Assembly (NCBI GenBank): GCA_020536535.1
Contig: JAHLWZ010000427.1
Coordinates: 1-64,000, forward strand
Direction of reading: 5' to 3'
DNA length: 64,000 nucleotides
DNA from: Pelomyxa schiedti
Taxonomy: Eukaryota > Protista > Evosea
Below, in pieces: positions 1-64,000 of this stretch. The translations under genes were made by a program, and so were the position numbers. Positions within the stretch are counted from its first letter, which is position 1. Each line of letters starts with the position of its first letter. The notes beneath the pieces were generated by a model. The model was given only the letters and a program-made list of their open reading frames with translations. It was not told the origin of the DNA and searched no databases.

Positions 1-537
1 CCCCCCCCAATGCACAAATACACAAGGGACAAACACACACCCTGTGGGGAAGGGTGTATGTTTGCCCTGCCTGTGCACAAACAGGGTTTATAGAACCACT
101 GATAGGACTCTCGTTCCCATTTGGGTGTTGTGTGTGTGATAGTGTCTATCAAAGAAGAATTATTTTTGTTATTATGCCTATTTTCAATCTTTCTGTGGTA
201 CAACGGCGGGTGATTCAAGGAAAGGCCATTAGAATGAACGCTCCGGCCATTCACACGTTCCATATGTCCCGAACCAAGTTCCCCGATGATTCTTGGAACT
301 TGCTCTCTGACACCACACACACACACTTGCACCCCCAAAACAAGGAAAAAAAAAATTCGGATGTTTGAAGTGCAGGGGGGCTGTCAACAACAACACAGCC
401 GGAAATTAAAAATTTGAGCCGTTTATTGACGCTTAGAATAGCAGTTCTAAATCTAATGCCAAGTTGCGGAAAGCTAAACGGCGTTGACAGCATTGCCCTG
501 CGTGTAACCAAAGAGGAGGAAAAATAATTTGTTTTGT

Positions 538-653
538 TGTTTGACATTACCGATTATCTCAGCGGTCGTTCAGCTCGTCTCGGCTGTTTATTCTCGTTGA
601 TGGTCTCGTGGTGGCCCTGTTCCTTCTGTTGTTTGTTGCCGCTGTCGTTTCCC
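538..653 (+). repeat. 116-bp inverted duplication, copy 1 (copy of the intron end and last-exon start of the 13968-15721 gene)
   Basis: tgtttgacattaccgattatctcag...gctgtcgtttccc is the reverse complement of 14165-14280 with 1 mismatch. Confidence 0.95.
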
Positions 654-870
654 CCGTTGACTGGCTCCAGTGAGCACTCACAGCTTTGAGGATTTCACAG
701 CTCCAACAAAGTGCATAGAAACTTCTCGTAGTCGGAATAATCACACTGTGACTCCAAGGCCATAACATACAAGTCCTTGATTGGGACACCCAAGTTCCTA
801 CCAAAGGTGAGATTAACGAAACAGATAAGGGAGATGTAAGTTTACATTCCCTGAAGCTTGAGGGTCAACC

Positions 871-3658
871 CTATAGCCAGGAAATACCTTTCCCGCAGGT
901 CTTCCATATCTTCTTGAAGTGATGCTTGGTCTTTCTCCTGTGTGAATGAGGAAGTGATGAGGTGCAATTAAAACCCTGCACACATACAAGGTAACTGATG
1001 TAGGATTCTAGCTCTTCTTTTTCCTTTGACAGGCCTTCACATTCTCTCTTCCAATTGAGTGGTGGAGGTAAACACTCCAGGAAAGATTCCCCCCCTTCTC
1101 CTGCACTCTGAATGAGCTGGGCAATAGCTTTCACTGGTCCCTAGTGATTTACGACTTAGGGATAAAAATAAAAAAAGGGGGAGGGAGGAAAATACCTCCT
1201 CGACACCCAGTGCCGGTACCTTGTCGGCAATAAATTGTTCCACAATGTACTCAATTTCACTGTCCCACATTGTTGGCTGCTCTTCCAGCCACTCTCTCAA
1301 TTAAACTTAATCAAACCAAGAGGACATAATCCTGACCTGAAACGAGCCCTACGACTTCTTTCTGGAATTCCCGGAATGAAGCACATATACATATCCGCAA
1401 ACTCGTCAGAGGTGGCTGTTGCCAACCAAGATTCTTTGACAAAGTCACGTAGAGATCCAGAGTGAGTTCTTCGCTGCTTTTCTTCCTCCGCAGACTCAAT
1501 TTCTGCCAATCGAGACCGTAATATCTTCAATTCCAATAGTATTTCCTCCGTTGTACATGTGGGAGAAAGGATACAAGGGGAACATTCCTGTGTTATCATT
1601 TGTACAATCAGCAAAACAGTTTGAACAGTATGGAAGGAGAAATACCATTAGTGCAGGGGCCTCTGGTTCTTGTATAACTATTGGTTCCGCGGTGTAGTTG
1701 TTTTTCCAGCTGTTCACACACTTCTCTATGACTTCTTCCCAACCAGACAAATGTGAACCTTGGAGCCACTGTCGGAATCTTGCTATTTTACTTCTTGGAG
1801 GAATTTCAGTCACCTCTTTCATGTGTTCAGTGACAAAATCTTCAATTGTATGGTGAGATAGCCACTTTTCGAGCACAAAATCCTTTAATATAACGGAGTT
1901 TCGCTTGACTTCTTCCTCAATTTCCTCTTTTTCCTTCTCCATATGGTACTGGGACAACCGATCGATCTCTTGAGACAATATAACGGTCTCTGAGGTTTTT
2001 TCACAAAGGAGTTTATTTGCCTCATGGAGTTGCATTTGGAGGTCCTTAATAATGAGGGGCCATTTGAGTTCCTCGGCACGAGCTTCATCCAATTCTGTGT
2101 GCACTCTCTCCAGCTCTTCTGCAAGTTGGACGTTTTGCTGGGAAATTGTAGTGTACTCACCTGTGCACTTCTCGATGTTCTTACGAAGAGCGTCATTTTC
2201 CGCTTCCAGATTAGCGATACGGGACTCGTGAATTTGTTGCATATCTTGATTTGGAGGTTGTGTATCTCTTACAATAGGTGCAGAACTAGTATCGTCTTTT
2301 TCCAATTCTTCATCCCAATCGGGTTCTGATGGAACACCTCCTTCCAAGAAAAGCCATGAGAGGATAGTTGCCTCAATATCTGGGACCCAAGCACATACGG
2401 CTGATTTTGGTCCAATTGCAGTGCCTTCTTGATACCATTCCCTGAGCCTCGTAGCTCTAGTGCGCTCGGGTAAGCCGTCAATCCCTCTCATGTACAGAAG
2501 AGCAAACTCTTCCATTGTTCTATCCACTAGCCACCTGGAAGAGAACTCACTTCTTATCCAGGCTGCCCTTTTCTTTTCTCGTTTGGCCAGTCGCAACTGT
2601 TCCAAATGCCCCAAAATCGAGAGTATCTGTGATGTTCCTGCCGCCTCCCACTCGTCTCCTTCTACACTCCCATCCCAACTCGTCTCATCATCCGAAAGTG
2701 TGGAGCTATATGCCCCAGAGTATTGTGGAGTGACACAAGAAGAGAAGCTGTTTTGGAAGGCGTCTTCCAACCGACCAAGTTGTTGGGGCTGGTACTGTGA
2801 CTGCGATTGTGACAGAACAACGGGATTATTATCCTCGTACTGCAACACGTTGTTGTTGTCGCCACCCCCACCAAAAAAGCACAGGCGAGGGGTAGAGTAA
2901 CTTAGCGGAATACCGCCGCTCCTTAGCCGTCCATCAAAAGCCTCCCTAGCCTCACGAAGGGTATCCCCATCCAGGTTCAAACTGCTTCTGCTACTGTGTA
3001 GGGCATTTGATAATGTGGCTGAGGGAGGTTCATTTGGAATTTCCGCACCTGATTCCAGCCATTCCGTCACCGCCCTTTCGATTTCTTCATCCCATAATCC
3101 TCTTCGCCCACCACCCGGACTCCCAATGAAACTGGCGCCCAAATTCCCGCTCGCATTTGCATTCGCAGGTGCCATTAGGTTTGACGTGGAGCTTGCAACT
3201 GCGCAGTTGATCAACCTGGCCGACGGCGGTGACGTGTGTGAAGACTCGCCAGCCGAGAGCCACTCACGCAGCCTGGCCCTTTTGGTCCTTAGATTCGAGG
3301 GGCTCGGGCACAGGTAGGCGTCGCTCGACGGGGGCGACGACGACGATAGCCCTACGCCGAGCCTCCCCATGTGAAGATCCGCGAACTCGTCAGCCGTGAA
3401 CCCGCGCGATATCCACTTTTTGCGGAAGGCCGAGCGCAGCCTCAATGTGTTGTTCTCGTCGACCTGAAGTTGCAGTGACGCCACTTGCAACTGCAGCCGC
3501 TCCGCCTGCCTCGTCAGCGACGCGATCGTCTCGTCGCGCTCGTCGGGCCTGTTCCACATCGCCGCAGCGTCCAAGTTGGTGCTGGTCCCCGACGCGTCCG
3601 CCGCACCCAACTTGCCCGCGGAACCCTGAGATGACGCTGACCTGCCCCGGGTCGACAT
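871..3658 (-). CDS. Coiled-coil protein with 4 copies of an unrecognised Trp-rich helical domain (about 4 exons)
   Basis: ORF 1496..3661 splices in frame via GT-AG introns into the 1297..1614, 1037..1300 and 871..1134 frames; the motif F..W.....[ED]F..[HY]M...R[ST][KR].[AT]R[LF]R[EQ]W...W...IE recurs 4 times. Confidence 0.85.
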
Positions 3659-3740
3659 CAATCATATAATTTTTTTGCGTTTCCGCTCGCCTGCAAGTTC
3701 GGTTTTGATCAAAACTCGCGAAAGAATTGGTAGTGGTTGG

Positions 3741-6700
3741 ATGGAGAGGTCCCACAATACAATACGGTTCGTGTGTGATGAGGAGGAACAGTTGGTCGTT
3801 ACACCTGACTCTGTTGAAGTATCTCTGGTGCTTGAGGGATTTTTGGCAGGTTTTTGGAGCCACACCTGGCAATCATTATTCCATACTCATTTTCTTCCTG
3901 TAGAATTGACTGTGTGGCTTTCTTTTTGGAATCCAGTGAATAGGGATTTACATGGCGATGTGTGGTTACCCTTACCTGAAGGTTAATTGACAAGAGTAAC
4001 CTTTGTTTCTTTTTTGTTCCTAAGAAAACAGATAAGGTTCTACAATTTGTGGCTATGCACTGGAGTGTGATGGGGCAATGGTGGATGCTGTGATTGTTCC
4101 CAAGGCAGAAGCATCTGCTATTTATGCGTCCGAGGTGGAAATTACCCGTTTTCTACATTTGTCAGGCTCACTTTATGAAAGATGAGAGAAGGGAAGGGGG
4201 CAAGCATTGCTGAACAAATTGGGACTTCGAACATCTTCCGACTAAGGATTAACCCTCTTCCAGCTAAATCTTCACGGCTTCTCAAGGTAGCACTTTGTGC
4301 TTTCACCCGTTCAGTGACTAACATTTTTTCTCTAGGTAGTAATATCTGTTTCTTTACTACGTGACGGCCTTCTTCTCCCTCTGGCTTTTGAATCAACTTT
4401 GAGAATCGCTCACTTCCATGTTAGTATATTTTCTCCCTCTCTCCTTAAAGCAATTACTTATCCACTTTACTCCAAGGTATTTGTAACAGTTCCAATCGGG
4501 GTGTACCAACCCCCTACTATGACCTGCAACGGAAGAGAGTTCTTCTGTTGTTTTCCAGAACCCATGACAGAGGGTATTTCTCGCAGATCTCCTCCCCATA
4601 TGCAAGAGTAACATTTCTTAGAGGCAGAAATACAAAGATTTGTGGCAGATGCCTGTTTTCTGCAGTTCCAACCGCTCTCATCAGAATTTTTTACTCTGAA
4701 ACTACCATGTACCACGGGAGCTACTCTACACATCACTCCATTTGTTTCAGGACCTTTTGACCAGTTCTCTGGAGATTCGTTCTTCTATTGCAACCTTTCT
4801 GGGCTAGATTTTCCTCCATCTGCAATTGATGTTGACTCCTTCAAATTTTTCCATGTCTTAATGTGGCCAGTTTGGGAATGTGATAATATTGTGGGACTGC
4901 TCACGAAGCAGAGTACATGATCTGAGTGCTTTGGAGAAGTCTGCCCTCTAACATAGCCTAATCCTAACTTACTTAAGGGATAAACAAGCTGTCTGTGGGA
5001 TTGTTTCATCTTTCACTCCAAGAACCCAGTTGCTCCTTGGTTTTTTTAGTCATGTCATTCACTCTATTGAATATTTTGAGGTGAACACATTCACACAATC
5101 AATGCAAACACTTGTTAGACTCCATCTGTGGTTACCATTCAAGGTAGATTGAACAATGTTACTTATGACGGAGGTACCGACATCAATTGTGCCCTTTCCG
5201 TTATTGGGGACTGCGAAACTCTTGTATCACATGCATTTCTCTTTTGTGATGGCATCAACACTCTTGGGGATGAGGAAAAACTTGGAAAACTACACACAAC
5301 TGTCCCAATATTGACTGTTACATCAAGTGCCATTGTTGATTATGGCTTACTGAAGAGAGTTTCGAATATGACCTGTGGTTTTTTTGAAAATGGGTTTGAG
5401 AAGACCGCAGAAAGGTTCAGAATGACTTCCTCATACATAGAAGACTAAATTTGTATAGAATTGTTGTTGATTTAACCACTTCCAAAGACCATGGGTTTTT
5501 CCTTGGATTGGAGTCTGTGTCCGGAAAAGTAACTGATATTTTCCCAACTACCCCCTGTCCCTTTTCCACAAACGTGATTGTGACTGGCAGAATATCTGCA
5601 CATACCATTCCTGGTTAGACACAACAACAAACCTAATTTTAACTGAAATCAGAGAACATCATCTTACATTTTGGATATCCTGGGACTGAGACGAGTCAAA
5701 TTTCTCTCACTCTCACACCTTGTCGAAATAAGCCCACATCACTAATAGGTGAAATTAGGCTGCACTCTTTTGCATAGCTAATATTGATGTAGCTCCCAGA
5801 TATTGGGGACAGCAGAAAGCTGATCACATGTCACGCACTAAAGGCAATGCTAGTGCCATCGTCGAATTAGGAAGAAAGTTTCACTTTGTCTCCCCAAATT
5901 CATCTTTGCTATTGCTCGAGTCCTTAGACCAGGCATTCTACTCAAATTTTACTTTTTTAGTAAGAATACACTAGTTTTTACGGTACCAAGTGGAGCCCCC
6001 TCTCTCACTACCACTGGTTCACAGGCAATACTTGGTTCAAATAGCCCAGATGCAAGTACTTCCATCTTTGGAAAGAATGATTTTTAACTTTCCTTAGGCA
6101 CAAGAAAGGGAGCAGTCCCTACTGAAGACAGGAATTATATATAACATGTGGAAAAAAAAGAAGCAGCATTTAGATTGTGACTGGTCCACAACACAGGTTC
6201 CATATCAAAAGTGGCTAATGTAAAGTGATTTGTGATTTTCCCTGTAGACTAGACAACCAAACATACAGTACTTCATGAAGTTGGAGTCGAATTTCTCTGA
6301 GGATTACGAATCAGATATGAGAAGGTCACATGTAGAATCTCTTGTGGAGGTTTTTTACTGAGAGGGATTCTTTCTCAAATACCACCAGGTCTTTGTTGAA
6401 TTGATTGTAAAAAATGGAAAACTAGACCCAAAAACTCTTGACTTTTTACGCTCTTGTGAAGGTAATGCTTACCTCTGCGAAAATTGACAAAGCATAGACT
6501 ATGAAGTTGCATACAGTGCACTCTGTGAAGGTTTATACCAAGGGACCATTATAACTGAGCAGATTTTACCTTGTATTGTCCAAGATATACAAAAAGAGGG
6601 TTTGTGCCCCAAGTAAAACACTTCCACTCACTTTTCCAGGGGATCCAACACAATTTTTCAAGTTACTTGAAACTGTTGACGACGATGATATTCCTCAGGG

Positions 6701-9470
6701 GATTTCTTCTACTCCAGCCACTTTGGGAATGACACCTGAAGAAAATACTAGGACTGCCCGTTTTATGCACTTTTTAGCTTCTCGGAGAGCAGTTTCCGAA
6801 GAACTTGTTCCCCATGCTCTTGTAGCGGGCACTACGGTTCTAAACATGTTGCATATGATCGAAGGCAAAGCGTCATCAGCTGAAGAAAAATGCTCTTTCA
6901 GTTTATCGTACCCTCTTCCATGCCTTCTCCAATTAATGTCCCCTAGAAAGGCAAGGTGCATTGAGTTCCTTGGGAGCTTAATTTTTAATTCCACACGAAA
7001 GTCCCACCTGCTTCAGATCACTGAGAATAGTTATAGGGAGGTGTATGACTATACTCGTAAAAATTTTCCCGCCAATGATACAACAAGGTTGATATCCAAC
7101 AATAATGCCATATTAACTTGAAAAAGACTAAGAGCCGGGCTCAGATTGATGCACTTCTATTCAAATATCCTACAGGATACCGTCAAAGCCGGCGTAATTG
7201 GAAAAAGTACTTTCGATGACGCTATTTCAGAGCTTGGTAGGGTCCATCTTTCAACGGTGTTTATGTAATGTCAGAAAAGACAGTCTTGAAGAATCAAGTT
7301 ATAAAGACTCAACGCTCATCCTGCAGTTCATCAGAGACGAACTGACTTCTATGACAGTTGGATTTTTTACGGTTTTCTTTTTTAATTACATTACTTTAGC
7401 AAGACAACGAAGACGAACAAGTTTTAGATGAAGTTTGCAATACAGAAGGTGATTGCACTATGCCAGCAAATACCACAGTATCTCAAGACAACCAAACTTC
7501 CAATCTCTCTCAAGAGCCACAAATAACCAATGTGATCAACGTTTTATCTACTCAACTCACATCCTGTTGATTTTTGTCCTTTTCTAGGAGTACATAGTAG
7601 ATACTGCAGTGAATTCACCCAATGGTAGTGCGCCTTCCTCTTGCGCATTTTTTCCCTGTTTTTCTCAGCACAGAGATTAGATACTGCAGTATGTATGGAA
7701 AGAAGAACTGGGAGAGCGCCGAGTTCAAACACGCAACGTTTATTGAAAACTGCAATGACTAAACTGGCACCTTTCCACAAGGTAAGAAAAACCTTGCATA
7801 AGGGAAGTAGCGATATTCACTTTCAGATCTACCCTGTTTTTATGCGAGGCCGTCAAATTTCACCTGAGAGGGTTGACGAACTTGCTGGCATTCTGGCCCA
7901 GTACCACTGGGGAGATTGTCCACCCACTTTGGAGGTTCCATGCTACTCTTATTCTCTTAGCTTACTTTTGAAGCCCCACAATATAAACTGGTCTCTTTGT
8001 TTGCCCCCACAGTTCAGAGAGGAAAACCACATTTCAGGAACTTGTGCTGCATGGTACAAACTCAAAGGTACACATAAAATCGACCTCTGCTCGATGTTTG
8101 TGGATGCTTTTCCGCAGAGCACTTTGGGTAAACCTGGACCTGGAGCGTGTGTGGTGTGTACCACGAGTCCTTTGTTAAGGAATATCCGAATAGCTCTCTC
8201 TGGTAGACCACAAGGTTTACTGTCAAACAAAACAGTCATTTCCTTAATAATAGTTACCTAAGATCTCAGCGCCACGTATGAGAAAGAAGTGCCAAAATTC
8301 AGTGCTCTACCATGGATATGCATGGAATGTGCTCTACTTCTTTTACCCTACGACCCTTTTCTTGCCAAACAGTAGTTTGTCACAGTCTAGGCCTGGTCTG
8401 AAGAAAAATTAGGGTTGTAACAAATGTCATTGAGCAAAATCCTGACGAAGGAATGATGCTGAGGGCAGCTTCTTATATCCTTCTACTTGCTAATGAGGAA
8501 AAGTAGAAGCAGTTCTTTTTACGGAGTCACTCACCTCCATCAGTTGTGCAGTCCAGTGTCTCTCGAAAGTATTGGAACTATTGCCCAACGAACCACAGTC
8601 ATATTGGGAATTGGCTTGGTGCATAAGCAGGCCCTCATTTTATAAACTCTCCAACAAAGGTACACTTCTAATTTATTTATGTTCTCACTAGGACCAAGAA
8701 AAACTTTCTAAGACTGTTAGCCTGTTATTTGATATGGTGGACAAACCTTGGAGTAAGATTTTTTTTGGATCGGAGTTAACTGCAATTACAGTATATCCAG
8801 TAGATTCTTTCCTTATTTGATAAATTGCAGAGTCTCAATGCCATATACACCCACTGCCAAAGCACAGGGTATTACTCTTACTATTTTCTTCTTTTTTTAT
8901 TTTCTCCAACCCGTTTTACAGAGAAAGAGTATCTCAACTAGAAGAACTTGATAGCAGGTTTCTTTGTGAAGTTGATACTGATATCAGAATCGTGGCTACC
9001 TGGTAGAAACACTTATCAAATATAACATCCACACTCACTTAAATCAGGAACTGCTGTGCCGATGTATCCCTAATTATAACGGAACCCAATTCCGAGAAGT
9101 GTTCCCCGTTCCACAATCACACCTCGAGCGGGGGAGTCTTATCTCGTGATTTTCCTACTGGCGGGGCTCCCATTGAGTACCAGGTAGTTTTTTTTTTTTT
9201 GCTTTTCACTTAGCTGCTTTGCATAGATAAGGAATGCACCCCGTGGAAGCTATGAAGTTTCCGTTTCTCTCTTCTCACAGATAAGCAGGTTTTAGCGGAG
9301 CCACAAAATCTAAGTTTCTTTCGACTAACAAAAACATAAGAAATCCAGTTGTTGTGTATGTTGTGGTAATGAGGAACTTTGGCAGACCCAACTACACATG
9401 GAACCACTATGTAGGCCTCCTCACACACCCCAAACATCAAGTTACACTGGCAATACTCTCCCTATGAAAA
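3741..9470 (+). CDS. Multi-exon VIT - vWA - divergent 14-3-3 - TPR-like - DUF2135(YfaP-like) protein; 3' end approximate
   Basis: Spliced peptides: ELTVWLSFWNPVNRDLHGDVWLPLPEG/STICGYALECDGAMVDAVIVPKAEASAIY (VIT); YDGGTDI...AFLFCDGINTLG (vWA); [52 protein letters not shown] (14-3-3); DIRIVATW...ITEPNSEKCSPFHNHTSSGGVLSRDF..GGAPIEYQIRNAPRGSY (DUF2135). Confidence 0.8.
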
Positions 9471-9557
9471 CATCACCATTGAAAAAAGAGCTCACAGCGC
9501 ATCTGGAACCAACTTGTTGGTTAACGGAGGAGGGTTGCATGTTCAATTTTTTTTTCC

Positions 9558-12179
9558 CTACAACAAACACTGCTGGGCAAACATAACGTCATCATAGGGG
9601 TGCCTGTAAATGGGTTGCTTCAGTCTTTTTTGGTCTAGCGCGTGGCCTATAAGACCAATACTGCGAGATAGGGCAAATAGCCCAGTCAGATATCTTCGAA
9701 GTGGGACTTAGAAACTAGTAGGAAGGAACAGGGATTACCCGAGTTCCACTATTTCTTTCATTTCTCGTTTTGTGAAAGCTGGGGAACTATCCATCATGTC
9801 CAAGAAGAGGACTCCAACAACGCCATCCTCGTTTTTAGTTATTTTACTTTACAGTGAAGAAGGAACCTACAACGTTCAAGATAAGATTATTTGCCTTTTG
9901 CAAAGTACATCGCTCCACCTACTTGATTGTAAGTATTGCAAGTTTTAGGTTAGCTCTCACCTCCAAAGCAAAGTTAAGGTACATGTGCACAGGGAAATTA
10001 TCCAGAGCGTAGCGGGTGAGAATAGAAACCCTTTTGTCAGGTACATGAATACTTTTGATGTGGTGACCAATCCCAGGGATAAGGGCGCCATCATGTCGCA
10101 TCTTCTCAACAAATGCTTCTGGGCTCAACCCACTTTCAACTGCATGATAAAAGCAACGTGCAACATCGTCAGAGGCCCCTCCAAATCGAGGTCCAATGGA
10201 CAGAAGACCAGCACACAAACAGGACATAAGATCTTTTCCTGCACTAGGAATATAAGTACAAATAATAGAGAGATCAAAGCAAGAAGACAGTACCGTGATG
10301 TTACAATGGTGGAGTGAGCAGCACTAACACAAGGTCCGTGATCGGCACATAAGATCAGCACAAGCTCAAGAAAACGAGAAGCGTAACTTGCAATCCGTCT
10401 TTTGAACCACAGTAAAGCTATTATATCACCAATTTTAACATCTTGTTGTATAAGCTCACTTATGGGAATGCCTGCTGTGTTGTTAGCTGTGAGCAACGTT
10501 GGTTGTTTCGGGTAACCAGAGTATGACGGCTCGTCCCCTCTGTCGTCACATATTGTAGAGATTATTCCTGTGGACCTTCGAACAAATCCGGCTTTGTTGG
10601 CCTGGAAATAGCCTTGAGGTACACAGGCTGGGGCTATTCAATGTTACTTGCGTATTTACAAATATGCAACGGAAAGTACGAAAATCAGGTGCTGGAAACA
10701 AACGACCACTATCCAGCAATTGCCTATAGACAGTTGAAATTGTCTCCCCCAAGTCAGCAAAACTATTAGGTACTTGAACACCAGCTTCTGCAAGAGCCTA
10801 GACAAAGGTAAAAAGTGATATATGAGGAGTGCATGAAAAGTACTCTATTTTTTATTACAGCACTTTCAACATCAGTTGTTGTTCTAAACACTGTATGAAA
10901 TAAATGTGTCTGAGCAGGAATGTATTTTGCACATGTCCCAATAACCCAAGCTACAACAGGTTTTTTTACTAGTCCCTCCTGTTGGGAAGATTTGTGTAAA
11001 AGAAACCAAAATATAAGAAACCTTAACGACATGGCATATTTCATACTCATCGTACCCACCAACTTCTCCTAACACTACAATGATTTTCACTTCTTCAATT
11101 GCCTCAAACCGCACTATATGCTCTGCCATAGTACTGCCTGTATAAATGTCGGAGCCTACTGATACACATTCATAGATGCCATCTGTTGTCCTGCAGGGAT
11201 ATGGGAACCATTTTACTGTTATGGGGCGAAGTACTTGGCAATGAGATTGCACATCTCGTTTGCTAATCCCGAAGATTTTGTTACAAGCCCGACTGAGCCA
11301 GGCCTATACATTTTACACTGCAGGATGTTGTCAATGGTACCTCCTGTATCTCCAACTTTGAATGCTCCCGCCTACAGGTAGGAGATCAGTAAGGACAACG
11401 CTAAAAAGAGGAAAACGGGATGTCCACAATACAAAAAGAGGCAAAATTCGACAGAAGAGCAACAGAAGGGGGAAGGAAAAAAAAAAGTACGCTCTTGGAT
11501 TGCTCCAACGGTGCCGGGCCCGATAATCGTCTTGCCATTTCTATTTGCAGTGACAATGAGGCGCCTTACATCATTCTCGGGTACACCTTCTGTGACAATG
11601 ATAACCACCCTAAAAGAAGCATGGGTCGTGTGGGATTTGTAACAAAGTGAGATACCGTATACTCTGTGTATTAAGAGCAACAAGGGAGGATTTGTAAACA
11701 GTTCGATGAGAAGTGAAGTTTATAAACACGTCAGCCTGTAGTAGCTAAGAAGTCCATTTCCCAAATCAATACAATAAAATACCGTTGGATTGGCCATTAC
11801 GGCTTCAGATATACTATCGTAAATAGGAATGAGGATTTCAGTGGCACCAAAAAAAACCTTGTGTGCACTGGACCTAGCGCCGGGATGAACAATCCCTATC
11901 ACCAACGTTAAGGGCTTTTTCTTTCCCATACCAACAACAAGGAAAACCATTTACACAAAGGCCACAAAAAGACACACCGACGATGCTGGGTTGGTCTTTC
12001 CTGCACACAAAGTCGAAGTCGAGCATTCGCTGGATGGGATGGGGCTTCAGGTGGTACAGTATCGCCTTGCTGTTGCACGACAACAACCTCGTGCGATTCA
12101 TTGATGCAATCTGCTGCTGTTGCATCCTTCCTGATGGCGACGGTGACGGTGTCGACGAGGCGCTGAGAAATAGATCCAT
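9558..12179 (-). CDS. ACLB: ATP-citrate lyase subunit B (SCS-alpha-like plus citryl-CoA lyase domains), multi-exon; start at 12179 or 12125
   Basis: [127 protein letters not shown]. Confidence 0.93.
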
Positions 12180-12324
12180 GGATTGGATTTCCTTTTCTGT
12201 TGCCGGAGTTGGTTTGTTTGTCAGTTTTGCTGGGCGATACATACAGGGGAGTTCGAGAAGAGAGACTTGTGCCCCAGGCACTTCCACTTTTTTTTCTCGA
12301 GAACAACAGGAATCAAAATCAACA

Positions 12325-13878
12325 ATGGCTAGACTGCTGCGTTACATCGCCATCTTGGTCTTGTTCCTCTTATTTCCCGTGATAAACATTGTGGTGTGGC
12401 ACCACACGTCGTCGGTGTGCGTCACTCCAGTGTTCCCTCTCCCGAACATCACCACGATATCACCAAGAGTGGAAGCCGAACGCCCAGACTGCGAACAACC
12501 GAAAGTCAATGTTGTATGCAACGCCACCGCCGTGATCCCATGCCCTGAGCCCAGATGTGAGCCGTGTCCATCGCCCGATTGTGCAGCAGATTGTATCACC
12601 GAGACCCCCGCTGCATCAGATGTACGCTCGTTGAGGTTCGAGCGCTGGAAGCAAGACATCCACTCCCACACGCAGAGACAGGTGTTGGAGCGCGCACGGT
12701 CTCAGTCAATGACGCAAGCGGCGACGAAACCCAGAACCTCGTGCCTGCCAAAGTTGAACAACCACACCTTCAGGTTCGACATCGAACGTCGGAACAGACA
12801 CTTGAAAGAGTGGGCGCAGGAGGCGGAAGCGTTTTACAGGGAACGCCCACAGTTCCTGCACAGTTGCGAGGGGAAGACGGTTCTGTGCATCATGGGAGTG
12901 CTGCACATTTACGATGGGTTCAAGGGGCCAATGGGCGATCTTGTTCAATGGAGTGACCTGATCAGTGCCTTGTCCTTTCTTGGCTATTCTGTCACCGTTG
13001 TGAACTCGAGCAAGGCAGTGAAGCCAGCGGACATGTCCAAGTATTGGAGGGTTGTGTCTGACTACCTGGGCATGCTTGGCACAAACATTGATGCATTCAG
13101 AGACAAGCTTTTCGTCATTGACACGTTTGGAACGAGCATCCAGGGAAATATAGTTGAGAGCCAACTGTACGGTGGCAGGAATCTTACGGACTTGCGAAGG
13201 ATTCTCACTCTTGTGCCTGATGCACACCCTCTCAATACATTCCTGGGAACAGTTTCCCCCCCAAGCGATGCAACAAGGGCAATGACCATGGAGTGGAAGG
13301 CACTCATCTGGGGAAAGCTCGCTGCTTACTTTCGCCTCCCTGGAGTTCAGGACTACCTCTCCCAGATCACTCAGAAATTGCCCGTGTTCGCATCAGCAGA
13401 GAGCGGCACAGACTTCCCGCCTCAAGTGGGAAACAAGGGGGTCATGAGGCAGAAAGACTACATCGAATTGCTGTCACAGACTGCAGTGTTTGTGGGCGTG
13501 GGTCAGCCTTACATTGGCACCGCCGCCTTTGACGCTGTTCGCCAGGGCTCTGTTCTCCTCAACCCGATGTTCGACCCCCCACTCAACTTCTGGCCTGGCA
13601 AGCCAACAGACTGGCCCCTCACATCACAACACCCTTGGGTTGAGAGAATCGGAGCTCCGTGTGTGCAGAATGTTAGAATCAACGATCGGAAGTCGGTGGC
13701 AATGGCACTGGAGGAGGCCCGTGACTACCACGACTTTGTCAAAGTGCACGGACCACACCCTTGTGCACTTGTTCCAGAGGCGTCAATGGGTGCCTTCGTT
13801 TGTCGTGCGTTTGCTGCATTCAACGAATTGTGGGACTGGCAGTGTTTGCACCCAGTTGCCAGGCACTGGAACTTGTGA
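12325..13878 (+). CDS. Glycosyltransferase family 18 (MGAT5/GnT-V-like), type II membrane protein, intronless
   Basis: N-terminal TM MARLLRYIAILVLFLLFPVINIVVW and Cys/Pro stem; GPMGDLVQWSDLISAL, IDTFGT, NTFLG, LIWGK, FVGVGQPY..AAFDA..QGSVLLNP.F.PP and KPT..LTSQHP match GT18 motifs. Confidence 0.9.
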   Translation: MARLLRYIAILVLFLLFPVINIVVWHHTSSVCVTPVFPLPNITTISPRVEAERPDCEQPKVNVVCNATAVIPCPEPRCEPCPSPDCAADCITETPAASDVRSLRFERWKQDIHSHTQRQVLERARSQSMTQAATKPRTSCLPKLNNHTFRFDIERRNRHLKEWAQEAEAFYRERPQFLHSCEGKTVLCIMGVLHIYDGFKGPMGDLVQWSDLISALSFLGYSVTVVNSSKAVKPADMSKYWRVVSDYLGMLGTNIDAFRDKLFVIDTFGTSIQGNIVESQLYGGRNLTDLRRILTLVPDAHPLNTFLGTVSPPSDATRAMTMEWKALIWGKLAAYFRLPGVQDYLSQITQKLPVFASAESGTDFPPQVGNKGVMRQKDYIELLSQTAVFVGVGQPYIGTAAFDAVRQGSVLLNPMFDPPLNFWPGKPTDWPLTSQHPWVERIGAPCVQNVRINDRKSVAMALEEARDYHDFVKVHGPHPCALVPEASMGAFVCRAFAAFNELWDWQCLHPVARHWNL

Positions 13879-13967
13879 AAAAATGTTTCAAAGTTCAAGT
13901 GCCAAGGTGCTTTTCACCCCTTTTAAGAAGGAAATTTCTAAAACAAAGATCTCCAGAGGAACAAAAA

Positions 13968-14284
13968 TTATGTTAGTGGCCAGTAACCGGCGGCCCATAA
14001 ACAGCCTGTGATCCCATTTACTACTGCAAACAGAAGTGTCACACATGCACCAGAAAATCTTGTGCTGTAGCCTATGAGCCTCAATGAAACGAATATTCCA
14101 ACATCCGGTAATAGGAAGGCAACAATCAGACTCAACAGTCCACAGCAGTTTCTTGGCGAGGCAAGGGAAACGACAGCGGCAACAAACAACAGAAGGAACA
14201 GGGCCACCACGAGACCATCAACGAGAATAAACAGCCGAGACGATCTGAACGACCGCTGAGATAATCGGTAATGTCAAACAGCAG

Positions 14285-14331
<47 letters not shown>

Positions 14332-14341
14332 NNNNNNNNNN

Positions 14342-14378
<37 letters not shown>

Positions 14379-15721
14379 CTAGAGAGGAGAGCACGCAAAC
14401 CTGAGGCACAGACAAGTCGTAATCAGGCGAGAGCCTGAAGAGAACGCGGCACACATTTCCGATATAAGCAGTGCTCAGCAGCATGAACGCACCCTGGAGG
14501 AGGCGCCAGCACGCCCACAACAAAGGCCACCACTGGGCAGTGCGGCCGTGCTGCGGCGGGGCCACGGCAACCCAGAAGTATCCGAGTGCCAAGTTAAGGC
14601 AGCTCCACAGAGAAAACGCAAGTGCGCAGTCTGTTGAGTTTGTTTGCGGGTGCGGGTGCGTGTGCGTGTGCGTGTGCGTGAGCACAGCCGGTCAGTCGAT
14701 GGGGTGTGGAGCTCAGCAAAAGCAAAAGCAAAAGCAAAAGCAAAAGCAAAAGCAAAAGCAAAAGCAAAAGCAAAAGCAAAAGCAAAAGCAAAAGCAAAAG
14801 CAAAAGCAGCAACAGACAAAAAAGAAAACCTGAGGGAATCTGCTGATTCCTCCACGGGCATTTCCAATCCCAGAACAGTGCAATCGCAAACGTGAAGAGC
14901 CCCAAGATGTAGGATTCTGGAAATGCCACAAGTGCGACCTGATTGGGGAGATTAAGCCCCCCGTGATTCTCACATAAATGTATCCGTCTGCGCACATCGC
15001 ACATCGCATCACACATCGCACGCACATCGCGCACACACATCGCACACATCTCACACACCAATAGGACAGCATTCACAACGAGCAACACAGCCCACAAGGC
15101 GAGCGAGCCAAGCCTCTTTGGTTGCGACTCGCACAGTTTCAAAAGAGCGGTGGAGCCTCGGAACCCTCTTGATGGTGGTGGTGGGTTGTGTCAGAAAACA
15201 ACGCGAGGATTGAGTGGCAGTGAGTACTCACGTGTCAACGTATTGCTTGACGGAGCACGCCTTTGGGAGTTCCGAACTGCCCTCGGAGAGCAGGAAGCAG
15301 CCCAGCGCGAATCCCTTGAGAGACATCACCGTTCCATTCTGCTCCTGCTGAATCATGCTGATGACGATGTCGATTTCGTCCGGTGTTGCGTTGTGGAGGT
15401 TTTTCCACTGTTGTTCAACGTCGCTCGCTGACACTAACTTCTCTCCTTCCCCTGCAGCAAGAAGACGACAACACAACATAAACACAGGCACCAACACAAC
15501 AAAAAAAGTGAGAACTCACCAACAGAATAAGCCAAAGATGGTTGTTGTTGTGTGAAGGTGTGTGTACCTTCTTTGTGCCTTGGGAGACTTTCAAAGAGTG
15601 CAGAGCTCACAGTCCACATCTCAGAGGGCACAAACGAGAACACGGGATGCCCACAAGCTTCGGTGTATTTTTTTCGTTTCTTTTCCTCTGCCACAACCAC
15701 AACCTCGTTGAGATCGCCCAT
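13968..15721 (-). CDS. Hypothetical multi-pass membrane protein, multi-exon; one intron spans the assembly gap
   Basis: In-frame GT-AG joins: ...SLAYSVG|EGEKLV..., ...LALWAVLLVVNAVLL..., ...YDLSVPQ|RSFRSSRLFILVDGLVVALFLLLFVAAVVS...WPLT*; several hydrophobic segments. Confidence 0.55.
14165..14280 (-). repeat. 116-bp inverted duplication, copy 2 (native intron/exon junction)
   Basis: Reverse complement of 538-653. Confidence 0.95.
14285..14378. other. Scaffold gap flanked by poly-A and poly-G runs
   Basis: A-run 14285-14331, 10 N at 14332-14341, G-run 14342-14378. Confidence 0.97.
14716..14805 (+). repeat. (GCAAAA)15 microsatellite; (GCGTGT)n at ~14645-14680 and (CGCACAT)n at ~14990-15050 nearby; all apparently intronic
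   Basis: Directly visible tandem repeats. Confidence 0.95.
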
Positions 15722-16347
15722 CACCTCTGTCGCTTCTCCTCCCAAATGGAGCTTGCTGGCCACTGCGAAGAGGACCTTGTGATGTTTTTGTTTGGAAGAG
15801 ATTCCTTCGTGTGTTTGTACCCAAAATGGCTGAAGAAAAAAAACACCAGACCCGCTTGACTGGGCGATGACACGAAAACGACAGTGTTCCGGTCTGTTGA
15901 TTATTTTATTAAAATCAGGACAATGTTTCTGATTGGTGACCTTCTGGTTTACCTATTATAGTTATTCAACAATCATCCATCATCTGTTTCAAAGAACGAG
16001 GTGCCACCAAAAATTTTGTTTCCCCAGGCTGCGTGGTTCCTGTAGTCGGTGGCAGCGAGTAATATATGTTTGTATTTGGGCTTCTTACTCCACAAGTAAA
16101 ACAACCAGCAACACCCCAGCACCTTACAAAGTGATTGGCACTATCCAAACCCAATCTACCTCTGCCTTCAGAATAAAACTTCCCCAGGGCTAACTCCTGT
16201 ATCTCCACTTTTCCTGCTTCACCCTTCCCTTTCGGACTGTCAAAAAAGCACGTCCAAGGTGTAATTGACCGACGCCTAGAGACGAAGTGAATTACAATAG
16301 ACAAGTTCAATGCAAGTACAGAGGGCATGGTGAACAAGTATCACCCT

Positions 16348-17215
16348 TAAAAAGCCAGACCCGGTTATATTAACCGGAACATATCCCACTTCAATACCGA
16401 GGAGAGCACTCCACTGTGCTATTAAGTTCATGATGTCTGATCTGTTGACGGCACTGCCATCTTCTGGAATCTAAAAGATGGTGAAGGTCATTCAGGAGGG
16501 TAACTGCAGGTACATTTTTGACGTCAGCAACAACAACACCAATCTTGCAAATTCTGGCCTCAGTCGTTATTTGGGAAATGCTTACCAAGAGTCGTAACAG
16601 TTGGTGAGGTCTATTACGATGACTAATCGCAAAATACACAGTTGGAGTCTGTGTGTTTTGGTCCTCACACATCCAATTGATGTTCAATGAAGCAGGATGT
16701 GGTGCGATGTAAGGGAGGGTATCTGGGCTGCACTCCTGAGGAGTTGTAGTCGGTGGTGTTGGTAAAGTTTGTGGCTGTGTTTGTTGTGATTGAGTCTGAA
16801 CAACCGGCTTCACCTTATCAGCTATCCCTTGGAGAACATCAATTTGACAAAGAAAATAGAGAGATAAAAACAGGAATTGCAAGGAGGTTAATTAAAATAT
16901 ACCAGTAACAACAACGATTGAGGCCTCCAGCTGTGACATTCTCATTTGCAAAGTAGATACCGCAGCATCATTGACAAGTTGTCCCCGCAGTGTATCTATT
17001 TCGCCCCTGAAGCCCTGCCAACGTGCAACCAATAACAAAGTTAGTCCGTTCCTTCCCATCCCACAATCGGTGGTTAAGCTCGGCACTGCAACGCGTACAA
17101 ATTCAATGTTCGCTCAGACGGGACAATGTACCAGGAGCTGATACACAATTCCGAAGAACATCGCAGACAGGGCCACGAGACCCAGCACAACCCCAAACCG
17201 TGCCCACAATCCCAT
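16348..17215 (-). pseudogene. Type II membrane glycosyltransferase (GT-A, GT7/GT2-like), apparently truncated
   Basis: MGLWARFGVVLGLVALSAMFFGIVYQLL (TM), coiled/Thr-Pro stem, VYFAISHRNRPHQLLRLL...VVVAD; the spliced frame hits TAA after ...VNITGSGF, before any DxD motif. Confidence 0.45.
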
Positions 17216-17645
17216 ACGACAGGCCACGACAAATTTTGAAAACTGGTTTAGGTTTTGTTTTGAAAACTGCTGTGGTGTTCTCGGTGGGATAGACTTTAGA
17301 TCGCGGGATTAGAATGGCAAGAGATTCACGAAAGGTTAGTTTGAGCCCCAAAGAATTTGCACCCTCCCCGGCCGCAAATACAAGCATGCTGGTTCACTGA
17401 CCATCTGGTTGCCTTCCATGACTGGGTTTGACGACCCAGTTAGGTGTATGGGAGGATCCAAAATGATGCTCCCCAACTTATAAGGGAAAAAAGGCGTTGT
17501 GGTGAGTGCCGACCCCTCGCCACAAGAGTAATAAAAAAAACACCAGACGATAACGAAAATTGTTGATTATTTTGATTATTACAAGAACCGTTGATTATCA
17601 ACCTCTCGGAGCGTTAATTTGTACAAAGCCTAGTCTCTTCATTGG

Positions 17646-18652
17646 ATGAGGCGCACTGTGTTTATTGTTGGCTTCATTTTGTTTATCATGGTAGTTTCAA
17701 TCGCGGTGTACCAGGTAGTTGCCCGCATGTGCCAGGTTTCTCGCTCTTTGACATAGAACAGGTCTATGAAACACCTTCCACGCTCACACTCCCTGAAGAC
17801 AACAGTGTACTCTTTGCAACACGAAGTAAGTTGAAGTCACCAAGTAGCTCACAAAGTAGTTCAACAAGCAGTTGGAGCGAGTCTTCAAGTTCATCTCAGT
17901 CTTCGAGTGTTCAGCCCCCTTGTGCGCTGAGCAACGTCGTATTCCTAATCACGTACAAGGATGATAATCGAAGTCGCCTTTTGTACGATGCCATGATGTA
18001 CGCCTGGGGAAATGACATTTTAGCAGCCGGGGCGTCCATGGAACTTTGCGAGTACGGCGCAGCAAGTGAGACCTTAGAGCCGGTGCTGAGGTACCACAAT
18101 AAATATGATAAAGTACTGGAAGTGATGTGGTATGGCTTTGAGTCAAACCGAGAGCACAACCAAACTCACAAGCTGTTCCACTCATTTTCAACATTCACGC
18201 AGAGGCACCCCCACAAATCGTGGTTCATCAAGACCGACACCGATTCATTCATCAATGCCAGAGTGCTCAGGGATACCCTCAAAAGTTACCCCAATCCGGA
18301 AACCAAACACTGGTACATTGGCTGGCAGCGTCCGGGCGACCCTATGGTTGTGGGAGCTGCGGAGATATTCAGTTACGCAGCAATGCGGGATGCCGCGGTG
18401 AATTTTGCTCACCCTGAGAGGGTGGCTGCTCAATACAACTTCACCATGGCAGATTTTTTCAGATGGGAGGATGTCGCCGTTGGCTACACCATGAGGAGCA
18501 TTGGCGTGCCAATCACCGAGATCAACCATCTGTGCGCACCATTTGGCTCCGGCGCCGATTCGCGGTTGCTGGTAAACCACTGGCACAAAGACCCAAATGA
18601 TATGATGTCACTGAAAGCCCCATCTAATGGCTATCTTCCATGCTACCCATAA
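17646..18652 (+). CDS. Glycosyltransferase family 31 (fringe / C1GALT1-like), type II membrane protein, 1 intron
   Basis: Exon 1 MRRTVFIVGFILFIMVVSIAVYQ; WFIKTDTDSFIN (DxD), HWYIG, GAAEIFSYAAM, WEDVAVG. Confidence 0.88.
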
Positions 18653-18837
18653 CTTTCCGGGTTTCACTCATCTTCACGTAACCATCGGGATACCACTTTC
18701 TTCCTCTTATTCCTTCCGCTTACACCTTTCCTGCGTTGTGCGCTCTTCCCTCTCTGTCTCCCTTCAGTTTCCCACAAAAGAAGAAAAAAAAAAATCCAGT
18801 TTTCATTTCGTTCAAAAAGGGAAAAAAAATCGAAAAA

Positions 18838-20119
18838 ATGATGGTGGAAGAAGGAGCGGCGGTGGAGAAGCTACCTGATCTCAACCTGTTGCAGCTGCGC
18901 TTTCTGTTGTCACAAGGCCCCTCGGTGTGCAGCGACGCGGAGCGCTCGGCGGCCAAGTCGGCCCTCCTCGGCGCGATCACCAAGGACCGGCAGGCTCTCC
19001 TCTACGACGCGGTGTGCGCCCAGTTCGGCTGGGAGCGCGACGACGCCCTCGCGCAGCGCATGCGGGCCCAGAACGACGACGCCCTGCGCGAGCTCGACGC
19101 GAAGATCAAGGACGCGGAGGAGAACCTCGGCGAGAGCGAGATACGCGAGGCGCTGCTGGCCCGCGCCAACTTCTTTTCGCGCATCGGGGAGAAGGACAAG
19201 GCCGTGGCCGCGTTTGCCAAGGCGATGGAAAAGAGCGTCGCCCTGGGCCACAAGCTCGACATAGTTTTCACGCAGATAAGGCTGGGATTCTTCCACGGCG
19301 ACAACGACCTTGTCGTGCGCAATATAGATAAAGCCGGTGCCCTGTTGGAGCAAGGTTCCTTCCCTATTCTTTTCTTGCACTTTTTTTTTTTTTCTTTTCC
19401 CCTTTTTTACAAGCAGAAATATATGTAATTTTTACAAAATTCCTAATTGCGTGATTGTAGGAGGTGATTGGGATAGGAAGAACAGGTTGAAGTGCTACAA
19501 GGGTATTCAGGCCTTAATTCACCGAGACTTCACCGAAGCTGCAAATCAGTTCTTGGATACAATTAGCACCTTCAGCGCCTATGAGTTGTTTGACTACGTC
19601 ACTCTAGTAAAGTACACAGTAATTACAGCTGTTGCTACCCTCCCCCGCGTCCAGTTTATAGAGAAACTCATTGACTCCCCTGAGATTCTTTCCGTTATTG
19701 ATCAGCTGCCGCACCTAAGACAACTCACTACCTCCCTGTACAACAGTGACTACTCTCAGTTCCTTGTTGCACTCCTGAGCACAATTAACACCATGCGTAC
19801 CGACTGGCTACTCTCTGCACATTCGCTATACTTCTGCCGCGAAATGCGTGTCCGGGCCTACTCACAGATGCTAGAATCCTACCGTAGTGTGCAGCTCTCC
19901 TCAATGGCTCTTGCATTTGGAGTGTCACCTGATTTCTTGGACCGCGAGCTCTCACGGTTCATTTCACTCGGCAGGCTCAACTGTGTGATAGATAAAGTTG
20001 CTGGGATAGTGGAGACCAACAGACCCGACTCGAGAAATGCCATGTACCAGTCTACAATCAAGACAGGTGATGCACTTCTAAACCGCGTTCACAAGTTATC
20101 AAGGGTCATTTGTTCATGA
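18838..20119 (+). CDS. RPN7: 26S proteasome regulatory subunit RPN7 (PSMD6), intron ~19354-19461
   Basis: LDAKIKDAEENLGESEIREA, GGDWDRKNRLK.Y.G, REMRVRAYSQMLESYRSV, GRLNCVIDKVAGIVETNRPD, GDALLNRVHKLSRVI. Confidence 0.97.
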
Positions 20120-20347
20120 AAGTGATAAATAAAAAAAGCCTTGGTTTTATTTTTGTGGCAGTTTTTTTTTTAGAAGTAGTTACAAGAAGTGGTGCATTTT
20201 AGAAACGGTACAATAATGCAGAAAGGAGAAGGCCAGCTCTGACAGAACAAAGAAGTCCAATGAACAAAAGCAAAAGCATGATCCGGAACAGAGTTTATTT
20301 GCGAAAGGGCGGTCTCAACTGCCGAGTGGGGCAGAACGCATGTGCAT

Positions 20348-20704
20348 TTAGCTTTGTGATGTGTTGACACTGATAAGCCCACAATCTACGGCAGAAGTTA
20401 ATAACAACAAGTTCTGCTGAACTTTCTGCATATACCTAGAAGCAGTTGTTAGGGAATATACGCTTTATAACTTGGCACATACTTGGCGCACTGGTCATAC
20501 TTGCCGAGGTTCTGGTTTTCGTATACGGCCAATATCAACAACTTATTTTGCTCCAATAACTTATTAAAATTCAACCAAAAAAAAGTTAGGTAACAGCAAA
20601 CACAACGCGAATGCGGGAGAAAAAAAACACACTTCTCGAGCGTACTCAACAGAGAGTGTCATGTGACCACTGTTAGGGCCACCCGAACAACCACCATGTT
20701 GCAT
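20348..20704 (-). CDS. SS18: Minimal SS18/SYT/GIF family protein (SSXT/SNH domain; BAF/SWI-SNF subunit), 3 exons, ~79 aa
   Basis: Spliced: ...EYARE|LLEQNKLLILAVYENQNLGKYDQCAK|YMQKVQQNLLLLTSAVD..., matching the SSXT consensus LDENKQLILAILENQNLGK..ECAQYQ..LQ.NL.YLA..AD. Confidence 0.88.
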
Positions 20705-20977
20705 CTCCACGCGACACTACGCACAGCTAACCCACCGGTTACACAACGTGAATAAAAAAGAAAAATGACACGGGAATACCGAAAAAACCGCTGCCAGGGC
20801 ATTGGTGCCAAAGCGTTTACAACTTAGGCAGATCTGCCCAGTAAAACGTCGCCCCTCGCTTCGCCGTTCACGCCCAACGAAATGAAGTGAGGATCTGGCC
20901 TGATCTTTTGTCGTTTGATCGTCGTCTCTTTTCATTTTTCTTTTTTTTTTTCTCCTGGCGGCCGCACGCGTGGTGCC

Positions 20978-23900
20978 ATGTCGCAGCCGTCGGCCTTGTC
21001 CGCTCACAAGAAGAACACCAAGTTTCCGTTCCGCGTGTACCGCCAGGGCCTGACCCTGTCGCTCGACTTTGCGTCGCGCACCATCACGGGCGTCGCGGAC
21101 CTGACCATCGTCGTGCGCAGCGAGCCGGAGCTGAGGCGCGACGGCGTCGTGCTGCACTGTAGGCCCGGCTGCGCGGTCCTCGCCGCCGAGGTCAACGGCG
21201 TCGCGGCCAAGGTCGAGCGCCGCGCCCCGGCCAACCCCGCGCCGCCGCCCCTGGCCCGCGACTACGCCACCTTCGTGGCGCACTACCGCGCGACGCAGGA
21301 GGCCAGCGCGAGCTCCGGCGACCTCGTGGTTCTGTGGCCCCCAAACTCGCAGCCCTACAAGCCGCATGGCGGCAGCAGCAGCAGCGGCAACGGCGCCAGC
21401 GCGAGCTCGAGCTCGGCAGCGACCAACGGCGGCGCTGGGGGAATATCTGGAAGCAGGGCACAGTCTCCTGGTTTGTGCAACGGCACGGGCGTGCCTCCCA
21501 TAATCCGGCCGCCGTCGGCCTTCTCGCCGGCGCTAGAGGCGCAGATGGCCTCCCCTTCGCCTTCGTTCTCGCCGTTCTCGCCTTCGTCTTGCGGCTCTCC
21601 ACCCCCAACCACCAACTCCACGACAACTTCATCATCATCATCAACAACATCAACAAACACTTCTTCATCATCGTCATCAGTGGGTCTATCTAACATCAAA
21701 CTGACCTACCGAGTTAATTTATCGGGGAACAGTGTGGTCAGATGGGTTGGGCACTCACCCAGCCACAGCACGCACACATCCACTTCATCCCAAGCTACGG
21801 CTGCCAGAACGCAATCAGAAAGCAGCGATAGTGCACAGTACATGTACATATGTGCAGGATTGGGCAATTCCCCTTGTTGGATGCCATGTATAGATAACAG
21901 TAACGACAGACCGATTTGGGTTTTTGCCGTTACAGTACCTGAAGACATGTTAGTGGTGGCCCCAGGAAAGTTGACAAAGATTAGTTCCCCTGGTCCAAAG
22001 TAAGTGTTCTATGTTGTAACTTGTTACTAATATTTCTATTCAAGACTTCGCACTTTCCACTATTCTCTTGATATTCAAACTCTTCCACGTCACATAGGCT
22101 TAGCTGCTGGTTACTTTGAAGGTATGCAGGACCCAAATGTTCCGTCTTGTGCGCATCTTGTTCCTGCTGGCATGCTCCATTGTATAGAGCCTACGACATC
22201 ATTCATTGGCAAAGCATTCAAGTTCTATTTGTTGTAATTTACAATTTCTGATGCAATACAAAGGTTCTACGAACAATTCTTGGATTGGTCTTTCCCCTAC
22301 CCATTTTATACGGAAGTTTTTGTCCGCGATGCCCCTGATTTGATGTCAATATTTGCGGGTCTTTCCATTTTCGACTCTAGTTTACTGCTATCACCTGATT
22401 ACTTGCATGAGGTGTGCAATACCTCAGAAACATTTTTGGTGAAGAAGCAATATAGGGTACATCCAGCAGAGAGGCCCTCAGTTTAGCTTTAGCACAGCAG
22501 TGGTTTGGGTCCTTCATAAGTTTTAAGCAAACCCGTGATTTGTGGCTCCTTCTTGGCATTTCGGAATTTCTTGCAAGCCACTTCCTGACTTCCCTGTTGG
22601 GGCTTGTTTATGGACGGTACATCACAATGAAGGTTATATCATGACCTTAACCTTCTTGCATTTGTGACCAATTTACTAGAGAAATGATTATGTTGTGGAA
22701 AAAGAATGGTGCACACCCCTTTCCGTTACTATCCACGATTACGTCCATCCCTGTGAATTACAGGCATCCAAGCGCTTTACTTTTAAATCTGCCCTCGTTA
22801 TTGACGTTCTCGACAAAAAGTGCGGGACAGGAGGCGCCTCAATGCAAAAATTTCTGCGGTCTATCCTTAAACCTCGACCAGCTAAGTCCAAATCGTCACA
22901 CAAACAACCGCCAAGTGTATCCCCTCAACAGCCACCCACGCAACAAACTAATGTTGTTATGGCTCCTCCAAAGAAAGTACTCTCTCATCGATGGTTTCTG
23001 AACACACTTTCATCTCATACTGGACAAGATTTAAAAGCACCAGTGGAGCGCTGGTTATATGGTCGCGGCTACCCTCCATTTTTGTGTGGATTCCAATATG
23101 ACAAAAAGAAGAAGCATACGAAATTCGTTCTGAAACTTGACATGAAGGGTCGACATCCAGATGAAAAAATCTCTGGGAACATTGTTGTGTGCATGCATGA
23201 GGCAGATGGTGGGACATACAACCACACTGTCGGCTTTGATGGAGAAATCAACATGACCGACTTGGAATGTCATGCTCGATTCCGAAAAGCCCGAGCACCC
23301 CAACAACCACCTCTTAAAGAAAGTCCTCTCCTTTGGGTCAGAATTGACCCCGAGTACGACATGATCAGAAAGATACTGTTCAAACAAAGTGAAGTGATGT
23401 GGATAGCACAGCTAGAGACAGACAAAGATGTGCGTGCTCAATCAGAGGCAGCCAAAGCCCTTGCAGAGATGCCTACACGCACTGCTATTAGTGCTCTGGC
23501 CAATTTACTTTCAGATGATAAAGCTTTTTGGGCTGTAAGAGCGGAAGCTGCTTGGGCAATTTCCAAAACTACCACTGCTACCTCTGCAGTACCGTCAGCC
23601 GCAGCACCACATGACCTAACCCAACACGCTTTCGAGGTCCTCACTTCGTTCTATTGTAGCAGGTTTTTTCACCATCACAGCCCGCACAGTGCAAACCAAA
23701 ATTCTACAAGTGCAAGCGCGGATCCAAGCCCACAACAGACTGCCCTTAAAAATGAAGGCTGGCCTGCCCCTCACGACTTCCGCAATTTTTCTTTGTACCT
23801 GGTAAAGAAGTCTATACCGCCCGCACTGGGATTGCTATGTAATCCCGATGGGACTGTTTACAATCCAGCCTTCAAGTTCTTGCTGCTACTTCTGAAAGCA

Positions 23901-24884
23901 AATGACAATTCTCACAATGAGTACTCCGATTCGGAATTTATTGCCAGTGTACTCAACTCTCTAGCATCACTGAAAATACATGGTAGAGGAGAGACTCGGA
24001 GCATTGAAAAACAAGCAAGGAGGTTTCTGGAGATTGATAGAATATTGCCATCAAAGGAAAATGTAGTTACATGTGCATGCTTGGGTGCTTTGTCGTCTCT
24101 TCAGGCAGAGGGGCAGAGCCCCCCGGACTTGAATTTCTTCTGGGACTATGCAAGATATCAGTAAGATTCGCCAAGGAATCCTAAATTTAAATAAATTGAA
24201 ATCAGTCTCAAGTCATTTACTAAGTGGTCTATTCACAGATCCCCCAGTATTCGGGCCAAAGCTCTCCAGTGCATTGCACAACTCGCTTTGCAAGATCAAT
24301 TTGGGAAACTTCTCTTAGCCATTCAAAGTGACACATCTGCAAAGGTGCAACTATTACTGGTGGAGTACCTCATAAGCATCCCCCGGGACCAGTTTAAACC
24401 CTTCGCAACGAAGAGTATAGCCAACCAGACACTGGTAAACACTATGTGGGAAATGATGTGCAATTGCCCCGATTACCTGCTGCGGTCATATCTACTTAAA
24501 CTTTACAAACATGTATGCACTTCTCATTTTCCGCATTTGGATTTGTTCTCACGACAGGAAAACAAAACAAAACAAAACAAAAAAAAACAAAAAAAAAAGA
24601 TATGGGGAGTTGGGACACCACAGCCAGTTTTCAAGCAAGACGTCCCAGCACTGTCACAAGTGAAACAATTTCTTCAATTTGGGAGAAAAAACACCGAGTA
24701 CGGGTTCGTTGTTAAACCAGCATCAATGATTCCAGACACACTAGACTCCACACTACCCCCACCACCTCTCATCCCACTCCAGCAGTCACTCTCTACATCC
24801 TCAACCAAGATACACATCCGCACAACTGGGACCACACCCACCATAATGGAAGATCAGAGCGTTGATGAAGTTGCGAGGTTCTGA
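20978..24884 (+). CDS. TAF2: Transcription initiation factor TFIID subunit 2 (aminopeptidase-like fold), multi-exon
   Basis: CWMPCID, ALAQQWFGSFIS....DLWLLLGI, SPLLWVRIDPEY, E.MWIAQLETDKDVRAQSEA, FWAVRAEAA, PHDFRNFSLYLVKKSIP, NDNSHNEYSD, DRILPS. Confidence 0.93.
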
Positions 24885-25067
24885 ACTCCTTATGGGAATA
24901 TCCACTCTCTCCCAGTTGAACACACTAAGGTAAAACACAACTCTCATGCCACTGCCAAACAAAAAAAAAAAAGAAAAGGAAAAGCACGTAATAAATCCTA
25001 TTTGCAGTGTCTTTTATGACACTATTTGGTTGGCATACACTTTGAGTTTCTTTGCGTTTTGTGTTTC

Positions 25068-28050
25068 TTACTGGAAGATGAAGTGAAGGTTTGATGGTGC
25101 CAAGGAATGAAGATTGAGAGTGACGGTCATATTCCATGTACCCGGTTCAGCAACTGCGGGTGCTTCGCACTGGACTTCCGTTTCTGAAATAAAGTAGCCA
25201 AATCCGGCTAGTTTGCCCTCTGTCTCGGAGTTCCACCAGACACCTTATTTTCGTGAATACAGGATAGGATTAAAGGGTTGAAATCATACAAGCAAGGCAA
25301 TCATAGTCAAAACCACTGATTGGGCTGCATGGTCCCTTGAAGGCCTGGAAACCCTCACCCTTGACTGAAACCATGTAACCACCAGTTATGGACCCATAGC
25401 CGGGCTGAAGGTAGTCCAACTTGGGTTGGTCTGAAGAGTTTGGGGTTAAAGGAGTAAAATGCTGTTATGTCTCACCATAGAAGAGGATGTTCATTGGAAG
25501 AGACCAGTCAGCGTCCTGAACTGGGGTAGTAACGAAATTCGGGTCGCTTGCAATGGCATAATTAACGGTTCTTTCGGTGCCTTGGAAGGCTGGAAGTTCG
25601 ATCCCGGCATATTGGTTCCAACCAGATGTTGTTCCGTAATAGGTAAAGGGGTGAGTTGTTTGGGAGTAAACAGCACCATCGATCTGAAAGAAGTTGTCCA
25701 GTAAGGAAGAGAAAATACTCCTGGCAATACAACCTTCATATAAGTCGTGCAACCTTCACATCCTGAGGTGTAAATTGCAGTCGTGCCTCCACTCGTTGGA
25801 ATGTAGGAAGGATAGGCACCCCACAAAGTATATTGGGAACCTACGAGGAAATTAACAAAACTAAAGCTCGGTAGGGTATTTACAAGGCTCATCAGTCATG
25901 CCAATTGCACCCAGCAAGCTTTCTTGGTAGAGTTAGAGTACAGAGATGACACCAAGTCGTAAATACCGAGAACAACGCAGTCATCCTGCTCAACATGTTG
26001 GGTAGTATTTTGACCAAATTGGTCAACAAGATAGGCATCATCGAACAGTAAGTCTTGGCAAGCCATTTTAAGATGTGTTGCGTATTCAGAGAAAGTTTCA
26101 GAGGATGTCTGATACTCGTATTTTGCTTGGAAGAAAATATGCCATGCCTAGTGAACCGTCACAACAATATAGCCCGTTGAAAAACTACTTTTAGAAGTCC
26201 AATTCCGTTGAACAGAGGACCATGGAAATATCCACCATCGGCCAGTATAGAAAACAAAGCACTAGGAGGACCTCAAAACGACATGAGCACTCGGGATCAC
26301 AACTCAAAACTTACCACAGTTATCGTGAACACCATTCATGTCGTAGGGATAGCATATCAATTCAGAAATAAGCTCAGGGTTGTCGTAGCAAGTGGGATTG
26401 TACAGATCACGCAACCCTGTACTTGGCTTAGTGAAACGGCGCTGGGTACGCTACTACCATCATCAAACATTTCGCAATCATCGCCGCAGATCCATCTCTT
26501 TTCTGTGGCTGTAGTGGTATCCAAGCACTTTCGATCAAGGCTGCGTGGCTCGTAGTATCCTGTGGAAAACAAGTTAGGGAATAGGGAAAAGAACTGTACA
26601 CTTACCACTCCCGTTCCAGAATTGAGAAAAGGTTTCTGCAATAGTATCAGAGAAAGCTTCTTGCAGAGCACCAGACATATATTCATAAACGCCGTTGTCG
26701 AGGCACGATGTAAGAGCGTGTCCGAGTTCGTGAGTAGCAACTAAAAATGTAAGGGGAGTCTTGTTGGTTGGAAGGCGAGTTACTATCAAAGCGAGACAAT
26801 CCAGTGCAAAACCAGGTCATATTATCTTCTGGTGAAAAGTATGCATTGGGGCAAATGAAGTCAACCATGTAGACGTTGCCAATAAGCGCGGAATCTTTGC
26901 GGAAATCAGAGAAAAGAGGAGAAAAAAATAACATGCCTTGGTTGTCAAAGCTAGCCCAGTGGTACATGTTCCACAGAGTTGTGTAGTAAGACCCAGCAGC
27001 ATTCAGGAAGGAAGTTGCTTCGAAATCGTCAACTGGCATAGAGTCACCCTCGACCCAGTATGGGGTGGTAGAAGGGTAGTAACGCACTTCCCTGTTAAAA
27101 TATAAGGAATAGGTAATAAAAGTTACAGATAGTAGGTTACCTGTACATTGAGCCTCGCATAACATCTCTCACACCTAGAACATTTCCTGTATGTGCATCC
27201 ACTAAGAAATTGCTAGGGGGTGAAAAGTCAGAAAGAGTATGATTTGTAAGGACTTGTACTATTTAAAGAACTTGGAGGCTTCTGAGCGAAGCTGGACTTT
27301 GTAGATCAAGTGGTTTTCGCCAATGTAATCTGATGTCATTCCAGTTCGATAAACCGCCAAGGAGATCTTTTCCATTTTCATGTCTAAAAAAAAAAATTAA
27401 CTAAAGGAGAGAAGTCTCCAAAATACCTGTTGGGAAGGTAATTTGTCGGAGGGGTGTAGATTTGGTCATAAGAGAAGCATCGTACAGTGCTCTGCTTATG
27501 GCACTTTCCTCACTCAGTGTTGGGATGTGCTTCAAAGTAATTCTAGAGTTTACATCAATTTCTCTTCTTCTTGAGTAAGGATACAAACCCGTCGACCATC
27601 TTGCACGAAACTTGAACAATTTTGTTGTCCGAGTCGAAAACAGCTTTCATTCCGGCCCCTGTCAATGGTTAACAGAGACATAGAAAAAAATTAATGTAGT
27701 TAATGCCTTCCACAGGAATGCCATGGAATGTCTGTCTGAAAATGACTATTTCTTGGGACCTGTCACCATATATTTTTGGCATCCTGCTAACCACTTCCAA
27801 GTCTCTAACAGTAATATCAGTGAAGTGACCCTGAAGGAACCTAAGGAACAGAAAGTGAGGAACGCAAGCACAAACCTCAAAGGAAAAAATACCATGCCAA
27901 GTTCTGGTCCCTTGTCATAAATGGACACTCGTGTGGTTCCATTCTCACAACCAGAGGTCCATTTGTAGATCTGCTGCGACCAAAGAGTTGTCGTGATTCC
28001 GCACACAACCAAAGGCAAGCCACAACGAAGATGAACCCCAACACCTTCAT
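25068..28050 (-). CDS. Thermolysin-family (M4) metallopeptidase with propeptide and C-terminal IPT/TIG-like domains, multi-exon; 5' end approximate
   Basis: PNAYF, VATHELGHALT, GALQEAFSD, W.CGDD, RSLS.P, NGVHDNCG, GIGLLKAWHIFF.A; FLVDAHTG in the propeptide; LQPGYGSITGGYMVSVKGEGF...ISETEVQCEAP. Confidence 0.88.
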
Positions 28051-28254
28051 CTTTGTTTAACCACTGCGATCTGCTCTTTCTTCTACTGGGTTAAATTAAA
28101 TTTCTTGAAAAAATCTTCTTGCGAAAGAGCGCCGGGTTTTTAAATAGGCCGAAAAAACAAAAAGTTCGTTCGAATTTTTCTTTTGGGGTGATGGTTTTGG
28201 GGTGTATTATTTAAAGTGTTACACAGGGGTTTGATAGGGAAGAATGGTGCCTCG

Positions 28255-30530
28255 TCAATGGACACCTGTCAATTTGGCCTTCTCTTGCTCTATCTTTTCA
28301 CGCAACTGTGATTCTCGTTCCTTCGAATATCCACATAGAGTGACGAGGTTTTTAGAGTTGGCCCGGAGTTGTTGTAGGGCCTGTTGATTGTGTTGGGCAA
28401 GGAGGGACAGTTTATCTGTGGAACAGTCATTAGACAAATCAAATGCGTCATTTTGAGGTTGGAACCTTGAAGTGTTTGCAAGCGAGATAAAGTTGGATTT
28501 TCTGTCAAGAGACTTGATACCTCTTTTGCTTTAGTGGCACACTGTTCAAGTATTTCTTTCTCCTACTATGTGGTTGGCTTGGTTTTCTTGGTGAGTAATA
28601 CCTTGACCGGTATATCGGATTTTCGAGTAGAATTTAGGCGTTCCTGTTCGTGAGTGCGTTCCAATTGCATAATTTTTTCATATTGCTGCTGAAGGTCCAA
28701 ATTGGCTAGAGTAATTAGAGGAGAAAAATGAGTTGAAAGAGAAACCCTTTTGAAGACTTGCATTGAGGGTGTCAATACGATTCTTTTGGGCTGTGTCGCG
28801 TTCTCGGAAAGTCCTGAGAGTGCTTAGTGGGGAAAATCGTACAAAACAAAATACTTCTCAACTTCCTGAAAATGCACATGCCAGTCAATAGATTTCTCTT
28901 TCCCCTTTTTGGGTTTCTTTGGCAGATTTGCTGATTTGGTTGTTTCAAGAACTGAATTATATTTTGTGCGCCAGCTAATCTCTGCAGTCCTCGCCGCTTT
29001 TGCCTATTTACAGTGTCACCTTTGTGTTAACTAAGTAAACGCAACCTCCGTATCAATATCTTGAATTTGGGTGGTGGTTGCTTTGATAAATTGCGTCATC
29101 AGTGCTTTCCAAGCCGGATCAGATGACTGTGTGTCAAGGGGTGTAGTGGCAGTGGCTAGTATTGCGGCTGCAACAGTGGACATTATAATAGAAGGGGATA
29201 CCCCTGCAGAAGGTGTACCTTGGGTAGTTGGAGGCAGCAAATTACCTGCACTTGGTCTTTGCGTGGATGCTGCAATGCGTTGTGGTTGCTCTGCAGTAGG
29301 CATAGGTGTTGTAAGAAGGGATTGTGCACTGGTCCTCTGTGTTGTTGCGCCAATTCGCTGTGGCTCGCTCGGTGGCATCAGTGGAGATTGGGGAGGGGGA
29401 ATAGACGGGGCAGCAATGTCATCGACTGGGGGAGGTGGATCAATTGAAGTAGGAGCGGGCGGTTGAATCGGTGTTGCACAGTGCTCAGGTTCCATAAGTG
29501 TGGAAGGTGTTGCATTTGTGCTGGATGGAGGCGGTGCTAAGCTTGTCACTGGTGGGGTTGGTGCAACTTTTACTGGTATTTCAGCAGCTGGTGGGGGGAT
29601 GAGATCAAGTGGAAGTTGGTCTGGTGGTGGCAAAGGAGGGAGAGTTTCATCCTTGGTTCCTGGGAGCGGTGGAGGTGGAGTGGCTGAATCAACGGCATTG
29701 TCAGGATAATTTGAGGAGTCAGCTGGTGGTGTGCCTTTACATCATGAGATTATTTCACATAAAAACTATGAAAGGAAAAAAGCAATAACAACAAAAAAAG
29801 AGAGAAGAAATATTCAGGTAGTAACTAACCTGGGACTCCCTCTGAACCTGAAATTGGGATTTAAAAAAAAAATCACTTCAGAGCCAACAAACCATCAATA
29901 AATTGTAAATAGTTCTTAGGGAAGAAGCCAACAGACTTTTTGTGGCTAACCAACCACCAGTCAGGAGATGACCAGTCCAGTACGTTGACTACGGTTCCTT
30001 CTTCAAGAAGAAGTCTTCCATCACCTTTTGGGTTTTTCACCATTGAGGGTGAAAACAGAGAGTATACCAGGTTCTGTAAAAGAAAAAAGAACATTGGCTG
30101 GTCTTGCTTCCAGTGCCTCCACAAAGGCCGCAGGGAAAAATCCTACCTGTTACGTTTCTTCAAGGTTACAAAAAGAAAACCAGAAGAATTGCACCTTTCC
30201 ATTGAGGTCTCCTTGCCACCACTCATCATCAACTTGTTTTTATTGAATCACAGAGGGAAAAAAAGGTAAAAGCTAAAAAAAAAGCACCTTTGCAGTGGAG
30301 AATAATGAGGTCGTCCGGCTTTATATGAAGCACGTTCGGGCCTTGAAAAAGATAGTTACATAGAGTCCCTTAAATGAAAATGGTTTGCAAACCATCTGAT
30401 GCGTACTCAAAGAGAACTCGATACAATTGTGCTGTTTGACACATTGTCAGCAAATACGGAGTATTGAGACTAAACTAAAAAAAAAAAACTCACGAGTGAA
30501 GTCTTCACCAAGCTGGACAACCCCAGCCAT
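28255..30530 (-). CDS. Double-SH3, proline-rich, coiled-coil adaptor protein, multi-exon
   Basis: GLYNYLFQGPNVLHIKPDDLI...EWWQGDLNGK; LLLEEGTVVNVLDWSSPDWWLVSHKKSVGFFPKNYLQ; PxxP-rich middle; C-terminal heptads. Confidence 0.75.
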
Positions 30531-30792
30531 TTTTTTTTGTTCCTTTCTTTCTGTTTCTGGTAACAACTTTCGATACGAAAAAAGCCTGGCCAAGAACGAA
30601 AAGACAGCCTGAGGGGTCTCAGGATGCCAGAGAAAAAGCACCAATTACACAGTGTGGCATCGTTGGGAAGGCAATCTCGAAGACTGCACTCTGGTAGCCC
30701 TGGACTCTGAGACGAAACGGCTTCTCGGAATTGACATCCACTTCTTTCTTTGTTTTCAACTGTTTCAGTTTTGTCTAGAGTCACAACCAACC

Positions 30793-33700
30793 ATGAGCAA
30801 GACCAAGGACAAGGACAAGGACAAAAGTACGACACACACGTCGCCCTCCCATAATCCTAGTTTTCCCGTGCGTTGTTGCTCGTTGTGTCGCCTAACCCCC
30901 GTGTTGTTCCAAAACCCAGAAGCGAGCCAGGTCCCAGAGTCACCCGTCGTCGCTTCGCCCACGGAGAAACCCGACAAATCAGAGAAGAGATTCCTCCGAA
31001 CAACGAAACGAGCCTCTACCAGCGTTCTTACCAGATCCGCCCAGTCCCAACCAGATTCCCAGCCCGCCGTCTCTTCGCCGACAACGACCACCACAACTTC
31101 CACTTCTACGCCGCCAACTTCAACCACAAGTAGCACCCCGAGCACTCCCGGAAATTCCAGCGAAAGTTCCCCTTCCGGCTCCGACCATTCCAGAACAAGC
31201 AGCTCGAATTCCGGCGGGGACCACGGCGACCCAGCCTCAGTAGATATAACACTGACTAAACAGCCCGTTCCTTCTACTTCGCCGACACTCGTGGAACCAA
31301 CCAAGTCAGGATCTGCCACTAGTTCTACAACAGCAACAACAACAACCGTGCCCTGCACGCCCGACACAAAAAACGCCGTGAAGAAGAAGCACTGGTGGTC
31401 CCGAGGAGGCTCCTCGAATGATCCTGGGACTCCGGGGCCTGAATCTACTACAACAATGGCACCTTCCACTCCCGCGCCTGGAACTCCGGGCCCCGACGCG
31501 ACTTCGATGGGCCGGCGGCCGTCTATTCCGCCGCCGATTTCGGTCTCGGCGTCGAGCTCTGGCAGGGAATTGATGCCTTCAAAGGAGGAAGTTGAGAGTC
31601 TCTTTGACAAGTACGTTGTGCAGCTTGGCCTCCTTCCAAAGACAATGGACGTAAATATTTTGCCACTACAGATGAAATGGCAAATGGCAAGTCAAGCTCT
31701 AGGAAAAGCAGAGTACCTCAAAGTGATATCCTTCCTCATTTGTGGTTTGTTTCACTCTAAGAGAAAAAAAAAAAAAACCATCAGAACACTGGAGACTCTG
31801 TTTCTAGTTTTACTATAAAACTTGCTTCTGAGCCATCCCCTGATGTATTGCAACACTTGGCAATCCAGCTCAAAGGCAAACCTTTGGAATGGATTGCAGA
31901 GTATGCCAAAACAATTTCTTTTTTTCTATTAGTGATTGTGAGGACAGATTCATTGAAAAGAAAGGATTACCACTACTTGTTAACAGGCTTATAGCGTCAC
32001 TCTCCTCAATGAAACCGTATTCATCCCTTTTCTCAGTAGCTCTAGTTACTAAAACTCTCCTTTCTGATAGAGTCTCTCCTGAACAAGCAGAATGTGATAA
32101 GTGGACAGTTTTATCATTGCGTGCTTTGATGAACAACAAGCATGGAATGAACGCCTTACTCAATAGCCAAGAAGCTGTGACAGCAATTACTTTCTGTTTG
32201 GCTGCGCCACATCTTCAGCCACAGGTGGAGGAGGTCCTAAAGATACTTATCAGCATTTGTGCAGTTGAAGATGGCAATGGATTGAAGTCCGCAACCAATA
32301 CTATTATTGCTTTTTATTTTTGACTTGGAAAAATAGGTTTGTGTTGATGGCTATGACTGCTTTAAGAGACTTCTTGCATGAAAAGCTTCGCTTCCAGCAT
32401 CTAGTGAACTCCATGGCCCGAGCAGATGATTTCGAAATGAAAGCGAAATACCTAGCTTTTATTAATGAGATTATAATGGAAACGCATGATGTTGACAATC
32501 GCGTGTCTCTTAGACGTGAATTCATTTCTGTAGGATTGCAGGCAGCAATTTCTGTACGGCGATACTTGACTACAAAAGAATTTTGACTTTTCTAGGCTTC
32601 CAGCCAGAAGGCCAAGGTCACTCCATTTCGAGAAGATTGTTCCAAATTCCTTACGCAAGTGGATGCTTTTAATGAGTGTAATGAGCTTGATGACCAAATT
32701 CTTCATCAGAGATTGTCAGCTCTATTTTGGGGTGTGGACCCAAGTGTGGACTTAACGTACTTCCAGCTTTTTTTCTTTGTTTTTTTTTTTTAAATTCGTC
32801 CTAGTGATAAGCAGGCGGTTTTCGAGGCACTATCCAAAAATATGCATGGGTTCAGAATGGATAAATCATTACTCGAAATTCTTGTAAACATGTACCTTTT
32901 GACATTGGCCAAAGATTCCAAGTATGCAACCTCTTTCGTTATTGTGGTAGTTTCACCTTTTATTGACAGCATTTACAAATTGTTCATGTGTGAACATGCA
33001 ATAAGGGAAATTACTCAATCACAGACTCTTGCAAAAGAAGTTGATTACAGAGCAGGTTTTTTTTTCCTTTTCTATCTTGATTATCTTAATCCCCGAAAAG
33101 CCAACATTACAGCTGTTACTCTTGTTGCCCCACAGAATCGACTACAGGAGTCTCTCGCATTGGCACACGCGTTGCAGGGCCAATTAACAACACTTCAGTC
33201 AGCGATATCAGTACCAACTTCGCCGGTTGCATCCTCCTCACATGTTTCCCATTCAACACAACAGTCAGCCTCCGCTACTTCCAGTAGCCCCAACGCTGAA
33301 AGTAGTGATCCTGTCGCTCTACTGCATCTACTCTGTTCAACAGTTTCTGCACTTGAAGCTGACCTAACCAAGCAAACTGTTCTTCAAGCTTCTCAATTTG
33401 ATGTGTTTCTTCAGGAAATGGTTAAAATGTATCCACCCTCCACTTCTTTACCTCCCATTATACAAAAGGCCACAGTAGGTACAGAGGAACTTTATGTATT
33501 TTATCTAACTCTACAAAGGTGTTCCAGTTTCTGCCGCAGTCTCAACCCCAACTCCTCCAGATTCAACCAGCACGCCCACGAGCGCACCTCCGACCAATGA
33601 CTCCGACTCCAGTACAACACCCACTACCTCTGACAGTAGTGCCACTACCTCTGCAGTGCAAGATAGTGAGGCACCTTCAGGTGGGCCTCCTCCACCACCG

Positions 33701-35954
33701 CCCCCTCCACCGCCCCCCGTGCGTCGAGGTGGCATTGTAGTAAAGGCAGGCCCAGAACCAACTCTCCCTCAAGAACCGGTGGAAGCAAGCCCAGCCCCCG
33801 AAGGTGGTGGTCCAGGTGGGCCACCACCGCCGCCACCCCCACCCCCACCTCCACCTGGCCGGCGTGGAGCCAAACTAGCTGCTCCAGAAGAAGGTGGCGA
33901 TTCCCAGGCTCCTGGGGAGGGACCTCCACCTCCCCCACCTCCACCTGGAGGCGGCCCTCCTCCTCCCCCGCCTCCTCCTGGAGCCAGAAGAGGGGCCCCA
34001 ATGGCACCTGCGGTGCGTACTTCACTTAATCTAAACTCCCTCCCAAACACTCAAATAAATATGGTGGTGCTATTTCTTATAAAGTTCAGGGGCCACAACT
34101 GCCTCCTGCAATCAAAAATCTACCAAAGCCTGTCAATCCTTTGAAGGGAATACAGTGGACAAAAGTTCCGCCAAGATCACTTCAAAACACTGTAACATTT
34201 GCATTTATGATTTTCTGAAGACTTACTGCGTGCAGGTATTTGTTCAACTCAAGGATTTCGACCAAGTCAAACTTTCGTTTACTGATATTGAGCAAGAATT
34301 CGGTGCTAAACCGAAATCAGCAGCGTCGGCCCCAACAGAGGCTTCCACTAAGAAAGCCAATATCGTGGAACCCAAGTTGGCTCAGAATATTGGTTAAACA
34401 TCTTACTTCTATATTCCATTATTTGGTTCACCTTCCTCCTAGCTATATCTCTCAAGGGTTTCAAAACTTGCAATCAAGATCAAATTATTGCTGGAATTAA
34501 GAATTTTGATCACACAATTTTCACAGACCCGACTCATGTTACAAGTCTGTTGAAGTGTTTACCTTCCAAGGATGATGTACTTGCCCATTCAAAAAATTCT
34601 GGCCTAATTTTGCTTCAGATTGAGAATCTGAAGACCCACCTAACAACAGCCAGTCCTGACAGCCTTACCCCAGCCGATAAGTTTTGTGTCGATGTATGAA
34701 TGGAAGACTACACATCTTAGCATACATTAAAGAATTGTAGGTTACCAAGATACCCAAAATTGAAGAACGACTGCGTACTATGGCTTTCAAATTGGATTTC
34801 CCCATCAAAGTAGCTGACATTGAACCTGTATGCTACCAGATATTGACCGAGAAGACTCATCACTCCTTAGGCCCTTCGTTCAGTAGAACTGGCATGTACC
34901 CAAGTCCTTGAGAGTGCTAAGTTTAAGAAACTGCTATGCTTAATTCTTGTCTTGGGTAACTTCCTTAATTCGGGTACCCCTCGTGGTGCATGCCCTGCTT
35001 TCAAGCTGAGCACCTTGAATAAGGTAGACCGATGCAAAAGTAACATTTCCTTACATTCTCAGCTTCAAGACACAAAAAATGCTGATGGAAAAATGACCCT
35101 TTTGCATTATATGTGCCAACTGGTTTCAAACACACCTTCATTAAATGACTTGCAAACTCTCAAGCAAGAGCTTTTCGAAACTATCAATGCGTCTTCAGGT
35201 CCATTTATCGATCAAACACCGAATTTAATTGAACTGTACTGCAGTTTCTGGCCAGACATTTGATGCCGATATTGCCGCTCTTGGAAAAGGCATCCGAGAC
35301 GTGGAGAGTCTTGTTGCCGGCCTTGCAACGGAGCCAGCTGAAGAAGGATTTGTTAAAATATTGACGGTATGCTAATGAGGGGCAAATTCTTGTTTTTATC
35401 GGCTGACTTGTTTGTTCACTTTAGGATTTCATGAACTCTGCAAAAGAGACCGTGGAGCGGCTTCGCACTAGCCTCGAAAGGGCAAAGGAGTTGTACAATA
35501 AGGTTCTTGTATTCCTGGGAGAAGACACCGACAAACCAGCTCCTCCAGAGGAATTCTTTTCTCAGTTCAAAACTTTCTTGGCTTCGTATGAGGTATACAG
35601 TCTTTCAACACTAACTACCTTTGTTTTGGTTATTCTTGTAACATCCAAAATTTTGTGCAGCAAGCATTCCTTGAAAACCACCAAGCACAAGAGAAGAAAG
35701 AGAAGGAAGAGCGTTTGAAGAAAGAGAAAGAGAAGCGCCTTGCACAGCGTAGTGCCGCTACCACTTCAAAACAGCCAGAAAATATGGTTGATAATACTGT
35801 AAACGATGTATTGTCTGGGGCCCAAATGACAAAGTTCCGGCAAAGGGCAGGTAATTTCCTTTCCCCATTACATTCTTGTTTGCCACTAACCAAAACAATC
35901 AGCACAACAAAGCCCAAGAGGCCACACCTCTCACAAGGACTGAGTGTATTTTAA
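30793..35954 (+). CDS. Formin (GBD/FH3-FH1-FH2, Diaphanous-related type), multi-exon; 3' end approximate
   Basis: LRALMNNKHGM, RVSLRREF..VGL, polyproline FH1 at 33680-33980, FH2 motifs KLAQNI.I, LGNFLNSGTPRGAC.AFKLSTLNKL.DTK..DGKMTLLHY, FLGED..PEEFFSQFKTFL. Confidence 0.93.
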
Positions 35955-36135
35955 ATAAACCTTTGACTATGTGTATCTATCCTTTTCATTTTTTGGAAAA
36001 CAGTAGAGTACAAGAAACGTCTTTTGTTTTTGTTTGTGTGTTTTCAAGAGAATTGCGAGTCGGTGGGGCTGTGTGGAATTTGAAGTACATCAAGGTCCTC
36101 ATCCAGCTGACGCCGCACTCTATCCGGATCCTATT

Positions 36136-37701
36136 TTAAAAAACAATTAGAGATGGGTGTTTGGATGTGCAGCACTTTACTTTGGAGAAATAGTCTACAA
36201 GTTCATCGTCCAAAGCACGCCCAGTCATGTGTCTTGGTGCATTGCCAGTTTCTTTGTGGTCATCTCTTGGATTCACCATTCTCCTTTGTGGGGCTTCTGA
36301 AGGAAGTGGCAGAAGGCCTCCTTTCTTACCGCGTTTTTGATTGGATCGCCAGGAAGTAGAGGGTAGTGCTGAGTTGAGGCGTTGGGGTACAAGCTGCACA
36401 ACAGGTTGTTGCTGGAGTTGTTGCTGGTTACGGTAAGCAACTACAGCAGGTGTGTGGTTGGATGTCATCATTGGAAGCGCAACTGGAATAGGAACATTGA
36501 GTTGCACAGGAACGGTAACTGGTACTGTCTGCATGATGACTTGTGAAGCACCAGTTGAGGTGGTATATGAAGACGATTGGAACGGCATGGGCAGGAGTGG
36601 GGAGTCAATAAGGATTTTGTTCTGTTATTGTGGCAGGTTGATTGTTGGTAGGAGGTTGGTTAGATATTTATTAGGTATTGGAAAGGAGAAGGTGCAATCC
36701 ATGATGAGGGTATTGCAATGTCAATGCAGTGGATGCAATGAATTGGAAAGTGTAGTTGTGCAGCATGAGAGACAAAGGTCAAGTCCATGAATGTCCCACT
36801 CAGGTGAGTGTTAGTGGAGTGATGCGAAATGTTCTGCATATTATAACTTCAACGGGATGCTTTGCGGAACGCCACTTATCTGTGGCTAGAGAACGTGCAA
36901 ACAGAAAAGGAAAGGCGAAACATTGGAGGGGGAAACTAACCGTTGGTGGTTGAATCAATGGAGGAGTGGGCAAGAGTGCTTCTCCTCTATGTGAAGTTTG
37001 AGTACTGCGCCTAGAACGCACATTGGCGGGGGATGACAATGGACGATCAAGGGCCAAGGTTGGGTTATAACTGCCTGATGAATGCGCACTGGTTCCACTC
37101 CTGCGGGAAGAACCTCTAACATGTGGTGGAGGAAGTGGCAATGTAGGTTGATGCTGAAACGTCCTTGAGTGCTGGGGTAAAGCGGCATATGTCCTCTCAG
37201 GCGTCGGTACTTCGAGTAAATACGATGACGTAGGTGAGTCTCCGGGACTGTCTGTTGACTGGCGTCTGGCAGAGAAAATTGCAGCCTCTCTCCTAGAGCG
37301 GCTGTCACGCTGGAAGGTCTGTCTCGAGCTGCGATGCAGACTTTCGAACCTTTCACTCAAGGTGGGTTGCTCAACTTCGTAGTCCTGCCTGGGGCGATGC
37401 TGTACAACTTCTGTCTGCCTGGTGTCTTGTTGTCTGTAAGACCAAGAGGGGGGGTTGTAACGCGCTGAACTGGAAGGGTAATTTCTTCTGGCAGAGGAGC
37501 TGGGTGCAGTTTGACGCGGATGAGGCTTTTCTGTCTCCACAAAACAAAGCAATTCCTCCCCGTCTTCGAAAATGTCCTCCTCTTTCTTGCCTTTACTCCA
37601 CCAAAGAGAGGAGAAAAAAAGAGTCTGCGCAGCATACCTCCGATTTCACGACCGATAATAAAGCAAGGCTGTTTGGTTCGACGTGCGTCGCGGGACGACA
37701 T
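36136..37701 (-). CDS. Low-complexity R/S/P/Q-rich protein with CHTOP/FOP-like motifs
   Basis: TLSERFESL near the N-terminus; C-terminal TGRALDDELVDYFSK resembles the UAP56-binding LD..LD.Y motif of CHTOP/ALYREF. Confidence 0.5.
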
Positions 37702-38011
37702 CGCGCTATTCGCTTTGTTATTTTATTGTTTTTTTTTATCTTGGTTTTTTCCTTTCCGTTGCTCAGCAGGGGAATGAGATTGGGTTTGATTGGCAGGTGG
37801 TATTTATAGCGCCCAAGCAGATCTTGCTATCGCAATTGAATGATGCAAAACCTGACGTTTAATAATAGAAATGAAGAGCTTGGTATTTTTTTTTTGTTGG
37901 TTTTTTCGCCGGCGTAGTAAACAACCTAAATAATAATTTAATCACGCGATCGGTGGTGTACTCGTGTGCAGAAGGGGAAAGAAAAAAACCTAAGTCAACC
38001 ACAACATCGCC

Positions 38012-40762
38012 ATGGCAGATCTTACATCGGTATTACTAGCGGCGCAGTCGGAGAACCAAGCGGTGAGAGTTGCCGCCGAACAGCAACTCAAACAGGCAGA
38101 ACAACAAAACCTTCCTCAGTACTTGGTGGCTTTGGCACAGGAGTTGGGCTCCGATCACCCCGTGTTGTCCAGGAGACTCGCTGGCCTAAACATCAAGAAC
38201 TTGTTTACCGGTAAAGACGAAGGTGTTGTCGCTGAACAGCAAGCACGCTGGGTGGCATTGGATGTAGCAATAAAGGGGCAGGTTTGTAATTCATTTATCT
38301 TCACCTTTTTTCCCCTCCCTTCCTTAATTGTTTTAAAGTCTTGCAGTTGATCTCTTTGCTGATGCCTCTTACAGGTTAAGACTATTATCATGCAAGTTCT
38401 GAGCAGCCCTGTTGCTGATGCCCGGCACAGCGCAGCACAAATCATAAACTGCATAGCTCAAATCGAACTCCCACGCAAGGAATGGCCCGAGTTAATGCCA
38501 ACTCTATGTCAAAATGCAACAACAACAAACGAATTTCTCCGTCAAGTATGTACTGCCATCGTTTGTGGTAAATTATGCTTACATTGCTAGTCTTCGTTGG
38601 AAGCAATTGGCTATATCTGCGAAGAAATCGACGACGAACTTCTTGCTGCAAGTTCAAACCAAATTCTCACGGCTGTTGTTTCTGCGGCTACTCCGGACCA
38701 AGCAAATATGGACATCAAGAGGATTGCTGTACAAGCACTTTTGAATTCTTTGAGTTTTGCCAAAGGTGCTTTTGAGAGGGAAGTTGAACGGACGTATTTG
38801 ATGAGGGTGTTGCTTGAGGCTACTCGGGCACCAGACAACAAAGTGAAAGAATATGCCTTTCAGTGTTTGGTGAAGGTGGCCAGTTTGTACTACAGCAAGC
38901 TGGATGCTTACATACAGGGAATTTTCAATATGACTATCCTTGCTATTAAGAATGAGACTGAACAAGCCGTTGTGCTTCAAGCAATTGAGTTCTGGTCTAC
39001 CTTAGCTGAAGTAGAGACCCAACTGGCAGCTCAAGCTGAGGAGGAAGGCAAAACTGGAGCGAATTCCCCGTGTAAAAATTATGTTCTCGGTGCTCTCCAG
39101 TATCTTATTGAAGCTCTCTGGACGACTTTGCTGAAACAGGAAGAAGACGAAGATGAAGACACGTGGAACATCAGCTGTGGCGGCGGCACATGCCTGGCTC
39201 TGATTTCCCTTTGCGTTCGCGATGCGATTGTACCAATAATTATGCCAGTAATCAGCCAAAACATCCAAAATTCGGAATGGAGGGCTCGCGAAGCCGCTAC
39301 ACTTGCTTTTGGTTCAGTACTCGAGGGACCTGCAAGAGCATCACTTCACACCTTTATTGTAGCTGCTTTACCTATCCTTATGAAACACATGGCAGATCCA
39401 AATGACATGGTAAAGGACACAACGGCTTGGGCCCTAGGCAGAATATTTCAGCATCATAAAGAAGAAGTAGGAGAGAACTTGCATAATGTTATCGCCACTC
39501 TGTTCACGGCCCTCGATACCAGTTCTTCTCTGGTTTCTGCTAATATTTGTTGGGCCGTACACATTATTGCTGAATCCTACGACAGCGGAGATAGTGCAAC
39601 ATCTCCCATGTCTCCCGTATTCCAGTATTGTGTACAAGGACTCATCAAAGCAAGCCAAAGAAAGGACGCGGATGATGACAAATTGCGTTGCTCTGCCTAC
39701 GCAGCCATTAATACACTTGTACACTGCTGTGCCAAAGATTGCATCACCTACGTATCGGCATTGGTTCCTGTTTGCGTGCAGAAAATTCAGACCACCCTCG
39801 CTGCCCCTCCAAAGGACTCCGATGAGAAGAGGGAGTTTGCAGAAACCCAAGCCCTTCTCACAGGTGTTCTCCAGGAGTGCACTACGAAATTAGGTAAAGG
39901 TTTGACGCCTCAAGTGGCTGATGCTTTGATGTTCCTCTATTTGCAAATCCTGGGATCAACTAACTCCTCCGTCAACGAGGAAGCTCTGATGGCAGTTGGC
40001 TCTTTATGCAACGCTGTGGAAGGAGACTTTGTCAAGTATCTGGGACACTTCATGCCTCGTTTGTTAGTTGGGTTGCGCAACTCCGCAGAATATGAAGCGT
40101 GCTGTGTGGCCATAGGCGTGGTTGGGGACCTTTGCCGGGCACTTGCTAACCACATGACTCCTTATGCCGCTGAAATTGTTAAGATTCTTCTCGATCATCT
40201 TCTCAACCCCGAGGTAGACAGGTCAATTAAACCCCCAATTTTCTCTACCTTCGGCGATTTGGCAATGTCTATTGCCGGGGACTTCTTGCCTTTCCTTCCA
40301 AGTGTCATACAGATGCTGCAACAAGCTAGTGTGGCGAAATTGGAGGATTCTGAAGACGATGATCAGATTGACTATCTTAACCAACTTCGCGAGTCAATTT
40401 GTGAGGGCTACACTGGAATTCTTCAAGGTCTTAGGGCGTGTAACAGAGCCAATGATGTGATCTCCGCTGTTGAGCCTATGCTAAGCCTTGTTTCAGTAGT
40501 ACTTGATGATCCAAACAAGACAGAGTCTCTTACTCGATGTGTGGTAGGACTTCTTGGGGACTTAGCCCATTCGGTATGCTGACTTTTCTTTGCCTTTTGT
40601 GCCTGAATACTAACTCTACCGTAGCTGGGACCCAACGTCAAGAGGTGGTTGGCAACCGCAGCCGTCATCAAGGTACTTGACGACGTTCGAGCCGCCGATT
40701 ATTCCGAGACAACACAGAACATTGCCACATGGGCCAAAGAGTTGATCACACAGTTGATGTAG
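38012..40762 (+). CDS. KPNB1: Importin subunit beta-1, 3 introns
   Basis: IBN_N (R.AAEQQL...RRLAGLNIKN), EWPELM, EAIGYICEEI, VVLQAIEFWST, WRAREAATLAFGSVLEGP, VKDTTAWALGRI, KPPIFSTFGDLA, DYLNQLRESICEGYTGILQG. Confidence 0.97.
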
Positions 40763-41026
40763 ACACATCACACCCACTGCTCCCTCCGCTTCAACCGCCG
40801 CTTCCATTTCTAATCTGTCTCATCCCTCCGCAGCAACAGTCTCCTTCCTCTTTTCTTCCTTTTCTACCTCTATTACCTTCTCTCTTATTCTCTTCTCTTT
40901 TCTTTTCTCTTTCTACACCTTTTTTGAAAAAATTTGCCTTGGAAGCATTTCTTCACTGGGTTTTTCTTTATTCCATTTGTAGTGTTTTTTTGTATTGTAC
41001 AGTAGACACACCAAATGTTTTTTGGG

Positions 41027-43229
41027 TTAGGAAGCCTTCCCTCTGTACCAACAGTATGCAAGTGTAACTGCTGTGGAGAGACAAGCAACCCCGAGTGAAA
41101 CTGTTGCCCAGTTGGGGGCAGGCCACCATTGCGAGTGTGGGGGCTCATCCGGCCAATCACGGTGGTATGGGCACGTAGGTGAGGTAGCCGATGGTGTTCT
41201 GGGGTGTGTGCAGTAATGCCGAGAGTGAAGACATATGGGGCATACTAGGCCACTGGGAATGCTCCCTTCGGTGGTGTTTCTGGTGCAGGTTTTGGTGTGT
41301 GCAGTGTAGCTTGCTGTGTAGGAACAGTGGATGTTTGGTAACCCGTTTGTAGAGTTGGTAGGAAAGATGCCGTTGCAGTGTGTGCAGTGGACAGGGCGCC
41401 CTGCACAGACAATATCGTGATCCTCTTTACAGCAAACTCTCACTGGGAGTCTACAAGAGGGACAGTCATACTTGTCACATCTGCAATTTTCAGGGGGGAA
41501 CTTGTCCAAAAGAAAATCAGTATCTAGGCTCGGTTAATCCCACGGGTGTTACAAAAAGGGCCATACAATGAAAAGTGCACCTAGTCTCTCCTTCACACCA
41601 GTTATATATTTGCTCTGCAACTCTTTTACTGCAGATTGGATTGTATGAAATCTCTTGATGGTTATTTGCACTTTCGAACAATTCCCGCAATAAAATGACA
41701 GGATCTCTGTTAGTGCTACGTGATATATATAAGAGTTACAGGAAAGAGAAAAATATTCGTACCAGCGAAGGATATGAGGAACGTAAAATCGCAAAACAGA
41801 GGCACAGAAAGACATCAAGTCTCGCTTTGCCTCGGGAGTCTGAGCAGAAAACCCAGGCCACCACTTTTCTTCATGTGTATCATCCTCTACGAATGCACGT
41901 AAATCACCAGTCTTGAGGGCACAATAGGTGAAGAAAAGATACTCTACTCCTGGTTGTGGGTCACTTCTCAACGTGGAGTGTGCATGAATCTTAATATGAA
42001 TAAACGATGATGCAATTTTCAGCTTTTAACCTTCAAGTCTTCTTGCATTGACGCAAGGTCAAACATTTCTGCCATTTGCCAAGACTCGAGCAAAGTGCTC
42101 CAATTCGTAATAGTATACAGACTCTTACTGGAGGGTGTATGAGAACATTGAAACCACTTGAAAAGGCTGTACTTCTGGGACCATTCCAGAAATCCAACAA
42201 ATCCACCCAGGGGTACTTCCAACTGGATTGTCTCCATAGACTTTGTTCCTTCTTGGGAGTCTCTCCCTTGTAGGGATCTGAAGTGAAACATTCCCTCGAA
42301 GAAAGGACAGCTATGAAAAGATCAGACAATCAAACAAAATGTATGTGCAGAACTGTTTAATCAGGTGAGACTTTTTTCCATATATATTTTTGTCATCAAT
42401 GGAGAAAATAACGTCGGAGTCAGCAGTCTTTACTAAAGGGTCGAACACACTTTCTGGAGGATTAACACAATACTTCTCAGTATTAACTTTTCCCCCAAGG
42501 GCATGCAAGAATAAGGTTGCCACGGGGTCATATGTTTCCTCTTGGTAGGCTGAATAAAACCAGTCGAGGAGGAGAAAAAAATTACCTAACCCTGCTTGCA
42601 GAGGTGTGCGGGAATCCGCATCTAGAGTGTTCAGGGAGTGGCCAAGATCATTGACAAGAAGGTCGATGCATGCAACTCTTCCCTGCAGCATTTACTGTTT
42701 CAGAGAGGAAAGATAGGAGGATGAAGAAACTTGCATGAACAGCAGCCGCGTGTAAAGGGGTCATTCCACTAAGCGGCTCAAACGAGAGCTGGACTTTCAA
42801 AGCGGCTGCCCTTTCACACAAGAGTTTGACACACTCCATGCTGCCATTTTCCACTTGAAGAATGTAGTTTAGAACGTTTTCAAATGATCCACCAAACAAT
42901 TACCTGCAACAAACAAAGGAGTCTTTCCATCCCTGTCAGGAGAATCAATCTCATTCGTATACTCCAGCATCGCCCGCAAGCACAAGAAAGCGTTCTTGTA
43001 TCGAAATAGAAAGCAACCAGTAAGCTTTTAACGAAAGATACTACTTCGTACATAGCAAAACATAACACACCGAGGAGCAGGCGTGATGCAAGAGCGTTTG
43101 ACCGCACATGTCGACAGTCAAAGGTGTCACATAACCATTGCCCTCCAGCACTTCCAGGATCTCTGAGAGGCGATCCTGCCTCACGTACGAAAACACGTTC
43201 CCACATCCCGTCGACGGTGCAAACGACAT
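41027..43229 (-). CDS. Ankyrin-repeat / BTB / Cys-His zinc-finger protein with a C-terminal tail anchor; start approximate
   Basis: GQTLLHHAC, DRDGKTPLFVA, SGMTPLHAAA, DSRTPLQA; SDVIFSIDDKNIYGKKSHL (BTB start); CPSC..H..C...VHC.HC; ends WATVSLGVACLSTAVTLAYCWYRGKAS*. Confidence 0.72.
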
Positions 43230-43476
43230 TCCTTCTCTTTGTTTTTTTTTTAAATGAGTTAGTTCGGCACACCAAACTGTCAAAGCACAAAGTTGTTTGG
43301 CAGTAGTTCCCTACAGAACCTAACGAATTTGAAGCGGAAGATGTTCCACTCAGTGGATAAAGATTGACCTTTCTGGGAAGGAAGCCCAAGACCAATTTAC
43401 TTGAGCAGTGAACTGGAAGAACATCAAATAAAAAAAAAATAACTCGAGCAGTTGTAGAGTGGGGGTGTTTGCGGAG

Positions 43477-44519
43477 ATGGGTGGATCTAACAACAAAATG
43501 ATGCAGGAAGAGGCTGCTCGTGTGCGAAGAGAATACTGCTGTGGGTGTTTTTTGTCCACGCCATTTTTTCCCCTCCACAGGCCTTACCCTTTCCAATCTA
43601 ACCAATAACACACGAAAGTGCCCCAGGATAAACTTGATCAGGTACTTCCGTTAGTTTATTTTTATTCCCGTTGGGTTTTTGTCTAAGGTGCTAACGACTG
43701 TAGGTTTGTGAGGGATTTAGGAAGTACAGTGGCAAAGATGGAAGAATTTCTCGAGAGAACTTCAGAAAAATCGTTGATGGCGTAATGCATCAAGAACTTG
43801 CTGACAAGGTTTTCTTCGAGCCGTTTCAGTTTTTTAACCCATTACTCCAGGTGTTCGACTCCTTCGACCGTGACCATTCCAAGTTTGTAATATTGCACAC
43901 TTCTGTGCACTCATTGTAGCAGTACCATGGATATCCACGAATACTTGTCGATGATGGGGGTCACTCATGGCGGAACCCTTGGTATATATGCCCTCAACTC
44001 CATCAAATTAAACCTGTGATAGAACAAAAACTTAATGGTACCATGTCTCTATCTGATAAAGGACAGTTGCTTATATATGACAGCTTCTTTTGATTTATTT
44101 GATAAAAATGGAGATGGAGTACTCTCCAAAGAAGAAATTAAGTAATTTGCTGTACTTCATTCTTTCATCTAACTTCCTTAAACAACAGAGAAATGTTTGT
44201 TATGATTGTTAAGCAGGTATACTCAACTTGGTATCCGAGTTTTAGTGTCCAACTCACATTTCCAGAAAAAAAGAGCTCTGACACTTGCCCGAACGGGCTC
44301 CGGCGCACTTACATCTGAACCACTGGATGCGGCCTCATTAGCTGCTATAGACGGCGTTGTTGAGACCATATTCGAGCAAGCTGACGCTGATCACGTTGCA
44401 ACCTCTTTCAAATCACTTTCATCCAACACAAACTACAGAATGGCACATTGGATAGAGGTGAATTCATTGCTGGGTTCAGTGCACACCCAGAAGTTTGTGG
44501 ATTTTTCAAGCAGTTTTAA
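43477..44519 (+). CDS. EF-hand calcium sensor (NCS/frequenin-like), probably N-myristoylated, multi-exon
   Basis: MGGSNNK start; VFDSFDRDHSNTMDIHEY, GGTLEQKLNASFDLFDKNGDGVLSKEE, IFEQADADHNGTLDRGEF. Confidence 0.87.
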
Positions 44520-44656
44520 GTTATTTCCAAGTAGCCGGCCTATTTGTGACACAAGTCCATTTTTGAAAGGCCAAGTGACGGTGTGTCATTTAGGGAAAAA
44601 AAAATCGTTTTGTAAAACAATCGTTTATTTATTTAACTGGCACAAACACCACACTA

Positions 44657-46904
<2,248 letters not shown>

Positions 46905-47241
46905 TTGGTGCGTAGCTTTTTGTTTTGGAACGAAATTAAGACAAATTGATTTTGTCTCTGAGCCAATTGGCAATACAATTGGTTGCACCAATTACCCAAT
47001 TGCTTGCACAGAGACCATCACCTCTGTGGGTTCGTACCTCTAAGGGTGTTGAACAACACGTCTTGTCTTCAACACAAAGAAAAAATTTGAAGTTACAAAA
47101 ACAAAAAAGTTTTTTGGGAGGCTTTCCTTGGCTTTGAGTTTCGTGACTTGGCTTTGGGTGCTTCTGCTGCAGCATGTGGTGGAGGGTGGCTCCCTGTATG
47201 CTTGCCAACGACAGAGTGGGCAGGAAGAGAAAGAAGCCAAA

Positions 47242-47391
47242 CAGCACCCCAAGGCCCAAATGCCCACACCAACGAGTCGGCAACCGGGGAGCACCAGGGA
47301 GCAGGCAGCGGAACCGATTGGGCCTTCGGTTCCGAGCCCGCAACCCCGGGTCCCCACTGGCCGACCCGCCCTGTGTGGGCTTGGGGTGCTG
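47242..47391 (-). ncRNA. Candidate structured RNA: 150-nt long hairpin
   Basis: Nested complementary arms closed by cagcaccccaag/cttggggtgctg, apical stem cggaaccga/tcggttccg; about 7 G-U pairs on the minus strand. Confidence 0.55.
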
Positions 47392-47627
47392 AGTGACGAT
47401 GGGAGCAGCACACATGAGATGAAACAACAACAACAACAGCAGCAGATGCAGCAGCAGGTAAGAGGAACTCATTCAGTCACACAGCGGGCGGGAGTGTGCT
47501 CCAAGCATATTCCCCGGGGGTATAACCGTTTTTTTTTTTGCATGCGATAGATATATACAGCCACTGCATGCATATCTCTAAGTGTACATCTCAAAGCCAT
47601 AGAATAAGCCTGCCAGTCCCCCCATGA

Positions 47628-49665
47628 TCAGTTGGAATCCAACACACCACAACCTCCGCAGGTAGGAGGAGGAGTGGGAACTTTGTTGATCGGGATCGGG
47701 ATCAGATTCGAGTTCAGTTTGTCGTCACCATTCTGATGTCAGGATATATATGTTAGTGAGACTCATCACAAATATGGATGGATATAATATTCATACCGGG
47801 TAAATGGATGAAGCTCGAAAAGGAGGCAATACAAACTGCCGAGATGACGCACCACCACCACGTGGAGCAGGAGTGGTAGTGGTAGGAAGCAAGGTAGGGT
47901 GGTCCTGAGGGGTTCTTGCCTTGGGAGGGGATCTGCGGATGAACGGTACTTTCTCGTTGTTGTTGTCGGAGGCAGGAGTACGAGGAGGAGCAGGAACTTT
48001 GTTGATCGGGATCGGGTTCGGTTTGTCACCATTCTGATGAAAGGAAATATGTTAGTTCGAAATGAAATGGATGATATATATTGATACCGGGTAAATGGAA
48101 GAAGCTCGAACTGGAACTGGTGGCGGAGTCCATACAAACTGCCGAGATGACGCACCATCACCACGTGGAGGCAATCCACCATCACCAATCGGTGTGGCTG
48201 TAGGGTGGTCCTGAGGGGTTCTTGCCTTTGGAGGAGATCTGCGGATGAACGGGACTTGGTTACTGTTGTTGGAGGCAATGACCACTGTTGCTGGGGCGGT
48301 TCGACTTGGTGAAATTGAAGGTGTTGTTGCCGCCTTTGGTGTTAGTGCTGGAGTTGAAATTGAAGTTGTTGATGAAGGCAACACCAATGGGTTGGTGGTT
48401 GTGGTTGTGATTGCTGGCACAGGTGACAGCGACGGCGTTGTGCTGTAACCTCGAACAATCATAACACGCGATGGGCCCACAGAAGCTGGTGGTGACCGTG
48501 GTTGTGGTGATGGGTTTGAGGACACCACCGCCTGCTGCCACCACCGCTGCCAATCCCCCAACAGAGGGCTTCTGGACTGTTGTGCATGAGCAACAGCAGC
48601 AACAGCAGCAGCGGGAGTGGTACTCTTAAGATTCCTCTTGGTCTGGAAGGTGCTGGCCACCTGGGAGATCTCCTCACTGAAGAACAACAAGGGAATTTGA
48701 CAACGCTGTGGTTGTCTCCGCGGTGCTGCTGGTGCTGGTGCTGGTGCTGCTGACCGTGACCGTGGAGGTGACCCACCATGAACTGCTGGAACTGGAACCG
48801 GGGGTGGAGAAGGCGGCATCGTCGTCGTGATCATGCGTCGTCGGACTTGGTGCGGAGCAGAAGAAACGGCAGGTGTTGTATTGACCGTGGCACAACCATA
48901 ATGTCTATTGAGCTCTGACCTAGTAGCACCAGTAAAAGTAACAGTACCAGTACTAGCAGTGGTCGCAATCGCAGCAGTAGTGGCATCAGTTTCAGTATCA
49001 GCAGAACTGAACAAGAAATGATGCTGCGAGAAGAAAGAGCGCACGACAAACAAGTGTACACGGACGGTCAATAGCAATATTACGCCGCAAATCCAACCGG
49101 GGATCAAGACGAACAGGCTGTGGAAGACAAATAAGGCATGGCGAGCCGCAGTTGCCGCATAGTGCGTGGATTGGCGGGCAATCAGGCGGAGAAGAAGACA
49201 AAGGCTCCTTCTCGTCGAAGTGCACACCCGCGTAGCACACCAGACAACATGAGCAGCCGCGCACGAAGAGGTCCTCCACGTCAGCAAGGCAGCGCGCAGA
49301 GCGAAACCCGGCGAACGACGTATCAGGAACAGGATCGTCAGCAGAGCACCCAGCACCGGAGAGTTGATGACGACGGAGACGCAGTGGGCCAGGGACACCA
49401 TCACCACGAAAGCTTCCCTGAGCCTGCGCATTGGATCGTGGACCCAGCTCAGAGGCCACATGAACGTGACGATGGCCGCTGGGAGCTCGACCCACCTTCT
49501 TCTTGCCAGCAGCACCGCTTCTCCGAGTGAAAGCTTCCACCGGTCCTTCATCGGCGTGTTGCTCGGCGGGAGTGTGCTTTCGGCATAGTCCAGCATCCAC
49601 TGATCGTGGCGAATGTGCCAAATCAGTCGGTAAGTCGTCCCAGCTGCAAAGTTGAATGTGGCCAT
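47628..49665 (-). CDS. Hypothetical protein with hydrophobic N-terminal half and Pro/Ser/Thr-rich, internally duplicated C-terminus (2 introns)
   Basis: 537-aa ORF splices in frame SSIYP|NGDKPNP...SSIYP|NGDDKLN...DSN*. Confidence 0.6.
47677..48277. repeat. Tandem ~310-bp imperfect duplication (exon plus intron unit)
   Basis: 47677-47974 vs 47993-48277 share ggaactttgttgatcgggatcggg, ataccgggtaaatgga, atacaaactgccgagatgacgcacca, tagggtggtcctgaggggttcttgcctt and gatctgcggatgaacgg. Confidence 0.92.
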
Positions 49666-51370
49666 CAGGACTCGACACCAATCCTGTGGTTGTTGTGAAA
49701 TGTGAGCTTCATTGTCAAAGTATTACTATTATCCTCATCAAAAACGAGTACATCAAATTAGCATTAATTCAATAAATTGTGTGGTGGGTGATGTGTTACA
49801 AACCTCCAAGACGGACTCGTCTTCCTCTTCGTGATTGTTGTTGTTGGTCCTCTGTTTCTCATTGTGGCCGTGGTAATGGTTCTCGACTACCGCTGCCGCT
49901 GCGTTGTACTCCTCAGAAGCATCATAATCGACATCACCCTCCCGAACAACAACCGTGGGGAATCTGCGTGTGTGAGGAGAAGAAAGCGGGTCAGTTCGCG
50001 TGACAACCACCACGAAGAAAAAAAACACGCGACAAGGAGAAGAAGAAAAAACGACGAACACACAACAAACAACACAACACAACGTACATCGTGTCGCCGA
50101 TGATTGCGACCAAGAAATGTGCGACGGCAGTCAGGAGCCACAGCGCCAAGCACGCTCGCAAAAACGTACACGCGATCAAAACGATGAACGAAAGCATGTT
50201 GCTCTCTCTGTGTTGTCACTGATATATACGCGATGGATATATTGCGATAACTCTCTCTGTGTATACGATCGGCTCGAGCGAATGCAAAAAGGTAATTAAA
50301 GAGAAAAAATGGTTTTCCCTTTCAACGGCCCTTATAAACTGCGCAGGGGAATCGAAATTTTCTTTATTTGCAACTGATCCCCTTTGACATCAGTGCCCTG
50401 CTCAGTTGTAAAAAAAGAAACCATCAGAGAGGGTTCCCTTTTTTTTGTCCTTATTATATCTCTAACTTTCTAAAAAACAAACGCAAACATCCAATCTTGT
50501 CTCAAAGACTGAGATTACACAACAACAAACAAACGTTGCCAAGACCGTGAGTTCCCTTTTTGCCCTCCCTCTCAGTGTAACTTTGTGATCATCATCATTT
50601 TTTTTACGTTTTTTTTTTTCATTTCGAGGTGCTACTCGCGGGATTGTTGCCTGTTAAATTGCTCCACAACTCTTGGATTCACGCTCCTTGACTTTTCACC
50701 AGTTCACCCCCGAAAACAGTGCGATCAGGTAACATGGTCTTTTTTTTTTCTTTATTCAACAACACAACAATGCATATATCCTCCCTTCCCTTGCGAATCA
50801 CTTTTCCCACATCATCCCACCAACGGCAACAACAACAACAAACATAAAGGCGAGTAACTCACCTTCAAAGACACAGATATACATTGTTTTATCTCCGCTG
50901 CAACCGGCGCTTGCTTGGCCTGATGCCAGACGTCGTGCCTTGATCCACGGTACATTCTCCCATAATCCGCCACCCACTCACGTGCAGTCGCTACCTACAC
51001 CTCGTGGGTGCTGTGACCTCATCGCCTTCGTATCTTTCATCCCAATAACTCAAACACAGAGACTGGTGCGTGATTGGAAAAGAAGACTGAATGTGGGATG
51101 CTTGAAAGTTGTTGCGAGTGCAAGCGCAAAGTCGTCGGCACACTTCTTGTATTTGTATTAATTTATTTTAAAAAAATGAGAACAGGGTTGAGGTTTTTAA
51201 GTCCCTGGCATTGGTCTCGGGCACATCACGGTACCCCAAAAAAACACCTTCCATCTTGGCTTCATGAGATCTGTGCGCTTTTTCCCGATCTCTTGTTGCA
51301 AGTTTTGTAAATTTCCGAAACAAGCAATGCTATTGCCCGTAGAGGGGCACTATCAAATAATACTTTAGTT

Positions 51371-53967
51371 TTAACATACAAAGTCGTAAATTGCGTAAGT
51401 GAGGAAGGTGTCTGGTTCTGGGCTGCTGAGCATAACAGAAGTCCGGCCAACGACTACCACCTTGGCGGTGTGCCACCACACACCGTCCGCACCAGGCTTG
51501 GCTGGAAGCACATAGCTGTGAGGGTTGTTATTTAGGATCACGGGATTGACGGGAGTAAACCTTTGCCCTCCGGTGCGTATCATCACTTTCTTGCCTTTCT
51601 GGCATTTGACAGCAAAGATATAAGGTCGGTTTGCTTGCAGAGGATTACATAGTGGAGACACAACTACAAATGGCATATCCACACTGTTTGATCAAGTGAG
51701 AATTGAGGTGGTACTTGTATGGAGATTAGCATACGAATAAAGCCTTGGCAATTTCATATCCGCGGCTGCATCGAAAGAGCAATCAATGGAATAATTGTGG
51801 ACACACACTAGGTGTTGCTTTCCAACCAATAAGGAAAGTACATATGAACCCCGAGCAGGACAATAAGTTAAAATTTCAAAATGCTGCCCACTGCATTCAC
51901 TTGTACAACAGCAAAGTTGTGCTATGGCACATGGGTGATCAGGATCCCCTATCATGACATTTAGTTGGGTACCGGTTGTAATCTATTTTTATGAGTTTAA
52001 GGTTAATACCGGCTTCAACTTCACGTGTACCAACAAGCGCATAGAGCTTGGCAATAATACCAAAGCCATCCTTCGCCCTTGCCGTAATTTTTAAGGGTGT
52101 GTATGGTTTGTTTGCTACAGGGCTGTATGTAATGGATGTAACTGTGGGATGGGAGAGGAGTGTGAGAGTGAGCTTTCCTTCTTTCACACGTCTTTCAACA
52201 GTATGAGGGGAAGGTCTCTTTACTCTTTCTTGTTTATGTCCTGTAGTTTTGTTGGAAATAAATTTTCATCACTTTCAATGAATACTGACCTACAACTTCC
52301 AAGAATTCCGTAGGGGAAAGGGGTTCCCATCCTTTAGAAGTTTCAATCACAGGATCTGCCCACTTTGCAAGAAGTGTAGGAGATGGCAAATTGCTAGCCA
52401 CCTGATGGAACATGAATAGGTAAGTAGATTATGAGTTTGCGCACGTCTTCGGAGGTCATACTTCCAGCAAAGTCCATGACAGTCAGAATTGAATGTTTGG
52501 TGTGAGTGCCAACTCCAATTCCGACTCTTGTATAGACTGGGTTTAAAAGTGTGTGTCTATGGCCTCTTCCTGGAACATCATCATCCACCAATAGATGAAG
52601 TAAAATAGACTGAGCTTTGAGATGTAAGTTTTAGTAAAGTACAGATAAAACCGACCAGTGAAGAACCCATATTCAATGCACTCTCCAACGAGAAGTCCCC
52701 ATTTACCATGTCGAGAGATTCGCATTTCTATGGTGCTGCCATCAGTGCCTATGTGCCCGTTTAACCCATGCAGGCCTAAATCTAGTTAGGAGAGTAGATT
52801 TGACATGGTAAACAACCTATATCATTTACGTGGTCCCGGCAGGCAAGTGAAAGAGCAGTCGAGTACGACAAAGGAGGTAAACGTGATCCAGCTGCTTCGA
52901 GATCAGAAATACATTCACGTAACACCTTTTTGCCTTCGGTGTAAAACATTGGAGGGTGCCCAGGCATATAGGCAGTCTGAGTGTATTACCGTGTATTGAT
53001 TAGAATACTATCAGAGAAGTCGTGTACCAACATTATTGCACATGCTTTCAATCAGAATCTTAATAAGACCTGCATACTTGGCAGGGTGGTTGCGCATAAT
53101 ATTGGTTTCATGAAACAGAGCAGATTCCAGGGAACATGGATCCGACAGAGCAGCTCTCTTCGCTTCATCTGAAAGTTTTTAGGTTAAAATAGCACAAGGG
53201 GGAAAATGCCTTGTGGAGAAATTGGTTGGTGGCCACGTGGGACACTCGAGGCCGAACTGAGAACATAGTTAGAGCAATAACACTGAGTTGAGCTTTACGC
53301 TAAGGGAGAGGGATTCTGTCTTTGCCCAGGGACTGACTTGGTTGGAGTAGATTCCCCACAGCTGGAGGAGATGCCTGGGGACCTCTTTGGATAAGAGGAA
53401 GAAGTTGTTGTGGTTGTGGTGGTTGGAGGTCCCCTCAAACTCGATGGGGGGAGGGGAGCCGGACGGGTGGGGCGAGGTGGCAATGGAAGAGGTTTGAAGA
53501 AACGTGGTGCGGCAACCGTTGCTGGGTGAGAGCGTGGGTGTTGAATAGGTGGGTGTGGGAGAGACGATGATGGTTGTGTTACAATTTCACCGGTTCTTAT
53601 TTCTTCTACATCCTGGTTTTTTATTATATAAGAGCAACATTCAATAAGTGAGAGAGCTAAAAATCGATAGAGTTAAAAAGAACAAGTACCGCACCGAAAG
53701 AAGTGCCGTGAGTGTTTCCAAAGCGCGCCGCAGCGATGATGAAGGAGACTTCGAGCCAAGAGCCTCCCTTAACGCCACCAGCGTAGCCGAAGCAGCTGCT
53801 TCGATCGACGTCAACTTGTACATAGGAACTATGTAGCCCGCGATGCCGCCACCTCCTCCCAGCGTAACTTCTTCTTCCGAGTCCTCGCTGAGATCGTCAT
53901 CTTCGGTAATAATCGGCGCGCTGGAACTCAAAGACGTACAGCTGCTGGTCAGTGCCGCCTTCGACAT
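51371..53967 (-). CDS. Proline-rich / CAP (SCP/PR-1) domain / Ig-like (KY-hillarin type) protein, multi-exon
   Basis: LSLACRDHVNDIG..G..GHIGTDGST..RISRHG.W...GECIEYG..LLVDDDVPGRGHRHTLLNPVYTRVGIG; beta-rich C-terminus (CPARGSYVLSLL, SPLCNPLQANRPYIFAV). Confidence 0.8.
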
Positions 53968-54211
53968 TATGCCTTGTTACGTAAAAACCGCTGCTACGTC
54001 GCGACACGCCGAGATCTCAAACGCCAAACCCTTTTTTTTTTTGTTTTTTTCTGTGGTTCGCCGCTGAAAGTTCACATTTTTTCGATAAAGCAGGGGAAAT
54101 AATTTACATTCGGCTACGATGATGCCGGGATCTCAGATCCTCTTGAGAGCTGGTGTGGTGGTGAGACGCAAAAGCGACGGTGGTTTTGGTTTTTGCTTTG
54201 GGTTTTTTTTT

Positions 54212-57035
54212 TTACAAATCTTCCATTGCTTTGGTAATCATGTTTTGTACCACAGTTGCCAACCACACAAGTTTGGTATTGGTGGTAGATTTGTGCTTCT
54301 GGAGTTTGGACAAAATGTCAAATGACATAGCTGCTCGGAGCTGTGCACAGTTGTTGTGGAGCTATTTTGTTGTTTGTTGTTTGTTGGGGATATGAGTTAA
54401 GGAGGAGTGATTGGACTGGATGGAAAAAAGAAAAAAAACCAAGGTTCCAGTTGCAATGACTAGTGTCAAAGTAATTTTCTCGTTGGACTCAATGTTTAAC
54501 ATCTTGAGAAGGGACTGTAAGTTACACAGTTCTGTTTGTAGTGGGTTTTGCAAGACCTTATTAAGCAAATGGAGAACAGACAAGGCTGCAGGAATGGATG
54601 ATGACGCTAAACTGAACACGTTTGGAGTGTGCTTGCAGAGTAAAAAGTGGCCGGAACATACTTGAGGAGGATGCAAGAAACAGCTGCTCGTATAGACATT
54701 TCTTCAGCAAACTGCTCTGCCACCCATTGGACCATTTCCAAAATTTCCATATTTTCATAGATACATCTAATAAAGAAGCTGTATCTGTACCGCCAGTGTG
54801 AGAAAGAAGGATGGTTTTTGGAGTGAGATAATACCGGGCAGCATTACAAATTATTCTCAGGAATACAAGGTGGTTTTGTAACGGGCCTTCCTTGGGAACC
54901 AAGGCAAGGCATCCTTATAATACTGAGTAAAATTGTTCAAATTTGAATAACTTACTTGGAAGTAGTGACTTTCCTAATGTGTACTGAAGGAAATTGGTTG
55001 TGTCTGGCAATGATAGAAGTATTCTGAAGATATCCAAAACTATTATTTATCAGAGAAGAAAGATACACAATGAATAGAACCTGGGAATGCAATCTGCCAA
55101 GGGAAATCCAGCATTTTCTCCATAGGTAGGCGAGACAAGATTGGAGAAACACGACTGTCACCGACTTCACAGTGCGGCATTAATGCCACAAGCTCGGCAA
55201 TTGCACTTTCCTCGGCAAAGGAGAAGCGGTGTTTCTGGCTAGTGATAAATAACAAGCAAAGGTTTGGGTCGGGATACCATACTACAATTTGCGTTGTATT
55301 CGTGCAAAACGTTAATAAAATTGGATGGCAAAGGTTTTCCCATATTAGCGAGCTGTGTCTAAAATATCTACGTTAATATAATATCACAATTCAATTAGAC
55401 AACATTTGGTATCCATGTATTTTCTTGGGTTCTTATTCCTGTAGCTGCCCTTTCTACAGCTTTGGCAATGGCTGCAGGACTGGTAAGAATTGAAATTACT
55501 TGTCAGTTGTAAAATATACCATTTCTCATGTGTATTTCAAGTTTGGTAGCAAATTGAGGCATTGAAGCAGTGGTGAGTTTGTGCTTTGTGAGAAACTGCA
55601 CAACAATAGTACCAATGTCATCTGAGAATGTGTTGATACATGCCTTTCAACCACTTAGGTACAACAACGCCCATTTATCAAACCTGTGAAGTTGTAGGGC
55701 AAAAACAAAATACGATCAGCCACAACAAGAGGCACTACTAAATCATAGTATTCATTATCATCTGGATTCCGTTCTTTTTCCCATGCTAAAATCACAGGAT
55801 TAACCAAGTGGAATTATCCTGTTAGTAATACATGCAACAATTTCTTCATGGGACAGAGGGGCGGAAAACTATAAAGAGATTAAAAAGAACCCTGGTTATA
55901 ACTTCTATAATATTTGTGTTTAATTTTGAGTTTCTTGCAAGTTTATAGGTTGAGAGCAGATAACGGCACACCATAGATCTCAGTTGAAAGGTGGTCATTT
56001 GAGCTATCAAGGATTGTATTTTTGGAGGTTTTATTGGATCTCTTAAGCGCACATAGGCTTGTAGAAGCTCTCCGACATTTACGTCTGGTTGTTGCTGTTC
56101 CACATTATCGGATAGAAATAAAGCTGGTAATTCAGTGAAAGAATAATCCGTGCCAAGGTATGTAAGTAATGGTACAAAGTGAATCTAAGAGTCAATCAGA
56201 TTTATCAGACTCACACCGGGTTCAATTACATGTTGCTTATGGTTCCATGCCAGAGGGATTGGTCTTCCAAAGCACTCTGAAGCGTTTCTACGTAGAGGTA
56301 GAAAGGTTGCTGTCACACCTCCCCCTCCTTCCCCAAAAATAACCTTTTGGGTTTAGTAAAAAACCACATGAATTACTGACGAGCTTACATCCTCTTCGCC
56401 TCGGAATATAATTATTGGGCGCTGAATTGCGTTTGCCAGAGCCTGCACATGAATAAATTCAAGGGGTTCATTGGTCTTACTTGCACGTTGCAAGTGCTGC
56501 AGTATTTTTTTTTTTTTTTTTTTTTTGGTTAACACTAACAAAAATTGAAACATGTGCTACCATCTCCCATTCAGAGGCCAGGACTTTGGGGAGATACCAC
56601 TCCTTGTATGAGGTCATCTCATCAGCCATTAAAGTTCTTAGGTTGTTATAATACATTTCAGTTCCCCACATTGCCATGGAAACAGCATGGAGCAGGCAAT
56701 TACCATCCCCAGTGGTATGAAAGGGTACAAGCACTTGTGGGATGGCATCTTGGTCTCCCTGCCGAAATCGCCCAGAAAGATATTGCTAACAGATTGTGTG
56801 AGGGGAAAGCCTCAAAGATGATGCCATTAAAACACATACAAGGGCATCCGAATCAAGCAACTGGTTTGTGAATCCTCTGCACTGTTCTGGTAACTAAGGT
56901 GCCAAGTAAGTGAGAATGGAAAAGCACAATAACAAACAAAAAAAAAAAAGAGAAAAAAAATGGAACCTGAAAAGTGGTGTCGGTCTTATCCGGATCACGC
57001 CCCAGAAGTTTGAACAGTTGACAAAAAATACACAT
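54212..57035 (-). CDS. OTU deubiquitinase (A20/VCPIP1-like) with C-terminal PUL-like domain, multi-exon; start approximate
   Basis: TTGDGNCLLHAVS, HVQALANAIQRPIII, ATFLP, PIPLAW..HFVPL; MLDFPWQIAFPVLDIFRI and NHLVFLRIICN (PUL-like). Confidence 0.82.
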
Positions 57036-57176
57036 CTTCTGTCACCAATTCCGCCACCTGCTGTCTAATGACCTTTCACAGATCTGGCTTTTTGGGTTTT
57101 TTTTCGAACCACTTCGGCCATCAAACGACATCATCAAGAAGAGAGTTCCTTGTTTTTATTTATTTTTTTTGGTGCT

Positions 57177-58847
57177 CTAGTTGGTTTTCTTCTGCTGCTG
57201 TTTTTGTTGGTCCAGATTGGTCTCATGTGCAACCTGTGGTTTAGTGGAGAATCCTGAATCCATATATTTGCACAGGACTAGGTCAGTCATGATCCAGGGT
57301 GATACAACAAGCACAGTGATAGCGGCTGGGGCCACAAGGGTAACACCTATGGCAGTGATGGTTTGTGTGCTGGTGGTGGTATACAGGGCAGTGAGCAGAA
57401 CAAAGGTGACAAACAGGATGAGAAGCTGGACACAAAACAACACAATCTGGTTATTGCCCAGGATGATATCCACATCCAGTGGTGATTGTGTGGGCTTATG
57501 TTGATGCTGTTGTTGTTGAGGGGTTGTAGGTGCGTTTTTGGTTGTATTATGGGTGGTTGAGGAGGACGGTTGAAGTTGGGTTTCAAAGTAGGCCGCACAC
57601 GCGTTCTCTTCCAATAAGAGCAGAATGATAGCGGCGGCAAGGCTCCCCCAGAGGAGTAGTGATGCTGCCTCGGTGATGTGACCGGCTCCAAATATTCCTA
57701 GCATGGATTCACCCAAGCGCCAGATAGCATTGAAATGCATTTCACAGGAGGTTGAGTCTGGGTCCCTTGGTGCGTAACTAAAGGTTGCACTGGCGGATTC
57801 AGACATCATTATTGGCACAGAGGACGCGTTCCTCATACACTGCCAGAGCCATACTAGCACGAGTACTGCTACACACGACAGTGATGGAAACCACAATATG
57901 AAATTAAGTTGTGAAATGTAGCTGTGTTGAAGGATGGACTCATCTGACGGGATTTGAGTGGTAGTGACTCTATTAATTTGGGTAGGAGACCACAATTGAA
58001 AGCGTCGTTTGCCTGAAACGGCGTCAGTACGTGGTTTCAGAAAGTAATGTATATACTTTGTTGCTTTGTTTTGGTCTTCAGAGATTGCGAACTTGACTTC
58101 TGTGGTAACTTGGGTAGCACTTGTGTACTTGGAGAGTCATAGCGCATCAACCCTCTACAGCACAACCACAATACAATACTGCACAATAGTACTGAAACGT
58201 AATACACTAATATCAGACTGTAACAAGATAGCACCGCTCCCTCAACAGCAGATAAATCAATCTCTAGATGAACCGTGTTCCCTTCAGGAGAGAGAGAGAG
58301 TTTGAAATAGAAGGAAGAGGGTTTGTTCTTACTTAACAACAAGAAGAGCGTCAACGTGATACCAACATGAGCTGCATCTAAAAAACCAAGCTTGACAAAT
58401 TATAATCAATAGGTACACGTGAGGTTCTACACACGAGTCTTCACATGTGACATGAACAAGGTTATCACATGGCGACCAATATACTGCAAATTTCGCTTCT
58501 CCTATTGAAATATTAATACACAGGTCTTAGTCACAATCCATTAGATTATATAGAATAGGTTTTGATAGCTAAAGTCCCAAACTAAATTGTACATTGCCAT
58601 CGACCCATAATGCAGTTGCGGTGTCATAGCTCGGCCAAACTACATCCAAAACGCACGCGACAATGAAAACAACGCAACAGATGCACGTGACGTCGTCGCG
58701 CAACAGCCACCACCAACCGTCGTCAGCTCCCATAATTTCCCCCCGCGCTGCGACACCATTCGTCACCGCGCCTGCTCCCAATGAGACTGAGGTCAAAAAC
58801 AACGCAGCCACACACGCCAGGAGAGCGCGACAGTTCCCCTTCATCAT
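57177..58847 (-). CDS. Hypothetical multi-pass membrane protein with signal peptide-like N-terminus
   Basis: MMKGNCRALLACVAALFLTSVSLGA; at least 5 hydrophobic segments across ORFs 58569..58856, 58037..58354 and 57177..57995. Confidence 0.55.
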
Positions 58848-58879
58848 CGACACCAATCCCCGGTTGTGCCCAACAGGAT

Positions 58880-61348
58880 AGATAGATGGCCTGATTCTCT
58901 TTTAGCTTGTTGATGGCTGAACAGGGACGACTTACTCTCAGTGACCAGTACTCTGCTGAGTCACAACTGTCCGGCGAACAAATAGAACTGAGTTCTGTTA
59001 TTAGCATCAACGAGGGATTTGTTTGTTTTAAGAAAGATTGGTTTTCAGAGCCCCCATGAATGTGGTGAAATATTGTAGGTCATCTTCTTGGGACTGCTCG
59101 TCAACATGGTTTGGTGCTGGGGTTGTTGATCCAATGTCAATTGGGTCACGTGAATGCTCATGCATAAATGCACTGAGCAGTTCCAGGTTGCTACGCACAT
59201 TTGCTGCATTTATCTTTTTTTTTTTAATTAAGAGGTTTGTTTGGTACAACAAACGGGAGGGATTTAGTTACCAGGGACTGCTGACTTGAAGTCAATAATT
59301 CTACAACTTTCCCTATAAACTGTCCTTGGGTTTCAGGTGAGGTTCCCTTGGTTTGGTTGCAAAAAGATAAATATCAGAAAAGATAGGCGATAGAAGTGGA
59401 AAGCACCTTCTGGTCTGACCAATGTAATGAACCAATAATCCGAAATAACAGCACACCCACTCTTCGTGGGTTGTTATTACTGCTTGTACTTCCACGCAGG
59501 TGGGCTGAAAATTCTGTTGTATCAGTTGACATCAGTGCTAACAGCGGTTCTGTTCCTTTCTATTTTTTAGTGGCCAATCACAAAAGCGTTTGACAAAAAG
59601 CAAAAGTTACCACATTTTATCATCTCTATTTTGAAGTTGCTGTCATCTGATAGCACCTCTATAACTCTGAATACCTCTACAACTATGTCCAACTCCCATA
59701 GATTTTCTTTCCTTGTCTCTGAAGAGGTATGATTAACAATACTTTTGCATGTAAAAGGGATTTACGTGACACAATATCAAAGAGGAACTTTATTATGAGT
59801 GCCATCTGTTGCGAAGCTTGGGGGGATTCCGCTATTAAATCAAGTATACAAGGTGATTGTGCAGAGAATATATTGAGTAAAACCTATTACAAAGGTCAAA
59901 ATTCCATCGGCAGTAAATTGGAAAAACAAACTTTAAGGGAATTATGAGGAACTTGACTTGAGGACAGATCAACTGGGGGTGAAGATACACTTTGAGAAGG
60001 GCACAATGCTGAGTGGCACACAGATAGGAACTCTCCCGATAAGAAGCGAGGGTGTTGTGACAGCGCATCGATGAATTGAGAGCCAAGTGAGAGAAAGGTC
60101 AGTGATTCAAAGAGAGCCATTATCAACCGGCTCACCTGGGGTGCGTTTGTATGGATGATACAGTATTCCACCTTTTATACCTGGGTGCGATGCTCAGTGT
60201 TGCGGTCCACTTGAACGACACAATCAATCATTGTTTCAATGAACCAATTTGCCCTCTCTGGCGCCATCAAGGCTGCCAGGAAATGCGTTTTTGCGGATCG
60301 CCCATTCTGTTTCTTGATGTGAATGAATTGACTGGAGTGCAAGCAGAACCTGTGCCATAGGCAGCTCCCACTCAAGGAAAGCTTTGACAATAACAAAGCA
60401 CAGAGGGATGCAAGCAAAGGATGATCGCACCATTGCCCCAGCAACTTGCATGGGCTCTAAACGGGAACGCATAAGCTTGTCGAAAGAAAACTGCCGGCAG
60501 GACTACTATCAACTGCACTGGCAATGGAATGCAGGGAGTTCAAAAGAGTGAGCATAATGAGGTCAGCAACTTGTTGCAGATACTTCTCCTGTGACATGGT
60601 TGAAAACAAAAAAGGTTCTTCATGAGCCAGAGCACAGAACCAAAACAGAACAGCAAGCCCACGAGCAACATACATAAGCCTGTGAAATAAAATCCAAAAT
60701 AAAAATATAAGCCCCACATAAAGATAGATATTTAGAGATACAAACTAACATTTGCTCATAGGGCGGCTGAGGGTGGTTGAGCATGTAAAACATCAAATGA
60801 GTTGGCATGTGTGACAACAGAGGACCCACATTGACGACTGTGTCATACTTACCAGGTAATTGCACTACCAAATTTCCATCTTCCTTTTCCACCACAAGAA
60901 AAAAAAAAAAAAAAAAAAAAGGCAATGTCATCAGCTTCTCGCCCTATCGTAACCTCACAAAAAAAAAAAAAAACATAGACGCACCTCTCACTGACATTGA
61001 TTGTTTGACAGCATCTTGATTCAATCTCGACAAAACGAGAAGTACTTCGCTTGCGGTCAACGCACCCCCGCTAGCACTCACATTGGTTGATGTACTGGTT
61101 GTACCACTTATGGGACCCGTGGGGCTGGAGCTGGAGGTGGAGGTGGCTGTTGGGCTCGACATCGGGTGCGCGTTGTGGTACTCACCGACGAATTTGTTCC
61201 CATAATTACGATCACAAATAAGAGCTGTTGGAGATCTGTGTGAGACAACAAGCTGATTCTTAAGGGCTAGCTGCGTGATAACTTGTTCATATTCCTGTTG
61301 GTGCCTAACAGCAATGCGAACAGGAATGTCCCCAGTCGGCCGAGACAT
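58880..61348 (-). CDS. Hypothetical helical (ARM/HEAT-like?) protein, multi-exon; 3' end uncertain
   Basis: Chain of minus-strand exons separated by short GT-AG introns, starting MSRPTGDIPVRIAV; no motif recognised. Confidence 0.5.
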
Positions 61349-61373
61349 TTTTTTTGTTCTGAACAGACGAAAA

Positions 61374-62188
61374 ATGAGCACCGACCTGGCGAATGCGGCG
61401 CCAATGGCTACAACAACCACGCAACTTGGACCACCACCTGACCACATGAGGGAAGCTATATTACGAGGCCTGGTGGAATGCCATGGCAGGCAGGCTTTCG
61501 GCTGCCGTGTGGTGGTATCGAGCGCCGCGGCGCTGGCTTCCTGCGCGCTGGTGTGCAGGGAGTGGTACTTCTCGTGCAATGCACTGTGGAGAGAGCTGTT
61601 TGATCAGTTGTGTTCAGTTTTTCTTATGTGGAAAACCACAACCCCCTCGCATTCTCTCTCCCCTTGGACCCTACGCCACTTTCTTTGTTCGTTTCCCTTG
61701 AGCTCTTTGTGAAGTTCTCTCACCCATGTGTTCCCACCACCTAACTACCCCCTTTTCCTGTGGGGACTGAAATTCTGTGTGGTGTTTGCAGGGACTTTTC
61801 TGACTCGCTGTATGAATCATATGGGCTCCAGAAAGACAGCGTGGTGGGGAGGTGCCGGCAATCACCCCTGATGGGTGCCACTCGCTGGTACCGGCTACAT
61901 ACCACCATGAGGCGCTTTGTGATAAGTGCTGAGGCCCCGCAGTACCACATCACGATGCGCTCACTGACGGGCAGGAAAGATGACGTATTCTTGGATAATA
62001 CGGCAACTTTGTCCGATGTGTGGAACTGGAATGAAAACAAGCAAGGGCTGCCACCACGCACCTACAGGCTAATATGGATGCACCCCATTGCCGGGCTTTT
62101 CAACTCTGATAAAGTGGAAGACTCCACTCCACTACAGAAGTGTTGCCTGATCAACGGCGTGGTTGTACATACTGTACTTTCATTGTAA
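61374..62188 (+). CDS. F-box-like plus C-terminal ubiquitin-like domain protein
   Basis: PPDHMREAIL...LASCALVCREWY...LWRELF (F-box); YHITMRSLTGRK...TLSDV...KQGLPPRTYRLIW...VHTVLSL* (ubiquitin fold, no GG). Confidence 0.72.
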
Positions 62189-62679
62189 AAAAGAACAGAA
62201 CCCAAAATTTGAGACCCACAAAGAGTGGAAACTTTTTATCTTGAGTAATTTTTGAGACAAGGAGGTGGGGGTGTTTATAAAGCCTTCCCACGCCAAATGT
62301 CTGCTTGTGTATCCAAAGCACATGTAGAACCCTGGGAATATCTCACTAACCCTCTAAAAAAAGGGATGAGGTTTGGCTCTGTGCCACTGCCCAACAAGTG
62401 CTTGGAATTTAAGATTAGCTGCTGACTGAAAAAGGCAACACTCAACACTAGGCCATGGAAACACTCCATACAGAATCGAAGATGATCAACATCAGACTTG
62501 CGCGGAAATAGGGCTCCGAACAGCCTAAGGCTAAGAGATCGATCTTCTCTGAAAACATTTTGTTTTGATCGTTCCGTGAGCAAAACACCCGCCCAATGTG
62601 GAACTACAGTGGCCTCGTTGGCCTCTGGCCTTGTGTACCAATTCACACCCGCAATAACCGGACCAACTTGCCAGATGCC

Positions 62680-63930
62680 ATGATCAGGAGTGGGATCCGA
62701 GCCAGAGACCAACTTACAGCGCTGCTTGTCGGTTCGCAGTGCGAAAGGTGCGGCGTGTGCTCGCCGGCGAGGAGGGTGTTTGGGCCGGGACTCGCCAGGC
62801 AATTGTGGGACACATGGGTCATCGGCACACAGAGGACCATAACCATTGTGGTGGAGCTGTCGCCCAACACGCCGCAACCAGGTGGCTTGCTTCTTGCGTG
62901 CCTGGAGCCCTACTGCTGCTCCCTCAGGATTGGTGTCTCTATGCTGCTGTTCGGGATGACAACCGGGCTGTGTGTCACAAATGGAGATGCCGACTGGGTG
63001 GATGAGAACGTCGAGGTGACGGAATCTGACTTGAGTGACATGATACGGGTGACGAATGTGGCAAGGGGTGAGTCCTGTACTTTTGAGCTGTCAGAGGTGG
63101 CGGAGCCATTCTCTCGTGCTCGCCCCTTGTGCATGAATGGAAAGTGGGGTCTTCGTCTCAGAGTGGCGAGAAATCTTCTTACTATCATCAAATTGAACAC
63201 CAAAAAAAAACAAGAGCCGGTGGATGCTCCAATTCCAGATAGATACTGTGTGAAGGGTTCAATGAGCTTCAACAAATTGTGCTCCTCGCAAGCACTGATT
63301 GTTATGTCCACCAACAGTGGCCGCGATGCACATTTGCTTGTGATTGACCTGGATAGCACCTACACCACAAGAACTCTGCAGATTGTGAGCTCGACTCGGT
63401 GCCAGTTTCCAGAAGGCCACTTCTTGTCGCACAGTGTGCGGCAGATATGTTTGATGAAGAACAATGCTGGGAAAAACGTGTTCATTGTTGAGACGTCCAT
63501 GAGCCGTAACAGGGACCGAACTGTTTTTGCCGTTCAATTCGATGGCACAGTCACCAGGCTTTCCTCTCACAGCCAAGCAATCCACTCAATGCTCAGTAGT
63601 CAAATTAATGGTTCTCTGTTCTCACTGTTGATTCCTGGGAACCTGCCGGAAAACAGTAAAGAGAATGATTCAATCCTCTGCTGTGATCCCGATAAACTGG
63701 AGATATGGGACTGTAATGATACTGCAATTTGGGGAAGCCACCAGCAAAACCCAGTGATGGTATACACTGTACCATCACACAAAGGCCATTTATCAGGAGG
63801 TGGTTTGATAGTCCTCATCACTGGAGGGAACACTTTGCAGGTGACAGAAGCCGTGACAGGCCACATTGTTGCATCCATTGAATGTATTTATCCTCCAAAC
63901 ACCCAGACGTCTTCCTCCTTCTTGTGGTAA
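62680..63930 (+). CDS. Intronless member of a lineage-expanded hypothetical family (Pelomyxa-type), probably beta-propeller-like
   Basis: ARDQL.AL......RCG..SPARR....LARQLWD.WV N-terminal motif and MNGKW; I recall these from expanded Pelomyxa hypothetical proteins (not verified). Confidence 0.7.
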   Translation: MIRSGIRARDQLTALLVGSQCERCGVCSPARRVFGPGLARQLWDTWVIGTQRTITIVVELSPNTPQPGGLLLACLEPYCCSLRIGVSMLLFGMTTGLCVTNGDADWVDENVEVTESDLSDMIRVTNVARGESCTFELSEVAEPFSRARPLCMNGKWGLRLRVARNLLTIIKLNTKKKQEPVDAPIPDRYCVKGSMSFNKLCSSQALIVMSTNSGRDAHLLVIDLDSTYTTRTLQIVSSTRCQFPEGHFLSHSVRQICLMKNNAGKNVFIVETSMSRNRDRTVFAVQFDGTVTRLSSHSQAIHSMLSSQINGSLFSLLIPGNLPENSKENDSILCCDPDKLEIWDCNDTAIWGSHQQNPVMVYTVPSHKGHLSGGGLIVLITGGNTLQVTEAVTGHIVASIECIYPPNTQTSSSFLW

Positions 63931-64000
63931 TTTGACAAAATAAATGGCTTTTGGCTTTGGATTTTTTCCTATTTCCACATTAGATGCCTATTCCAGTTTT

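Follow-up and report, generated by a model that had tools for sequence, protein, structure and literature searches.

A 64,000-nucleotide stretch of the Pelomyxa schiedti genome (contig JAHLWZ010000427.1, positions 1 to 64,000; hereafter the window) carries a gene in which a degenerate 14-3-3 domain lies in a loop of a VIT-vWA scaffold of bacterial type. Few free-standing eukaryotic adaptors are as invariant as the 14-3-3s, which are almost always stand-alone dimers. Alignments show that the phosphopeptide groove of this copy has decayed and that the outer pocket of helices 8 and 9 has been kept. In all nine scaffold paralogs that we tested, domain searches show other core host proteins in the corresponding loop. 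A 14-3-3 copy that has lost its groove and keeps the pocket is a natural separation-of-function experiment, and it suggests that the helix-8/9 pocket is itself under selection. We put the probability at about 50% that the insert serves as bait or decoy on a cytosolic, ITIH-like trap scaffold.

A sequence-only reading of this DNA had proposed one transcript over 3741-9470. We kept its start and moved its end to 9467, the last base of the stop codon. Gene structure suggests a single transcript over 3741-9467. The features of the gene, all on the + strand, are as follows.

3741..9467, +, scaffold gene: 35 exons, 34 introns, ~1414 aa, ATG at 3741, TGA at 9467
3741..4286, +, VIT domain, exons 1-4 (PF08487 positions 44-72 in exon 3 and 76-105 in exon 4; bacterial-profile positions 61-147)
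4871..5414, +, vWA domain; MIDAS complete, its DxSxS lying in exon 7 and its T and D motifs in exon 9
5459..6196, +, hybrid beta-sandwich followed by helices, stopping right before the variable loop (profile positions 431-571; visual alignment with paralog C292)
6248..8214, +, variable loop, ~500 aa, exons 15-26 (gene model and scaffold alignment)
6660..6791, +, faint candidate remnant of 14-3-3 helices 1-3
6837..7356, +, degenerate 14-3-3 running from the end of helix 4 through helix 9 (zeta 97-229; Pfam, PDB, profile alignment)
6908..6946, +, intron of phase 2 that splits the Met121-aligned codon
7209..7329, +, surface of helix 8, turn and helix 9, selectively retained, ~zeta 195-219, split by intron 7237-7279
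7827..8213, +, second loop segment, single copy in the genome
8263..8868, +, TPR-like helical repeats (TPR_11, E = 0.032, exon 29; bacterial profile)
8922..9467, +, YfaP_C/DUF2135-like C-terminal beta domain (paralog C292, tblastn E = 8e-13)

With VIT, MIDAS-bearing vWA, TPR and YfaP-like end in order, the host protein is, as judged from its predicted domains, a member of the VIT-vWA-TPR-YfaP_C (DUF2135) architecture. It is neither an ITIH nor an NLR. Exon-wise Pfam searches matched PF08487 in exons 3 and 4 (E = 0.008 and 0.011). PF09906 had no direct match in any scanned exon, including exon 33, and a genome-wide search with it gave only paralog C292, which bears this domain above cut-off. 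Because no exon scores PF09906 and the domain is split by introns, the DUF2135-like end was assigned via homologues; exon 33 reaches 31.5 bits on the bacterial scaffold profile. Of the VIT-vWA-DUF2135 scaffold originally proposed, the VIT and vWA domains were thus recovered directly and the C-terminal end only through its homologues.

On the profile of bacterial VIT-vWA-TPR-YfaP proteins, exons 2-13 follow one another over positions 61-571, as do exons 29-35 over positions 801-1026. This colinearity confirms that the 14-3-3 exons lie between the vWA region and the TPR/DUF2135 region on the same strand. The Pelomyxa gene resembles the bacterial proteins (P0003-P0006) in domain order, MIDAS and variable loop; it differs in being intron-rich, in having no apparent signal peptide and in its ~500-aa loop with a eukaryotic module. 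In a predicted model of bacterial P0005 (pTM 0.45), the loop equivalent is disordered (residues 598-707, ~110 residues), and the closest solved fold to that model is ITIH1 (Foldseek E = 1e-22). A hydropathy scan of exon 1 found no hydrophobic N-terminus, and the scaffold protein is probably cytosolic.

The 34 introns are 29-56 nt long (median 42.5 nt), with compatible phases and no internal stop in a three-frame reading. Their GC is 0.36, compared with 0.43 for the exons, and one of them (5933-5974) is GC-AG, as are 1.6% of P. schiedti introns (PMC8887013). Most loop introns have splice-site scores similar to those of flank introns. For a one-protein model, frame compatibility is a weak argument and the homology of both halves a stronger one, and taken together they suggest that the scaffold is one protein.

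The 14-3-3 exons could instead belong to a separate or nested pseudogene, the gene could be split, or the locus could be a chimera of whole-genome amplification. The assembly that we searched (52.37 Mb, 5337 contigs; reported as 52.4 Mb in 5337 scaffolds, PMC8887013) comes from amplified single cells, threading an open frame through short GT-AG introns is permissive, and introns 18, 20, 24 and 25 each have one weak splice site. However, bacteria have the N-terminal and C-terminal scaffold halves joined in a single protein, and so do intron-poor paralogs such as C530, a single 1249-codon frame annotated as one protein and deposited for Pelomyxa schiedti. Bypassing the loop would require a ~2.07-kb intron, when the longest in the gene model is 56 nt, and the same layout is repeated in nine paralogs. 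The insert has no close match at any other locus in a genome search, which argues against a chimera made from any gene present in the genome today. We regard a mis-joined or split gene as very improbable.

The 14-3-3 homology spans exons 18-21 (6640-6907, 6947-7087, 7127-7236 and 7280-7356). The translated exons and the three short introns between them (6908-6946, 7088-7126 and 7237-7279) are as first described; of the initial domain span, 6780-7356, the end holds and solid homology begins only at 6837. Exon-wise Pfam searches gave colinear PF00244 matches to positions 171-197 in exon 20 (E = 0.13, 12.2 bits) and 198-221 in exon 21 (E = 8e-4, 19.4 bits), neither exon by itself reaching the gathering score of 33.2 bits. 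When the PDB was searched by sequence, the 60 matches listed for exon 21 were all 14-3-3 chains, as were 53 of the 54 that exon 20 gave. We also aligned the exons, with anchoring, to a profile built from 38 full-length 14-3-3s, using 300 shuffles per exon. The C-terminal end of exon 18 (zeta 97-120, z = 5.2) and exon 19 (zeta 122-166, z = 3.6) were each equalled by 1/300 shuffles, and exon 20 (zeta 168-203, z = 8.9) and exon 21 (zeta 205-229, z = 11.4) by 0/300. Identity to the 14-3-3 consensus is 49/130 (38%).

The N-terminal helices 1-3, with the dimer interface and K49/R56, are at most faintly visible. The candidate remnant at 6660-6791 was equalled by 2/200 shuffles in local alignment and, when chained, by 27/250, which is not significant; MAFFT places it at the same position. 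If real, it implies that ~30 residues of helices 3-4 were deleted. An AlphaFold model of the 6642-7085 fragment had low confidence (pLDDT 51).

At least nine free-standing 14-3-3 genes are present in the Pelomyxa genome, several of them strongly divergent. The phase-2 intron at Met121 is common in position to all nine of these genes, indicating that the insert arose as a DNA-level copy of a gene with introns. This intron has a length of 3n and no stop, so its retention would preserve the frame. The other two insert introns are not shared with the free-standing genes. These comparisons show, at sequence level, that the exposed scaffold loop received a 14-3-3 gene with its introns long ago, and the shared intron supports the proposal that a eukaryotic 14-3-3 was shuffled into a bacterial-type VIT-vWA scaffold. 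In a donor comparison the insert was nearest to the canonical C1092/C424 type, but Pelomyxa P0017 ranked 15 of 41, so that no donor paralog could be assigned. A genome search found no second fused 14-3-3 copy. Divergent free-standing 14-3-3s lie on contigs C918, C204, C1068 and C1526 (L009-L011, L023, L008, L006); those of C204 form a tandem pair whose helix-8/9 pocket is altered, and the C918 protein keeps 6/15 groove positions.

Decay of the insert is lopsided. It keeps only three of 15 groove positions, on a list that we take partly from general knowledge, and G169R and V176H further remodel the groove. None of the four residues of the phospho-clamp set (R127, Y128, N173 and N224; PMC9523730) is retained, the changes being R127E, Y128F, N173R and N224E. 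The register first given for the KMKGDYxRY segment and the loss of both groove Asn residues are borne out by this alignment. With the clamp at 0/4, the data support the conclusion that the insert is incapable of canonical phosphopeptide binding. The earlier idea of a repurposed non-phospho-binding or decoy module therefore stands in its first half, and its decoy half is still interpretation.

Nine residues line the helix-8/9 pocket (PMC11375770; an independent list, its sigma numbers lowered by 2). The insert is identical at eight of them and has Leu for Met at the ninth, a proportion that differs significantly from the groove (Fisher P = 0.002) and from other invariant positions (32/82; P = 0.009). 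Within helix 9 alone, the contrast between outer (7/8) and groove (4/8) positions was not significant (P = 0.28). Across zeta 195-219, 17 of 19 invariant positions are kept. Conservation drops again at zeta 220-229, so the pattern is not a simple end-to-end gradient. The C204 free-standing 14-3-3 has 3/9 pocket and 15/15 groove positions, and that of C918 has 3/9 pocket and 3/4 clamp residues. Since the most divergent free-standing paralogs drop the pocket and keep most or all of the clamp, the pocket is not merely the slowest part of the protein. The pattern of the insert, groove lost and pocket kept, occurs in none of the free-standing paralogs.

Relative to the closest paralogs, synonymous sites in helices 8-9 are saturated (12/20 and 16/20; expectation 0.63), which points to selection and rules out recent gene conversion from these paralogs. 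The comparison with C240, whose protein is less similar, fell under expectation (6/17). A decaying relic, tolerated in a permissive loop, would leave helices 8-9 as a stable hairpin or as unfinished decay. Such a relic would fit the 38% identity, the near loss of helices 1-3, the low-confidence fragment model and the four paralogs (C292, C469, C940 and C1082) whose loops are low-complexity only. The pocket residues F196, I200 and L203 may indeed have been kept for fold stability. However, the polar pocket residues K212, T215, Q219 and R222 are retained as well, the invariant positions of helices 8-9 persist despite synonymous saturation, and the frame is intact through four exons. We consider a relic improbable.

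Compared with canonical 14-3-3s (Pelomyxa P0017, human zeta), the insert is alike in its colinearity with zeta 97-229, its Met121 intron and its near-intact helix 8 - turn - helix 9. It differs in sitting in a ~1414-aa gene model instead of forming a free-standing ~30-kDa dimer, in having no convincing dimerisation helices, and in its lost clamp and remodelled groove. Because clamp and free-standing dimer both fail, we do not class this 14-3-3 derivative as a 14-3-3 protein.

The family to which the scaffold gene belongs has at least 17 members, and the C-terminal domain matches 18 places in the genome, including the window. Pfam searches of open frames identified the following loop modules: PRP1_N (C530), ubiquitin plus E2 (C757), Ras-like domains (C954 and C267), PH (C1059), G-patch (C815), Slu7 (C828), Pol II CTD repeats (C907; L062/L063 correspond to C907 and C1089) and a tubulin GTPase fragment (C923, L067). 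In all nine paralogs tested, the host modules sit between scaffold positions ~610 and ~760. In four other paralogs, the frames examined contained no module. Bacterial P0006 has a SusC/TonB-receptor plug domain in the corresponding loop (L072), so loop insertion is not confined to amoebae. This family with its differing host modules, like the selective retention of the helix-8/9 pocket, goes beyond what the sequence-only reading had noticed.

The C907 and C1089 scaffold paralogs, both with Pol II CTD repeats in the loop, look near-identical. Across the whole genome, 73 VIT exon matches on ~50 contigs indicate a VIT-vWA expansion broader than the YfaP-type family. The segment at 7827-8213 had no Pfam or PHROG match and no significant PDB match; it has a faint DndB/ParB-like resemblance (best Atlas match 0.79) and could be another captured module. 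No family was found for exons 15-17 and 22-26, and Atlas matches of 0.79 and 0.87 for loop exons were treated as noise. PF00244 was absent from 16 scaffold matches (15 distinct proteins), which are too few to gauge the spread of the architecture, and the 14-3-3 protein search covered proteins up to ~300 aa. P0001, from the representatives search, is a spurious repeat protein. A narrow search, mainly of the open literature and centred on the scaffold domains and on 14-3-3 in Pelomyxa, found no paper on the fusion or the paralog family.

The kept surface is the one on which 14-3-3-activated effectors act. The bacterial toxins ExoS and ExoT contact 14-3-3 at helices 8-9 and the intervening turn, and do not require the groove (PMC6141617). 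Legionella Lem8 is also activated by 14-3-3, and phosphorylation of Lem8 was not detected; where on 14-3-3 Lem8 binds has yet to be mapped, and few strains carry it (PMC8871388). This surface, the worn hub-protein copies in the loops and the ITIH and NLR precedents are our reasons for favouring a bait. The insert would offer the 14-3-3 surface that foreign enzymes exploit as a "host-cell" cofactor, and its dead groove and missing dimer would leave the cell's own phosphoproteins unsequestered. Once the loop is bound, cut or modified, the VIT-vWA core with its MIDAS would be triggered, in the way that bait cleavage triggers ITIH4, and the core would then clamp the intruder or signal through the TPR/YfaP end. 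Candidate intruders would be viruses or the effectors of ingested or endosymbiotic prokaryotes. We know of no 14-3-3-using parasite of Pelomyxa. That the gene is expressed as a single protein, that the insert folds, that it has a ligand and that it acts in defence are all inferred. The cytosol of P. schiedti houses many prokaryotic endosymbionts (PMC8887013).

ITIH4 is a MIDAS-dependent bait-and-trap inhibitor that, once cut, holds the protease via its MIDAS (PMC7793589). ITIH4 and ITIH1 share with the Pelomyxa scaffold the N-terminal core fold, as predicted from the bacterial homologue model, an intact MIDAS and a flexible region after the core. ITIHs are secreted, whereas the Pelomyxa N-terminus is not hydrophobic; the ITIH4 bait is a protease-susceptible stretch and not a host-protein domain, and ITIHs have no TPR/YfaP end. 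Cleavage followed by trapping is a feature of ITIH4 and would apply to the Pelomyxa scaffold by analogy only.

Plant NLRs carry integrated, sometimes inactive copies of host proteins as bait, which are thought to be effector targets (PMC4759884). The Pelomyxa family is similar in its paralogous scaffold with diverse, sometimes inactivated host-protein copies, but it has no NB-ARC or LRR and no known signalling output. We found no match to NB-ARC/NACHT or LRR in the exons scanned, and the scaffold explains the flanks. The lack of an NLR-like signalling or effector domain counts against a bait. The text and supplements of the NLR survey do not mention 14-3-3 (PMC4759884).

The main rival to a bait is a housekeeping adaptor, both relic and mis-joined gene being less likely. 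The insert would then be a neofunctionalised label whose helices 8-9 bind a host client and recruit the vWA scaffold, with paralogs aimed at different cell processes. The yeast trehalase site on 14-3-3 overlaps that of ExoS/ExoT (PMC6141617), and since the pocket also binds this host client, its retention is equally compatible with an ordinary adaptor. Purifying selection on the pocket likewise suits stable host partners. A cytosolic Dictyostelium VIT-vWA protein works with a host F-box protein (PMC10539598), a partnership of the kind that an adaptor would have. Cytosolic VWA5A/Vwa1-type proteins (PMC10539598) share with the Pelomyxa family an intracellular VIT-vWA core and a lineage-specific expansion in amoebae; the features given for them in the section on these proteins include neither a TPR-YfaP end nor inserted host domains. 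However, the main client-binding groove is destroyed, loop content differs between paralogs, and the family inserts are worn copies of hub proteins rather than domains that normally recognise hubs. We therefore think a housekeeping adaptor unlikely, though a serious competitor to the bait.

If the family works as bait, it would be an integrated-decoy system beyond plant NLRs, in an endosymbiont-rich amoeba. It would also offer a candidate function for bacterial VIT-vWA-TPR-YfaP proteins, whose function is not characterised in the literature that we searched. A broader version of the bait reading can be put forward only tentatively. The paralogs may form an undescribed cell-autonomous immune system of Archamoebae, built from ITIH-like trap scaffolds whose loops are decoys of microbe-exploited host proteins; the member here would be a 14-3-3 decoy cut down to the surface that effectors need. 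If this is true, the set of loops is a catalogue of effector targets in amoebae.

Three other genes were noted near the scaffold gene. A head-to-head neighbour at 1297-3658 (- strand), 82 bp from the scaffold start, repeats an unnamed motif of ~55 aa about four times, with coiled coils in between, and matches no Pfam family above cut-off. Convergent to the scaffold gene, an ATP-citrate-lyase-like gene at ~9919-11950 (- strand) scores above cut-off for a CoA-ligase domain and for the C-terminal domain of citrate synthase. At 11983-13878 (+ strand) lies a single-frame glycosyltransferase family 18 gene (E = 2e-42).
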